From NCBI GenBank assembly GCA_963674825.1, contig OY771587.1:1024001-1088000 (forward strand): a DNA stretch of 64,000 nt, given 5' to 3'. Source of the stretch: Candidatus Cloacimonadales bacterium. Its GTDB lineage: Bacteria > Cloacimonadota > Cloacimonadia > Cloacimonadales > JAIOQZ01. The notes below the pieces were generated by a model, which did not search any database, was not told the origin of the DNA, and worked only from the letters and a program-made list of their open reading frames with translations. Positions 1 to 64,000 of this stretch are shown here, one piece after another. Position 1 is the first letter of the stretch, and each line of letters starts with the position of its first letter. A program made the translations under genes and the position numbers.

Positions 1-369
1 ACGCCGACGGTGCACTTCTCGCAGGCTGAAATCCTCATCGAGAAAGACGGCGTGGAGATGCATCACGAGACGGTTCTGAGCACATACGTTTTCATCGATG
101 GAAGCGAGCTGAGCGGCGTCGAGAACGGCGATGTAATCAACCTTTCGGTGACCCTCTACAGCAGTCTCAGCTCCAAGATCAAGAAGGTCGACCACACCTA
201 CGCGACCACGACCTCGCCGCTCGAGGAGCGGATCAAGGCCATCGAGACGCAACTCACCCTCGGCAACATCATCGACGCTTTCGCGCAGGACGAGGACGCC
301 TTGCAGGCGTTGGCCAACGTGCTACATTCCTCGAACACCCTTGCGCAGAAGGTCTCGGAGCTGATGTAG
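1..369 (+). CDS. Hypothetical phage-like protein (5' partial)
   Basis: Frame open from base 1 to TAG 367-369; next ORF starts 1 nt later. Confidence 0.7.
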   Translation, partial: TPTVHFSQAEILIEKDGVEMHHETVLSTYVFIDGSELSGVENGDVINLSVTLYSSLSSKIKKVDHTYATTTSPLEERIKAIETQLTLGNIIDAFAQDEDALQALANVLHSSNTLAQKVSELM

Positions 370-370
370 C

Positions 371-586
371 GTGAAGACCATTCGCCAGAACACCGTTTGG
401 GATCTGCTGAACCGCAAAACCAAGCCGACAGTCTCGACCGACCGCGATATCGCCTTCGTGAAACCGATCTATTCCACTGTCGACGAGAATCTGGTGCTCA
501 ATGGCGAGCAGTTTCCGCCTGACGCCAAGCCGGGACAGGTGTTCATACGCAACGGAAAACCCTACATATACAAGGAGCAGACATGA
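371..586 (+). CDS. Small phage-like protein
   Basis: 71 aa, GTG start; C-terminal PPDAKPGQVFIRNGKPYIY resembles phage tail-protein motifs; ATGA overlap with next ORF. Confidence 0.65.
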   Translation: MKTIRQNTVWDLLNRKTKPTVSTDRDIAFVKPIYSTVDENLVLNGEQFPPDAKPGQVFIRNGKPYIYKEQT

Positions 587-741
587 CACAGACCGAACTC
601 TACCAAACCACCAAACTGGAGCTGACGCACGAATACGAGCGGCTCCAAAGGCTTATTCAGGAAACCCGCGAGAAGCTGCTCAAGACCGAGGGCGCGCTAC
701 TGCTACTCGGCCGGCTCGAACGTGAAGCGAAGGAGGCGTAA
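583..741 (+). CDS. Small coiled-coil protein, 52 aa (absent from ORF track)
   Basis: MTQTELYQTTKLELTHEYERLQRLIQETREKLLKTEGALLLLGRLEREAKEA; ATGA overlap upstream, TAATG overlap downstream. Confidence 0.7.
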   Translation: MTQTELYQTTKLELTHEYERLQRLIQETREKLLKTEGALLLLGRLEREAKEA

Positions 742-1217
742 TGGCTGGCACATGGCAGGAAATCCTCGACTCCGGGCAGCTCGGCGTCGCCAACGGCATC
801 GCGCAGCTCGACAAGTCCGGCAAGCTGATCACCGAGCAGATCCCGCAGATCGAACCGGGCAACATCACAGGCGTGCTCGAAGCGAGCCAGATCCCCGACC
901 TTGACGCATCCAAGATAACCACCGGCGTCTTCGTCGTGGATCGCGTACCAGACCTCGATGCAGCCAAAATCGCTACCGGCGCCCTCGCCACCGACCGCAT
1001 CCCGACCCTCGCCCAGAGCAAGATATCAGGGCTCAACACGGCCCTCGCGGCCAAGGTCGAGACACGCACCAAGATCAACGGTCACGCGCTGGAAGGTGAT
1101 ATCAAGCTCGAGACCACCGACATTATCGCGGAGGTTACTGAGCTGCCAGAAGAGGGTGTCATCGGTGAGGTCGTCGCATACGCCGGGAAGCTGTATGTCT
1201 GGAGTGGGGATAAGTAG
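741..1217 (+). CDS. Phage tail-fibre-like repeat protein
   Basis: AGGAGG RBS; GIAQLDKSGK motif, ~19-aa repeats (IPDLDASKITTG/VPDLDAAKIATG), KINGHALEGDI and GKLYVW motifs. Confidence 0.7.
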   Translation: MAGTWQEILDSGQLGVANGIAQLDKSGKLITEQIPQIEPGNITGVLEASQIPDLDASKITTGVFVVDRVPDLDAAKIATGALATDRIPTLAQSKISGLNTALAAKVETRTKINGHALEGDIKLETTDIIAEVTELPEEGVIGEVVAYAGKLYVWSGDK

Positions 1218-1235
1218 AATCGAAGGAAATCAACC

Positions 1236-1265
1236 GGCCTGCTCGACACGGGGCAGGCTTTTTTT
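1236..1265 (+). terminator. Intrinsic terminator
   Basis: GCCTGCTC/GGGCAGGC stem followed by T7. Confidence 0.75.
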
Positions 1266-1295
1266 CTGATCAAAAACACCCATATAGTGCCATTG

Positions 1296-1458
1296 GTTTG
1301 GCAGAATTTGCCAAACCCGTGTCACTTTTCTGCCAAACCCGTGGCATTTTTGCCAAACCGCTGTCACTTTTTGCCAAACTGGTGGCACGCTTGCCAAACC
1401 CGTGGCAGCGATTTGCCACGTTTTTGTCACTTTTTGCCAAATCGCGTGTCACTTCACA
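1296..1458. repeat. Array of seven ~21-bp repeats, TGCCA(AAC)..TG(G/T)CA
   Basis: TGCCA cores at 1309, 1331, 1351, 1372, 1392, 1414, 1435; an inverted copy GTTTGGCA precedes the first. Confidence 0.9.
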
Positions 1459-1611
1459 TCTGATCAGGCACGTAATGTGCAGCAAAACAAAAATATGTAT
1501 TGACACGATCCGATAAAACGGTTACACGTGTCACCGTAAATCTAATCGATTACATTTCTTGTTCCGCGATCCGGCTATCATTCTTGTTCCGTGCCTATAA
1601 AGGGAGGAACT

Positions 1612-3759
1612 ATGCGCTCTATCTTGTCTATCCTGATCGTGTCTTTAGCTATGATTTTATCGGCAGCAGCGGTTGATGAAGCGACTGCCATAAAAGCCGC
1701 CGAGAACTGGATCCAAATGCAAACCCATACTCGGATCGCCCCTCAAATTCATCCCGAAGCGCTGCAACAAGGTGTGTGGCTTTGCCGGATTGAGGAAGGC
1801 GGTTTCGTAGTGATCGCCGCTGACGACGCGGCCCGTCCTGTTATCGCCTGGAGCGAGTCAGGCGATTTCAATCCCGCGGAGAATCCCGCCGCGCAGCGCT
1901 GGCTCGAATCGATCGGTCGCCAGATGGCTGCAATCTCCGAACAAGCACCCATCAACAACCAGTGGGAAGTTCTACTCGGTAGTCATCCTGAATCTCTGCG
2001 TACCGACCGTGATGTCGAACCGCTTATCACCTCGCACTGGCGTCAGCAGTGGCCCTATAACGCACACTGCCCGGAAGATGTAAACGGACCGGGTGGACAT
2101 GTGGTCGTCGGGTGCTGTGCAACAGCCGCTGCGCAGTTTATGCGGTTCTGGCAACATCCAGAGCATGGTATTGGCTCGCACAGCTACGAGCATAATCTAT
2201 ATGGTACGATTTCAGCCGATTTCTCGGAAGCAACCTACCTCTGGGATGAGATGCCCGATACATTATCGGACTACAACGAAGAGGTTGCCGAGATATGCTT
2301 CCACGCAGGCGTGGCAATGGATATGGGGTATGGTTCCGATGGATCGGGAGCCTCGTTTGACGCTGTTTACTACGCGCTGACCGCGCACTTTTCCTACAAT
2401 CCGTCAGCACAATACCTCCCGCGTTACAGCTTTGAAGATGATGTCTGGGATGAAATGGTGCGTGAAGAGCTGGATCAACAGCGCCCGGTCTATTACGTAG
2501 CTTCAGAAGAGGACTTCACCGGTCATGCGTTTCTCATCGATGGATATGAAGGCTTGGATTTTTTCCATGTCAATTGGGGATGGGGAGGCAATTGTGACGG
2601 TTATTTCTACTTCTCCGACCTGGCTCCGGGAAGTCATGATTTCACTTACAATCAGAATGCCTTCTTCGACCTGTATCCTGTGGAACAAAACGGACTGACC
2701 GCACCTACGGATCTCGTGGCTGAAGTGGTGAACTCCGATGATATTCAACTGACCTGGACACCGCCGATAAACGATGAAGGCGAGTGGTATTCTTACACAG
2801 CGCAGATGTCGATGATCCATTTCAATGGACCCGAACGTGCGATTCTTTTCGACGATGCGGTCTTCGATTTCAGCTATCCCGCTACGATCCAGCAGATCCA
2901 GCATTCGTTCTACGATCATGTCCAGAATCCGTGGGGAGACAACGACCAGTTTATCGTGAAGATCTACAGCGCGGATTTCGAGACCGTCCTCTACGAATCG
3001 TCGCCACAAAGAGCATTGCGTTATCCTACGGTTACGACGCACATCCTCTCCTGGCCACTCACAGTGTACGACGACTTCTATGTCTCCATCCGGCCAGTTG
3101 ATGAAGTGACGTTCTGCCCATCCAGTACATCTGGTGATTGCGCCGGTGCCAGCCATAGCTGGTGGGGTGAATCGGGGAGCTGGGAACAGATCGATACCGA
3201 ATGGATGACCAGCGTTAACATCTGCATGACAGATACCGGCCAGCATTGTGTTTTGCGGTCCGGGCAACCGCGCAATCGTATGCTGCTCGGATATAATATC
3301 CGCCGTGACGGCGCAGTAATCAATCCTTTGTGGCTTGTCGATCCGGAGTATCTGGACGAAGATCTTCCTGCCGGTGAATATACCTACACAGTCACGGCCG
3401 TATATGACGAAGGAGAATCGAATCCTTCCAATCCGGTGACGGTTCAGGTGGGGCTTGCCAACAATGACGATGACATCAGCGCACCCGACTGCATTCTCAG
3501 CGTCTATCCCAATCCGTTTAATCCATCCACGACAATCGGCTATTCGCTCCCGGAAACCGGACACGTCGAGATTGGCGTTTACAATATCCGTGGCCAGCGG
3601 ATCCGTAAGCTGGTCGATGAGAAGATGCAGGCCGGTGAACATACGATTGTGTGGAACGGCACCGATGCATCCGGCAAGGCTATGGCCAGCGGTATCTACT
3701 TCCTGAAGATGGATACCGGACGCTATGTTGCGACAAAGAAGATGATTATGCTGAAGTAA
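1612..3759 (+). CDS. Secreted C10 (streptopain-like) cysteine peptidase with FN3-like and FlgD-Ig/T9SS-type C-terminal domains
   Basis: Signal peptide; VGCCATAAAQ, GHAFLIDGY, HVNWGWGG; PNPFNP...KKMIMLK tail; GGAGG RBS before ATG 1612. Confidence 0.9.
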   Translation: MRSILSILIVSLAMILSAAAVDEATAIKAAENWIQMQTHTRIAPQIHPEALQQGVWLCRIEEGGFVVIAADDAARPVIAWSESGDFNPAENPAAQRWLESIGRQMAAISEQAPINNQWEVLLGSHPESLRTDRDVEPLITSHWRQQWPYNAHCPEDVNGPGGHVVVGCCATAAAQFMRFWQHPEHGIGSHSYEHNLYGTISADFSEATYLWDEMPDTLSDYNEEVAEICFHAGVAMDMGYGSDGSGASFDAVYYALTAHFSYNPSAQYLPRYSFEDDVWDEMVREELDQQRPVYYVASEEDFTGHAFLIDGYEGLDFFHVNWGWGGNCDGYFYFSDLAPGSHDFTYNQNAFFDLYPVEQNGLTAPTDLVAEVVNSDDIQLTWTPPINDEGEWYSYTAQMSMIHFNGPERAILFDDAVFDFSYPATIQQIQHSFYDHVQNPWGDNDQFIVKIYSADFETVLYESSPQRALRYPTVTTHILSWPLTVYDDFYVSIRPVDEVTFCPSSTSGDCAGASHSWWGESGSWEQIDTEWMTSVNICMTDTGQHCVLRSGQPRNRMLLGYNIRRDGAVINPLWLVDPEYLDEDLPAGEYTYTVTAVYDEGESNPSNPVTVQVGLANNDDDISAPDCILSVYPNPFNPSTTIGYSLPETGHVEIGVYNIRGQRIRKLVDEKMQAGEHTIVWNGTDASGKAMASGIYFLKMDTGRYVATKKMIMLK

Positions 3760-3878
3760 TTTCGGCTTTTGCGAAGCAAAAACGAAATGGTCGAACGATG
3801 TGATTTTCGGCTCTCATGAAGTGAGAACGAAAACATGAGCGTTGTGATTTTCGGCTTTGACGCAGTCAAAACGAAAAC
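3760..3878. repeat. Three tandem hairpin repeats (44-45 bp period)
   Basis: TTTCGGC-[stem-GNA-stem]-ACGAAA at 3760, 3805, 3849 with different but self-complementary inner stems. Confidence 0.8.
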
Positions 3879-4028
3879 CATCTGCGCAGCGAATTCATGT
3901 TAGCGGAGGTATTTTCGACAATCTCTTTTCGCGAAGCGAAATAGCGAAAGTGGAATGATCATCTCAACAATGTAACGAAATAGGCCAGAAATTCATTTAC
4001 CTCTCAAAGAGCGGTTCTCGCTCCGGTA

Positions 4029-4078
4029 AATCCTCTCCTCACCCCCTCTTCATCACAAAGAGGGGGTTGGAGGGAATT
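4029..4078. repeat. Palindromic REP-like hairpin
   Basis: ACCCCCTCTT/AAGAGGGGGT inner stem with a looser outer stem. Confidence 0.55.
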
Positions 4079-4154
4079 AAATCATTTGACACCCTATCGC
4101 CCAAATCGAGACTATTACTATCAATGTTTTTCTACAAGATCGGAGCATTATAAA

Positions 4155-5183
4155 ATGATACTCGACAGTATTTTCTTTCAGTTCGCCACGCTGGCAATCG
4201 CGTTCGTGATTCTATTCAAGAGCGCGGATCTTTTCGTTGATAGCGCGGTGGGCATTTCTAACGACTTCGGAATCCCTCGAATTGTAGTGGGCATCATCAT
4301 CGTTGGATTCGCAACCACAGCCCCTGAAATAACCGTCTCGATCATTTCGGCAGCGAAAGGTAAAAGCGAATTCGCGCTGGGCAACGCTCTGGGATCGGTG
4401 ATCGTCGATGACGGCATCGCGCTCGGACTGGCAGCGATTCTCTCACCAGCAATGATCATGATCGACAAACGCACTCTCAAGACGACCGGCATCTTCCTCA
4501 TCTCCGTAATCCTGCTTGGTTATCTTCTCGGATTCAACGGAGTTTTCAATCGCGTTGAAGGACTGCTTTTCGTTCTGCTTCTCTGTGGGTACTGGTTTGC
4601 CATGGTAATGGCCGAACGCCGTCGCAAGAAACAGGGCATCGACATCTCGCATGACTTCCCGGAGATCTCCGGACATGATAAAAAGCCTCTACGCAATCAC
4701 GTTATCCAGCTCCTCATCGGTCTCGCCGGTGTAATCCTCGCCAGCCACCTCGTGGTGTGGTCCGCTGAAAAAATCGCCATATTTTTCCATGTCCCGGAGG
4801 TAATTATCGGACTGACCATCATCGCGATCGGTACATCTCTTCCCGAAATCAGCACAGCCATCATCGCGGCGCGCAAGGGCGAGGGTGAAATATCGGTGGG
4901 CAACATCCTTGGCGCGGATATCCTGAACATCCTCTGGATTATCGGTGTCTCTTCTATGGTTAATCCCATCGACGTTCGCGCAGACAAGGTTCATGTCGCG
5001 CTCTTCGGGCACGATTTCGGCGTTGTCGGGTCGGTCCACTTCTCTTTCGTCTGGGTTATCCTGATCGTCGCCGCTATGCTGATCTTCATGCGGACAGGAT
5101 ACAGGCTTCGCAAGCAGGAAGGTATCGCGCTCATCGCGATGTACCTGGTCTATCTGCTGATGAACTTCTCCATCTTTATCTGA
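4155..5183 (+). CDS. Calcium/sodium antiporter (YrbG family)
   Basis: Two alpha-repeats (GFATTAPE...GNALGS; GTSLPE...GNILGA); about 10 TM segments; GGAG before ATG 4155. Confidence 0.9.
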   Translation: MILDSIFFQFATLAIAFVILFKSADLFVDSAVGISNDFGIPRIVVGIIIVGFATTAPEITVSIISAAKGKSEFALGNALGSVIVDDGIALGLAAILSPAMIMIDKRTLKTTGIFLISVILLGYLLGFNGVFNRVEGLLFVLLLCGYWFAMVMAERRRKKQGIDISHDFPEISGHDKKPLRNHVIQLLIGLAGVILASHLVVWSAEKIAIFFHVPEVIIGLTIIAIGTSLPEISTAIIAARKGEGEISVGNILGADILNILWIIGVSSMVNPIDVRADKVHVALFGHDFGVVGSVHFSFVWVILIVAAMLIFMRTGYRLRKQEGIALIAMYLVYLLMNFSIFI

Positions 5184-5196
5184 TCAGAGAAACACC

Positions 5197-5802
5197 ATGC
5201 AACGTATGATCGACCTGCACGACGGTGAACTCGATGGGGAATTACTGCAAAAGCTGAACAACCGCAACCAGACCTTCCGTGACGTTCGCTTCATCGATTG
5301 CCGTTTCGAGGATTGCGATTTCACCGAAACAAGCTTCCTTGGCTGCCGGTTCATCGACTGCGTCTTCAGCAAGTGCGATTTTTCCATGGCACAACTCACC
5401 GGATCCAGTTTTCGCGACACCCTCTTCGAAGACTCTCGCCTCGACGGCATAGACTGGACACGCATCGCCAGAGCTCAGACTTCCTTCGCTGCGCCAATCT
5501 CCTTCAAGCGCTGTTCTCTCAGCCATTCCACCTTTATCGGACTGGAACTACCGGAATTGAACCTCATCGAATGCCGATGCATGAACAGCGATTTCCGCCA
5601 GGCGTCTCTGCCGCGTGGGAAATTCACAGGTACGGATTTTTCGGAAAGTATGTTCCATGGCACCAACCTTACACAAGCCGATTTTAAAGGTGCGCGCAAC
5701 TACCGGATCGATCCTTCCACGAACACGATTACGAAAGCGAAGTTTCAATTACCTGAGGCGATGGAGTTGCTGTACGCGATGGATATCGAGCTGATTGACT
5801 GA
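5197..5802 (+). CDS. Pentapeptide-repeat protein (Qnr/MfpA-like fold)
   Basis: Repeating CDFSM/ADFKG/TNLTQ pentapeptides. Confidence 0.9.
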   Translation: MQRMIDLHDGELDGELLQKLNNRNQTFRDVRFIDCRFEDCDFTETSFLGCRFIDCVFSKCDFSMAQLTGSSFRDTLFEDSRLDGIDWTRIARAQTSFAAPISFKRCSLSHSTFIGLELPELNLIECRCMNSDFRQASLPRGKFTGTDFSESMFHGTNLTQADFKGARNYRIDPSTNTITKAKFQLPEAMELLYAMDIELID

Positions 5803-5963
5803 TATTCTCTTTTGATTGAATTGAACTGAAGACCGCTGCCGGCTGAACTGGGGTGTTCTTCGAGAGGATTCGACTCGTGGAACCGGCAGCGGTTTGATCG
5901 AAGAACCTATCAAGCGATTGACCTTTATGACAAGGCTGCTTTTAAAACCCTGCGAACTATTTT

Positions 5964-5990
5964 AAAAAAGCCCCACGAAAAAGTGGGGCT
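5964..5990 (-). terminator. Intrinsic terminator of the cupin-M42 operon
   Basis: GCCCCAC/GTGGGGC stem, A6 on the left (U-run on the minus strand). Confidence 0.8.
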
Positions 5991-6018
5991 CTATTTAATA
6001 CTGTTTTGATGTAATAAG

Positions 6019-7077
6019 TTACGGTATCAGGTTCGTGTCGTCATGGATGTTGCGGATGAACTCGGCGATGAGCTTCACAGCTTCATCCAGGTCCTTGAGC
6101 GACACCATTTCGCTGTCGGAGTGCATATAGCGGCACGGAATGCTGATGAGCCCGGTCGCGACACCAGCACGGGTGAGCTGGATAATGTCGATATCGGTAC
6201 CGGTGTAGCTGGAAGCAGGCTCGAGCTGATACTTGACCTTCGCCTTGTCCGCGGCTTCCTTGAGAAGCTTATAGACGCGCGGGTTGATACTGCTGCCTAC
6301 CGCTATCACGGGGCCGTCGCCGATCTTCACTTCGCCCATCTTCTTCTTGTCCATGCCGGGCACGGTGGAATCGAAGGTAACATCCACCGCCAGGCCGATC
6401 TCGGGATCAATCCCGTACGCGCTGGTACGAGCGCCACGAAGGCCGGTCTCCTCCTGCACGGAAGCGACGCAGTAAAGATTGACATCGAGTTCTTCGCCTG
6501 CAAGCTCTTTCAGAACGCCAGCAGCGACATATACACCGGTGCGGTCATCGGTTGCCTTGGAAAGGATGGTGTTGTTCTTGAGCGCGGTGAAATTGGGCTC
6601 AAATGTCGCCACATCGCCAACGCTAACAAGCTTCTCGGCTTCTTTCTTCGTATTGACGCCGATCTCGATCCAATGCTGGTCGAGGCTCGGAATTTTTTCG
6701 CGGTCGCCACCCTTCTTGAAGAAGTAATGCGGACGACAGATCACGCCGTGTACTTTCTTGTCTTCATGCAGAATCACCACACGGCTCATGGGCAATACCG
6801 AAAGGTCCGGGCCACCCAGGCTCTGGAAGTAGATGCGTCCGTCATCATCGATGTAGGACACCATCAGGCCGATCTCGTCGGCGTGACCAGAGATAAGCAA
6901 TTTGCGCTTACCCTTGCCTTTGCGGAAGGCGATGCAGTTGCCGTTGACATCGATTTTCACATCGTCACAATACGGTTTGACGAATTCACTGTAGATTTTC
7001 TGGACCGGCTGTTCGTGTCCTGACGGAGCACAGGTATTGACCAGATCCTTGAAGAATTTCTTGTTTTCAGCGTTCAT
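6019..7077 (-). CDS. M42 family (TET) metallo-aminopeptidase
   Basis: PSGHE, GHADEIG, DDRTG, QEETG, GTD, RYMHS motifs. Confidence 0.92.
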   Translation of the reverse strand: MNAENKKFFKDLVNTCAPSGHEQPVQKIYSEFVKPYCDDVKIDVNGNCIAFRKGKGKRKLLISGHADEIGLMVSYIDDDGRIYFQSLGGPDLSVLPMSRVVILHEDKKVHGVICRPHYFFKKGGDREKIPSLDQHWIEIGVNTKKEAEKLVSVGDVATFEPNFTALKNNTILSKATDDRTGVYVAAGVLKELAGEELDVNLYCVASVQEETGLRGARTSAYGIDPEIGLAVDVTFDSTVPGMDKKKMGEVKIGDGPVIAVGSSINPRVYKLLKEAADKAKVKYQLEPASSYTGTDIDIIQLTRAGVATGLISIPCRYMHSDSEMVSLKDLDEAVKLIAEFIRNIHDDTNLIP

Positions 7078-7088
7078 AAAAAGTCCTT

Positions 7089-7490
7089 TTAGCAGTTGTT
7101 GGCTGTCCCCTGAGCAAAGGGATTCAGTGTCTTTTTCTTCGGTTGTTCCGGTTTTTGATGAGGAACCAGACAAAGGAAGCGCAGGATGCCTTCACCCGTG
7201 TTGCGGAACTGATGTTTCATGTAAGGATCGGCGTAAATTGCGTCCCAAGCCTTGAAGGGGATTTCCTTCTCCTCGGTTACGAACATACCTTCGCCTTCCA
7301 GAATAAACACTTCGTGTTCCCACGAGTGGCTGTGATACGGTGTGAACCCACCCGGCTGCACCTCGAACATGCGCATGGCGAAGTTGGGCGCGCCGTCTTT
7401 CTCCGCGATCATCCAGCGAATCTTCGTTGCCTTGGATCCCTCGATGTTGACGTCTTCCAGCGTGATTTTATCATAATGTGTCACTTTCAT
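7089..7490 (-). CDS. Cupin domain protein
   Basis: HSHSWEHE...HQF cupin motifs. Confidence 0.88.
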   Translation of the reverse strand: MKVTHYDKITLEDVNIEGSKATKIRWMIAEKDGAPNFAMRMFEVQPGGFTPYHSHSWEHEVFILEGEGMFVTEEKEIPFKAWDAIYADPYMKHQFRNTGEGILRFLCLVPHQKPEQPKKKTLNPFAQGTANNC

Positions 7491-7644
7491 TGTTCTGCTC
7501 CTTTTTATGTCCTTTTATTCATTATCATTTCAGATGCCTGTGGTGGCAAGTTTTTTTTCGCATTGCCTTTTTCCTTGACAATGAAAAGTGCTTAAGCATT
7601 GATTTTACAAACTTTCCTATAAATCGGTAATTCAAGGAAACATC

Positions 7645-8850
7645 ATGTATAAGAACGTGGACATTGTTATCGTTGGGGGTGGCCCTGCCGGATTATCCGC
7701 AGCGGAATACGCGGCAGGAGATGGACTTTGCGTCATCGTCCTTGAACGCAGCAAAGAAATCGGGTACCCCGTGCACACAAGCGGCGGTAGTTGGATCGAA
7801 GAGCTAGAAGCTCTCGGCATACCCGAAACGATGTACCACAAAATCTACGATGCGGAGTTCTGCTCGCCATCGAACGCCCACACCCTCCATTACGATGAGC
7901 CCGTAGTCTGCGTCATGGACGTTCGGGCAGTGTATCAACACCTCGCAATACGTGCATCATCCAAAGGTGTGGAGATATTCGTCGATGCAAGCGTTCGAGC
8001 ACCGATCGTGGAGAACGGGCAGATCGCTGGCGTTGCCGTCGATATCCACGGCGTCCGCAGCGAGATACGCGCGAAGATTGTCATCGATGCCAGTGGTGCG
8101 TCCTCGCTGATAGCACGCAAGATGGGTATCGTTCCGAAGTTCGATTCGTACGGCATCGGCGCTGAATACGAGCTTTATACTGAGACCTGGGATCAGAATA
8201 AGGTAACCTTCATGCTTGGCTCGGCCATCGCACCAGCCGGATATGGCTGGATTTTCCCCTGTGGCGAAAATCGGGTTCGAATCGGATCCGGCGTTATCTA
8301 TCCTAACATCAAGGAATCTCCTCTCAAGCTTCTCGACGCTTTCCTGGCAGACAACAACAATCGTCTCACCCGCCAGCTCATGCCGTTCAGCAGACTCGAG
8401 TTCCACCAGGGAATCGTGCCCAACATCGGCGTTGTGGAAACCAGCGTCAGCGACGGTTTGATCGTCGTGGGGGACGCCGCGTGCCAGGTTTCGGGTGTTG
8501 CCGGCGAAGGGATCCGCTACGCTATCGATATCGGACGAATGGCCGGAGCTACCGCGAAAAAGGCGGTTACTGGTAAGGATGTTTCACGCAAATCTTTGCA
8601 GGAATACGACCGGATGTGGCGCAAAAAGTACGAGAAGGTATTCAAATACGGCCACATGCTTAACGATAAATTCCGAGATTACAAAGATGCAGACTGGGAT
8701 CGAAGAGTCAGCGACCTTCCAAACATGGATGCCGTTGCCTTTGCGGATGTACTGCGCGGTAACCTGAAAACAACCGACATGATCAAGGCTGCCATGAAAA
8801 GCCCCAAGCTGATGATGAAAGGAATCACGAAGATCGTGCGCAAACTGTAG
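7645..8850 (+). CDS. Geranylgeranyl reductase family FAD oxidoreductase (DGGGPL reductase-like)
   Basis: GGGPAG FAD motif, PAGYGWIFP, VGDAA...GEGI. Confidence 0.85.
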   Translation: MYKNVDIVIVGGGPAGLSAAEYAAGDGLCVIVLERSKEIGYPVHTSGGSWIEELEALGIPETMYHKIYDAEFCSPSNAHTLHYDEPVVCVMDVRAVYQHLAIRASSKGVEIFVDASVRAPIVENGQIAGVAVDIHGVRSEIRAKIVIDASGASSLIARKMGIVPKFDSYGIGAEYELYTETWDQNKVTFMLGSAIAPAGYGWIFPCGENRVRIGSGVIYPNIKESPLKLLDAFLADNNNRLTRQLMPFSRLEFHQGIVPNIGVVETSVSDGLIVVGDAACQVSGVAGEGIRYAIDIGRMAGATAKKAVTGKDVSRKSLQEYDRMWRKKYEKVFKYGHMLNDKFRDYKDADWDRRVSDLPNMDAVAFADVLRGNLKTTDMIKAAMKSPKLMMKGITKIVRKL

Positions 8851-8960
8851 ATCGCTTCAGCAATCTTACCCCACTGAACGATCAGTATTTTATAACCTGC
8901 TTTGCATCAATACACCCTTTTTCCTTGACGTTCCGTTGCAATCCCATCACGCTACACGTG

Positions 8961-10661
8961 ATGTGTAGAGGATATTGTCTGATTATTGCAGCGCTACTGC
9001 TGCTTCCGCTGTGCATGATCGCAGTGGAAAACGTCTTCCCGCTCGACGACGATTACGTGCGTCCGTGGGAGTTATTGCCCGAGATTCGAGAGATCGTGGA
9101 GATCAACCCGGAGATCGCGTCATGGCAAATCATCGGCACCAGCGGCACGGATCGCCTTCCCATCTACGCGATCAAGGTCTCCGATCACGTCACGCTATCC
9201 GAGACCTACAACCCCAAGCTGCTGTTTGTCGGTTCGCACCAATCGGAAGAAGTGATCGGCATCGAAGTGGTGCTAAACAACGCCCGTAAACTCATCGAAT
9301 CGTACGGCATCGATCCCTTCCTCACCGAGCTCATCGACTGCTACGAGCTCTGGTTTGTACCGACGGCGGACCCGGAGGGATTCAATCTCGTCAACGGTGG
9401 CAAAGTCCAGTACAAGCGAAAAAACAACACCGATACTGACTGGGACGGTATCTTCGAGCCTCTCGAAGACGGTGTCGATCTGAACAAAAACTATCCCTTC
9501 AACTGGGAGATGGGCGAATCCACCTGGAAGCGTTCCCGCTACTACAAAGGTGAATCACCCGCATCGGAACCGGAAGTTCAGGCGATGATGCAGCTGTACG
9601 ACACCTATCGATTCGAAGCGGCGATTTTTTATCATAGCTCCGCATTGGGTACTTATTCCGAGCGAGTCTTTTTCCCGTGGCGTTGGAACGACGACCTCTC
9701 CCCGGACTACGTCGGTATGTACCGCCTGGCGCGGGATGTTGCCTCCGAACTACCTAAAGATTTTGAAGATGGACGCTACACCGTGCACACCTGGAATAAC
9801 TTCCAGAACGGCTACGCGCGCGATTATATCTATTCCAGCTTCCATACATGGGCTTTGACGATCGAGTCAGGCGGCGATTCACCATACGGATACGGAATCA
9901 TTCAGCCGCCGAATTCGCTGCTACAGAAGCACCTGGAAAGCCACTGGAAGGCATTCCTTGCCTTCGTCAGGCACGTGCACGACAGCACCATCATTCTGCG
10001 ATTCACCGATAAGCACGATGAGCCTTACCGTGATTTGCCGATAATGATCGCCGAGCGCAGCCACCCGTTGATGCAGCCTATGCGCACTAACCGAGACGGC
10101 TATATCATCCGCATGCTCGAACCGGGCAATTTCACGCTCGACGCCGGTGGAACCGAACTGCATCTGACTAAAAAAGCGGGATACTCTTACGAGGAATTCG
10201 CCATCGACGCTCCTCGCCGAGAGCAGAATCCGCTTGTTTACAATGCGCTACAGCTATGCAAGGTTGATCCCAGCAGCGCATTCAACGAACTCGACACCTA
10301 CGAGTTTCACCCTGGGACCTGCCTGCGATTGACCGCGAAGCCGGACAAATCGATACGAGCCATCAACATCCAATTGCACGGAAACCAGCGCGACTACCCC
10401 ATTCGGTTGAAGTTCAAAGTCTTCGCAGGCTTGCATCGAGCCTACGATCAGGTTGTGGATTACAATGGCGGAATCCTGCGCATACCGCTGGATAAACGTA
10501 CACGAATCGAAAATCTGAGTGTTATTATCGAACAACTGGACATAAAATCTTATCAACTGTATAAATGGCAACATGGAATGAGCTGGGAACAGGCCGTTCG
10601 CTTCTCGCATTGGCAGGAGCTGGAAGGTAGAGCAATCGGAGTACAGGTAACATATGAATAA
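8961..10661 (+). CDS. Secreted M14 zinc carboxypeptidase (start uncertain)
   Basis: HQSEE, DPEG, RKN, GVDLNKN, SEPE, FYHS, TIE motifs. Confidence 0.85.
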   Translation: MCRGYCLIIAALLLLPLCMIAVENVFPLDDDYVRPWELLPEIREIVEINPEIASWQIIGTSGTDRLPIYAIKVSDHVTLSETYNPKLLFVGSHQSEEVIGIEVVLNNARKLIESYGIDPFLTELIDCYELWFVPTADPEGFNLVNGGKVQYKRKNNTDTDWDGIFEPLEDGVDLNKNYPFNWEMGESTWKRSRYYKGESPASEPEVQAMMQLYDTYRFEAAIFYHSSALGTYSERVFFPWRWNDDLSPDYVGMYRLARDVASELPKDFEDGRYTVHTWNNFQNGYARDYIYSSFHTWALTIESGGDSPYGYGIIQPPNSLLQKHLESHWKAFLAFVRHVHDSTIILRFTDKHDEPYRDLPIMIAERSHPLMQPMRTNRDGYIIRMLEPGNFTLDAGGTELHLTKKAGYSYEEFAIDAPRREQNPLVYNALQLCKVDPSSAFNELDTYEFHPGTCLRLTAKPDKSIRAINIQLHGNQRDYPIRLKFKVFAGLHRAYDQVVDYNGGILRIPLDKRTRIENLSVIIEQLDIKSYQLYKWQHGMSWEQAVRFSHWQELEGRAIGVQVTYE

Positions 10662-11454
10662 TCTAATATATATCAATGAAATACGTAAATATGTACGCCA
10701 GGCCGGCGCTATGATCAACGAGAAGTTTGGCAAGATCGGCCATTACGACACCAAATCAACAAAGTTCGATCCGGTCACCGAAGTCGATAAAGCAGTCGAG
10801 CGCTATCTGAAAGAGCGCTTTACAGAGCTGATCCCGGAGAGCGTCTTCCTCGCCGAAGAGACAGCGAGCGAGATGAAAACCGGAAAATATGTCTGGATCA
10901 TCGATCCCATCGACGGAACCATCAATTTCTTGCATGGTTTTCCGTTCGTATGCTGCTCGGTAGCGCTTTACATTGACGATAAACCTTATTACGGCATTGT
11001 CTTCGATCCCATCAACGACGAACTCTTCGAGGCAGCACCCGGAAAAGGCAGCTTCCTTAACAGTGAAAGGATTCTTGTGTCGAACCACACCAGGCTGGAG
11101 CAATGTCTCCTCGCTACAGGCTTCCCGTATGACTACGCCACAAGCCGCGAGAACAACTTTCGCTATTTCAACCATTTCCATCAGCGTGTGCAGGGCATCC
11201 GACGCCCGGGCAGCGCTGCACTCGACCTATGCTGTGTTGCCTGTGGAAGATTCGACGGCTTTTGGGAATGGCGTTTGAACCCTTGGGATGTTGCGGCTGG
11301 CAAGCTTATCGTCGAAGAGGCCGGCGGAATTATCACCAACTTCGAGGGCACACCGCACAAGCTGGACGACATCGGCATCCTGGCAGCAGCTCCCGCGATC
11401 CATCCCCTGATGCAGAAAGAGATAACAATCCTGCTGGATCGGGTGGAGGATTAA
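10654..11454 (+). CDS. suhB: Inositol monophosphatase
   Basis: WIIDPIDGT, GSAALD, WDVAAG. Confidence 0.9.
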   Translation: MNNLIYINEIRKYVRQAGAMINEKFGKIGHYDTKSTKFDPVTEVDKAVERYLKERFTELIPESVFLAEETASEMKTGKYVWIIDPIDGTINFLHGFPFVCCSVALYIDDKPYYGIVFDPINDELFEAAPGKGSFLNSERILVSNHTRLEQCLLATGFPYDYATSRENNFRYFNHFHQRVQGIRRPGSAALDLCCVACGRFDGFWEWRLNPWDVAAGKLIVEEAGGIITNFEGTPHKLDDIGILAAAPAIHPLMQKEITILLDRVED

Positions 11455-13568
11455 TGAAACTGACGGCGTTTCTCGGTGCGAACTACCGGAGATGGTACTT
11501 TGCTCTGTTGATCGCCTGCCTCCTGACCGGTATCTCGTACGCAATCTATCGTATTCCGCTCTTTCAGGTGCTTGAGCGCAAGGTGGAAGACCTACACTTC
11601 ATCCTGAACGAAACAGTCCCCGATTCATCCATCGTCATGATCGCCATCGACGATAATTCGCTGGAGTTCACCCGTGAAAATCACCTTCCGTGGCCATGGC
11701 CCCGCGATATTTGGTACCCTATTTTAAGCTTCATGAACGTAGCCGAAGCACGAAATATCCTGTTCGATCTGCAATTCACCGATCCCGATTTTGACCGGGC
11801 CGAGACCTTCGCCGACGAGACCGACGGCATGTTCGCAGAGGCGATCCGCATGAAAAGCGATGTAATATTGGGCGTTCAGCTCGTCCCGGAATCGACGATG
11901 GTCTCGCGGGACATCGGCACATTCTGTCTCGAAAAACCCGACACGCACATCGAGAACCGCTATCAGGGTATGCTGGAGCCCATCGAGGTACTGCGTAAGG
12001 CTGCCTCCAATCTGGGCGTGATCAACGTGGAACCAGACGACGATGGTATTATCCGGCGAATCCCGCTCTATTACAGCATTCATGACATTATACTTCCGCA
12101 GCTTGCACTGACACCAGTCTGCGATCGCGACAACGACATTCATACCGACAAGGAAGGAAAGTTCCGCCTATACTGGTATGGAGGTGGTGGTGTGGACGGT
12201 GCGTTCGGCAAACAGTATATCTCGATGTGTTATGTGCTGGCTCTGGCCCGTCAGCATCTTTACGGTGATGGAAGCCCAGAAGCTGACGCGCTGCTTCAGC
12301 GCTTGCGTGGAAAATATGTCATCATCGGCACCACAGCCGGTGGACTCTTCGACCTGAAACCCACCCCTACTGATCGCATCTTCCCAGGCATGGAAATCTG
12401 GGCTACGGCGCTCAGCAATTACCTCCAAGGCGACAATATCTACAATCTTCCCCTCTGGCTGCACCTATCGATTCTGGTGCTTATAGCTTTCGGTGTCTAT
12501 TTCAGCTTCGCTCGCTTCGAGCAGAGCGTGATCGTTCCGCTGTTGGCGTCCGTCGCGGGGATCATTCTTCTCAGTGGCATCTGCTGGCATTTCTGGAACC
12601 TGTTGCTGCCTGTCATCTCGATCCTTAACACATTCCTGATCGCCTATATTGTCACCGCAACGACTCACTACCTGCTTGAAGGTCGCGCCAAACGGCAAAT
12701 CCGCTCCGTTTTCAGCCGTTATCTGAGCGCGGATGTAGTACATGAACTGATCCGCGACCCAGACAAAGTCGAAATGGGTGGCAAAGAGGTCGACGCGACG
12801 GTATTCTTCTCCGATATCGCTGATTTTACCCACATCTCCGAGAGCCGTACACCCAAAGAACTTGTGCGCTATCTCAACGAATATTTCAACAACTTTGTTG
12901 ATATCCTCCTTTCGCGAGGCGGCCTTCTGGATAAATATACTGGCGACGGACTCATGGCGCTGTTTGGCGTTCCGATCCCGCGGCACGACCACGCAGTTTC
13001 CGCCTGTCTTGCTGCGCTGGAGCACAAACGGCTCAGTCGCACGCTGATCGAGAATCCAGGCGCGGATTTCACCCGGCATTTCCACCTTAATACACGCATC
13101 GGAATTAATTCCGGCAAGATCGTATCCGGCAACATCGGCTCCGTCAAGCGCATGGACTACACAGCTATCGGTGATGACGTGAATCTGGCCGCTCGGCTGG
13201 AAGGGGTGAACAAGATCTATCACACCTCGATCATGATCAGCGAATCGACCTTCAAGCTGGTCGAGCACGCCATCCAGTGCAGGGAACTTGACACAATCCG
13301 AGTGAAGGGTAAGGATAAGCCCACAAAGATATACGAGGTTATCGCGCCGATCGACGAACCATATGACAAGAAACTCGTCGATCTTTACGCAACTGCGCTG
13401 GAATTGTACCGTGACGGCGCATGGTCGGAAGCAGCAAAGATCTTCCAGAAGCTTTCCGAAACGCCATTCTATGACGGAGCATCCGGCGAGATGCATCAGC
13501 GCTGTATACGATACAGAAAGCAACCTCCCCGTGAGTGGGACGGTGTGCACACACTGGAGGTCAAATGA
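11454..13568 (+). CDS. CHASE2 sensor, 3 TM, class III adenylate cyclase, TPR-like tail
   Basis: IDD...WPWPR, DDDGIIRR (CHASE2); FSDIADFT, DKYTGDG, TAIGDDVNLAARLE; TAATG coupling to suhB. Confidence 0.92.
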   Translation: MKLTAFLGANYRRWYFALLIACLLTGISYAIYRIPLFQVLERKVEDLHFILNETVPDSSIVMIAIDDNSLEFTRENHLPWPWPRDIWYPILSFMNVAEARNILFDLQFTDPDFDRAETFADETDGMFAEAIRMKSDVILGVQLVPESTMVSRDIGTFCLEKPDTHIENRYQGMLEPIEVLRKAASNLGVINVEPDDDGIIRRIPLYYSIHDIILPQLALTPVCDRDNDIHTDKEGKFRLYWYGGGGVDGAFGKQYISMCYVLALARQHLYGDGSPEADALLQRLRGKYVIIGTTAGGLFDLKPTPTDRIFPGMEIWATALSNYLQGDNIYNLPLWLHLSILVLIAFGVYFSFARFEQSVIVPLLASVAGIILLSGICWHFWNLLLPVISILNTFLIAYIVTATTHYLLEGRAKRQIRSVFSRYLSADVVHELIRDPDKVEMGGKEVDATVFFSDIADFTHISESRTPKELVRYLNEYFNNFVDILLSRGGLLDKYTGDGLMALFGVPIPRHDHAVSACLAALEHKRLSRTLIENPGADFTRHFHLNTRIGINSGKIVSGNIGSVKRMDYTAIGDDVNLAARLEGVNKIYHTSIMISESTFKLVEHAIQCRELDTIRVKGKDKPTKIYEVIAPIDEPYDKKLVDLYATALELYRDGAWSEAAKIFQKLSETPFYDGASGEMHQRCIRYRKQPPREWDGVHTLEVK

Positions 13569-14788
13569 TCCGAAGACTCCTGATTTTAACAATACTGCTG
13601 GCCATCGGGCTGGCTCATGCCAAGCAGATCACTATCAAGCGCGTTCGCTCCTATCTACGCGAGGGACCTGGTTCATTCTACGAGGTCATCACCGAACTAC
13701 CAGTCGGTGAATCATACGAAATTCAAGAGACCGTTGGACGTTGGGTTAAGATTGCCAGCAACGATCAGGTTGGATTCGTCTCCGAGCGCGCCGGAACAGA
13801 GGCCAAGGGACGCAACGCAATCAACGATCTCGGCTCGGATGTCCCCTCGATTCAGGTGTCGCGGCACGGAATGTCGGCGGGAGCGAAGGGATTCTCCGGC
13901 AGGGTGTCGAAGCTGCATGGCGGTAGCGTCAAGGGTGTTCAGGCCATCCTGGATTACAAGATCAATTTGACTAAGTATGGCAACTTCGCCTTGCGCGGTA
14001 AGAACGACTACCATATCGTTTCTCAACGTAAGCCGTCTATCCCGCCGAGTGACGCGCCGGAGTTCTTCTCCTTCAAGGAGGAGATCGTCGGCTTTACGCT
14101 GGCAGCATCGGTTATGGAGAAGTACGGCGTGGTGGAAAACGACATCTGGATGAACTACATCAACTGCCTGGGTAACTATGTGGCGTCTAACAGCGAGGGA
14201 TACGACCGTGAATTCCGCTTCTTTATCCTGGATATCCCCGAAGCGAACGCCTATGCCTTCCCCGGTGGGGTGATCCTGATCACAAAAGGCCTCCTGCAAT
14301 TGCTGGATAACGAAGCCGAACTGGCCGTCGTGCTCGGGCATGAAATCGCGCATGTCAATCGCTTCCACGGCCTGATGGAGATGGAGAAGCGTAAGCATCA
14401 CATCAACGCTGAAAACGCATTTAGCGAGCTGGACGAAGAAGTCCCAGACGCCTACGACGAGCATGCGAAGGAGATCGAAGCGGAACTGGAAGAGGACCTG
14501 CTGAGCATCTACGAAACACTGGTGGAAGGACGGCTTGACCAGTACGAACAGGAAGCCGACCAACTGGCGATGATCTACGCTGCACGCTCCGGATACGACC
14601 CGATCGCGCTCGGATTAGTGCTGCAAAGGCTGCAAGGCGCGTCCTGCAATAACGAACACATGCGCTCGGAGATCGTTGGAAAGCGAGTGGAATGGTTCAA
14701 TGCATCGAAGGATAAATTCAGTCGCATTCGTGGCGTGCAGATGAATCGAGAAAGATTTATGGAGAAAAAGCTTCAGGCTGGCTGGTAG
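13565..14788 (+). CDS. Secreted SH3-like + M48 family zinc metalloprotease
   Basis: Signal peptide; LREGPG SH3b-like motif; NAYAFPGG, HEIAH, EQEAD. Confidence 0.88.
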   Translation: MIRRLLILTILLAIGLAHAKQITIKRVRSYLREGPGSFYEVITELPVGESYEIQETVGRWVKIASNDQVGFVSERAGTEAKGRNAINDLGSDVPSIQVSRHGMSAGAKGFSGRVSKLHGGSVKGVQAILDYKINLTKYGNFALRGKNDYHIVSQRKPSIPPSDAPEFFSFKEEIVGFTLAASVMEKYGVVENDIWMNYINCLGNYVASNSEGYDREFRFFILDIPEANAYAFPGGVILITKGLLQLLDNEAELAVVLGHEIAHVNRFHGLMEMEKRKHHINAENAFSELDEEVPDAYDEHAKEIEAELEEDLLSIYETLVEGRLDQYEQEADQLAMIYAARSGYDPIALGLVLQRLQGASCNNEHMRSEIVGKRVEWFNASKDKFSRIRGVQMNRERFMEKKLQAGW

Positions 14789-15078
14789 CCAAATCGGCTC
14801 ATATCGATACGGTCGTCCTCATCGAATTCAACGCCCTCTTGCAGGAGCATCATTTTCTGTTCTTCGTAGCCGTCACCCGGCTGAAGCGAGATCATACCCT
14901 TTGAATTGACCACCCGAAACCACGGCAGATCGTGCTTGCCTGTCTGCGTATGCAGTATTCTTACCACCTGGCGTGCACCTCGTGGCGATCCGGCAGCCTT
15001 GGCTATTCCACCATACGTACAAACCTTTCCGTTCGGGATGGACTGGATGATCTCGACGACTCGCTGAGTAAATGTCAT
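14773..15078 (-). CDS. Alkyltransferase-like (ATL, MGMT family) protein
   Basis: IPNGKVCTYG...ARQV...PWFRVV; Trp replaces the catalytic Cys of PCHRV. Confidence 0.88.
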   Translation of the reverse strand: MTFTQRVVEIIQSIPNGKVCTYGGIAKAAGSPRGARQVVRILHTQTGKHDLPWFRVVNSKGMISLQPGDGYEEQKMMLLQEGVEFDEDDRIDMSRFGYQPA

Positions 15079-15288
15079 GTGTTCTCCTTCTATCCGGGTG
15101 AATCAAGTTAGGTAGTCTCTTCGCTGATGGCAAGGAATTCTTTCTCGTCCTCGAGCAATATCCATCTGGGGACAGAACAGCGCTGAGCCAATGCAGGCAT
15201 AAGATTTTTCTCGAATAGATTGACTTTCTGGAACGGGGGTGTATAGAGCAATTATGATCAAAAGCGCTTACGATCGAGAGGAGAGTGG

Positions 15289-16149
15289 ATGGATTATCGC
15301 CGCACAATCCAGTGCAGCATCGACTACATCGAACGGAAATTGACAGGGAAGCTCGACCTGGAGATGGTCGCGGACTTCGCCGGGTTCTCACCCTATTATT
15401 TCCTGCGGATGTTCCGGGCATGTACGGGCTACACACCCAAGGAGTACATCCAGTTGCGGCGGCTGTCCAAAGCGGGAAGAGACCTTCTCTTCACACGTGA
15501 CACGATCCTCACTATCGCCAGAAAATATGGCTTCGACTCCCAAGAGGCGTTCACCCGCGCATTTAAAAAACAGCACGGCGTAACCCCGGGAAAACTGAGA
15601 AAAACCAGGCAGGCGGTCTGCTACGTCAGTCCGGTCAATGCCCTTGGTTCAACCGCGAAAGCAACAACAGGAGTAAGCATGACACCGAAGATCGTCGAAA
15701 TGGGCGAAATGAAAGTGATCGGCCTCAAGTGCCAGACCACGATGAAAGAAAACACGATCCCGCAGCTTTGGGGCCAATTCAACACAAACTGCAACCGGGT
15801 CCCTAACCGCACGGACGATAAGTTTGCTTTGGGCGTATGCCCGTATGTCGATATGGAGCACTTTGACGAAAATACACCGTTCGAGTACATTACCGGGCTG
15901 GCTGTAACTACGTTCGATAACGTTCCAGAAGATATGGTCGCATATACCATTCCAGCAGCTAAATACGCCGTGTTCACCCACAAAGGCGCGCTGGACACAC
16001 TTCAGGACACCTACAACCAAATCTTTGGAACCGCACTCTCCGAAAACGGCCTCGAGCTGGACTCCAAAGATCAGATCGAGCTTTACGATGAGCGCTTCAA
16101 ATGGGGCGAACCCGACTCGGAGTTCGACATCTACATCCCAGTGAAATAA
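15289..16149 (+). CDS. AraC family regulator with GyrI-like effector domain
   Basis: N-terminal double HTH (SPYYFLRMF; GFDSQEAFTRAFK); C-terminal YAVFTHKG...IYIPVK. Confidence 0.92.
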   Translation: MDYRRTIQCSIDYIERKLTGKLDLEMVADFAGFSPYYFLRMFRACTGYTPKEYIQLRRLSKAGRDLLFTRDTILTIARKYGFDSQEAFTRAFKKQHGVTPGKLRKTRQAVCYVSPVNALGSTAKATTGVSMTPKIVEMGEMKVIGLKCQTTMKENTIPQLWGQFNTNCNRVPNRTDDKFALGVCPYVDMEHFDENTPFEYITGLAVTTFDNVPEDMVAYTIPAAKYAVFTHKGALDTLQDTYNQIFGTALSENGLELDSKDQIELYDERFKWGEPDSEFDIYIPVK

Positions 16150-16172
16150 ACCGCAACACCACATTATATTGT

Positions 16173-16205
16173 AAGGGCAATCTTTTATGGTTGCCCTTTT
16201 TCTTC
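16173..16205 (+). terminator. Intrinsic terminator
   Basis: AAGGGCAA/TTGCCCTT stem plus T-run. Confidence 0.65.
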
Positions 16206-16225
16206 GTTGTGCCAGACACATTCGA

Positions 16226-16690
16226 AAGATGATTTCATGAGGCCACAAGAATAGAGACAGCAGGCAAAGGTGCCTGCATTCCATAAGAGAAAGGGCAGGC
16301 ACAGGGACCTGCCCCTACATCGGCCCCTGGGTACGCAGACGTCTCGTCTGCACGCATTCTCTTTGGATCGCCAAGCACCAGCTTGGCATCTCTATTCTCC
16401 CTCGATACGCGTCTGGCCCTTCGACTCCGCTCAGGGTGACACAGACGCTACTCGGGATGACACAGGAGTAGTTTCGCACCAATAACCGTGTCATGCTGAG
16501 CCGTGAGTTTTGCGAAGCACAAACTCGAATCCCCCAAGAATCGGAGATCAGCGCCTACATCCTGGGAACGCGGACGTCCCCGTCCGCATCTCTACTCCTC
16601 CTCTTCTACTAACGTCCACCATACATGAAATCAACATCCGGAAGAGCCTCACGCTGTTCGGCACATTCAGAAGATGATTTCATGGGCAAC
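16226..16690. repeat. Cluster of several REP-like palindrome families
   Basis: GTAG-type REP 16292-16318; CTGGG-type REPs 16327-16352 and 16562-16588; 100-bp composite 16364-16463 repeated at 43940-44039. Confidence 0.88.
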
Positions 16691-16771
16691 CGCTGCGGTC
16701 AGATTCCTTTCTTTCGGTGAGGTTTGTCTTGACGTAATACGATCGGGTATAAAAATACTTGACGATAAAAA

Positions 16772-16798
16772 CTGGCACTCTAAAAAAGTGTTTGCTAA
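16772..16798 (+). promoter_or_regulatory. Degenerate CIRCE element (HrcA operator)
   Basis: CTGGCACTC-N9-GTTTGCTAA versus consensus TTAGCACTC-N9-GAGTGCTAA; upstream of groES, next to TTGACG at 16759. Confidence 0.75.
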
Positions 16799-16855
16799 TT
16801 TCATGATTGGGATTAGTCTTATTTACGTGATAAAAAACCTGTAAGGAGGAACGAT

Positions 16856-17125
16856 ATGGAAATCAGACCGCTTGACGACAGAGTGGTGATTAAGCCCTTA
16901 GTAGTGAAGGAGAAGACCGTTGGTGGGATTATTATCCCGGATACAGCGAAGGAAAAACCGCAGATCGGTGAGATCATCGCAGTTGGAACCGACGAAGAGC
17001 TCAAAGAGATCGTGAAGATCGGCGACCGGATTCTCTACGCGAAGTATGGCGGCACAGAAGTTGAGATCGACGCTGTTAAGTATCTGATCGTATCGCGCAG
17101 CGATATTCTGGCGATTGTCGAGTAA
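16856..17125 (+). CDS. groES: Co-chaperonin GroES
   Basis: IRPLDDRV...[13 protein letters not shown]...KYGGTE. Confidence 0.97.
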
Positions 17126-17128
17126 GCT

Positions 17129-17446
17129 GTGGAAGTCAAAAATATTACACAAACCGAATTTGACGAGGAAGTGCTGAAGTCGGATATCCCGGTGCTCGTA
17201 GATTTTTGGGCGCCGTGGTGCGGACCTTGCAAGATGCTGAATCCAACCATTCAGCAGGTGGCGGACGACTTCGCCGGCAAGGTGAAGGTTCTGAAGCTGA
17301 ACGTCGATGAATCTCCGCAGATCGCATCCCGTTATCAGGTGATGTCGATCCCGACACTGCTTGTCTTTACCGAAGGCACCGTGAAGCACCAGCTCGTGGG
17401 TGTCGTCAACAAGAACAAGATTGCCGAACGCCTCAACTCGGTTTAA
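17129..17446 (+). CDS. trxA: Thioredoxin
   Basis: DFWAPWCGPCK, cis-Pro SIPT. Confidence 0.96.
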   Translation: MEVKNITQTEFDEEVLKSDIPVLVDFWAPWCGPCKMLNPTIQQVADDFAGKVKVLKLNVDESPQIASRYQVMSIPTLLVFTEGTVKHQLVGVVNKNKIAERLNSV

Positions 17447-17467
17447 GAATTTCCAAGTGTCGCACTG

Positions 17468-17499
17468 AAAACCCCGGTATGCGCCGGGGTTTTTCTTTT
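17468..17499 (+). terminator. Intrinsic terminator
   Basis: AAAACCCCGG/CCGGGGTTTT plus T-run. Confidence 0.85.
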
Positions 17500-17500
17500 C

Positions 17501-17794
17501 CTGGGTACACAGACGTCCTCGTCTGCCCCTCTTCTCCCTAATCCCTATAGAAAATCATTGACCATAATATATGTTCCATTTTGTATTTGTGGCATGGATA
17601 AGCAACAGGGCTGGCACGTTCGGGGATATCTCCCACACTTTGATGGAGATCCGGAACGAAGAATATTATTTAAGTACAACCAGATATATCAGAGATAATC
17701 TTGTTTCAGCCGGGCTTGTTTCTGCACCCGAGATGTGGAAATGGTCTTCGGCATATAAACAGTGAAATGCAGACGAGGACGTCTGCGCACCCAG
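17501..17794 (+). pseudogene. Internally deleted REP-associated tyrosine transposase (RAYT-like) flanked by inverted REPs
   Basis: N-terminal MDKQQGWHVRGYLPHFDG (from 17594) joined out of frame to C-terminal IRNEE...RYIRDNLVSAGLV...WKWSSA (17649-17765); REPs at 17501-17526 and 17768-17794. Confidence 0.8.
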
Positions 17795-17813
17795 GTAGGA
17801 AAAGGAGTGAATC

Positions 17814-18134
17814 ATGCAGGATATCCATGTCATTTGCGAGCTTGTGGTGGTAACCTACGATATCGGCCCGAGCCTCTCGCCGTTCGTATCGAAGGTCGTG
17901 AAAATCATCAAGGAAGATACCAGCGTAAAGCACCAACTCTGCCCCATGGGGTCGGTGATCGAAGGTCGCTGGCAGGATGTAATGAAGCTGGTCGATCGAA
18001 TCATGACTACCTTTGCGCCGGATTTCGAACGTATCGGAATCACGCTCAAAGTCGATTACCGCCGAAGCAAAAAAGATCGAATCGAAGGCAAGGTACGGTC
18101 GGTGGAAGAGAAGATCGAGGCGATGGAGAACTGA
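17814..18134 (+). CDS. MTH1187/YqgV family thiamine-binding protein
   Basis: SLSPFV...PMGSVIEG...LKVDYR...KVRSV. Confidence 0.85.
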   Translation: MQDIHVICELVVVTYDIGPSLSPFVSKVVKIIKEDTSVKHQLCPMGSVIEGRWQDVMKLVDRIMTTFAPDFERIGITLKVDYRRSKKDRIEGKVRSVEEKIEAMEN

Positions 18135-18214
18135 TAAACCGTCCTTAAGAAATAAGTTGACGCGAATTTTCCTGAGAGCATCATGGAAAGAACTAAGGAT
18201 TTCAAGAGGAAAGC

Positions 18215-20236
18215 ATGAAATATTGTCTGATTTTATTCCTATTCATTCTGTCGATCGGCCTTTGGGCACAAGAATTATCCGAGATGCGCGTCGTAGGAAG
18301 CGCCAGTCAACTGACCAGCGAGATGGTCAGCCACAGCATCACCGATGCTAATGGCGAGGTCTGTGCTGGGGTCGTGATTGTCTCCGACCTAAGCGGACTC
18401 ACTTTCGACTCTTACAATGGCATCGTGAAGGTGGATCAATCCAAGCCGGGTGAAAGCACGCTCTATGTATCACCCGGTGAACGCGTCGTGCAGGTTTATA
18501 AGACAGGATTCAAGCCGCTCAAGATCATGCTTTACGATTCCGGTATCCGCACATTGGAGAGCGGCCAGGTTTGGAAACTCGAGATCACCGGCACTGTGAA
18601 ATTAGACATGATCCCGATCGTCGTCAACACAAGTCCAGCTGGCGCGGCCATTTTCATCGACGACGTAAGCATGGGAACCGGAACGACTCACAAGGTGGTT
18701 CCCGGCAAGCATACACTGCGTGTTGAAATGCAGGGTTACAGTTCTGTCACGAAGCAGATCGACGTCGATGAAAACCACATACTGTACAACATCGACCTGC
18801 GGGAAATTTCGCAGCAGATCGTCACCATCAAATCGACGCCACCCGGCGCGACCATCTTTGTCAACAATATGCAGGAAGGGCAAACGGACAAGCAGTTGCT
18901 GCGTTATCCCGGCATCTACGATCTTCGCCTGATGCTCGAGCGCTACCGCACCGTGGAAGAGAAGATCACCGTCACTGAAAACGGTGGAAATATGTTCAGC
19001 TTCAATCTCGAGAAGCTTTCCGCTACGTTAACTGTACAAGTCGAACCCACCGACGCAGAAATCTACCTCAACTCCCGCAAGCTCGAAAGCAACGTCGAGG
19101 AAATTTCTCCCGGTATGCACAAGCTGGAAGTACGGCACCCGTCCTATGAATCCGAAACGCGTACCATCACCGCGCCCAAGGGGCAGGACATCGTAGAGAA
19201 GTTCACCCTGAAGCCAAAGCTCGGACGATTCGTCATTGTGGTTGATCCTATGGACGCATCTGTCATCATGACCCAGGGAGCGAAGATAGTCAACACGTGG
19301 ACAGGTTCACGTGAATTCGATGAGATACTCACCGGTGAATATCAGCTTGAAATCTCCAAGCAGGGATACAAGACGCAGACCCTCCTCGTGCGGATTGAAG
19401 AAGGTCAGACCAAATCGATGTCGGCAACGCTGGAGCTCGGGCAATCGACTCAGAAACCAACACCAGCAAAAACAACACCAACCGCTTCAACGATACCTGT
19501 TACCGTAGGCGGCATGGCTCTGGTCCAGGGCGGAACATTCATGATGGGCGATCAGAACGGCGGCGGAGAACGAAACGAGTTACCCGTGCATGAGGAAACG
19601 GTAAAGAGCTTCTACATAGGGAAATACGAGGTTACCCAAAAAGAATGGATGGACGTGATGGGCGTCAATAAATCGCGCGTAAAGGGTGACCAGAATCCTG
19701 TTACCAATATTACATTTTACGAAATGCTCGAGTATTGCAATAAATTAAGCGAAAAGCAAGGCTACAAGCCGGTTTATACCATCAATGGAACTAAGATCGA
19801 AGTGGATATGGAAGCCAATGGCTACCGCCTGCCCACTGAAGTCGAATGGGAATACGCCTGCAAAGGCGGTGTAAATGGGCAAAACACCAAATACTCTGGA
19901 AGCGACGACATTCTATCGGTAGCCTGGTACTCCGGAAATTCGAAGCGCACGTCTCATCCAGTGGGGCAGCTAAAGCCAAATGAACTTGGTATTTACGACA
20001 TGAATGGAAATGCCTGGGAAGCCTGCTATGACTGGTGGGATCCCGGCCATTACGCCGACCGGAAAAAAAATCCGGACAAATATCCATTGGGGCCGACACG
20101 TGGCAGCCGTAAGGTGCGTCGTGGTGGTGGATACAGCGATCGAGAAGCAGGTTGCACCGTCAGCTACCGGCACCAGTTCCGTCCCAACGCGCCCAGCAAC
20201 ATTGTCGGACTGCGCCTGGCCAGAAACGCTCAATAG
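18215..20236 (+). CDS. Secreted PEGA-repeat protein with C-terminal FGE-sulfatase (SUMF1) domain
   Basis: TSPAGA/STPPGA PEGA repeats; GGTFMMG, YEVTQ, YRLPTEVEWEYA, GIYDMNGN, RGG. Confidence 0.9.
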   Translation: MKYCLILFLFILSIGLWAQELSEMRVVGSASQLTSEMVSHSITDANGEVCAGVVIVSDLSGLTFDSYNGIVKVDQSKPGESTLYVSPGERVVQVYKTGFKPLKIMLYDSGIRTLESGQVWKLEITGTVKLDMIPIVVNTSPAGAAIFIDDVSMGTGTTHKVVPGKHTLRVEMQGYSSVTKQIDVDENHILYNIDLREISQQIVTIKSTPPGATIFVNNMQEGQTDKQLLRYPGIYDLRLMLERYRTVEEKITVTENGGNMFSFNLEKLSATLTVQVEPTDAEIYLNSRKLESNVEEISPGMHKLEVRHPSYESETRTITAPKGQDIVEKFTLKPKLGRFVIVVDPMDASVIMTQGAKIVNTWTGSREFDEILTGEYQLEISKQGYKTQTLLVRIEEGQTKSMSATLELGQSTQKPTPAKTTPTASTIPVTVGGMALVQGGTFMMGDQNGGGERNELPVHEETVKSFYIGKYEVTQKEWMDVMGVNKSRVKGDQNPVTNITFYEMLEYCNKLSEKQGYKPVYTINGTKIEVDMEANGYRLPTEVEWEYACKGGVNGQNTKYSGSDDILSVAWYSGNSKRTSHPVGQLKPNELGIYDMNGNAWEACYDWWDPGHYADRKKNPDKYPLGPTRGSRKVRRGGGYSDREAGCTVSYRHQFRPNAPSNIVGLRLARNAQ

Positions 20237-20244
20237 AGGTTTTC

Positions 20245-22068
20245 ATGAAAAAGATACTGCTGCTCGCGCTTGCAACCCTGCCGCTCCTGCTCGTGGCTCA
20301 AACGATACAAGAGATCAAGAGCGGTGACTACTACTGGGGAGAAGCGATGCTGGAAAACGAGCAACTCGCATCGGACGCAGCACTGCATCAGCTCCTGAAC
20401 CAGATCTCGATGCGTATTGTATCATCCTACGAAGGCAAACTGAAAGAGACCGATGCCGGCGTGGAAGAGTCGGTCGAGTCGATTGTCCAGACCCACTCAA
20501 CCGCGACCTTGCGCAATGTGAAGACCATCCGCACTTCCCTCCCCGAAGGCATCTACGTCATGCACTACATCCAGCGTAACGAAGTTCAGCGCATTTGGGA
20601 CAACCGCAAGAAACTCATCTATGATATCTACAAGCAAGCGCAGGAAATGGAAGAGACCGGTAACCTCGGAAACGCCCTGAAATGGTACTACTTCTCCGCC
20701 ATCCTGATCAATTCGCTGCCCGACGAAACCGCAGAATATAACGGTATCAATTTCAGCTTGGAAGTCCCGGCACGCATCAATGCAATCCTGCTGGGTGTTC
20801 GGTATCGATTTGATTCTGAACAGCTTTACACCGATAACGAACGCATCATCGACCTCGATGTCAGTTATAACGATAAGCCGGTTTCCTACATCGAATTCAG
20901 CTTCTGGGACGGATACGACAACATCCGAGTTACCGGCAAGGACGGGCTCGCGACCGTTCATCTCCTCGGAGCAAGCAAGGACTTCGATAAACTCGATATC
21001 GAAACGCGCTATAACTTCGACGAATGCCGCAACGAATATAAAACTGTCAATGAACTATGGGACCTTGTCTGCAAGCCATCCTTCAAAAATCGCAAGAGCA
21101 TTCGTCTGGAAAAACCGGGTAAGGAAAAACCCAAGGCTATCGCAACAAAGACACAAAAAGCGGAGGCAACCGGTTCGCTCAACATTGTGTTGGAAAAAAG
21201 CAATGAATGCCCGGTGCATGAAGCAATTCAGACTCAGACGAACGACGTGATTCCGCTTTTCAACCGGAAAGACACCGCGCAGATCGAAAAATTCTTCCCT
21301 GGTGATTCCTTCCTGCAGGAGAAATTCCGGCGTATCATGAAGTTCAACCAGCCGATGGTCGTCCACGATGAATTCCACGCAGACATCAACCCCACCGCCA
21401 CAGGGTGGGAAACGCGTAAGTTTACCGTGCTGAACGAATATCCGACTCTTAAAAAGCAGGTTACGGAGCACCTGGTGTACGATTTTGACGATGAAGGGAA
21501 CATGCAGGATCTGAACTACAGCATCCTCGACGACCTCTATCAGGACTTCGTGGAGAAAAGCAAAGTGGTGGATGATTGGAAGCAGCGGCAGGTGATCATC
21601 AAGTTTGTGGAAAAATACCGCACTGCCTACATGAATCGCGATGAAGAGCTCCTGGATTCGATCTTTTCCGACGACGCCATTATCATCATCGGCAGGCTCA
21701 TGGACAAATCGGAAAAAACGCGAGATTACCATTATGACAAGCTTAACGACGAACAACCCGATGTGGAATATATCCGGCTTACCAAAGAACAATACATGCA
21801 GCGGCAAAAAGAGACCTTTAAGCGACAACAGGATATCTACCTGGGATTCTCGACGTTTCGCATCACGAGAAAAAATAATCTTGAAGGCGTCTATGGCGTC
21901 AGCATGCGGCAGCACTACAACTCCACTGGCTATTCCGATGAAGGCTACCTGTTTCTGCTGATCGATTTCAACGACGAGCAGCCGAAAATCTACGTCCGCT
22001 CATGGCAACCGCAGGAGTGGGAAGAAGAGAAACTGGTGCAGCTCTCCAATTTCAGAATCCATAAGTAA
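20245..22068 (+). CDS. Secreted protein with LPP20-like N-terminal domain
   Basis: Signal peptide; YYWGEA...ALHQLLNQIS pattern; GAGG RBS. Confidence 0.7.
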   Translation: MKKILLLALATLPLLLVAQTIQEIKSGDYYWGEAMLENEQLASDAALHQLLNQISMRIVSSYEGKLKETDAGVEESVESIVQTHSTATLRNVKTIRTSLPEGIYVMHYIQRNEVQRIWDNRKKLIYDIYKQAQEMEETGNLGNALKWYYFSAILINSLPDETAEYNGINFSLEVPARINAILLGVRYRFDSEQLYTDNERIIDLDVSYNDKPVSYIEFSFWDGYDNIRVTGKDGLATVHLLGASKDFDKLDIETRYNFDECRNEYKTVNELWDLVCKPSFKNRKSIRLEKPGKEKPKAIATKTQKAEATGSLNIVLEKSNECPVHEAIQTQTNDVIPLFNRKDTAQIEKFFPGDSFLQEKFRRIMKFNQPMVVHDEFHADINPTATGWETRKFTVLNEYPTLKKQVTEHLVYDFDDEGNMQDLNYSILDDLYQDFVEKSKVVDDWKQRQVIIKFVEKYRTAYMNRDEELLDSIFSDDAIIIIGRLMDKSEKTRDYHYDKLNDEQPDVEYIRLTKEQYMQRQKETFKRQQDIYLGFSTFRITRKNNLEGVYGVSMRQHYNSTGYSDEGYLFLLIDFNDEQPKIYVRSWQPQEWEEEKLVQLSNFRIHK

Positions 22069-22088
22069 AACGTTTGTCAGTTTAAGAT

Positions 22089-22205
22089 GGAGTCGAAGGA
22101 TCAAGCGAGTAACATTTCCCTTTGTGTCATCCTGAGCGGAGTCGAAGGATCAAGCGAGTAACATTTCCCTTTGTGTCATCCTGAGCGGAGTCGAAGGATC
22201 AAGCG
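22089..22205. repeat. Exact 49-bp tandem repeat (2.4 copies) containing a TGTCATCCTGAGCGGAGTCGAAGGAT REP-like unit
   Basis: Units start at 22089, 22138, 22187; between convergent genes. Confidence 0.92.
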
Positions 22206-23309
22206 CTACCGTAATTGTTCGATCAGTAACCGCATAGCTTCCGATTCCGCCTTCGATGCCGCATCGTCGATCGACACCGCAGAAAAAGCTTCCACATCGT
22301 CTGTTGTCCACTGCTTCAGAGCATTCCCGTTAGGATCCGCCAGGACAAGTATCGCGCGCACAACGGCCACATACCCATCGAAACGTTCCATCTTGCGTTG
22401 CTCTTTCCGAACCAGTTCCAGCCGCACCAAATGCGTCCTGGAATCCGCCGATTTTGCAGTCTGGATTCCCATCTTACGGAAGTAATCACGAATAGCCGGT
22501 GGAAATTCACCTTCCGCAACGAAGTCGGCCTTCGCATTGCTGATTCGGCTCACCGTCAGTTCCCCCGATGTGTCGCGAATCAGAGCCTGATACGAGTCGT
22601 CCAGCAGAAGCCGGTATTCGATGCTCGCTTCTTCAGGTAGCGAAACATACCCGTTTCCATCCGATTCCACGCGAACGCCGTTCACCATGAACGCAATACC
22701 GTTCATCGGCAGGATATCCCCATTCTCCGCGCGATAGTAGATCCGTAAGCCTGCATCCAGCGTTTCACCCTCGGGAAGAACGATCGATTGCGGCCTGGAA
22801 ATTGTAACACGATCAAAGAAGTCTGTAACGGATTGAAGAAGACTGTCAGCCACATCGGATTGCCCAAAATAGATCGTCGTCGCCTGCTCCAGTGCCTGTA
22901 GATAGGCGTTCATTGCGATGGAAGGCCTGTCCCGGTTCTCCTTGGCCTGTTCAAGCTGAGACTTTAGCTTCTCGATCTTGGGTAAGGCCTGCTTCTTTAA
23001 CGTTGTGACAATCACCTCGCGATTTGCGGTGATCACCATTTCATCGGAACGTGTGCCCGGATAAATCGTCAGCGGGATATCACCGAGATCGATGATAGGA
23101 TTGCTGGGGATACCGATGGTTTCAAGGTAAGATATTGCGGATTGTTTCAGGTAGTATCGCAGCGCAGATTCGGCCCTCCCCTGTCGAAGTAAAGGGTTGC
23201 GCTCGAAGATTGAAATGCGGATGGAATCAGGCGTAGAGCGGTCGACATAGTCCTGCGAAAAGGCCGCACAGGCCAGAAGCAGAAGCAGGATTACAACGGC
23301 AGGCTTCAT
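22206..23309 (-). CDS. Secreted hypothetical protein
   Basis: 367-aa ORF, signal peptide, ATGA overlap with upstream gene. Confidence 0.8.
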   Translation of the reverse strand: MKPAVVILLLLLACAAFSQDYVDRSTPDSIRISIFERNPLLRQGRAESALRYYLKQSAISYLETIGIPSNPIIDLGDIPLTIYPGTRSDEMVITANREVIVTTLKKQALPKIEKLKSQLEQAKENRDRPSIAMNAYLQALEQATTIYFGQSDVADSLLQSVTDFFDRVTISRPQSIVLPEGETLDAGLRIYYRAENGDILPMNGIAFMVNGVRVESDGNGYVSLPEEASIEYRLLLDDSYQALIRDTSGELTVSRISNAKADFVAEGEFPPAIRDYFRKMGIQTAKSADSRTHLVRLELVRKEQRKMERFDGYVAVVRAILVLADPNGNALKQWTTDDVEAFSAVSIDDAASKAESEAMRLLIEQLR

Positions 23310-25498
23310 GACAGGTTTAGCGAGAAACGCTCCGAAAGGACATCCGAGACATACTCGACCGGCTTTTCGATGATCCCTTCCTGGTGATCGCTGTAATTGA
23401 ACACGCCGTCTTCGAGCTTGATCATGATCACGTCGTTGAGGCTCTGGTAACTGTCGTCGAGGTTACCGGAAATCTTGTGTATGGTGAGGGTATCGCCATC
23501 GGCAAGCCGCACGAATTCGGTGTTCATCAGCGATTGGATGTATTCGCGCTGCTCCGGGTCATCCAGAATATCCTGATCGAGCACCTTCTGTAGCCGGAAA
23601 ATATGGCTGTTGCTACTCTTCTTGAGAGAAACCAGCATTTCGCTTCCGATATCGAAATAGTTTACCTCGTCGAGGCTTACGCTGGTGATTTTTGCCTTGT
23701 CGCCATTGATGAAGGTACCGTTGGTGCTTTCGAGGTCGCGCATGGTCTTTTGCGTGAAATCGATCTCGAGATGATTACCGGAAATCCACTCGCTGCGCAG
23801 GATGATGTCGTTGTCCTCGTTGCGCCCGATCTTGAGCGTGTCCTGCGTGAAAACCACGTAGTTGCGCATGCTGAATTTATCGAGAATGACCATCCGAAGC
23901 GGCGTTGTCTGTCGTACTTCCTGGTAGGTCACGCTACGTTTGAGCCGGTTCGCGGTTCGGCGGAACTCATCCAGTTCGGGTGTGCGGAATTGCCCTTCGT
24001 GGTTTGCCGCTTTCTCGTATTGCTGCACGAGCCGCTCGAAATCGGTCTGGGTATCGTCGCCTTTTTCCAATCGGTCAAGTCGTTCCTGTAGCTTGCGGAG
24101 CTCCCGCAGGCGTTCGATAAGTGTTTTTTTCTTCTTCTGTAGCTCCTCGATCCGCTCCACATCACCAATCTTCATCATGAAGTCAAGCACCTCATCGAAG
24201 GCTTCGATGACCTCTCTATCGGTGGTCGCGGTCTCGAGACGATCCTGCAAGCGGCTCTCGAAGTAGCGATCGAGATCCTGCCGGATCTGGTCGCGCATCT
24301 CGGAAAGCTTGTCCTTGAGATAACCGGAGAATGAGTCGTCGTCCAGCTTTTCAGTGAGATGCTGGTGGAATCGGATCATGTCGAGGGTCTTTTCGTCCCC
24401 GTCATCGGCGTTAATCATGCGGTTGAACACCTGATAGTACTCCATCAAGTCGCGGCGATAGACATTCGCCAGCACCTTCTCGAAACGTTTGGAGATGACG
24501 TTCAGGGGTGGCGTTAGATTCTTGATCTCGATATATTCAGTTTCGGCAAGTTTATGGAATCCACGGATCTGATGATAGAGCGCGATCAGCTTCTTGGTGT
24601 CCTTGATCTCCCTTGGTAACGAGAGGTATTTGTACATCTGAACAAGCTCGGGGTAATCCTCGTCGATAAACGAGCGGAAAGCGTCGAAGCTCTCCTTTTT
24701 CGCGATGAAATCCCGGTATCGCTGCGCATAGACGTATTGCCGCAGCGGCTGGTAGATTGTCTCGAATTCGCCGATGATGGCAATCAGCTTTCTGAGCGAT
24801 GGTTGCTCCTTACCTTCTTCCTCTTCGTAGCGCTTGCGAACGCAGAGAAACACCTCTTCGATCTTCCCGCGAAGGTAGTTCACCAGGTGATCCATGAGCC
24901 GTGGATTCTTTCGAAGTGAGCTCTCGTGAAGCTGGAAGATCCCTTTGATCCGCACCGCCACGGTGGGCGTAATGTCTTCCACCGGGGTATCCAGCAGCCG
25001 TTCGATGATATCCTTGACTTCGCCCTGTTGCATGTAGCGCCCCAGCATGTTGTGATAGCCGGAGGCGAGCTTGCGGTTGACTTCCGAAAGCGCTGAGATG
25101 GCCTGCTGGATGTCGGCAAGATGGTGATTTCTATTCGATTCGTCGTGGATGTTTTCTTCCAGGAAATCGAGGATGGAATTGACGTAGGATGTCTCCACCT
25201 TCTCCTTCAGGGAGAAGACGGTTTCATCCTTGAACCTGCCGTTTTCCATGCGAAATTCGCACCGATAGACGTTGAAAAGCGACGAGACGAGATAATCGAG
25301 CCGTTCCAGGCCGTCGTAGGCGTTGGCTGCGCTGTAATGTCGCTGCGCGGTATCCAGCCAGTCACGGTTGGTGGCGGCGGTGCCGATGAGCGAATTGAGC
25401 ACCCGCTTGGTGTTGTCCCAGCGATCGATGTGCGCGGCAACGTCTTGCTTCGCCTTCTTCCTCAGTTCCGATATCCGTAAAATCTGGTTTCGCATCAA
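23306..25498 (-). CDS. Large helical/coiled-coil protein with C-terminal FHA domain
   Basis: IGRNEDNDI...ISGNH...DLESTNGTFING. Confidence 0.85.
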   Translation of the reverse strand: MMRNQILRISELRKKAKQDVAAHIDRWDNTKRVLNSLIGTAATNRDWLDTAQRHYSAANAYDGLERLDYLVSSLFNVYRCEFRMENGRFKDETVFSLKEKVETSYVNSILDFLEENIHDESNRNHHLADIQQAISALSEVNRKLASGYHNMLGRYMQQGEVKDIIERLLDTPVEDITPTVAVRIKGIFQLHESSLRKNPRLMDHLVNYLRGKIEEVFLCVRKRYEEEEGKEQPSLRKLIAIIGEFETIYQPLRQYVYAQRYRDFIAKKESFDAFRSFIDEDYPELVQMYKYLSLPREIKDTKKLIALYHQIRGFHKLAETEYIEIKNLTPPLNVISKRFEKVLANVYRRDLMEYYQVFNRMINADDGDEKTLDMIRFHQHLTEKLDDDSFSGYLKDKLSEMRDQIRQDLDRYFESRLQDRLETATTDREVIEAFDEVLDFMMKIGDVERIEELQKKKKTLIERLRELRKLQERLDRLEKGDDTQTDFERLVQQYEKAANHEGQFRTPELDEFRRTANRLKRSVTYQEVRQTTPLRMVILDKFSMRNYVVFTQDTLKIGRNEDNDIILRSEWISGNHLEIDFTQKTMRDLESTNGTFINGDKAKITSVSLDEVNYFDIGSEMLVSLKKSSNSHIFRLQKVLDQDILDDPEQREYIQSLMNTEFVRLADGDTLTIHKISGNLDDSYQSLNDVIMIKLEDGVFNYSDHQEGIIEKPVEYVSDVLSERFSLNLS

Positions 25499-25513
25499 TT
25501 ATCTCCTCTATCC

Positions 25514-26158
25514 TTACAGGAAAAACTGCCATACGATAAACAGCACGTTCTCCAGCAGAAAGCCCATCGAGAGCCAACCCGCGTAATAACCTTTGGTCGC
25601 GCGATTCAAGATCATAAGCAGCAACAGCGTGACGCCGAGGTTCACCAGAAAGAACCAAAACGGTGGTCGCTGCACCTGATACAGGCTGAAATGCACCGTG
25701 TGCGCCACTTCGCCCGTCTCGATCCGGTCGATGGACAAATTGACCTCCACGCTATAGAAGCGCTTCAACATCCTCATGGATGTTTTGGAATCCACCGAGC
25801 CCAGGATCATCCATTTCGCCGGGGTGAAGACACCCATCTTCGGTGCGCTCTCATTGTCGAACGCCCGGTCCTGCTGCGAGAGATTCTCCTTGAATAGCGT
25901 CGGGAGGTTCTCACGGTCGATGAGTCGATAGACGCCATCGCGCGTAATCCTTTCCGCCAGAATATGGCTGAAACGCTCCTGTGATTTTCCACTGGCCTTC
26001 GCGATCGATACGGCGTCACCCGATGGAACCCTGGTTCGCATTTCATCGTAAAAGCGATCCACGGCATGTTCGATCAAGGTACATTCCGCTTCGTCAGCAA
26101 AAATAGCCCCGATCGACAGCACAATCAGCAGGATACAGCAAATTCTCTTCGTGTTCAT
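25514..26158 (-). CDS. CsgG/HfaB-like exported protein with two C-terminal TM helices
   Basis: Signal peptide; LIDRENL...E...G...A.WMILGSV...IETGEV pattern. Confidence 0.7.
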   Translation of the reverse strand: MNTKRICCILLIVLSIGAIFADEAECTLIEHAVDRFYDEMRTRVPSGDAVSIAKASGKSQERFSHILAERITRDGVYRLIDRENLPTLFKENLSQQDRAFDNESAPKMGVFTPAKWMILGSVDSKTSMRMLKRFYSVEVNLSIDRIETGEVAHTVHFSLYQVQRPPFWFFLVNLGVTLLLLMILNRATKGYYAGWLSMGFLLENVLFIVWQFFL

Positions 26159-26225
26159 AGATTATCTCTATTAAAGGATGCTCGGTTTCATGACCCTTGT
26201 CAAATCATTTATTAAGCAACATTCT

Positions 26226-27314
26226 CTATACCGTCAACAGCTTTGAACCATCGTGGCGGTGCAACGGCAACTTCTCAACGGTCGCTTCGCAGCCGGACAG
26301 CAAATCGTACAGGATATCCAACGCTGGGTACTCGGTGTAGAAGTGGCCGGCATCGATAATCGGCACCCGTGAATCCAGAAACGTGTGGTAGGTAAAATCC
26401 CCCGAAACAAACACATCCGCTCTTCCGACCGTCCGTGACAGCAGCGACGAGCCAGATCCACCGCACAGCGCGACCCGCTTTACCATAGTGTCCTTCGTTT
26501 TTCCAGCCTGCCAGAATCGAACAAACGGCGCTTCCAGCCGATCCTTGACCATCTGCGCGAACTCTCCCAGCGGCATGGCGTTATCGATCTCGCCGATGAG
26601 ACCCAAGCCGTAATTCGGGCTTTTCTGATGCTGCGGGTAGACGGCGTACACCGGCTCTTCATAGGGATGAGCCTTTTTCATCGCCTGGATCGCGGCATTC
26701 AGGTTGGTGGTGTCCGCGAAGAACTCGAATTTCAGCTCTTCCACCGTCTCCACCCTGCCAACCTTCCCGATCGTCGGATTCGCACCATTCAGCGGCTCGA
26801 AACGTCCCATCACGGGATACTCGTTGCCGCAACCACGGTAGTTTCCGATCCTGCCGGCGCCGGTAGCGTAAACAGCTTGCGCAACGTCCTCCATGCTGTC
26901 CATCGGCACATAGACAGCCACATGGAACAGGCTCGCACCCGATTCGGTTGAGATATAGCTTACATTTTTCACCCCAAGACGCTCCGCCAGCTTATGGTTC
27001 ACACCGTCCGGCGTAACATCCAGGTTGGTGTGAGCACTCAGAACGGCGATCTTGTTGCGGATAAGCTCCAGCAGAAAAGGATCGGTGACGTTGGAAAGCT
27101 TGCGGAAGATCAGCGGATGGTGCGACACGATCATGTCAGCGCCAATCTCCAGCGCGTAATCGAGCGTTGTCCGTGTAACGTCCAGCGCAACCAGTACCTT
27201 GCTCACCGGTTGATTCCAGTCGCCAACCTGCAAGCCAGGGTTGTCCCATTCATATGCAAGCGCGGTTGGCGCAAAACTATGTATCTTTTTTGCGATTTCG
27301 GTAACGGTAATCAT
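26226..27314 (-). CDS. NIF3-like dinuclear metal protein (DUF34) with PII-like insertion
   Basis: WDNPGLQVG, SHHP, HTNLD, HPYEEP, DAGHFYTE. Confidence 0.93.
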   Translation of the reverse strand: MITVTEIAKKIHSFAPTALAYEWDNPGLQVGDWNQPVSKVLVALDVTRTTLDYALEIGADMIVSHHPLIFRKLSNVTDPFLLELIRNKIAVLSAHTNLDVTPDGVNHKLAERLGVKNVSYISTESGASLFHVAVYVPMDSMEDVAQAVYATGAGRIGNYRGCGNEYPVMGRFEPLNGANPTIGKVGRVETVEELKFEFFADTTNLNAAIQAMKKAHPYEEPVYAVYPQHQKSPNYGLGLIGEIDNAMPLGEFAQMVKDRLEAPFVRFWQAGKTKDTMVKRVALCGGSGSSLLSRTVGRADVFVSGDFTYHTFLDSRVPIIDAGHFYTEYPALDILYDLLSGCEATVEKLPLHRHDGSKLLTV

Positions 27315-27317
27315 AAT

Positions 27318-28028
27318 TTATTCTCCGGTATTTCGTGCTATGATGGCAATGAACCGTGGCTTATCGGTCAGCTTATTCACCAGACGATCGAGCAGAAACC
27401 AGCAAGCGAATGGCTGCTTCTTGAGCAGGGTATTTACGCGGAAATGCGACAGATATTGATTGAAAAAGGTGATCATGCAGCCGTGCTTGAATCCGGCTTC
27501 AACGAACGCTTTGCGCAGGTTGCCTTTCGTCCAGGTATGCAAATGCGCATGGACAGGGGTCTTCTGATTGCAATGGATGCAGAGCGCGTACTGTATTTTC
27601 TCGCGATACGGTGTTGTAACTAGAACACTGCCTCCCGGCTTCAGGAACCGTCTCCATTCCGCGAGCGCATTTGCGGGGTGTTCAAGGTGCTCCAGCACTT
27701 CGTTGCAGACGATCCAGTCGAACCGTTCTTCCTCAAACGGTAGATTGTAGGCATCGCCTACCTTCGTCGTGACCGAAGGCTCCATTTCCCGGATGCGATC
27801 GAGATTCTTTTCGGAGAGGTCGATCGCGGTAGTGTCGAAGCCTCTGCGAGCCATCTCAATGGCAAACCAACCGCTGCCGGAGCCAATCTCCAGCACATTT
27901 TGTCCAAGTCCAGCCCGGCATAGATGGAAAACGGTTTCCCTCCGACGCTGCTCATCCGGCGAAACGAAATCCTCGTCGAAGTAGTCGAATAATTCGGCGT
28001 CTTTCTTGTAATGTTCGATATGATCCAT
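27318..28028 (-). CDS. Class I SAM-dependent methyltransferase
   Basis: LEIGSGSG, EVLEHL, LKPGG. Confidence 0.9.
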   Translation of the reverse strand: MDHIEHYKKDAELFDYFDEDFVSPDEQRRRETVFHLCRAGLGQNVLEIGSGSGWFAIEMARRGFDTTAIDLSEKNLDRIREMEPSVTTKVGDAYNLPFEEERFDWIVCNEVLEHLEHPANALAEWRRFLKPGGSVLVTTPYREKIQYALCIHCNQKTPVHAHLHTWTKGNLRKAFVEAGFKHGCMITFFNQYLSHFRVNTLLKKQPFACWFLLDRLVNKLTDKPRFIAIIARNTGE

Positions 28029-28143
28029 TGCTGCTCCCTATTTCAGGTTCATTCAATATTCCATTTGATCAGAAATGCAAATCCTTGACAAGAAGAAATC
28101 ACCCGAAGATGTTTCCTCATCACGAGTTTTAAGGAGAATCGCT

Positions 28144-29043
28144 ATGAAATACATCGTCAGCCTGCTTATCTTATTCGCTGCATCGCTGCTTGTTTCGCAG
28201 GAAGTGATCAGCATCGAAGTACCGGAGATGGACACCCTCTCCCTGTCCGCCAGCGCAACCTTCCAATACAAGGAAATCGACGAATCGAGCGCAATCGTTA
28301 AGAGCCGCCAGTTCGAAGGCGTTTTCTGGACGCTCAATGACAGCGGCGACCGTGCACGCATCTTCCCTTTCACCCTCGACGGTAAAATGGTCACACCCGA
28401 ATGGTACCCGGAATACGATGGCCTCGATATCAAGGACGCGGTTAATATCGACTGGGAAGACATCGCAGCCGACGACAAGGGCAACCTTATCATCGGAGCT
28501 TGCGGCAATAACGGCAATACCCGCAAGGATCTCGCATTCTATATCGTGCAGGAACCTGTTCCTAACGATGTTATCGCGACTCGCTACACAAAGAAGATCC
28601 CGTTTCGCTATCCCGATCAGGAAAAGTTTCCTCCCAAGAAACGTAACTTTGATTGCGAAGCTGTTTTCTACGCCGATGGGCACATCTATGTTCTCTCCAA
28701 GAATCGCTCCGACACCAATACCACGCTCTACCGGCTCGACAGCGAAAGCCAGCAGGAAGTCAATGTGTTGACCAAGCTCGCGACATTCGACGTCAAAGTC
28801 GGCCTTGTGACTGCTGCAGACTGCACGCCAGATGGCAAAAAGCTCGCCGTTCTCACCTACGGTAACATCTGGATTTTCAGCAGCGACACACCGGGTGAGT
28901 GGTTCAACGGCTCAATTCGGTACATGCCGATCAAGGCAAAACAATGTGAAGGTATCTGCTGGGATGGCGATAAACTTGTCATGACCAACGAGCAGAAAGA
29001 TATCATGCTGGTCCCGATGGATAAATTCGTGAAGGTGCAATAG
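28144..29043 (+). CDS. Secreted beta-propeller-like hypothetical protein
   Basis: Signal peptide; ESSA..WTLNDSG, DWEDIA, GNNGN.R, DCEA, QCEGI; AAGGAG RBS. Confidence 0.75.
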   Translation: MKYIVSLLILFAASLLVSQEVISIEVPEMDTLSLSASATFQYKEIDESSAIVKSRQFEGVFWTLNDSGDRARIFPFTLDGKMVTPEWYPEYDGLDIKDAVNIDWEDIAADDKGNLIIGACGNNGNTRKDLAFYIVQEPVPNDVIATRYTKKIPFRYPDQEKFPPKKRNFDCEAVFYADGHIYVLSKNRSDTNTTLYRLDSESQQEVNVLTKLATFDVKVGLVTAADCTPDGKKLAVLTYGNIWIFSSDTPGEWFNGSIRYMPIKAKQCEGICWDGDKLVMTNEQKDIMLVPMDKFVKVQ

Positions 29044-29062
29044 CTACAGGTTTTCCGCCCAG

Positions 29063-29185
29063 TAGATTCGTTCGATCCCACGGATAACGTGGTGTTTCGC
29101 GCTATTATTCTCATGTCCGGTAGTCAGGATAGCGCGGTATATCCACGTGATCTGTGGGATCGGGCGAAGATGCGGGTGGATGCAA
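29063..29185 (+). ncRNA. Unclassified structured element, copy A (candidate ncRNA)
   Basis: Six conserved blocks and co-varying stems shared with 60185-60309. Confidence 0.55.
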
Positions 29186-29186
29186 C

Positions 29187-30809
29187 CTATTCACACACCG
29201 CAACAATACGATAGAACCGAACCGGGGTATCCACCACCATCGCATACTGCGTCACGGACGTTTCCGCGACATCATCCCACATCACTTCGTCCACGCTCGA
29301 CTGCACACGATACGATGTCGCGCCTAATACAGCCTCCCACTCGATCCGAACGGTGTCCGCAATCACCTCTACTGTCAGATTCCGCGGCGATACTAACTGC
29401 GTAACATATTGGTATCTGAATGGATCACCGGCTCCTGCCATTGGCAGAACGCGCCGTTTACCCGATTCGTCCACCGCATACAGGTAATACTTAACGGTTG
29501 CTTCTGTACCGGATGCCGGTATCGTCGCAACGTAGGATTCACCCTGCTGATAAAGTTGCGTTGTGGTATAAGCGCCGTCATCGAACCGGTAATAGACAAG
29601 TAGCGAATCTGAGATGAGTGCTGCATTGCTGTAAGAGTGAATGGCAGCTTCCAGTTGAACATTACTGGTTGCATCCTGCACCACATGCACAGGAATGTAG
29701 CGCACATCCAGCATATGCTTATCCGGAATTTCGTGCACGCGGCAGTGAAGCGCGTCAGTATCATACCAACCGGAATAGGTGACGCCAATGACTTCGTAAC
29801 CCGGCATAGCAGCCTCATACGTCGCAATCGCTTCGTCGTCCCACTCACTTCCTGATAACGGAACCAGCACCTTATTATTCAGAATCAACGAATTGGTGTA
29901 GGGTGTGTATGGAGATCCTGTTGCCGGCGTATAAATCCTGAAAATCTCATATGGTGTACCATAGGAAGAGGTCTGCTCTGCAAAATACTGCGCGATCTCC
30001 TCGAAATCAGAATACCTCGCATCGGCGGCAGGGACCTGCCCGATCATTACCTTATCGACATCCAGAAATTTCGCCCAGCAATCCACATGCTTGATGTATT
30101 CACCCAATGGATCCGGAAGGATGTGATAGGTCTCGATACCGAGGTAATCATGATGAAGCTGAACTAACTCCGACTCTGTCAGATCGGGATTTTCATCCAG
30201 TACCAGATCGGTTGAGACCGCTACGCCCATCCCATCGCACATGTAGTTACCACCAGTTTGCACAACACTCATTCCATATAATCCAAGCGTATCGAACGCA
30301 GCATACGCGATGGGAATGTCATCATCCTCGGGACGCGGACGATTGTACTGGAAATCGACCACACTCATGGAATCGCTCAGATCGAAGATAAAAAAGGGAC
30401 CGTAGTCACGCGTCCAAATGGAGTTGGTCGGCGCAACCATGAAGCGGCAATGATTGAGGTTGACGCCGAAATTGGTGTATTGGTTGATCGCCTGCTGGCG
30501 GTAATATGCGCTCGAAACGATCGTCACGAGAATATCGTCCTCTGCGAGTTCTGCCACCAGGCTGTAGGGAATCCCGAGGGGATAGCGGATCATCGTGCCA
30601 GTCATTGGTTCAAATTCAGCGATCTGCCGGATAGGAGCTTCTGGCGGATCGGTCGGTATAAAGGTACGACTTTCCAGATTCTGCTCTGCGGAAGTCTTCG
30701 CATGAGGTAGAGAATGAGGGTATCGCCGCTGCCCTTCGCCGCTCTCAATATTTACAGCAAACGCGGTATAAACAAAGAAAAACAATCCGAAAAACAGCGT
30801 ACGTCTCAT
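29187..30809 (-). CDS. Secreted agmatine/peptidyl-arginine deiminase family protein
   Basis: AEFEP, WTRDYGP, GGN, HVD, LHC motifs; signal peptide; FN3-like tail. Confidence 0.9.
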   Translation of the reverse strand: MRRTLFFGLFFFVYTAFAVNIESGEGQRRYPHSLPHAKTSAEQNLESRTFIPTDPPEAPIRQIAEFEPMTGTMIRYPLGIPYSLVAELAEDDILVTIVSSAYYRQQAINQYTNFGVNLNHCRFMVAPTNSIWTRDYGPFFIFDLSDSMSVVDFQYNRPRPEDDDIPIAYAAFDTLGLYGMSVVQTGGNYMCDGMGVAVSTDLVLDENPDLTESELVQLHHDYLGIETYHILPDPLGEYIKHVDCWAKFLDVDKVMIGQVPAADARYSDFEEIAQYFAEQTSSYGTPYEIFRIYTPATGSPYTPYTNSLILNNKVLVPLSGSEWDDEAIATYEAAMPGYEVIGVTYSGWYDTDALHCRVHEIPDKHMLDVRYIPVHVVQDATSNVQLEAAIHSYSNAALISDSLLVYYRFDDGAYTTTQLYQQGESYVATIPASGTEATVKYYLYAVDESGKRRVLPMAGAGDPFRYQYVTQLVSPRNLTVEVIADTVRIEWEAVLGATSYRVQSSVDEVMWDDVAETSVTQYAMVVDTPVRFYRIVAVCE

Positions 30810-30821
30810 AGCATCACAAGT

Positions 30822-32972
30822 CTATTCATAGACCGCCGTGATGTAATAGAAACGATGTGCACCAGCGCTTGAAGCAGTCCATTCAGGCTGACTGGCAGAA
30901 CCGCGAAGCATGTACGATCCCGATGGCAAGTCAACCGTGTAAACATTATATGAACTGGCGCTGGGAATGTTATCCCAACTCAAATGAACCATTCCGTCGA
31001 TCACCTCAATGGTTAGTCCGGTCACTCCCTGAAGTTCTCCAGCAAGGATCGAGGCCTGATACGTCGTCCTATTCGGAGCTGTCACCGTTAGAAGCACTTG
31101 CGACGGCAGCATTACAGGTTCGAAACTAAGAATTGCGTTCCCAACTGCATCGGTTTCGGAGACAGCCAGGATCGAACCATCTCTGGTCAGACTACAGATC
31201 GCACCGCTGGTGTTAGTTGCAACGGAAAGCGTTCCTGTCCCGAGCGGAATATTCTGCGCATGGCTGATATTCATTGATGTCGGGGCTTGTGTCCGAACCT
31301 GAAGCGAAGGATCGCCGAAGATATTCCAGGTCTTGTAGGTACGCGGTCCATAGTAAGAATATTCGTCGATCATCAGGCAGGAGCCATTATAGCAGATCCC
31401 CCCGAAAGTAACCTTCTCATCTGCGATGATCAGATCGATCATCTCGTCCTGAGCGGCCATAGGTGGAGCCCATTCCTGATTGTTGGACGAAGCATAGATG
31501 CCGATCGCTCCGGTAGGTTCTCCGGTCGTGTTATTCGTCGCACGCATCCAGTATTCGGCAAAGCAGGTGTAATTGACGAAATTACCATTCAAGCAGGCAA
31601 CCGAGAAGATAAACGGCAGCATGTTGTCGTTGGTCAGGTTATTGATATCGGCATAATTGAAGGCGGTGGTTCCCCAGCTTGTTGTGGAGCCGTGGCCGCA
31701 ATAGTTGATGATACTCCGACCTTCGTTCAGTGCACTGCTGACCATTGCGTCTGTCGCGCCGGTTGTGGCATAAAGCTGATCAACCATTGAGTAATGATAA
31801 CCCAGAAGATCGTTGCGGATGTTGTTCATGTGGACCCAATCTGCTTCACCATCATCACCACTACCGTCACCCTGCGAAGATGCGATGCCAGTGCCTTTCG
31901 AAAGCCAGTCTCCACTGCTGATATCCCGCTCGTATTCCACAAGTCGCTCCACCTGCGTCTCCACATGCGCCGCTGTCTGCGCTGAGAGCCGTCCCACAAA
32001 AATATCCGGATAGCTGTCATCTCCATCCACAAGTGCATAAATCGGGTCAGCGCCATAGCCACCATAGCTCGGATAGTCCACCTGATAGGCGTCTCCAACC
32101 AGAAGCACCCAGGTCAGCCCGTCGTTCAGGTCGTACTGATCCTGAATGAAATCGGCGATATCCGCATCATTGTTGCCGATGGTATCAACGCTGTAAAGAG
32201 TGGTCTCAATACCCTTTTGGCGCTTCCATTGTACGAAAGGAGCCATCTCATCCAGGAAGTCATCGTAGCAGATGATGATCATCCGGCCCTGCTCTTCCAC
32301 CGGTACGTAGCGCGGATTGTCGAGGTTGATGAAGTGATTGCTGTAGATTTCGCCAAAGGCGCGGTTCTTGAGTTCATTGGTAACAGCTTTGGGATTGACA
32401 GTCGCGACTTGATCGAAGCTAACTTCGACTTCAATGGAAGTGGTTACGGTCAGCGTGCTGCTGATGGGGTCGTAAGAGAAAGGCTTGAACTGCACCGTAA
32501 CGCCACGGTAATCACGAAGAATATAGGGGTCGCCAAGGACTGCCAATGGCTGTTCTTCGATCGCTTTTCCATTGTAAAAATCTCCGAATTCGTACGGTAC
32601 TGTCGCAGGATCGACCGTTCTGAGCATGTGTCCTTTGGAGGGCGCGACACGAAGTTGCATCGTCGTCGATTGCTGATCCACAACAGTAAGTTGCGGCTTA
32701 CGATCTCCCGGAATCGCAATGCTGCGAACCACTTGCGGAAGCTGCGGCATCCCTTTTTCCATGATCATGCTCTCGTGGTCGAGATAGGGTAAAGCCCAAG
32801 TGTCACCATCAATTTCGACCTCGTCATAGGTAAACGATCCGAATTCCAGACGAATTCGCAGTGGATCATCTTGTAAGACCCGTACAGACAAAGGATTATC
32901 ATTAATACTAACACCAACGGCAGCTAGGCACCCGGCAAGCAATAATAATAAAGCTGTAAACCTCGTGTACAT
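30822..32972 (-). CDS. C25 (gingipain-like) cysteine peptidase with propeptide
   Basis: PSKG propeptide motif; LLVGD, VGRL, YCGHGS, VACLNG, FGDP. Confidence 0.92.
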   Translation of the reverse strand: MYTRFTALLLLLAGCLAAVGVSINDNPLSVRVLQDDPLRIRLEFGSFTYDEVEIDGDTWALPYLDHESMIMEKGMPQLPQVVRSIAIPGDRKPQLTVVDQQSTTMQLRVAPSKGHMLRTVDPATVPYEFGDFYNGKAIEEQPLAVLGDPYILRDYRGVTVQFKPFSYDPISSTLTVTTSIEVEVSFDQVATVNPKAVTNELKNRAFGEIYSNHFINLDNPRYVPVEEQGRMIIICYDDFLDEMAPFVQWKRQKGIETTLYSVDTIGNNDADIADFIQDQYDLNDGLTWVLLVGDAYQVDYPSYGGYGADPIYALVDGDDSYPDIFVGRLSAQTAAHVETQVERLVEYERDISSGDWLSKGTGIASSQGDGSGDDGEADWVHMNNIRNDLLGYHYSMVDQLYATTGATDAMVSSALNEGRSIINYCGHGSTTSWGTTAFNYADINNLTNDNMLPFIFSVACLNGNFVNYTCFAEYWMRATNNTTGEPTGAIGIYASSNNQEWAPPMAAQDEMIDLIIADEKVTFGGICYNGSCLMIDEYSYYGPRTYKTWNIFGDPSLQVRTQAPTSMNISHAQNIPLGTGTLSVATNTSGAICSLTRDGSILAVSETDAVGNAILSFEPVMLPSQVLLTVTAPNRTTYQASILAGELQGVTGLTIEVIDGMVHLSWDNIPSASSYNVYTVDLPSGSYMLRGSASQPEWTASSAGAHRFYYITAVYE

Positions 32973-33220
32973 TTTTCGACCCCCTTCCGGATTTTCCGGA
33001 AATATAATGCAAGCCGTAAACCAAATTGACAGCAACGACTTATTTTTCTATATTATTTACTGATTCATTTTAACTGAGCCGATCGATTTTCGCAAGATTT
33101 ATTTCTATGATTTTTACCTGTAAGCACCAGGATATCCGCACTTACCAGTGCGTTATGTAACGTTTTCCTCACAAACATGTTGACATATACGTTGGGTAAA
33201 ATATCCTTTTTTCTAATGAA

Positions 33221-35086
33221 ATGAACAAGGATCGGGATATGCTCGAAAGAATAAAAGGACCTGAAGACGTTCGCAAGCTCTCCCTTGCGGAATTGAAAAT
33301 ACTGGCTCAAGAAGTACGGGAACGCATCCTGGAGGTGACTGCGAAAAACGGCGGTCACCTGGCACCAAGCTTGGGCGCAGTGGAAATCGCCGTCGCGCTG
33401 CTGCGTGTGTTCAATCCGCGTCGCGACCGCGTGGTGTGGGATGTTGGGCATCAATCATATGCTTGGAAAATCCTTACGGGGCGCAATGATCGCTTCGACA
33501 CACTACGACAATTCGGTGGCATCAGCGGCTTCAACAACATTTTCGAAAGCGAATACGACGCCTTTGGTGTAGGGCATTCGAGCACATCGATCTCGGCTGC
33601 GCTGGGTATCAATGTCGCCGATGAAATGATGGGCAGAAAAGGCCGAACCATCGCCGTGATCGGTGACGGAGCTCTTACAGGTGGGATGTCATTCGAGGCG
33701 ATCAATCACTGCGGCCACCTGCAAAAAAACCTGATCGTCATCCTCAACGACAACGCGATGTCCATCTCCAAGAACGTCGGCGCACTCCAGAGCTATATGG
33801 CGAACATCCTGGTCAGCAAAACATACAACTCCCTCAAAGAACGTGTCTGGGATCTCTCGAACACACTGCCGACCAACATTCGCCGCAGGTTTATCACCGG
33901 CGCACAAAAGCTCGAAGAAAGCCTTATCAATATCCTGGTTCCCAACATCATCTTCGAAGACCTCGGCTTCAAATATGTCGGCCCCATCGACGGCCACGAC
34001 TTGCCGAGGCTTGCACATATCTTCAACAAAGCGCGCCACAACATTGTCGGGCCCGTGCTGATTCACGTTGTTACCCAGAAAGGCAAAGGCTGCGATTTCG
34101 CCGAAAACAACGCTCGCGTCTTCCACGGTGTGGGACCTTACGAAGAAAAGACCGGCGCAAGCCTCTCGAAGAAATCGAAGTCCTACTCCAACGTCTTTGG
34201 TGACAAGCTCTGCGAACTGGCTAGCGAGCATAAAAACGTAGTCGCCATTACAGCCGCTATGACCGACGGCACCGGGCTGACCGAGTTTGCACGAAAGTAC
34301 CCGGATCGTTTCTTCGATGTCGGCATTGCTGAGCAGCATGCGGTTACCTTTGCGGGAGGACTCGCCGTGCGGGGCATCAAGCCTTTTGTGGCAATCTATT
34401 CAACCTTCCTGCAACGCGCGTTCGATCAGGTTATCCACGATATCGCACTGCAAAAGCTTCCCGTGGTATTCTGCCTGGATCGAGCCGGACTGGTCGGCGA
34501 CGATGGTGCAACGCACCACGGCGTGTTCGATCTATCCTATCTCCGGTTGATCCCAAGCCTTCAAATTCTCTCGCCAAGCTGCGCCGAAGAGCTTGAATCG
34601 ATGATGGAATATGCCATGCACTACGACGACGGTCCCATCGCGATCCGCTACCCACGCGGTGGCGCACGGCAATGTGCCATGGATCATCCCATTATCGAAT
34701 CAGGAAAATGGGAAGTACTACAGAAGGGAACCGATGTCGCCTTCATCGGCACAGGTAAAGGCATGATCGACGCAGCAGATACCATCGAGCTGTTTGGCGA
34801 CACCATCAAACCATGGCTCATCAACGCACGTTTCATCAAACCAATGGACAACACACTGTTGGACACACTGAAATCAAAGGTCAAGCACGTGGTAACCATC
34901 GAGGACAACGCCCTCGAAGGCGGATTCGGGGAATCGGTGAAAGCCTATTACAACGGAAGCGACGTCACCGTACACACCTTCGGTATTCCCGACCGATTCG
35001 TCACATTCGGTAGTGTGGAGCAGCTAAAAGAAATGTTGGGTATCACTCCGAAGCAGATTCACCAGACGTTGAAGGACATCCTGTAG
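33221..35086 (+). CDS. dxs: 1-deoxy-D-xylulose-5-phosphate synthase
   Basis: GGHL, WDVGHQ, GHSSTS, GDGA, IAEQH, IYSTF, IRYPRG. Confidence 0.97.
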   Translation: MNKDRDMLERIKGPEDVRKLSLAELKILAQEVRERILEVTAKNGGHLAPSLGAVEIAVALLRVFNPRRDRVVWDVGHQSYAWKILTGRNDRFDTLRQFGGISGFNNIFESEYDAFGVGHSSTSISAALGINVADEMMGRKGRTIAVIGDGALTGGMSFEAINHCGHLQKNLIVILNDNAMSISKNVGALQSYMANILVSKTYNSLKERVWDLSNTLPTNIRRRFITGAQKLEESLINILVPNIIFEDLGFKYVGPIDGHDLPRLAHIFNKARHNIVGPVLIHVVTQKGKGCDFAENNARVFHGVGPYEEKTGASLSKKSKSYSNVFGDKLCELASEHKNVVAITAAMTDGTGLTEFARKYPDRFFDVGIAEQHAVTFAGGLAVRGIKPFVAIYSTFLQRAFDQVIHDIALQKLPVVFCLDRAGLVGDDGATHHGVFDLSYLRLIPSLQILSPSCAEELESMMEYAMHYDDGPIAIRYPRGGARQCAMDHPIIESGKWEVLQKGTDVAFIGTGKGMIDAADTIELFGDTIKPWLINARFIKPMDNTLLDTLKSKVKHVVTIEDNALEGGFGESVKAYYNGSDVTVHTFGIPDRFVTFGSVEQLKEMLGITPKQIHQTLKDIL

Positions 35087-35092
35087 TCCACC

Positions 35093-36448
35093 ATGAGCGG
35101 ATTTCACGACACCATCGCCGCCGAAACGACACCCCACGGGCACGGCGGAATCTCGGTTTTGCGCATCAGTGGCAGAAACGCCATCGAGATCGCGCAGAAG
35201 ATTGTCCGCACTCGTAAATCGATCCAGGATAGCCCTTCGCATACAGTCCATTATGGGCATATCCACGACGGGCAGCGTCAGATCGACCAGGTGCTGGTCT
35301 CCATTTTCCGCGCACCAAATAGCTACACCGGCGAGGATGTTGTAGAAATCTCCTGCCACGGTAATCCCTTTATCGTCTCGCAAATCCTCGCAATCATATT
35401 GCGCTACGCACGGCAGGCCGAACCGGGCGAATTCACCCAGAGAGCGTTTCTCAACGACCGCATCGACCTCACTGGAGCAGAGGCTGTCAACGACCTCATT
35501 CACGCCCAGACCCGGCAGGCACAGGCCGTCGCGCTCGAGCAACTCGAAGGCAGCCTGCACCATCGAATCGAAGCACTCCTGAGCCGCATCACCCAGATCC
35601 GCATGCAAATGGAAATCGAGATCGATCTCAGCGATCAGAATCTGGCCGATACCGACTGGAGCGCTATGCGAACCGAATGCGAAGCGCTGGTTACCGAACT
35701 GGGCGAACTGATTCGCACCGGCCAGGAAGGACGCATTCTGCGTGAAGGACTCAAGATCGCGCTGGTTGGTCCACCCAACGTCGGGAAATCGAGCATCTTC
35801 AACGCCTTCCTCGAAACCGAGCGCGCCATCGTAACCCCGCATCCCGGAACCACGCGAGACTACCTCGAAGAAGCCGTCGCAATTGAAGGCTACCTGTTGC
35901 GGCTGTACGACACCGCCGGGATTCGTGAAACACCTGATGAGATCGAACAAATCGGCATCGACCGCTCAGGGAAAATGATCCAGCAAGCCGATCGAGTGTT
36001 GTTCATCACCGAATTGGATACCACCGAAGATGAAATGGAACGTTTGGAGACTCTCACCGGCAGGAAGAACGTCTTGCGTGTGATCAATAAATCGGACCTT
36101 CTGAGCGATCAGCAAGCCGAAGCGTTTGAAAAAGATGACTATATCGTATGCAGCGCGACAAAACCGGGTGGCTTGCACACACTCAAAAACAGGCTTTTAG
36201 AAGATATCCGCGTCTCGCAAATCGAACTTCACAGCGGCATCCTGACCAATGCACGACAGATCGCTGCCGCCAGCCGTGCCGAGACCTCGCTCCGTCAGGC
36301 TTTGGATGCGATTGGAAATGGTGTGGGACCGGAGTTTGTGGCATTTGACCTCAAAGAGGCAAGCCAGGCACTGGAGGAGATCATCGGAAGAATAAGCTCC
36401 GAAGATCTTCTGAATCGGATCTTCAGTGATTTCTGCGTCGGTAAATAG
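35093..36448 (+). CDS. mnmE: tRNA modification GTPase MnmE
   Basis: SYTGED, GPPNVGKSS, GTTRD, DTAG, NKSD, FCVGK. Confidence 0.97.
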   Translation: MSGFHDTIAAETTPHGHGGISVLRISGRNAIEIAQKIVRTRKSIQDSPSHTVHYGHIHDGQRQIDQVLVSIFRAPNSYTGEDVVEISCHGNPFIVSQILAIILRYARQAEPGEFTQRAFLNDRIDLTGAEAVNDLIHAQTRQAQAVALEQLEGSLHHRIEALLSRITQIRMQMEIEIDLSDQNLADTDWSAMRTECEALVTELGELIRTGQEGRILREGLKIALVGPPNVGKSSIFNAFLETERAIVTPHPGTTRDYLEEAVAIEGYLLRLYDTAGIRETPDEIEQIGIDRSGKMIQQADRVLFITELDTTEDEMERLETLTGRKNVLRVINKSDLLSDQQAEAFEKDDYIVCSATKPGGLHTLKNRLLEDIRVSQIELHSGILTNARQIAAASRAETSLRQALDAIGNGVGPEFVAFDLKEASQALEEIIGRISSEDLLNRIFSDFCVGK

Positions 36449-36454
36449 CTCTCT

Positions 36455-37660
36455 TTATTGGCCTGCTTCCGCCAACTTTTCCTTCGCCCGTTTCAGTTTC
36501 TGAATCCTTCTGAGCAACATTAACGATGCGATACCTCCCAACGTTACCACGCCCACGCACCAGTAGGTCTGAATCGTACCCCAATTATCGAGGCTGACAC
36601 CGACCAACGGCGAGAGAATCGCAAAGCTGAGGCTCGCTGCCAGGCTCACCAGCGAGATAACCGTCGCGCGGTATTGATCCTTGATCTGGTGATTGATGTA
36701 GAAACGCAACGTCGGCTGATAGAGACCACGTACGATCTGCTGTGTCGCCAGCAGGATAAGCGCCCAGGGTGAGATCAGGATCGCCGGCAGGATAAACGAC
36801 GACGCCAGCAGCAATCCCAGGCTGATCAGCACTTTGCGGGGACGCGTCTGGCTGTATTTTTTGACCAGCACCTTGGATGTGATCGCCGCCACCACGTTGA
36901 AAAAGAAGAAGATAACACCAAACCACATCACGTCGATCTCGACACGCTCGAAATAAGGCTGGTAGAGCCAATAAGATACCCGGAACGAGAATCCCATGAG
37001 CATCGCGAAAAGGACTGTCCAGAGAATGCGCGGCGTCTTGACTGAGATGCCAATGCTTTTCAGAACGTGGATAATGTAGTTATGTTCGCTCTTCTGACGC
37101 TCGGTCTCGCGGAATCCAATCGCTGAGATGCCTGATATCCCGATAAAACCGATGCTCAGCCAGAACGGCATGAAGTGATTGAACTTGTAGAGGAAACCAC
37201 TCGCAATAGAGCCCAAGCCCTGACCGGCAAAGATCAGGAATTGCGCGTGTCCTTCATGATGCTGGTATTCCGGCTTACGATCCAGCCGGATGAGACTCTC
37301 GTAGAGCAACGCAGAATCCGCGCCACTACTGAAAGTCATCCCCATACCGAACAGTACTTCCGCCAGCGCAAAACCCCAGAACCGATTAAACAGAATGTAC
37401 AACAACAGTCCGAGCATACAAAGCACACTGCTGATCACCAGCGAGAATTTCCGGGATATTTTGTCCGCGATAGAACCGGTCGGTACCTCGAAGATAAAGA
37501 CAGACACCGCCGAGATCGATTGCAACAGCATGATCTGGGAATAGCTTAGTCCTTTGAAGATCATGAATGGCACGAGGATCGGGCCGATGATCATCAGATT
37601 GGAGAACAGCCGGAACCACGGATACAGCTTCACATTGCGCGTCAAATCGTTGTGTTCCAT
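36455..37660 (-). CDS. MFS transporter
   Basis: EVPTGSIADKISRK, SGADSALLYE; about 12 TM segments. Confidence 0.9.
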   Translation of the reverse strand: MEHNDLTRNVKLYPWFRLFSNLMIIGPILVPFMIFKGLSYSQIMLLQSISAVSVFIFEVPTGSIADKISRKFSLVISSVLCMLGLLLYILFNRFWGFALAEVLFGMGMTFSSGADSALLYESLIRLDRKPEYQHHEGHAQFLIFAGQGLGSIASGFLYKFNHFMPFWLSIGFIGISGISAIGFRETERQKSEHNYIIHVLKSIGISVKTPRILWTVLFAMLMGFSFRVSYWLYQPYFERVEIDVMWFGVIFFFFNVVAAITSKVLVKKYSQTRPRKVLISLGLLLASSFILPAILISPWALILLATQQIVRGLYQPTLRFYINHQIKDQYRATVISLVSLAASLSFAILSPLVGVSLDNWGTIQTYWCVGVVTLGGIASLMLLRRIQKLKRAKEKLAEAGQ

Positions 37661-37663
37661 CCG

Positions 37664-39826
37664 TCATTTTCCTCCGTCGATACGCTCTACGTGCAATACT
37701 TTGGGCAGTCTGCGCAAGGTGCGATAGACCTGATCGAGTTCCTCTCGGTGCTGTATTCGGAATGAAAACCAACCACGCGCACCCTCGACATCATGGTCCA
37801 TGCGCGCTTCGGTTAATTCGATGTGCATGCGGGAGAAGGCGTTGACGATCTCCTTCAGCATGTTCCGGCGATTCTTCGATAGAACCATGAGTTGCACGGT
37901 GAAGCCGGTCTTGCTCCCAGCCGCAGGACGATCCCACTGCAAGGGGATAATCCGCTCCGTTTCGTCGATCAGTAGCTTGCGAAATCCCTTGTTGGGGCAA
38001 TCTTTACGATGCACGGTGATACCTCTTCCGCGCGTGGTGTAACCCACGATCTGATCGCCGGGAACCGGATTACAGCACTTTGCGTAATGAATCAGGAGAC
38101 TGTCGATCTGACCGATGCGAACGCCCTGAAACTCGTGCATTTCTTTAGAACCGATTTCGAGATCGGTATCACAGGTATCGTCCTCTTTCCGCATTGCGCA
38201 GACTGCATCGTAGAAGTCGGCAAACAAGAGCGATCCCTTTCCCAATCTCGCGAAAAGCTGATTTTCATCGGTGATCTTCATCTGCTTCAGAATCGCACTG
38301 AATTCATCGTCACCCAGCTTCAGATGAGCCTTTCGACTGCGTTTATCGAAGATTTCTTTGCCCAGCCGAATCGCGTCTTCCAGCTCACGCCTTCTAAGCC
38401 ATGTTCTCACTTTCTGACGTGCCTTGGACGACTTCATGAATTCCAGCCAGTCCTTACCCGGATTTGGGGTATTGCCGGTGATGATCTCAACCATATCACC
38501 GGTTTTAAGCTCCGTTCGAAGCGGTACGAATTTACCGTTCACACGAGCGCCGATAGTCCTGAAACCTATGCCTGTATGAACCGCAAAGGCGAAATCGACC
38601 GGTGTGGACCCCTTGGGAAGCTTGATGTAATCGCCCTCCGGTGTAATAGCGATGATAATCTCCGGGTAGAGGTTCATCTTGAAATATTCGAGGAACTCGC
38701 TGGCGGGAGAAGTCTCCTGCTGACTGAGCATACTGCGGATCCAGCCGATCTGCTCGTCGAAGTGGTTACCCGACTGAAGTTCTTTGTATTTCCAGTGTGC
38801 CGCGACCCCTTCTTCCGCGATCGCGTGCATCTCTCGAGTACGGATCTGCACCTCGACCACGCGACCTTTTGGCCCGATAAGTCCTGTGTGCAATGACTGA
38901 TAGCGATTCACCTTGGGTCTTGCGATGTAGTCGCGGAAACGATGCTCGAGCGGCTCGTAATTACGATGCAAGATCCCGAGCACCTCGTAGCATTGTCCGA
39001 TCGTATCCACGATGACTCTGATCGCCGCCAGATCGTAGATATCCTCGAAGGGGATATTGCGACTGATCGACTTACGGTAGATGCTGTAGAAGTGTTTGCT
39101 TCTTCCAGTGATCTCCGCTTTGATCCCGGCGTCCTCCAGCAGCTTGGTTACCGGATCGAGAACCATCTTTATGTAGGCTTCACGAGCGTCTTTTTTCTCG
39201 TTTACAAGCAAACCGATCTGCTTGTAAACATCCGGCATCAAATGCTTGAAGCTAAGATCTTCCAGCTCCCAACGCATTCTGGCAAGACCAAACCGGTTAG
39301 CAAGCGGTGCGTAGATGTCCATCGTCTCACGGGCAATGTTGTTCTGGCGATCATCAGTAAGGTAGCCGAGTGTGCGCATGTTGTGAAGTCTGTCCGCCAT
39401 CTTTACAATGAGTACACGGATGTCGTCAACAACCGAGAGCAGAAACTTTCGGAAGTTCTCAGATTGCCGCTTCATGCGCGTATGATGCGTCGCGTAAGCA
39501 TAATGCTGGAGATTGGTAACTCCCTTTACAAGCGTGGCGATCGTATCACCAAATCCTCGACGAATATCCTCTTCAGTACGTTCGGTGTCCTCAAGTACAT
39601 CGTGCAGCAGCCCGGCAGCGACAGTCTCTGTGTCGGAATCCATATCGAGGAGAATCCATGCGACATTGACCGGATGGATGATATAGGGCTCACCCGAGTC
39701 TCGCATCTGGCCTTCGTGAGCCTTGTCGGCAAAGTCGAATACGCTTCGTAGCAATTCGCTTTCCTGCTTTGGTAACGAACCCACCCTATCGAGAAACTGA
39801 CTGATGGCAACATCGCTGCTTTTCAT
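37664..39826 (-). CDS. Bifunctional (p)ppGpp synthetase/hydrolase (RelA/SpoT, long RSH)
   Basis: HD motif LHDVLED, KMADRLHNMRT, YQSLH, EVQIRT, TGS, CC, ACT domains; GGAGG RBS. Confidence 0.96.
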   Translation of the reverse strand: MKSSDVAISQFLDRVGSLPKQESELLRSVFDFADKAHEGQMRDSGEPYIIHPVNVAWILLDMDSDTETVAAGLLHDVLEDTERTEEDIRRGFGDTIATLVKGVTNLQHYAYATHHTRMKRQSENFRKFLLSVVDDIRVLIVKMADRLHNMRTLGYLTDDRQNNIARETMDIYAPLANRFGLARMRWELEDLSFKHLMPDVYKQIGLLVNEKKDAREAYIKMVLDPVTKLLEDAGIKAEITGRSKHFYSIYRKSISRNIPFEDIYDLAAIRVIVDTIGQCYEVLGILHRNYEPLEHRFRDYIARPKVNRYQSLHTGLIGPKGRVVEVQIRTREMHAIAEEGVAAHWKYKELQSGNHFDEQIGWIRSMLSQQETSPASEFLEYFKMNLYPEIIIAITPEGDYIKLPKGSTPVDFAFAVHTGIGFRTIGARVNGKFVPLRTELKTGDMVEIITGNTPNPGKDWLEFMKSSKARQKVRTWLRRRELEDAIRLGKEIFDKRSRKAHLKLGDDEFSAILKQMKITDENQLFARLGKGSLLFADFYDAVCAMRKEDDTCDTDLEIGSKEMHEFQGVRIGQIDSLLIHYAKCCNPVPGDQIVGYTTRGRGITVHRKDCPNKGFRKLLIDETERIIPLQWDRPAAGSKTGFTVQLMVLSKNRRNMLKEIVNAFSRMHIELTEARMDHDVEGARGWFSFRIQHREELDQVYRTLRRLPKVLHVERIDGGK

Positions 39827-40190
39827 TTTCGGACTATCCTCCGAGATACTGTAATGCACGGAACAACGCATTATAAATACGATAGTACGACATAATGATG
39901 CGCATTATGGGGTGTCAATTATTTCCTGAAAACGAAGATTGGCGATTGATGTATATTTACTTGACAATTAGGAATATAAGTTGCTTAGTTAGTATAGTTA
40001 CCGGAATTTCATAGATGAAATGAGTATCGTTTGGTCTTCGATATGTCACTCACGTCAGGAATGAAAAGCATTCCGAAGCCAAGGCTTCGAAAAAAACATT
40101 GACAAGAAACACTTCCTTCGCAATGAATATTGCAAACTGGAAATTCATAGGGTCTTTAATATACTCTACGAAATACTAAGGAGGAAATCT

Positions 40191-43100
40191 ATGTCCAAGA
40201 AATTGTTATTCGTGGCAGCTCTGATGCTCATTGCCGTTTTGGCTTTTGCTCAGCCCTGGCCACCCACGAACTTGGAAGCGAGCGTTGTGAACCAGACAAG
40301 CGTACAACTTGACTGGAATGCTCCTCAAAACCCAGATCAGACCGAACTTCGTTACGATGACGGTGAAAACTATGATGGTATCGGTACCAACTCGGCAAAC
40401 GACTTCGATGTCGCGATCCGTTTTGATACCAGTGATCTGGCTTCTTATGATGGCTACACACTCAATCAGATCGGCTTCTTCCCCCGCTACGAAGACTGCG
40501 AATACTATGTTCGCGTCTGGACCGGTGGAAGCCTTAGCGGCGACACCCTCACTGAAGGTGACCTTGTCGTTGATCAGGCTGTCGATGTCACAATTACCGA
40601 GTGGAACTACATTACACTCGACACTCCGCTGACAATCGACGCTGGCGAAGAACTGTGGATTGGCTATCGCGCTAATACCAACGGCGACCATCCGGCTGGC
40701 TGTGATGCTGGTCCCGCTATTGCTTACAAGGGCGACCTTCTCAACCTCGGTGGCTGGTTCAGCATGGTAACCGACTACCCCACCCTTAACTACAACTGGA
40801 ATATCGTTGGTTTAGTATCTGAAGGACGTACCGGTGGAGAACTTGTTCCGCTTGCTTCTTCTCCTCGCCCTGCTGCTAACACCGAAGCAACCTTCGAACG
40901 TGAATTCGTTCAGGTTGAAAATGCTACCTCTCCGAGAGATCGTGACCTCACCGGTTACTCGATCTATCGTGATGGCGAAGAAATTGCAACCGTTGACGGT
41001 GAAACCCTCACCTACACTGATGCAAACCTCGCTGATGGCACCTACGAATACTACGTTACCGCTCTTTGGGACGAAGGTGAATCAGATCCTTCGAACACCG
41101 TCGAAGCAATCATCCAGGATATGGGATATGCTCTGTATGAAGGCTTTGAAGGTGGCGCCCTGCCGGCTAACTGGACAACCGAATATGTTTCCGGTACAGT
41201 TGACTGGGAATTCCAGGATGGCGGTTACTCCGGACATCCAGAAGGCGCTTACAGCGGTAACTACAATGCTTACATTTACGCCGGCAACTATGATGGCAAC
41301 ACAACCCGCCTGATCTCGCCGGTGCTTGACCTCTCCGGTGAAGCTACCCTTTACTTCTACCATACACAGGCTGTATGGTCTGGTGACCAGGACGAACTCA
41401 CCCTCATGTATCGTACCAGCTCGGACAATGCATGGGAAGCTCTTGAGACCTGGACTGACGACATCTCTGCATGGGAACTTGAAGAGATCGATCTTCCGAA
41501 CCTCAGCTCAACCTATCAGATCTGCTTCGAAGGCTTCCTGAACTACGGCTACGGCATCTGTATCGACGAAGTTATCATTGGTGTTCCCGGTGAAACCGGA
41601 ACCATCGCTGGTACAGTTACCGACGCAGAAACCAATAGCCCGATCCAGGGTGCTACCGTTACCTGCGGTTCCGGCTCCGGCCAGACCAACGCTTCCGGTA
41701 ACTACTCCTTTGAAGTTGGCACAGGCACATACGATGTTACCTGTGTTGCTGCTGGCTATGTAGCTCAGACAGAAAACAACGTGGTCATCACAACCGATCA
41801 AACCACGAATGTTGACTTCTCAATGGTCGCAGCAAGCGACTTCCCGGCTCCGTCAAACTTCACCGCCGTTGTTGAAAACGACGTGAACGTTCACCTCAGC
41901 TGGGCTTCTCCCTACACCGAACTTCGTTACGACGACGGTGAAAACTTTGATGGTATCGGTACCAACTCGGCAAACGACTTTGACGTCGCGATCCGTTTCG
42001 ATACAGACGACCTCTCCAGCTACGATGGAATGTCTCTTGGACAGATCGGCTTCTTCCCCCGCTACGAAGACTGCGATTATTATATCCGCGTCTGGACCGG
42101 CGGAAGCCTTAGCGGCACCACTTTCACCGAAGGTGACTTGGTTGTCGATCAGGCTGTTGATGTGACGATCGACCAGTGGAACTACTTCACTATCGACACA
42201 CCCGTCACTATCGACGCTGGCGAAGAACTGTGGATTGGCTATCGCGCCAACACCGGTGGCGATCACCCGGCTGGCTGTGACGCTGGTCCCGCTATTGCTT
42301 TCAAGGGCGACCTTCTCAACCTCGGTGGCTGGTTCAGCATGGTAACCGACTACCCCACCCTTAACTACAACTGGAATATCGTTGGCTACGCTTCTGGCGG
42401 CCGTGCAAGCGAAGAGCTTGTTCCGATCGCAAGCAAACCGAGACAGATCAACACTGCTTCTCCGTTTGAACAGGAATTCACCAACACCATCACCCCGGAA
42501 CCGATCGATCGCAACCGCGACCTGAGCGGCTTCAAGGTCTATCGTGACGGCGAAGAAATCGCTTACATCGAAGACGCCTTCACCCTCGATTATATCGACG
42601 AAGGTCTCGAACCGGGAACCTACACATACTACGCAACCGCTGTTTATAACAGTGGCGTAAACGAATCAGATCCTTCGAACTCAGCTGACGCTACCATCGA
42701 AGAACTGACCTACCCCGCTCCTGAAAATCTCGTTGCTGACCCGCACGGCATGAACGTGCTGCTCACCTGGGATGCTCCGGGAACCAACCAGGATGCAGTT
42801 GACAGCATCGACGAAGGTTTCGAAACCGGCGCGATCGCTGATGGCTGGTCATTGGTTGATGTCGATAACGACGGCTACAATTGGGAAATTGTCGATACCG
42901 AGTACGGTACACACAGTGGCGATTACGCAATCGCTTCAGCATCGTACATCAACGATATCGGCGCACTTACACCGGACAACTGGCTCATCACCCCGCCGAT
43001 CGCAATCCAGAGCGGTTACGAACTGAACTTCTGGTTATGCGCTCAGGATGCTGACTGGCCTGCCGAGCACTACGAAGTAATGCTCTCAACCGGTGGAATG

Positions 43101-43856
43101 AACCCGAATGACTTCGATGTTACCCTTACTCAGGGTACACTTTCTACAGGTGACTGGGTAGAAGTTAACGTCGACCTCAGCGACTACGCAGGTCAGAATT
43201 GCCGTCTGGCATTCGTACACTGCGATGTTACCGACATGTACTGGATCAAGATGGACGACATCTATGTGAACAACGCACGCGGCGAAGCAGTCTTCGCATT
43301 CAACGCTGAAAAACAGTCCCGCACCCTCAAGGATGATGGTTCCGTTTATGTTGCTCCGATGATGGATCGCAACCGTCCGACCCTCGACTCCTACAACATC
43401 TACCGCGACGATCAGTATCTGGCAACCCAGAACAACGTCAACATCACCGTATGGAACGATGTGAACGTACCTGCCGGTAGCCACAGCTACTACGTAACCG
43501 CGGTCTATACCGATGGAAACGAATCCGATCCTTCCAACACAGAAAATATCACTGGAAACGATCCGGACAACACTCCTCGCTTCACAGAACTGAATGGCAA
43601 CTACCCGAACCCGTTCAACCCCACTACTACCATCGAATTCTCACTTGCTGAGAACGCTCAGGTGACCATCGAGGTTTACAACCTCAAGGGTCAGCTTGTT
43701 CGCACTCTCGCAAACGAGAAGATGGATGCTGGCAACCACCAGGTCGTTTGGACCGGTGACGACAGCCAGGGTAAGAGCGTCGGTAGTGGCGTTTACTTCT
43801 ACAAGATGAAAGCCGGACGCTACACAGCTACCAAGAAGATGATCCTTCTGAAATAG
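40191..43856 (+). CDS. Large secreted adhesin-like protein (duplicated module, FN3-like, carboxypeptidase-regulatory-like, cleaved-adhesin, FlgD-Ig/T9SS-type tail)
   Basis: AAGGAGG RBS, signal peptide, DNWLITP, NYPNPFNP...KKMILLK. Confidence 0.9.
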   Translation: MSKKLLFVAALMLIAVLAFAQPWPPTNLEASVVNQTSVQLDWNAPQNPDQTELRYDDGENYDGIGTNSANDFDVAIRFDTSDLASYDGYTLNQIGFFPRYEDCEYYVRVWTGGSLSGDTLTEGDLVVDQAVDVTITEWNYITLDTPLTIDAGEELWIGYRANTNGDHPAGCDAGPAIAYKGDLLNLGGWFSMVTDYPTLNYNWNIVGLVSEGRTGGELVPLASSPRPAANTEATFEREFVQVENATSPRDRDLTGYSIYRDGEEIATVDGETLTYTDANLADGTYEYYVTALWDEGESDPSNTVEAIIQDMGYALYEGFEGGALPANWTTEYVSGTVDWEFQDGGYSGHPEGAYSGNYNAYIYAGNYDGNTTRLISPVLDLSGEATLYFYHTQAVWSGDQDELTLMYRTSSDNAWEALETWTDDISAWELEEIDLPNLSSTYQICFEGFLNYGYGICIDEVIIGVPGETGTIAGTVTDAETNSPIQGATVTCGSGSGQTNASGNYSFEVGTGTYDVTCVAAGYVAQTENNVVITTDQTTNVDFSMVAASDFPAPSNFTAVVENDVNVHLSWASPYTELRYDDGENFDGIGTNSANDFDVAIRFDTDDLSSYDGMSLGQIGFFPRYEDCDYYIRVWTGGSLSGTTFTEGDLVVDQAVDVTIDQWNYFTIDTPVTIDAGEELWIGYRANTGGDHPAGCDAGPAIAFKGDLLNLGGWFSMVTDYPTLNYNWNIVGYASGGRASEELVPIASKPRQINTASPFEQEFTNTITPEPIDRNRDLSGFKVYRDGEEIAYIEDAFTLDYIDEGLEPGTYTYYATAVYNSGVNESDPSNSADATIEELTYPAPENLVADPHGMNVLLTWDAPGTNQDAVDSIDEGFETGAIADGWSLVDVDNDGYNWEIVDTEYGTHSGDYAIASASYINDIGALTPDNWLITPPIAIQSGYELNFWLCAQDADWPAEHYEVMLSTGGMNPNDFDVTLTQGTLSTGDWVEVNVDLSDYAGQNCRLAFVHCDVTDMYWIKMDDIYVNNARGEAVFAFNAEKQSRTLKDDGSVYVAPMMDRNRPTLDSYNIYRDDQYLATQNNVNITVWNDVNVPAGSHSYYVTAVYTDGNESDPSNTENITGNDPDNTPRFTELNGNYPNPFNPTTTIEFSLAENAQVTIEVYNLKGQLVRTLANEKMDAGNHQVVWTGDDSQGKSVGSGVYFYKMKAGRYTATKKMILLK

Positions 43857-43879
43857 TCTGATAGCTCTGACATAATCAT

Positions 43880-43910
43880 AAACCCGGACCTTCGTGGTCC
43901 GGGTTTTTTT
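43880..43910 (+). terminator. Intrinsic terminator
   Basis: AAACCCGGACC/GGTCCGGGTTT plus T-run. Confidence 0.88.
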
Positions 43911-43939
43911 AATTATCCGTCAGTTCGCTTTCCTCTTCA

Positions 43940-44244
43940 TGGATCGCCAAGTCCTAGCTTGGCATCTCTTTTCTCCCTCGATACGCGTCTGCCCCTTCGA
44001 CTCCGCTCAGGGTGACACAGACGCTACTCGGGATGACACGATAAAAGCTGTTTGTAATGCTGAGTTGTGGGTTCTGCGAAGCAAAAACTCGAATCCCCCT
44101 ATGCGACGCAGGAGCGTATCAAAGCACGACACGGCATGCTATAATTCAACATTCAGTATTTGATTTCATGAGGTCTGAAGACTAATGCGGACGAGGACGT
44201 CCGCGCTCCAATGAAGAAGGGCAGGCACAGAGACCTGCCCCTAC
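43940..44244. repeat. Second REP-like cluster, homologous to 16226-16690
   Basis: 100-bp composite 43940-44039; 44053-44099 unit; CTGG-type REP 44186-44210; GTAG-type REP 44218-44244. Confidence 0.88.
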
Positions 44245-44260
44245 AGCTATGGGATGCCAT

Positions 44261-44286
44261 AAAAAAAAGCCAGGCAATGCCTGGCT
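44261..44286 (-). terminator. Intrinsic terminator
   Basis: AGCCAGGCA/TGCCTGGCT stem, A8 on the left. Confidence 0.8.
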
Positions 44287-44318
44287 AAAAGTTGGTATGA
44301 TATTATTCGGACAATTGC

Positions 44319-45032
44319 TTAGAAGAACCGATTATCCTGTGCGTATGTACGTTTACCGTTCTGAATGTTTTCAGTGATGATCTTGCCGTCGAAGAGATTG
44401 ACGATGCGATGGCTGTATGCTGCATGCGTTGGAGAGTGCGTCACCATCACGACGGTAGTACCGGTATCGTTGAGTTCGGAGATAAGGTTCATGACCTCCT
44501 TACCATGCTCACTGTCAAGATTACCAGTAGGCTCGTCCGCAAGAAGCATCTTTGGGTTGGCAATAACGGCTCTTGCAACCGCAACACGCTGCTGCTGACC
44601 ACCCGAAAGCTGGAGCGGGTAGTGGTTGGCGCGCGGCAGGATGTTCATCCGTTCAAGCATATCGCGAACCATCGTCTTGCGCTTACTGCCCCGGATCCCG
44701 AGATAGACAAGCGGAAGCTCGATATTCTGATATACGGTCAGTTCGTCGATCAGATTGAAGCTCTGGAAAACGATACCGATGTTGATTTTACGGATATTCG
44801 TCCGGCGACGTTCCGAATAGCTCGAAACTTCCTGGTCGCTGAACCAGTATTTGCCCGAAGTGGGAGAATCGAGCATCCCGAGGATGTTCAACAAGGTCGA
44901 TTTTCCGCAACCCGAAGGCCCCATGACGGCGATGAACTCACCTTTACGGACTTCAAAATTCACTTCTTTTAGTGCAGCCGTTTCGATCTCTCTCGTCTTA
45001 TACAGCTTGGTAATTGATTCCATTCGAATCAT
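44319..45032 (-). CDS. ABC transporter ATP-binding protein (MacB/LolD-like)
   Basis: GPSGCGKS, LSGGQQQ, ADEPTGNLD. Confidence 0.95.
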   Translation of the reverse strand: MIRMESITKLYKTREIETAALKEVNFEVRKGEFIAVMGPSGCGKSTLLNILGMLDSPTSGKYWFSDQEVSSYSERRRTNIRKINIGIVFQSFNLIDELTVYQNIELPLVYLGIRGSKRKTMVRDMLERMNILPRANHYPLQLSGGQQQRVAVARAVIANPKMLLADEPTGNLDSEHGKEVMNLISELNDTGTTVVMVTHSPTHAAYSHRIVNLFDGKIITENIQNGKRTYAQDNRFF

Positions 45033-45113
45033 TGAGTAACCTCCGGAAACCTTGTGTCTTTACCCAAAAGCAATTTAACAATCCCATTATCCCGATTGTC
45101 AAGAGAAACCCTT

Positions 45114-47540
45114 CTATTCGTACTGCAAAGCATTCACCGGGTTTGATCTCGCAGCCTTGAACGCCTGCCAGGCGATGGTCAGAAACGCGATTGTAAGTCC
45201 AATAACTGCACCCGACAACAACCATATCCAGCCAACCTGTACGCGATAGGCAAAGCTTTGGAGCCACTTGTCCAGTAAATACCAGGAAATCGGCATAGCG
45301 AAAATTGTCGATATTGCCACCAACCCCATGAATTCACGGGTCATCAGGAAGAAGATATGATGGATCTCTGCACCCATAACCTTCCGGATACCAATCTCCT
45401 TGGTGCGCTGCTCCGCGACAAACACAGAAAGCCCCAGCAATCCCATACAAGCGATGAAGATACAAAGAAACGCGAGGTAACCGAAAATGCGGCCCAATCG
45501 TTTCTCCGCATCGTATTTCTGGTTGATGGAGTCCTCCAGGAACGTGCAATCGCATGGATATTGCGGGATCATCTCTTCCCATGTCCGCTGAATGTATTCG
45601 ATCGTTTCGCGCTGGTTTTCAGCAGATATTTTCACGAACATCGTGGACAGGTTGATCGCGTTTTCGCCACCAAGCAAAACGACAATCGGCTCGATGTTGC
45701 TGTGCAGCGTTCGATAATTGAAATCCCTGATAACCCCGATAACTTTCGTCTCTGCGGCAGGCGTTCCGTCATCGTTGAGACCGAAGCTGATCTTCTTGCC
45801 GATGGGCTCTGTCCAACCATATCGTTTCGCCAGGGTTTCGTTGATCATCACACCACCAGCTTGGTCTGTCTTCATATCTTCTTCGAAGAAGCGACCTTCG
45901 ACAAGCTGATAATCGAGCAACGGTAGATAATTGTAATCTACCCAGAATAGATCCAGCGGTTTTTCGACATAGCCGTCGTCGCTCTCCACAAAAAGCACGA
46001 GCTTTGCAGTCTCATCGCCGGGAATCGAATTCGAAGCACCTGTCCCAAGTATATGTGGGTTCTGCTTAAATGCCTCTTCGAGATTCGGCACTTGCTTTCT
46101 CACTGTCGAATCTTGAAGGCTGAAATAGACAATGTTGTCCTTGCTATAGCCCAGTGGCTTGCTTTGTAGATAGTGAATCTGGTCGAGAACAACCAGTGTA
46201 CCAATAATCATCACCACCGAGATGGTGAACTGAATGAAAACCAATACCTTGCGCAGAGCACTACCGCGTTTGCTTGAGTTGGTGGAGCTTTTTAGTACCT
46301 GAATCGGATTGAACGATGACAGATAAAAAGCGGGATAGCTGCCTGCTACAATTCCGACAAGAATCGTCAGTCCGATGATATCCAACGTCAGCATGTAATC
46401 CTTGAAGATATTGAATTCGATACTCTTGCCGGAAAGCTGATTGAATACCGGCAAAAGCAGTTCCGCTGTGATCACGGCAACAATCAGCGCGATGAAGGTC
46501 ATCAGCAGCGACTCACCCAGGAACTGCCGGATCAGACTGCCACGATCGCCACCGACCGCTTTGCGAATTCCGACTTCCCGTGCGCGTTTGGTTGCGCGAG
46601 CAGTCGCCATATTCATGTAGTTTATACATGCGATCAGCATCATGAAGATACCGACCAGTGTGAAGATTCTTACATAAGCGATATTACCGGTGGGGAGATC
46701 CCAGTCGAGCTTCGAATGGAGATGGATATCGGCCAATGGTGTCAGCATCAGCTGGTAGCTCGAATTGATCTGATCACCGAGCGCTTTCATATACTTGTCG
46801 TAAAAGGCTGGAAAACGATCGAGGAAAATCTGGGGATCGGTCCCCTCTTTCACCATCATGAAGGCCATGTAGCCGATGTTCCAGAAATTCCCTGGAACAC
46901 CTGTATCAAATCGTCCGGGACCGCCAGTCGCCAGTAAAGATGACAGCGAGCACAGTGCGTTGAACTGCAAATGAGCCGTCTTCGGGACGTCTTTCATAAC
47001 GCCTGTAATCGTGTAGTTGAGTCCTGGTCCGTTTTCGAGAACCTTACCCATGGGATTCTCATTACCAAAGAAGCGCTTTGCCATGGATTCAGTGATAACA
47101 ATGCTGAAAGGTTTCGTCAGGGCAGTATTCGGATCACCGTAGATCAACGGATAGGTGAAAACATTGAAAACCGTCGAATCTGCGAGAAAAACACGCCCCT
47201 CCGTCAGCTGCTTTTCGCCGATCTTGAACGTTGTGTTGCCTTTCTCGCGAAATCTGACGATCTCTTCGATCTCGGGGTACTCATCTTTCATCGCCTGTGC
47301 GAAAGGCAGTGAATTAAGCGCGAAGAAGTCATCCTTACCCTGGATGATGAAGTGCGATTCAAGCCGGTAAATCCGCTCGTGGTTGACGTGATGGAGGTCA
47401 TAGGAGAGCTCGTCACGAACAAACAGGAAAATCAGGATCATACTGATGAGACCGATCGAAAGGCCCACAATGTTGATGATCGAATAGAATTTATTGCGCT
47501 TCAGATTCCGAAAAGCTACAGTGAGATAGTTTTTCAGCAT
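45114..47540 (-). CDS. ABC permease (duplicated MacB/FtsX type)
   Basis: REVGIRKAVG and KEIGIRKVMG motifs; NPVNALQYE end. Confidence 0.93.
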   Translation of the reverse strand: MLKNYLTVAFRNLKRNKFYSIINIVGLSIGLISMILIFLFVRDELSYDLHHVNHERIYRLESHFIIQGKDDFFALNSLPFAQAMKDEYPEIEEIVRFREKGNTTFKIGEKQLTEGRVFLADSTVFNVFTYPLIYGDPNTALTKPFSIVITESMAKRFFGNENPMGKVLENGPGLNYTITGVMKDVPKTAHLQFNALCSLSSLLATGGPGRFDTGVPGNFWNIGYMAFMMVKEGTDPQIFLDRFPAFYDKYMKALGDQINSSYQLMLTPLADIHLHSKLDWDLPTGNIAYVRIFTLVGIFMMLIACINYMNMATARATKRAREVGIRKAVGGDRGSLIRQFLGESLLMTFIALIVAVITAELLLPVFNQLSGKSIEFNIFKDYMLTLDIIGLTILVGIVAGSYPAFYLSSFNPIQVLKSSTNSSKRGSALRKVLVFIQFTISVVMIIGTLVVLDQIHYLQSKPLGYSKDNIVYFSLQDSTVRKQVPNLEEAFKQNPHILGTGASNSIPGDETAKLVLFVESDDGYVEKPLDLFWVDYNYLPLLDYQLVEGRFFEEDMKTDQAGGVMINETLAKRYGWTEPIGKKISFGLNDDGTPAAETKVIGVIRDFNYRTLHSNIEPIVVLLGGENAINLSTMFVKISAENQRETIEYIQRTWEEMIPQYPCDCTFLEDSINQKYDAEKRLGRIFGYLAFLCIFIACMGLLGLSVFVAEQRTKEIGIRKVMGAEIHHIFFLMTREFMGLVAISTIFAMPISWYLLDKWLQSFAYRVQVGWIWLLSGAVIGLTIAFLTIAWQAFKAARSNPVNALQYE

Positions 47541-47622
47541 TCATACTCCCATGCCGGTTAGGGTTCATGCCATATGCTTCATTCTGATTTAAATCAGGAT
47601 GACGTTCACTCGAAATCAAAGA

Positions 47623-48312
47623 TTAAAGGTGGAATTCCTTCTCGTCTGTCTTGGTAACGACGTGACCATCAAACAGATGGATGATCCGCTGGCTGTATTC
47701 CGCATCGGTCGGTGAGTGCGTCACCATGACGATCGTGGTTCCTTCCTGATGAAGGCTGGAGAGAAGCTCCATCACCTCTTCACTATGTCCGGAGTCCAGA
47801 TTACCGGTGGGCTCATCGGCGAGGATCAACTTGGGGTTTGTCACTACCGCACGGGCAACCGCCACGCGCTGCTGCTGACCACCAGAGAGCTGCTGCGGAA
47901 AGTGTTTTTTACGATGCGCGATCTTCATCTTGTCCAGCACTGCTTCTACATGTTTCTTGCGTTCGGACGCGCTCATCTTGAGGTATAGAAGCGGCAGTTC
48001 GACGTTTTCGTACACGGTAAGTTCGTCGATAAGGTTGAAGTTCTGGAAAATGAAGCCGATATTGGCTTTGCGCAGATTGGTGCGTTTGCGCTCGTTGTAA
48101 CCGGACACTTCGTGACCGAGGAAGTCCACCTTGCCACTGCTGGGAGAGTCGAGCAGACCGAGGATGTTCAGAAGAGTCGATTTACCGCAACCGGAAGGGC
48201 CCATTACGGATACAAACTCACCTTCCTGGATCTCGATATCCACCTGATTCAAAGCGGTCGTTTCCACTTCATCCGTGCGATACACTTTTGTCAGTTCCGC
48301 TGTCTTAATCAT
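47623..48312 (-). CDS. ABC transporter ATP-binding protein (MacB/LolD-like)
   Basis: GPSGCGKS, LSGGQQQ, ADEPTGNLD. Confidence 0.95.
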   Translation of the reverse strand: MIKTAELTKVYRTDEVETTALNQVDIEIQEGEFVSVMGPSGCGKSTLLNILGLLDSPSSGKVDFLGHEVSGYNERKRTNLRKANIGFIFQNFNLIDELTVYENVELPLLYLKMSASERKKHVEAVLDKMKIAHRKKHFPQQLSGGQQQRVAVARAVVTNPKLILADEPTGNLDSGHSEEVMELLSSLHQEGTTIVMVTHSPTDAEYSQRIIHLFDGHVVTKTDEKEFHL

Positions 48313-48328
48313 GTTGCCTCCAGAAGTA

Positions 48329-49603
48329 TTATTTTAGAATCAATTTATCCACGTCACCGAAGTTTTCGTAGGACGAGACGATGACCTTTTCACCAGGCTC
48401 TAGTCCCTCGGATACTTCGTAAAACTTCGAATTCTGCCGATTGATGCGGATATCCCGCTTCACGGCAAAATCACCACTTTCATCTACTACAAAAATCCAC
48501 TGTCCACCGGTTGTTTGGAAGAATCCGCCTCTCGGGATCAAGATTGCCATACGCGGCTCACCGAGCTCGAGTTTTACGCGGAAAGTCTGACCAATGCGCA
48601 GCTTAGGCGGGACCTTATCGCTGAAAACCATATCGACGTCGAAACGTCCGTCCTGCACTTCGGCATGGATTTTGGTAAGTTCGAGATCATAGTTGTTGCC
48701 CGTAAATTCAAACTGCCCGTGTAGTCCGCGAACAACGCGAGATATGTAATGCTCGTCGATCTCAGCACTGATTTTGTATGAATCCAGAATGTTGATCTGA
48801 CCGAGCCGCTCGCCTTCCGATTTCGCTTCGCCAATCTCGGCGTTGATCCAGGCAAGCTGTCCATTAACAGGCGCACGTACATTGAGGTTCTCGAGCTTGG
48901 TTTGCACAAGTCGCAGGTTTTCCTGCATGCGTTCGACAGAGTCTTCGAGCTGTTCGATCTGCACCTGACGAAACAGGGAATCCTGTTTTTGGGTCTCGAT
49001 AACCAAATCGACTTTGTTCCTGTAGTATTCGTAATCGTCCCGGGCTTCTTTGAATTCTTCCGGTGAGATAAAGTCTTTTTCGTTCAGCGCGACAGCCTGC
49101 TCAAAGTTCCGCTTTGCGGTTGCGAGCAAGTAGCGTGTTTCAAGTAGTTGCGATTTAAGGCTCAGCTTGTTTTGCTCCATTTGCAGACGCGTCGTGCGCA
49201 GGTTGTTCATCTGATCCGCAAGATCGGCCTCACGGTTCATGATGCTCATGTGCAGATTCGTATTGCTGAGGCGCAGGATGATATCGCCTTCCTTGACGTT
49301 CGATCCCTCTTCGATCAGGATTTCTTCTACACGGCCACCTTCGAGCGCGTCCAGATAGACGGTCGTGATAGGCTGCACCGTACCGGTGATGGTTATGTTA
49401 TCGAGGAAGTAGTCGTTCTTGACCTCTTCGATCGATATCCGATCCGTCTGAACGTTGAGTTTCACACTATGATCGGCGAAGATGAACTGGTACGCGAAGA
49501 ACATCACGACCAGTATGGAACCGGCGATAATCGATACTTTCTTTATCGTCCATTTCTTCTTTTCAATGATGCGGTCCATTCCGCTGATTTCTTGTTTATC
49601 CAT
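48329..49603 (-). CDS. Efflux periplasmic adaptor (HlyD/MacA family)
   Basis: N-terminal TM, lipoyl half-motifs (GGRVEEI...VRAPVNG), coiled coil, GLEPGEKVI. Confidence 0.92.
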   Translation of the reverse strand: MDKQEISGMDRIIEKKKWTIKKVSIIAGSILVVMFFAYQFIFADHSVKLNVQTDRISIEEVKNDYFLDNITITGTVQPITTVYLDALEGGRVEEILIEEGSNVKEGDIILRLSNTNLHMSIMNREADLADQMNNLRTTRLQMEQNKLSLKSQLLETRYLLATAKRNFEQAVALNEKDFISPEEFKEARDDYEYYRNKVDLVIETQKQDSLFRQVQIEQLEDSVERMQENLRLVQTKLENLNVRAPVNGQLAWINAEIGEAKSEGERLGQINILDSYKISAEIDEHYISRVVRGLHGQFEFTGNNYDLELTKIHAEVQDGRFDVDMVFSDKVPPKLRIGQTFRVKLELGEPRMAILIPRGGFFQTTGGQWIFVVDESGDFAVKRDIRINRQNSKFYEVSEGLEPGEKVIVSSYENFGDVDKLILK

Positions 49604-49665
49604 ACAGCACCTTTACTATGGGATGATTTTAAGGATGCATTTGTCGTTCCACTTGGAATAATACG

Positions 49666-49683
49666 ATAAATCAATTGATTTAT
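49666..49683. promoter_or_regulatory. Perfect 18-bp palindrome, putative operator of the efflux operon
   Basis: ATAAATCAATTGATTTAT between minus-strand TTGACG (49690-49695) and the start codon. Confidence 0.55.
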
Positions 49684-50010
49684 AGCATACGTCAAGCATT
49701 TCATGTACCTTCATGTACAAATCGTGTTCGCTGGCGGACATTTGCGTGGACATCACGCGAATGTAACACGCGAGCTAAAGGAAAAAGCTCTCTTCATGCG
49801 TATCAAACCGATATCATTTTGATTCTCGGCACGTAATATCGATATGCAGGTGACGGAGGTTAAATCGAGATGACGCTTTGCGTTAAGGTACGAAGAAAAA
49901 AGCGACTTTATGACTCCATGAAATATCCATAACTGTCTGTAAAGAAATACCTTGACATCGATCCCAATCTTGAAATCATGCCATTTATCGATCGAACATG
50001 GTGTATTCAT

Positions 50011-50358
50011 ATGAACATCCGAAAAAAATGGCTGCTTACGGTCTCGAGAACCGACTCAGACAAAGTTCTCAAGCTGAGCCTGTCTCAGCGCTCTGTCGTG
50101 TTCATGTTTGGTGCTCTCGTTCTCGTCATCTCACTGGTGATCGCATCCGTCTTATACGTGAACAAACACAGCGACCAGCTACGGGATATCCCGCGTCTGC
50201 AAGAGGAAAATCGCAAGCTGAAATCCCACATCGGAGAACTTGAGACTGATATGGATTCCGTTTATACCGACATCCAGCAGATGAAAGCCCTGGAAGACAG
50301 CCTGCGCTCGGATAAGAACCTTCGTGAGCTATACGATCAGATCAAGGAAACACCTTGA
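50011..50358 (+). CDS. Single-TM coiled-coil protein
   Basis: TM helix followed by heptad-rich region; overlaps next gene. Confidence 0.75.
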   Translation: MNIRKKWLLTVSRTDSDKVLKLSLSQRSVVFMFGALVLVISLVIASVLYVNKHSDQLRDIPRLQEENRKLKSHIGELETDMDSVYTDIQQMKALEDSLRSDKNLRELYDQIKETP

Positions 50359-51026
50359 AAAGCGTATGGATCATCACTTCCGGATTCGACCACATGAGCG
50401 ATCCCAAAGCGCTGCGCCATGTTTCGCAACTGCTCACTAATAGGCCCGAAGACTCTTTCCTGATTGCGGCTGACGGTGGTGCCAATCTCCTGTTCCGGCT
50501 GCGTATCGTCCCGGATCGTATCGCCGGCGACATGGATTCGATCTCGGAAGAAGCGCTCTGTTTTTATCGCAACAACATCGAGTTCGACCTGCATCCCGTA
50601 CAAAAGGATGAGACGGACGCAGAACTGGCGATGGAACAAGCGCTCGCGATGAACCCGGAATCGATCGTGATCTTCAATTCGATGCAGCAGCGGTTCGACC
50701 AGACTTTCGCGATCCTGGCCCTACTCGAACGCGCAATGGAAAAGAATATTCCCACATGGATCGAGACCGGAACACAGGAAATCATGCTCGCAACGAAAAA
50801 CAATCGCTTCGAAGACGCGGTCGGGAAAACTATCTCGCTGGCTCCGTTATCAAAAGAAGTAACCGGCGTCAGAACTACAGGTTTCAAGTATCCGCTCAAC
50901 GCAGAGACGCTCTATCGCGACCGGTGTCGAGGAATCAGTAATATTGTGATTGACACCGACGCTGAAATGTGTTATGAGAGCGGTGAGTTATTGATTATTA
51001 TTTCCCATAATCGGGAGGCCCGATGA
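50355..51026 (+). CDS. thiN: Thiamine diphosphokinase
   Basis: AADGGAN, GDMDS, KDETDAE, RFD, GFKYPL, GISN. Confidence 0.92.
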   Translation: MKSVWIITSGFDHMSDPKALRHVSQLLTNRPEDSFLIAADGGANLLFRLRIVPDRIAGDMDSISEEALCFYRNNIEFDLHPVQKDETDAELAMEQALAMNPESIVIFNSMQQRFDQTFAILALLERAMEKNIPTWIETGTQEIMLATKNNRFEDAVGKTISLAPLSKEVTGVRTTGFKYPLNAETLYRDRCRGISNIVIDTDAEMCYESGELLIIISHNREAR

Positions 51027-51241
51027 AATTTGAAGATGCCCTGACCAAGCTTGAAACGATCGTCGATCGACTCGAATCGGGCGAGGGTGACCTGGATGAA
51101 ATTTTGAAATTATACGAGGAAGGAACGGAACTGGTCAAGCTCTGTAATAAGAAGCTTAAAGAAGTGGAAGTGAAGATCGAGACCGTAACGTCCAGAATAA
51201 AGGATAATCCTGAAGCCATTGAAGGAGTGCCCAGTGAATAA
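51023..51241 (+). CDS. xseB: Exodeoxyribonuclease VII small subunit
   Basis: FEDALTKLETIV.LE.G...YEEG. Confidence 0.94.
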   Translation: MKFEDALTKLETIVDRLESGEGDLDEILKLYEEGTELVKLCNKKLKEVEVKIETVTSRIKDNPEAIEGVPSE

Positions 51242-52121
51242 AATGCTGTTGAAGAAGGATCTGAAAGAGAAACGTGAGCTGATCAATATCACGCTGGATC
51301 GTTTTCTACCCCGCAAAGACGAATATCCCAAGGATATCCACAAAGCGATACGCCATACACTGTTCGCCGGCGGGAAGCGTCTGCGACCCTATCTGGCGAT
51401 CCACGCTTTTTTACTGTTCAACGACAACCTCAACCTCATCAGGCCCATCGGCGCCGCGATCGAGATGCTGCACACCTACACGCTGATCCACGACGATCTG
51501 CCCGAGATCGATAACGATGATTACCGCCGCGGACGCAAGTCCTGCCACGTAATTTACGGCTCGGACATGGCGCTCCTGGCTGGCGACGCCCTTCTGGCAA
51601 GTGCTTTCGAAATCCTCTCCATGATGGAATTGTCCGATGACGTCAGCCTCCAAATGGTCCAGGAACTCGCTGAAGAAGCGGGAGACAAGGGCCTCATTGC
51701 CGGACAGGTAATGGACATCCTGATGGAAGGCAAAGACGTCACCGAAAAAGAACTGAAGTTCATCCACGACAATAAAACCGGCAGGCTGATCAAGCTCGCA
51801 ATCCGTTTTGGATGCTACGCCGGTGGAGCTGCTCCCGAAGATGTCGCACGCATGGAAAAATTCGGTGACAAACTCGGTCTGGCATTCCAGATCGTTGATG
51901 ATATCCTGGATATCGAAGGAAGCGCTGCCAAGCTCGGAAAATCCATAGGCAAAGACAAAAAAGTCAAAAAAGCAACCTTCCCGGCAGTTTACGGACTTGA
52001 AAAATCACGCGAAATCGCGGAAAAATTGATCAACGAATCGATCGAGCTGCTCGAGCCTTACGGCCCGAAAGCCGATATGCTTCGTATGCTGGCGGACTTC
52101 ATCCTCACACGGGACTTCTAA
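51234..52121 (+). CDS. ispA: Polyprenyl (farnesyl/geranylgeranyl) diphosphate synthase
   Basis: [33 protein letters not shown] before GTG 51234. Confidence 0.9.
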
Positions 52122-52558
52122 TGATTCAAATCGAACTGAAGCCTCTCAACGACAGAGCCAGAATTCCGCGCCGCATGACCCGGCACGCCGCCGGCTACGA
52201 TATCTATGCGTCCATTGAAAAAGACATTACGATCAACCCCGGTGAGGTGAAGCTCGTCCCCACCGGCATCGCCATCGGAATCCCGGAAGGTTATGAAGCA
52301 CAGATCAGGCCCCGTAGCGGCCTGGCTCTTAAGCACGGTGTCGGCGTCCTCAATTCCCCCGGCACTATCGATTCCGATTACCGCGGGGAGATCGGCGTGA
52401 TCCTGTTTAACTTCGGCACCGAACCTTTTGCTGTCAAACCCGATACGCGCATCGCTCAGATGATCATTTCACGCGCTGAAACGGTAGATTTCTTCATCGT
52501 TGACGAGCTCAGCGATACCGAGCGCGGCGCAGGCGGTTTCGGACACACAAATATCTGA
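52121..52558 (+). CDS. dut: dUTP diphosphatase
   Basis: [32 protein letters not shown]. Confidence 0.97.
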
Positions 52559-52613
52559 AATCTCCAGGAGTTCCCATGAAAAACCGCCTATCAAGATCAC
52601 CAAGGAATAAACA

Positions 52614-53534
52614 ATGAACAATCTTTCCGCGAAGATAACCAAAGAAACCATACAACGACTGAAGAAAGAAAAGAACGCCGTCATCCTGGCGCATAATTAC
52701 CAGATCCTCGAAGTGCAGGATGTCGCCGATTTTACCGGCGATTCACTCGCACTGGCGCAGGAAGCTACCCGTGTCGAGGCTGACATCATCGTTTTTGCAG
52801 GCGTGCGCTTCATGGCCGAAACAGCCAAGCTGCTCAGCCCGAACGCAAAGGTGCTTCTGACCCACGAAGAAGCAGGATGCCCTATGGCTGATATGATCAC
52901 CGGAGAGCAGGTTGTGGAATTCAAGAAGCAGCACCCCGGTGCGATTACGCTCTGCTATGTCAATTCAACTGTCGAAGTCAAAGCCGAGTGCGACTATTGC
53001 GTCACTTCGTCCAATGCAGTCAAGATCGTGAATTCGCTCCCAAAAGACAAGCCCATCCTTTTCGTTCCAGATCAGAATCTGGGTACCTTCGCCGCCGACA
53101 ACACCGGACGCGAAGTGATCGTGTGGGACGGCTATTGCAACGTCCATCACCAGATGATTCGCCTGGATGATATCGAAAAAGCACGCAAGAAGTTCCCCGA
53201 TCACACCATCATCGTCCACCCCGAGTGCAAACCGGAAGTGTTCCGCGCGGCAGACGTCGTCACCAGCACCAAGGGAATGGAAGATTACGCCGCTGAGCAC
53301 GACAATCTGATTATCGGCACCGAGATCGGGCTTGTTCAGAAGCTGCAACAGATGTATCCCGAAAAGTCGATCATGCCGCTCTGCGAACGTGCTACATGCA
53401 TCAACATGAAGAAGACATCCCTGCGTGAAGTGCTCCTGACCCTGCTGGAAGAAAGCGGCGAGATCACAATCGAACCGGAGATCGCAAAACGAGCGCTGAA
53501 AAGCATCAACGCCATGCTGGAGCTGAGTCGCTGA
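52614..53534 (+). CDS. nadA: Quinolinate synthase
   Basis: LAHNYQ, GDSL, GCPMA, YVNS, HPEC, CINMKK. Confidence 0.96.
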   Translation: MNNLSAKITKETIQRLKKEKNAVILAHNYQILEVQDVADFTGDSLALAQEATRVEADIIVFAGVRFMAETAKLLSPNAKVLLTHEEAGCPMADMITGEQVVEFKKQHPGAITLCYVNSTVEVKAECDYCVTSSNAVKIVNSLPKDKPILFVPDQNLGTFAADNTGREVIVWDGYCNVHHQMIRLDDIEKARKKFPDHTIIVHPECKPEVFRAADVVTSTKGMEDYAAEHDNLIIGTEIGLVQKLQQMYPEKSIMPLCERATCINMKKTSLREVLLTLLEESGEITIEPEIAKRALKSINAMLELSR

Positions 53535-54172
53535 CACTGGTCGAACTGCCGTTCAGAGGACTCTCTATTCATCAGGACCCGGGACAACCGGTATCGAGTG
53601 ACGCTGCGTTTCTGGTCGAGACCGTAGCCCTCGAGATTTCGGACAATCCAGCCATGCTTCTGGAGCTCGGAAGCGGCACCGGAATCGTCTCTATTATGCT
53701 CAAACTAACGTGCCCCAAGTTGATGATCACCGCACTGGAGATCCGTGAAAGTGCCTGTGAGTTGGCACGCGCCAATCTCGATCGTACAGGCACAGATATC
53801 AACTTACTTCACCAGGATTTACGCAATTTCACGGCAACCCGACCCTTTGATTTTATCGTCACCAATCCACCGTACATCCCGCATGGAAAGGGACGACTCA
53901 GCCCGGATGCAGAACGCAATATTGCCCGTCATGAACTTTCCTGCACAATGGAGGACATCCTGCGCTGTATCCAGCGAAATCTCGCAGCGGATGGTACGGC
54001 ATTCCTGCTTTATCCCGATGAGCGCATCGACGAGCTCGAAGAAAAGATGAAAAATGTTGACCTTCGTATGGTTCGCAGAATATCATCGCCGCAAAGCAGA
54101 AAAGGCACGACGATTGCAATATTGATACCCTCACCCCAATCCTCTCCCATTTCATGGGCGAGGGAGAAGTAA
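53531..54172 (+). CDS. SAM methyltransferase, YfiC/TrmN6-like (probable CTG start; first ATG at 53654)
   Basis: LELGSGTG, TNPPY, IARHE; frame open back to the nadA stop. Confidence 0.8.
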   Translation: MTLVELPFRGLSIHQDPGQPVSSDAAFLVETVALEISDNPAMLLELGSGTGIVSIMLKLTCPKLMITALEIRESACELARANLDRTGTDINLLHQDLRNFTATRPFDFIVTNPPYIPHGKGRLSPDAERNIARHELSCTMEDILRCIQRNLAADGTAFLLYPDERIDELEEKMKNVDLRMVRRISSPQSRKGTTIAILIPSPQSSPISWAREK

Positions 54173-54188
54173 GGAAGACCGAAACGCT

Positions 54189-54812
54189 ATGCTGAAGATC
54201 AACGACCTAAAGGTATTCGCAAACGACACAGAGATCCTATCTGTGCCGGAGCTTCACATCCCGTCGCGGACATGCGGCCTTCTGGCCGGTGGCAACAGCG
54301 CGGGACGCAGCCTGTTAATGCGCGCAATTCACGGTGAATACAAGAAAGTCGATGGCAACATCCTGATTAAAGACGAATCGATCCACAGCCGTAAGGTCAA
54401 ACGCAAGACCATCCTGATCCAGCCAGAGATACACCTTTTGGAGAAGAAATCGGTACGTGAAAATCTTCGTATCCCATTGCTGAAACTCACGGCAAGGCAG
54501 AACGAACGCGTCAAACAACTCAGCGAAATGGTGGGGCTTGCGGATCGCCTCGATTCACCTGTCTGCCGTCTTGGTTACTCTGAAAAAATAATTATCGAAA
54601 TGATTCGCGCGGTGGTACAGTTACCGTTCGCTATCCTTATCGACGACATCGATATCTATTTCGACACCGAGCGCTACCAGAGCGTCATGAAAATGCTGCG
54701 CATCGCCTGCGACGGCGGCACTGCCATTTTAGCGACCGCAAAGTCAAGGCTTGACGGATTCGGCCGCTATTATCATATCGAGCAAGGAATTCTCAGGGAG
54801 GAAATGGCGTGA
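54189..54812 (+). CDS. Divergent ABC ATP-binding-like protein (FtsE-like)
   Basis: ABC layout with degenerate Walker A (GGNSAGRS) and Walker B (ILIDD). Confidence 0.7.
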   Translation: MLKINDLKVFANDTEILSVPELHIPSRTCGLLAGGNSAGRSLLMRAIHGEYKKVDGNILIKDESIHSRKVKRKTILIQPEIHLLEKKSVRENLRIPLLKLTARQNERVKQLSEMVGLADRLDSPVCRLGYSEKIIIEMIRAVVQLPFAILIDDIDIYFDTERYQSVMKMLRIACDGGTAILATAKSRLDGFGRYYHIEQGILREEMA

Positions 54813-55579
54813 AATTCTGGTGGCAGTTTCTAATCGTGATGATGATTATCTTTGGCTGGGACTGCTTGCGGTTGTTCCTGGAACAACGGGTGGATCGCAT
54901 CGGAAATCAGCTCTACGATACACCTGTCATGATGTTCTCCACCGAAGATGAGACGACGCAGCATGCAGACAGCTTGCTACGCCGAATCTCCTACGTAAAG
55001 CACCTCAATGTGATCACCGGAAGCGAATCGAGCGATACGCTGATCGCCAAGTACAACCTCCAGCAGGCGCGCGATATTCTGGACGACGTGGACCTTCCGG
55101 ATATTCTTCAGCTCAACCTCGAGCCGGACGACTATACTGAAGGAAGCATCCGAGAACTCACCACACATGCGGATTCGCTGGGGATCCCGCTCGAGTACGA
55201 CTATGAGCGCTGGCTATCTCTCCGTACCGCATACGACGACGCCATCGTCATCCGGGGAACCGTGGATATCGTGCTTGCATTCGTGCTATTTTTGGTAGTT
55301 GGGTCGCTGGGAACATGGTCAGAGACGCGTGAAAACCTCTTCTGGAAGGTTTACAGAAGAGCCGGCGGAGACGAAGGCAAACGGTTACGCAGCTTTATAC
55401 GAAAATACCTCACGCTGGTCTTTGTCCCTGTAATATTCAGCACGGTTTTCGTTGTACTTATGAGAAAATACGTAATGCAGTCCACCTGGCAGGAGATGGA
55501 TCTTTCCGGTCTGCAAGGGCTCGGGCTGCTGCTTGGAGCACTGGTGACGGCGATCTCCATTCGAAGCGAAGAGTCATGA
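54809..55579 (+). CDS. Divergent FtsX-like membrane protein
   Basis: 1 TM, periplasmic domain (LPDILQL), 3 TM; follows the ABC-like gene. Confidence 0.6.
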   Translation: MKFWWQFLIVMMIIFGWDCLRLFLEQRVDRIGNQLYDTPVMMFSTEDETTQHADSLLRRISYVKHLNVITGSESSDTLIAKYNLQQARDILDDVDLPDILQLNLEPDDYTEGSIRELTTHADSLGIPLEYDYERWLSLRTAYDDAIVIRGTVDIVLAFVLFLVVGSLGTWSETRENLFWKVYRRAGGDEGKRLRSFIRKYLTLVFVPVIFSTVFVVLMRKYVMQSTWQEMDLSGLQGLGLLLGALVTAISIRSEES

Positions 55580-56154
55580 AAAAACATATTCCGAATCTTC
55601 TTACAACATTGCGCATGGCATGCGTACCGTTATTGATATGGTTCCTATTCTGGTACAGCCCCGCGGACAAAGGCTACCTCTGGGGCCTTATCGTTTTTGT
55701 CGGCGCTTCAATTACCGACTGGCTGGACGGCCTTCTGGCGCGCCAGTGGAATATTATCTCCAATTTCGGCAAAATCATGGATCCGCTGGCTGACAAGCTG
55801 GTGGTCATTACCGCAATCCTTGCTCTGTCGATAGGCCCTTGGAAGCTGATCGGGCTTTGGGTGGTGATCGTTGTTGTAGTGCGCGAAGTGGCTGTCACCA
55901 TGCGGCGCAACTACTATTCCCGCAAGAACATCTTCATCCCCGCCAACATCTGGGGAAAGCTCAAGACCGTCACGCAGATGATCGGCATCATCGCGGCGCT
56001 AGCGTTCTACGCGTTCAAACCGTACATCCCATTCTTGCAGAGCTTTCACAATCCTATTGAAATCGTATTGCGCATCTGTTTCTGGATCATCGCGCTTGTC
56101 ACCGTCCTTTCGGGCGCAACCTACTTCCTGCCACACAAGGAGAAGACCGCATGA
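55576..56154 (+). CDS. pgsA: CDP-diacylglycerol--glycerol-3-phosphate phosphatidyltransferase
   Basis: PNLLT..R, TDWLDGLLAR...FGKIMDPLADK, GKLKT. Confidence 0.93.
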   Translation: MKKHIPNLLTTLRMACVPLLIWFLFWYSPADKGYLWGLIVFVGASITDWLDGLLARQWNIISNFGKIMDPLADKLVVITAILALSIGPWKLIGLWVVIVVVVREVAVTMRRNYYSRKNIFIPANIWGKLKTVTQMIGIIAALAFYAFKPYIPFLQSFHNPIEIVLRICFWIIALVTVLSGATYFLPHKEKTA

Positions 56155-57209
56155 GACGCACAATCATCGTTCTGATGCTTTTTGTTGCCGTTCTGTCAGG
56201 CTGTGGAAGAAGCCAAAAAAACAAGGACAACACAAAGCTCCGCACCGATAAACCACCGTCATGGGGGCACATCCAGACGATCTACATCTTCGCCGACGAT
56301 GCCGTCTGGAACAGTGTGGAGAAATATCTGCGTTACTCCCTCGAACGTGCAGAATTCACTACCGAAAACGAACCATGGTTCATGGTGGAACGCGTCAACA
56401 TCAACGACATGGAACGTTACTACCGCTTCGCGAACCTGCTCTTCATGGGGCATCTGCGTTCGGCGGACAAAGTATCCTCGTACCTGACGGAGAAACTCGG
56501 CGATTCCTACATTCAGCAAGTTAAAGATAGCGGCGGTGGATTATTCTCCCGCGAAGATCTCTGGTCAAACGACCAGATCGCTGTTTTCCTCATGACTGAA
56601 AGCGGCGAGGAGATGCCGCGCTTCAACTACGAAAAGGCAAACGATATTTTCTCACTCTTCCAAGACAAGCTGCACCAGCGAATGAAACGCCGTGCCTATC
56701 TGCCGGGAATCCATCCCAAGTCCGATTTCAACGGCCTCCCATGGTATGTTCAGCTTCCGAAAAACTACAACGCTTACCGCGAAGATAAAGAAAACCACGC
56801 CAACGCATGGCTGGCAAGGCTCGGAAAACAGCCGGATCGCTACTTCGGCGTCTATTATGAGAAGCTGAGCGAAAAGCCGAATCTGCGCACGTGGGGATTG
56901 GAAGCCCGTAAGAAGTATGCTTTCGACACCTACGACGAAGACGTCTTCGACCCAAAGGCTGCACGTACGCAATCGATCGAGATCGACGGACAGCAAGCGC
57001 TGAAGATCGCCGGCCCCTGGAAGAATGATAAATATTACGTCGGCGGCGCATTTCAGTGCTACGTTTTATACGATGATGCGACATCGACCGCTTTTCTTAT
57101 TGACAACTCGATCTATTATCCGGAAGGTTACAAATTGACAACGCTGATCGAACTTGAGGAGATCAGCAAAACGTTCCAAGTCAAACATCCTGGAGGAAGC
57201 CCGGAATGA
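56151..57209 (+). CDS. Lipoprotein, DUF4837-like
   Basis: LSGC lipobox; GGAF...P..K...ELE pattern. Confidence 0.7.
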   Translation: MRRTIIVLMLFVAVLSGCGRSQKNKDNTKLRTDKPPSWGHIQTIYIFADDAVWNSVEKYLRYSLERAEFTTENEPWFMVERVNINDMERYYRFANLLFMGHLRSADKVSSYLTEKLGDSYIQQVKDSGGGLFSREDLWSNDQIAVFLMTESGEEMPRFNYEKANDIFSLFQDKLHQRMKRRAYLPGIHPKSDFNGLPWYVQLPKNYNAYREDKENHANAWLARLGKQPDRYFGVYYEKLSEKPNLRTWGLEARKKYAFDTYDEDVFDPKAARTQSIEIDGQQALKIAGPWKNDKYYVGGAFQCYVLYDDATSTAFLIDNSIYYPEGYKLTTLIELEEISKTFQVKHPGGSPE

Positions 57210-58003
57210 AAAAAGCTGGATTGATTTTGATTCTGGTCGCGCTGGTTGTGACCGGCTATGCGTATGAACTAAGGAAACTCGCCGATGCTCCGACTGCCGG
57301 CGTGTTGCAGCGCGGAGAGGCATCTGTTTTCACCAAGATCTATCGCCAGAGCGGAATGCTCGTCGGCGCGGAAGTAGGACTTTTTCCCGGATTCATGTTT
57401 GGCGTTAGTTACGGTGGCGAGAACATCGTAGGTAACGACGAACCCGTGTGGCACGAGCGTATTGAATTCATGGCAAAATATCGCCTGATTGATGAATCAG
57501 CGAAATGGCCGGCGGTCGCCATTGGTTACGATTCACGCGGACATGGTGTCTATCACAAGTACGATAAGCGCTACGACATCAAATCCAAGGGCTTTTACGC
57601 AGTTGCCAGCAAGAACTACCTGCTGCTTGGCAACCTCGGATTCCATGGTGGGATCAATTACTCGATGGAGAATGAGGATGACGACGACGACATCAACTTC
57701 TTTGTTGGAATCGATAAGGACATCACCAGCAAAGTAACCGTAGCCTGTGAATATGACCTTGCGCTCAACGACACCGAAGGCCGTAAGCTCGATCCGGAAG
57801 AAGACGTGATCGAAGAACAGCCCGAGGATGATGAAATCCCACGTCTGGAAAACTACAAGAAGGGCTATCTCAACGCCGCCATCAACATCCGGTTCACCGA
57901 TTATCTCATGCTGCGCGTCGAGGGTTACGACATCCTCGAAAACAGCAAGCTCACCAACGGATTCGATCGCGCGGTCATGATCATCTACAACATGACCTTC
58001 TAA
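57206..58003 (+). CDS. Outer-membrane beta-barrel protein (YjbH-like)
   Basis: Signal peptide, PTAGVL, YAVASK, C-terminal Phe. Confidence 0.7.
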   Translation: MKKAGLILILVALVVTGYAYELRKLADAPTAGVLQRGEASVFTKIYRQSGMLVGAEVGLFPGFMFGVSYGGENIVGNDEPVWHERIEFMAKYRLIDESAKWPAVAIGYDSRGHGVYHKYDKRYDIKSKGFYAVASKNYLLLGNLGFHGGINYSMENEDDDDDINFFVGIDKDITSKVTVACEYDLALNDTEGRKLDPEEDVIEEQPEDDEIPRLENYKKGYLNAAINIRFTDYLMLRVEGYDILENSKLTNGFDRAVMIIYNMTF

Positions 58004-58015
58004 TCCAGCGCAGGC

Positions 58016-59929
58016 ATGAAACACTTTTTCACTGCATTTCTGCTGCTGATTCTGGTCGCGTGCGCAAGCACACCGGAGCCCATGAAGAAGGCACCGACGG
58101 AACCTGTATCTGATTCCGCAGCATTCGAGGCAATCCAACTCTACAACCTCGCGGAATTCGACTATCAGCAAAAGAACCTGGAAGCCGCACTCGACAAGCT
58201 CATGCAAGCGAAGCAATATGATCCACCCAGTGTTTCCATTCGTAATCGTATTGCGGAAATCCTGCTCGAACTTGCCCTTGAAGACGAGAGCTTTACCAAG
58301 CTTGCTATCGAGACCACAGAGAACGACTATCAGCAGGGATTTCGCAGCGTAGCGATCCTCTCCACGCTGGCAGACGCTTACTTTCTGAACGGACAGTCGG
58401 AAAAAGGGATCGGTATTTTCGAAGAGCTTATCGAGATCGACGCATCAGCAATCAACCTCTACAAATATTACCTGCTCAAGCTTCAGTACTTTAACGAGGA
58501 AGACCCAGACCTGCTGGAAGAAGCTCTCGAAAAATCGTGGGACAACGAGCGCATGGTGTTGATTCTTGCCAACCAGCTTAAAGCTATTCGTCCCGAAAGA
58601 GCTGATAAGACCTTCGCTAGAGCCTGGGAAAAGTTCCAGGACGAAGATGCCCTTGTCGAATTGATCAGCTACTATCGCGAGACCGGCAAATCAGACGAAC
58701 TACTAGAGCTACTCACTCAGCTTATGCACGAGAAACGTGATATCACTGGATGGATGCGAGAAGCTTTACTCAAAAACCTCTTCCTTATGGAACACCACCA
58801 GGAGATTATCGACAACCGCGACTGGTTCCTCGATTCAGACATTGATCTCACGGACACCTACATCATCCTATATTGGTCGGCGGATAAAACGGACAACGAC
58901 TCGCTAATGATCGACATGCTCGACAACATGCTCACATCGAGGACACTCACTCAACGCAACCGCGACCGTTATCTTACCCTGACCGGCTTCAAACTTGCCC
59001 GTCAAAGTGAGATCGAAACCGCAGCACAGTATCTAACGCAAGTAGAAGAACCATCACTCCTGAATCGGGAGCTGGAAGATTTCCACTCTGATTCGACGCT
59101 GGTCACGCTCAACCGCCTTGTGGACACCATGCAGCAGATCGCGCCCAACGATTCTCTCAACGCCTTCCTGCACGCGATGGTAGAGCTCAAGGCTCGAAAC
59201 ACGGATGCCGCGATATCTTGGCTTGATAACGTCGATGTTGACTACATTCTTCGCAACGGCCTCTCGTTTCAGGCAATGGAAGTATATGTCGCTGTCGATG
59301 ACACGCTCAGGGCCATGCAGGCGATCAAACGCGATTCAACGGTGCATTTCTACCCACGCCTGCTTATCGGAGTGGAGTATGCAGAGAACCGGAATTACCC
59401 GCGCACAATCAAGTACCTTCAACCGCTTATCGATGAAAAACCCAATACATCTCCACAAGCATATACAGCCCTCGCGATAGCCTATTGCGAAACCAACCAG
59501 TTGCAGAGAGCCATCGAGCTGATGCAGAGCGGCATCGCAATATTTCCCAAAAACATGTATCTAAAAAACGATCTCGCCTTTATCCTCGCGGACAACAACA
59601 CTGAACTCGAGCAAGCTCAGCAATACATGCAGGAAGTCCTGGAGAATCGTTCCGACCTCGGAGGTTACTGGGACACTGCAGCGTGGGTGGAATTTCGCCT
59701 CGATAATATGGATAAGGCTTTGGAATATATCGAAAAAGCGCTTGACATGGAGCCCGAGAATACGGCATTCTCTTATCACGCCGGTGAGATCTATCACAAG
59801 ATCGGCAACCACGAAAAAGCGAAACAATCGCTACGAAACGCGGTTTTATTTGACAACAACGACAATGACGCTGAAAAAGCACGTAAGGCATTGGAAGAAT
59901 TTTACCAGATAACTTTGGAGGAACAATAG
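58016..59929 (+). CDS. Tetratricopeptide-repeat lipoprotein
   Basis: LVAC lipobox; NDLAFILA, DTAAWV, HAGEIY TPR motifs. Confidence 0.85.
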   Translation: MKHFFTAFLLLILVACASTPEPMKKAPTEPVSDSAAFEAIQLYNLAEFDYQQKNLEAALDKLMQAKQYDPPSVSIRNRIAEILLELALEDESFTKLAIETTENDYQQGFRSVAILSTLADAYFLNGQSEKGIGIFEELIEIDASAINLYKYYLLKLQYFNEEDPDLLEEALEKSWDNERMVLILANQLKAIRPERADKTFARAWEKFQDEDALVELISYYRETGKSDELLELLTQLMHEKRDITGWMREALLKNLFLMEHHQEIIDNRDWFLDSDIDLTDTYIILYWSADKTDNDSLMIDMLDNMLTSRTLTQRNRDRYLTLTGFKLARQSEIETAAQYLTQVEEPSLLNRELEDFHSDSTLVTLNRLVDTMQQIAPNDSLNAFLHAMVELKARNTDAAISWLDNVDVDYILRNGLSFQAMEVYVAVDDTLRAMQAIKRDSTVHFYPRLLIGVEYAENRNYPRTIKYLQPLIDEKPNTSPQAYTALAIAYCETNQLQRAIELMQSGIAIFPKNMYLKNDLAFILADNNTELEQAQQYMQEVLENRSDLGGYWDTAAWVEFRLDNMDKALEYIEKALDMEPENTAFSYHAGEIYHKIGNHEKAKQSLRNAVLFDNNDNDAEKARKALEEFYQITLEEQ

Positions 59930-60118
59930 ATGAAACGGTTTATTTTCGAGCGCAAAAACTGGATCATTCTGATCGTAGCCATCATCGCCACCATCGTCGG
60001 ATACTCCGTCATGGCCACCGGTGACACCACCATCTCCATCATCATCCTGATGGTCAGCTACCTCGTCCTCTTCCCCCTCGCCATCATGCTCGGATGGAAA
60101 AAGAGCGGACAGGAATAG
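59930..60118 (+). CDS. Small 2-TM membrane protein (DUF3098-like)
   Basis: GGAGG RBS; KNW...GY..M...Y...P..I pattern. Confidence 0.75.
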   Translation: MKRFIFERKNWIILIVAIIATIVGYSVMATGDTTISIIILMVSYLVLFPLAIMLGWKKSGQE

Positions 60119-60141
60119 ACAGGACTACCCGAGACATCTTC

Positions 60142-60170
60142 AGCCCACGGCGCAAACCGTGGGTTTTCTT
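60142..60170 (+). terminator. Intrinsic terminator
   Basis: AGCCCACGG/CCGTGGGTT plus T-run. Confidence 0.85.
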
Positions 60171-60184
60171 ATATCTCCACACGA

Positions 60185-60309
60185 TAGATTCGTTCGATCC
60201 GGCGCTGGAGGCGTGGTGTTGCACGGCATAAGATCCGTGTCCGGTAGTAATGAATGACGTGCTATATCCACGCCGGAGGCGGATCGGGCGAAGATGCGTG
60301 TGGATGCAA
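60185..60309 (+). ncRNA. Unclassified structured element, copy B (candidate ncRNA)
   Basis: Homologous to 29063-29185 with compensatory stem changes. Confidence 0.55.
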
Positions 60310-60445
60310 TCGTCGAATAGCCACTTCAAGCGCTCTTCAGCACCAAAGAGGATGATTCACAATTATCTATAGCAATCCCACATAGCAAATCATTGACATA
60401 ATAACCCAAAATCTTTTCGTGGAGAAAACCCTGTAAGGACGGATT

Positions 60446-61282
60446 ATGACGTTTCAGGACATGATATTCGAGCTTCAGCGCTACTGGGCCGCATACGGAT
60501 GCAACATCCTTCAGCCCTACGATATGGAAATGGGGGCCGGCACCTTCCATCCGGCCACATTCTTCGGTGCGCTGGGTGAAAAGCACACCAAAGTTGCCTA
60601 CGCGCAACCCTGCCGCAGACCCAAAGACGGCCGCTACGGCGAGAACCCCAACCGCATGCAGCACTACTACCAGTTCCAGGTCATCATAAAGCCGACCCCG
60701 GACGACATCCAGAACCTCTACATCAAGAGCCTGGAAGCCATCGGAATCGATATTTCCAAACACGACATCCGCTTCGTGGAAGACGACTGGGAATCGCCCA
60801 CCCTCGGCGCGTGGGGACTCGGCTGGGAAGTATGGCTGGACGGCATGGAAATATCGCAGTTCACGTACTTCCAGCAAGTTGGTGGCATCGATGTATTCCC
60901 CGTCAGCGTAGAGCTGACCTACGGTCTCGAACGCATCGCGATGTACATCCAGAATGTCGATGACTTCAAAGACATTCAGTATAATGAGACCACCAAATAC
61001 GGCGAACTATTCTACCGTAAAGAGCAGGAATTCAGCGCGTTCAACTTCAAACACGCCGATGTCAAATGGCTCTTTGCCACCTTCAACGAACTGGAACGCC
61101 AGACCATAGAACTGGCCGAAGCCGGCATGGTTTATCCCGCGTACGACTACCTGCTCAAGAGCTCGCACACCTTCAATCTACTCGACGCCCGTGGCGTTAT
61201 TAGCGTTACCGAACGCGCCGCCTATATCGGCCGCATTCGCAGAATGGCGAAGATGTGCGCGGAGAAATTCCTGGAAGCATGA
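60446..61282 (+). CDS. glyQ: Glycine--tRNA ligase alpha subunit
   Basis: [45 protein letters not shown]. Confidence 0.98.
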
Positions 61283-62268
61283 GGCAACACAAAGCTATCG
61301 CGCTCTTTTCCGGTGGACTGGACAGCGTCCTCGCGGTCAAATACATGCAGAAACTCGGCTACGAGGTTATTCCCGTATTCTTCCAGACGCCGTTCTTTGG
61401 ACCCAAGCGCGCACTCTGGGCTGCGAAAGCAGCCAATATCGAGATCAAGGTTGTCGATATCACACCGGATTACCTCGAGATGCTCAAGAACCCACGTTAC
61501 GGCTACGGTAAAGCGCTCAATCCGTGCATCGACTGCCACGGCTTCATGTTCTATAAAGCCGCGGAACTTCTGAAAGAGTGGAACGCTGATTTTCTTATCT
61601 CTGGTGAGGTGGTCGGGCAGCGACCCATGTCGCAACGTCCGGATGCAATGAACGCAGTTCGCAAGATTAGCGGGGCATCCGACCTTATTATTCGTCCGTT
61701 ATGCCAGAAACGGCTGCCAGACACCTTGCCCATCACGGAAGGCTGGGTGAAAAAAGATGAAATGCTTGATCTCTACGGTCGTGGAAGAAAGCGTCAAATG
61801 GAGCTTGCGGAAGAATTCGGTATCGAGGATTTCCATAATCCCGGCGGAGGCTGCATGCTCACAGAGAAAGGCTTCGGTTTCCGCGCGCGCGATCTGCTCG
61901 ATCATGACATGCTCACCGAACGTAATTCACAGTTCCTGCTCTACGGACGCCACTTCCGACTTAATGACAGGATGAAGCTGGTTGTGGGAAAAACCTCCGG
62001 CGACAATCAGTCCATTTCGGATCTGGTCACCGACGAAATGGTGCTCAAGGCAGAAACATCCCCCGGTCCGATAGCCGTAATTCAACACACGGAGACCCCC
62101 AATGATGAAGAAATCAGTCTTGCAGCCTCGATCGTCCTGCATTTCACACCCAAGTCACCTGACGAAGGAAAGGTCTTCTACGGTCTCAATTACCAACTCG
62201 AATCATCTGTGATTGTTAAGAAACCATCGCGCGAAGAGGTTAGCGAATACTGGCTCAAAATGGAGTAA
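61279..62268 (+). CDS. PP-loop tRNA thiolation-type protein (ThiI/MnmA-like)
   Basis: [34 protein letters not shown]. Confidence 0.82.
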
Positions 62269-62270
62269 TC

Positions 62271-62903
62271 ATGCAATATAAGAAGTTCGTACTGCTCATC
62301 GGTTTCGAAACCAATACCTATCTCCTGTGGGACGAAACCTCCATGGAAGGCATGCTTGTAGATCCTGCCGCACCCGGCGAAGAGGTCGTAAACTTCATCA
62401 AGTCAAAAGGCATCGCACTCAAGACCATCGTGATTACACACGGCCACGCTGATCACATCGGCGGTATCGAGTATTTCCTGTCGCATTTCAACGCGCAGCT
62501 CTGCATCCACAAAGACGATGCACCCATGCTCACCGATCCAAACAAGAACCTCAGCGTGATGATGGGCCAGAACCTCGCCGCACCAACTGCCACAAAAATC
62601 CTGCATGACGGTGATATCCTCACCCTCGGCAGCCATAAGATCCGCGTGATTCACACCCCGGGGCATACACTCGGCGGAATCTGCCTCTATCACGACAAGC
62701 TGCTCATCAGCGGCGACACTCTGTTCGATCACAGCGTAGGACGGACCGATCTCCCTGGCGGTAGCATGCAAACACTCATGAATTCGATCAAACAGAAGCT
62801 CTTCACTCTTCCGGAGGACACCATCGTCCTGCCGGGACACGGTCCATCCACAACCATCGAGGCCGAAAAGGTGGAAAATCCCTTCTGCGGCATGTTCTCC
62901 TGA
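62271..62903 (+). CDS. Metallo-beta-lactamase-fold hydrolase (glyoxalase II-like)
   Basis: THGHADH, TPGHT, SGD, PGHG. Confidence 0.93.
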   Translation: MQYKKFVLLIGFETNTYLLWDETSMEGMLVDPAAPGEEVVNFIKSKGIALKTIVITHGHADHIGGIEYFLSHFNAQLCIHKDDAPMLTDPNKNLSVMMGQNLAAPTATKILHDGDILTLGSHKIRVIHTPGHTLGGICLYHDKLLISGDTLFDHSVGRTDLPGGSMQTLMNSIKQKLFTLPEDTIVLPGHGPSTTIEAEKVENPFCGMFS

Positions 62904-63026
62904 TTCTCTTTTATACGCGGACTCAATGTCCGCATTTCGCTCGTTAACCATCTCCAGCATATAATTTCATTGACATTCCGTGAATCTTGTTCATGCTATG
63001 ACAAACTGGGACGTGGAGGATTCAAC

Positions 63027-64000
63027 ATGAGAAATTCGTTCCTCATTATCATCATACTACTTGCATTTAGCCTGCTTGGAGCAATACCTGAGGGATTTCA
63101 CACTTTCGACGAAGTTATCAACATAACTCGAGAAGGCATTTCTTCCGGAAAAAGCGATGATTTCCTGAGATTGTTCTCTGGACAGCAGCAGTTTGAGGTT
63201 ATGGTCGACACTGCTCTAGAACACCTGAGCCAACTCGATGTTGTGAAGAACCTCTCCGAGGAAGAACAAGCCCAAAAACTCGAGGCGGCGCGTATCGAGA
63301 TGATGTCCGGTTCCGCTGAGCACGACAAACTTCTTGCGGAGCAGGATTTCCCCCTCAAGCTCAACGTGAAGAATCTGCACCAGGATTACTTTGGTGTTAT
63401 GTTTCAGAATATTACCCACTATTACACCGATTACGGGCATCGCATCGAGCAGTTCGGCATCCACGTTCTGGAAAACCCGCGCCTGGTGTACACCGACGGA
63501 AGCTACATCATTGAATGCACATACCCCTCTCTACTCGAGATTGATGGGGGTTATGTTGTTGAAATGGCTCCGACATTCAAGGTGTATCGTAACGGATTCT
63601 CCCTCGATGAGATTGCATCAATTCTGGCCGAAGGCTTCACCTGGAGCGAAGAAAAGAATATAGACACACTTTATGTGACAGAAATCGAAATGCAAAAGCA
63701 GGTCGATTATTTCATCGATAATTTCAAGAGCACCGACCAGTTCAAAGGCCTTGAAGCCGATTCTCAACAGATGGTGCTGGAAGAATTGGAGAAGAGTCGA
63801 GGGGATCTCGACTCAGAGATATATACTAACAACGAAAAGACGGTTGACGATTTCTTCGCTCTTGCAACAGACTATGTATATTTTGACTATAAGGAATTCA
63901 GCGTAGATAGCGTAGTGGAGGGAAACGTTTCAACTGAATTCGGTGTCACATCAATGCAGGGACTCAATATCAAGATCAGCAATGAGGATTACTCAGTCAC
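63027..64000 (+). CDS. Secreted hypothetical protein (3' partial; absent from ORF track)
   Basis: GGAGG RBS, MRNSFLIIIILLAFSLLGA signal peptide; no stop seen before the window end. Confidence 0.8.
   Translation, partial: MRNSFLIIIILLAFSLLGAIPEGFHTFDEVINITREGISSGKSDDFLRLFSGQQQFEVMVDTALEHLSQLDVVKNLSEEEQAQKLEAARIEMMSGSAEHDKLLAEQDFPLKLNVKNLHQDYFGVMFQNITHYYTDYGHRIEQFGIHVLENPRLVYTDGSYIIECTYPSLLEIDGGYVVEMAPTFKVYRNGFSLDEIASILAEGFTWSEEKNIDTLYVTEIEMQKQVDYFIDNFKSTDQFKGLEADSQQMVLEELEKSRGDLDSEIYTNNEKTVDDFFALATDYVYFDYKEFSVDSVVEGNVSTEFGVTSMQGLNIKISNEDYSV

Follow-up and report, generated by a model that had tools for sequence, protein, structure and literature searches.

The question raised by this locus is whether two similar hairpins are copies of a structured RNA gene or of a mobile DNA element. 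The window, by which we mean the whole stretch of 64,000 nt that was analyzed, is part of a complete 3.89-Mb genome of Candidatus Cloacimonadales (G000). A sequence-only reading had described an element at 29063..29185 (copy A) and a second one at 60185-60309 (copy B), with six shared blocks and compensatory changes in the stems between them. All six blocks are found where it had placed them, and so are the stem changes. The two copies are 73% alike over 128 columns (E 1.4e-12, whole-genome blastn). As RNA, the + strand folds with z-scores of -7.0 (A) and -3.5 (B); as DNA, the values are -7.0 (A) and -5.3 (B). The element is real, but its true 5' start is about 9 nt further 5' than had been thought: Positions 29054-29060 pair with 29174-29180. 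We call it the rod repeat. The parts of both copies and their neighbors are the following:

29054..29180, + strand: copy A, entire rod hairpin of the medium class, between two convergent genes
29054..29060, + strand: copy A, outer stem, 5' strand, with partner 29174-29180; its sequence differs from site to site
29062..29077, + strand: copy A, outer box, 5' strand; three pairs, then tandem G.A/A.G, then 11 pairs that include two T.G wobbles
29089..29096, + strand: copy A, inner box, 5' strand, with an invariant G.T pair and a T.T mismatch
29115..29123, + strand: copy A, loop motif found in the medium class, which repeats the outer-box 5' strand in degenerate form
29138..29146, + strand: copy A, inner box, 3' strand, including an invariant bulged T
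29158..29173, + strand: copy A, outer box, 3' strand
29174..29180, + strand: copy A, outer stem, 3' strand, which the sequence-only reading had called a tail
28075..29043, + strand: neighbor gene with no Pfam match, ending about 10 nt 5' of copy A
29187..30809, - strand: peptidyl-arginine-deiminase-family gene, whose end is 6 nt beyond copy A
60142..60165, + strand: terminator-like hairpin just 5' of copy B and outside the element, similar to the REP that adjoins a Y1 transposase at another place in the genome
60176..60304, + strand: copy B, entire rod hairpin of the medium class, flanked by a gene for a small membrane protein and by glyQ
60446..61282, + strand: glyQ (glycyl-tRNA synthetase alpha), downstream of copy B

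Covariation, which had been thought unprovable from two copies, is real. In an alignment of 22 copies, 93.5% of the cells pair, with two-sided changes at 21 of 41 pairs. A larger set takes in the medium copies with the loop motif, namely B and 61 of 79 candidates. Here pairing holds in 95.5% of the paired cells and two-sided changes are found at 27 of 39 pairs; none of 500 shuffles, which ignore the relatedness of the copies, matches this value. Template switching between the arms of a hairpin can also produce compensatory pairs. It does not explain the fixed non-canonical positions: a G.T pair (62/62 copies), a T.G pair (60/62), a T.T mismatch (61/62), a bulged T (62/62) and a tandem G.A (54/62). 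Departures from canonical pairs comprise 90 wobbles and 22 A.C, so the + strand is the folding strand. The U-G pairs of the closing stem had been taken to favor a plus-strand RNA; the + strand does fold, but wobbles cannot tell RNA from DNA.

The essential parts are best seen in G001, a genome of the same genus: an outer box, an inner box at a distance of about 11-12 bp from it, and a tip of anything from almost nothing to about 300 nt. The stems that join the two boxes are free in sequence, and one short class has its inner box flipped. The outer stem, missed at first, varies between sites yet stays paired and covaries. Its 3' strand is what had been considered a conserved tail, GTGGAT, a sequence found in only 11 of the 62 copies, which means that the suggested pairing of this tail with ATCCAC is not general either. 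The supposedly conserved terminal loop belongs to one class only: It is present in 61 of the 79 medium copies of the fetched loci, and the short and long classes have other tips. With a tip of a few to about 300 nt, neither the loop nor the tail is a general feature. The 7-mer of the loop is a repeat of the outer 5' strand, able in principle to pair with the outer 3' one (97.5% of the cells). This pairing shows one two-sided change in 434 cells, not above shuffles; no pseudoknot is supported and the shape is a plain unbranched rod. A K-turn reading of the G.A motif has been discarded, the covarying register gives a 1-nt bulge and not a 3-nt one.

The rod repeat is not limited to these two copies. 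Searches of G000 with A and B as queries (blastn and nhmmer) give 16 strong copies, and motif scans with class models bring the total to 35 full copies (16 medium, 15 short and 4 long) and 4 partial ones. The 14-nt 5' box, with one mismatch allowed, has 103 matches in G001, 21 in G002 and 26 in G003, the other three genomes of the same Cloacimonadales genus; the reversed control has 0. The rod repeat is not an RNA gene present twice.

Its distribution comes from searches at the DNA level, with covariance models and with patterns. Each of the four genomes of the genus contains the rod repeat and no other genus does, among 232 genomes of the phylum; four sister-genus genomes searched have none. 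It is found in 4 of 41 genomes in a search of relatives and in 3 of 151 in a wider search, in which G002 was not drawn and at most 21 candidates per genome were scored. In the phylum search 5 of the 232 genomes matched, the fifth by chance (a single match in G052, dropped on its sequence alone). A genome collection gives 46 matches, 41 of them labelled Candidatus Cloacimonadales; the other five lack the fold or the boxes and are due to chance. The same applies to six of seven metagenome matches, the exception being contig L197, discussed below. The inner pattern has no match in metagenomes. Three patterns of the element have none in viral contigs, where a further motif gives 66 loci, none of them carrying the full element. 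In plasmids and phages, blastn with copy A gives only chance matches of 20-28 nt. The earlier statement that the element matches no known RNA family holds: Rfam has no match in the window in either gathering or E-value mode, and seven copies reach at best 26 bits against a cut-off of 100, with generic miRNA hairpins. No description of this family was found in the literature covered, which includes few subscription journals. The rod repeat is real and strongly structured, an apparently undescribed repeat of a known broad kind.

The orientation of the copies follows replication. In G000, dnaA (1.658 Mb) coincides with the GC-skew minimum, and a dif-like site is found at 3.494 Mb (near 3,494,285). 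The folding strand is on the leading-strand template, that is, on the genomic lagging strand, in 34 of 35 full copies (p 2e-9), and in 37 of 39 when partial copies are included. According to the gene calls made in this analysis, 1505 of 2902 genes (52%) are on the leading strand, despite a clear GC skew. Five other repeat patterns of G000 are unbiased: 5/9, 19/34, 4/6, 16/26 and 4/8, the last of them palindromic and counted on both strands. In G001 (dnaA at 2.766 Mb; terminus taken to be at 0.90-0.95 Mb), the rule holds for 48 of the 65 copies fetched (p 1.5e-4). Seven of the 17 exceptions have a lagging-like local skew, which does not explain the other ten. The only full copy of G000 in the opposite orientation, at 2.93 Mb (G000:C1:2932539-2932689), has inner arms that form a near-perfect palindrome, apparently a product of template switching.

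Among copies of G000 with co-directional flanks, 9 are sense and 8 antisense. On the other hand, 54 of 72 rows of the G001 neighbor table have an opposite-strand gene on the 3' side (at least two rows are partial or chance matches), so transcription may matter too. Copies are found between convergent genes more often than expected (17/39, compared with 112/953 gaps, p 1e-6), and they often begin within 10 nt of a stop codon. A consistently adjacent protein gene was not found: There is no fixed partner gene and no gene family recurs beside the copies, nor is a relative of glyQ present beside any other copy in this genome. Neighbors in G001 are almost all ordinary genes with counterparts in G000, with four orphan proteins of at least 90 aa beside the 72 rows.

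With 35-100 intergenic copies in a single genus, a precise fold and a facing set by replication, the rod repeat looks like a small mobile DNA element. The mobile option had already been offered beside a functional noncoding RNA, and it is the one that gains support. We consider it reasonably probable that the rod repeat is a non-autonomous mobile repeat recognized as a folded single strand, comparable to bcr1, attC sites or MITEs. A transposase or recombinase acting in trans would bind both boxes where the DNA is single-stranded at a replication fork. The polarity could come from directed insertion; alternatively, as has been argued for attC, copies may be lost when their folding strand is on the lagging-strand template, which is exposed. 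The stems may be shuffled and repaired by gene conversion at the boxes together with template switching between the arms.

The folded molecule might instead be RNA, either a structured RNA in many copies or an element of mRNA ends. It would have spread as a repeat and be bound by a protein through its boxes, and the loop 7-mer might act as a conformational switch by displacing the outer 5' strand. G.U pairs and tandem G.A are typical RNA motifs. The + strand is the more stable one as RNA in 61 of 62 copies, the gap between strands in folding energy is larger as RNA (-72.7 versus -57.7) than as DNA (-36.9 versus -33.1), and the excess of wobbles and the potential loop pairing would also fit. 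There is a precedent, bcr1 of the Bacillus cereus group, which is described as transcribed with a conserved RNA structure in the part of the source available (PMC3184786). Nevertheless, orientation in G000 tracks replication and not genes, no consensus promoter was found close to A or B, the loop pairing does not covary above shuffles and the loop is missing in many copies. We regard an RNA element as unlikely. A ribozyme or riboswitch is very improbable in spite of the invariant non-canonical positions: The copies are dispersed, they adopt all four orientations to the neighboring genes with no fixed context, Rfam contains no ribozyme or riboswitch that matches, the rod is unbranched, its tip is dispensable and its inner box is flipped in one class. 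A switch RNA, also suggested at first, meets the same objections. A caution for RNA discovery follows: Strong covariation with G.U and G.A motifs can arise from a repeat family.

The near-perfect polarity in G000 would also suit a signal domesticated by the host, a polar hairpin on the leading-strand template that serves fork restart, repriming or the strand-specific loading of a protein. Every copy keeps its fold, including the site-specific outer stems, and some sites are common to several species. However, the rod repeat is not found outside one genus, sister genera included, its copy number differs about threefold, most sites are lineage-specific, and 17 of 65 copies in G001 are reversed, ten of them not explained by local skew. 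We find this proposal improbable.

The enzyme of such a mobile repeat would be absent from these genomes or unrecognized in them. G000 contains three transposases of the Y1/RAYT type (C1:60500-60900, 127300-127700 and 316700-317100), each flanked by its own, different REP family, and G001, the richest genome in copies, has no Y1/RAYT match. In these two genomes no copies flank a Y1 transposase gene, as they would in REP/REPIN systems with RAYT. The REPs of the Y1 loci and BoxC-like repeats often adjoin copies in G000, G002 and G003. In the window, positions 17646-17747 (+ strand) match weakly the profile of a REP-associated transposase (NF047646, E 0.0035), perhaps a remnant. No IntI integrase is found above the TIGR02249 cut-off in any of the four genomes. 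IS110 is only present in G002, being absent from G000, G001 and G003. G000 has neither a PF01609 transposase nor a reverse transcriptase. The other three genomes have one or two reverse transcriptases each; two of these loci, read gene by gene, have no copy around the gene, the one in G001 being about 3 kb from a copy. The IS91-type Y2 transposase has no match in 8 genomes, and none in the control genomes either.

Some insertion sequences are close to individual copies: a DDE element about 40 bp from a copy in G001, a DDE element near two copies in G003 and ISL3 near one copy in G001. They have been rejected as mobilizers: Where checked, sister copies of these sequences lack the element. The DDE and ISL3 elements that adjoin single copies appear to have inserted independently. 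Insertion sequences are numerous in G002 and G003. A role of XerC/D at the boxes has also been rejected, as these show no resemblance to the dif-like site near 3.494 Mb.

Relatives with terminal repeats give some indication of where the family comes from. Contig L197 has the outer box of copy A at 16/16 and 15/16 bases, and about ten of the matching bases are outside the search pattern. The box is mid-way in a rod of roughly 200 bp (L197:730-935, z -11.2). This element has terminal inverted repeats of 21 bp and a duplication of 3 bp, and it splits a RelE/ParE-family toxin gene at profile positions 60/61, leaving the downstream antitoxin intact; blastn does not find it in plasmids and phages. 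The outer box has therefore moved as MITE cargo at least once. In L198 (G051; 1-100 and 155-316) the same type of terminal repeat encloses another hairpin, and in L290, a contig of the viral collection, a rod around 1501-1532 with the tip motif of L197 and two tandem G.A junctions has other terminal repeats. We infer that these ends are of the IS5/PIF type, from their GGG ends and T/A-rich 3-bp flanks. The rod repeat resembles these MITEs in the outer box (L197) and in being a rod punctuated by tandem G.A (L197 and L290). Unlike the L197 type, copies in the genus are devoid of terminal inverted repeats and target duplication, and they carry an inner box that L197 lacks. Judging from this one contig, the rod was probably the internal hairpin of MITEs with IS5-type ends, whose terminal repeats were later lost. 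L198, L290, L352 and L385 contain rod-like repeats with common hairpin modules (tip motif, tandem G.A junctions) and different terminal repeats, possibly a broad modular superfamily of MITEs. We draw no link between the purine loop of the middle stem and a motif of the L198 MITE, since the two are alike in only 26 of 120 copies.

Among 120 copies, no offset outside the stem gives a signal of target-site duplication; terminal inverted repeats exceed the 99th percentile of mismatched flanks in none, pairing ends after 6-7 bp. Sites are only partly shared. Copies at a G000 site amount to 6 of 21 in G003 (one element counted twice), 4 of 12 in G002 (one doubtful) and, by our own reading of the neighbor table, about 7 of 72 in G001. 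Syntenic empty sites exist, too diverged to give junctions at base level. The class may differ at a shared site, and in just 1 of 13 cases does the counterpart prove to be the closest copy of G000. Cores which are 96-99% alike carry different outer stems, still paired, and different flanks. This points to the exchange of cores through the boxes or to repeated insertion at favored sites. Copies come and go between species, and sites exchange their cores. There are no identical copies at unrelated sites, and hence no proof of current movement; the sites kept across species would fit a host function too. No excision joint was seen at copy A in contigs of three runs (contigs lose rare variants, and one run barely covers the site), and no long form with a gene between the arms exists in G000.

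A bolder version of the mobile reading deserves mention, although it is doubtful. The rod would be the substrate of an undescribed system of single-strand transposition or recombination which reads two non-canonical boxes at forks, requires neither terminal repeats nor a known HUH, DDE, IntI or RT enzyme, and swaps cores between resident sites. The selfish unit would then be the hairpin rather than the end of the transposon, given that ordinary MITEs contain the same boxes too.

How does the rod repeat compare with known systems? The closest is bcr1, which has a fixed orientation to replication. The likeness is meant as one of kind, not of sequence family: Both have many copies, a single lineage, a covarying fold and non-conserved positions. 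In the text available of two sources, bcr1 shares a length of about 150 nt, tens of chromosomal copies, compensatory changes and the lack of an identified mobilizer, but it forms a cruciform with two stem-loops and 5-bp direct repeats (PMC3184786, PMC6542083). The rod repeat lacks a duplication and consists of one rod, with two boxes and a tip that varies.

The attC sites of sedentary chromosomal integrons are also read by their fold, with two boxes, unpaired bases and a variable tip, and their polarity, which limits excision, is the same: The leading-strand template carries the folding strand in 25 of 30 integrons, as given in the available part of the study, and in 34 of 35 copies here (PMC5371416). 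In view of this layout and polarity, and of an AT-rich 313-aa gene found between two copies with identical 5' flanks, the copies might be solitary attC-like sites of an unrecognized site-specific recombinase that moves or captures genes. This is quite improbable. The lack of IntI and of cassette arrays excludes membership in attC, no attC-type core triplet is apparent by eye, the boxes are long and conserved and not a 3-nt core, and single copies lie between ordinary genes, almost all with G000 counterparts.

With REP, REPIN and BIME the rod repeat shares the intergenic location of imperfect hairpins near gene 3' ends, without duplication (PMC3733652, PMC6006769, as far as the accessible text goes), but its arms are not REPs, Y1 genes have other flanking repeats and G001 has no Y1 match. 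A replication bias is also found in IS200/IS605 ends. In the available part of the source, IS200 families lean with the advance of the fork while IS91 and ISL3 genes lean against it (PMC3971601); the folding strand of the rod repeat points against the fork, like the latter and unlike IS200 families. Nothing like the rod repeat appears in the available parts of papers on REP and TIR families (PMC3733652, PMC6006769) or of a stem-loop survey (PMC2267715). Its unusual points are the replichore polarity, the two-box layout and the missing enzyme.

These results bear on how short structured repeats without an enzyme of their own, such as those like bcr1, ERIC or BOX, spread and keep their fold. The family offers a clean handle: about 120 sequenced copies, sharp covariation, two defined boxes, unbiased repeats as internal controls and a 97% replichore polarity. 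The mobile reading predicts a protein that binds the folded strand.

A few individual loci may be added. The two copies that bracket the 313-aa gene (G000:C1:444690-446230, GC 37%) are each preceded by a REP-like hairpin, and the gene is missing at the matching G003 site. G003 contains two tandem duplications that include a copy each: L076:8677-9113 (307 bp), which also repeats the 3' end of the upstream gene, and L067:1703-2270 (432 bp). In G001, the tip of one copy has grown to about four tandem units of roughly 60 nt (L102:5208-5590). Directly downstream of another copy, and upstream of a thiazole-synthase-like gene, G000:C1:167700-167800 has a sequence resembling a TPP riboswitch.
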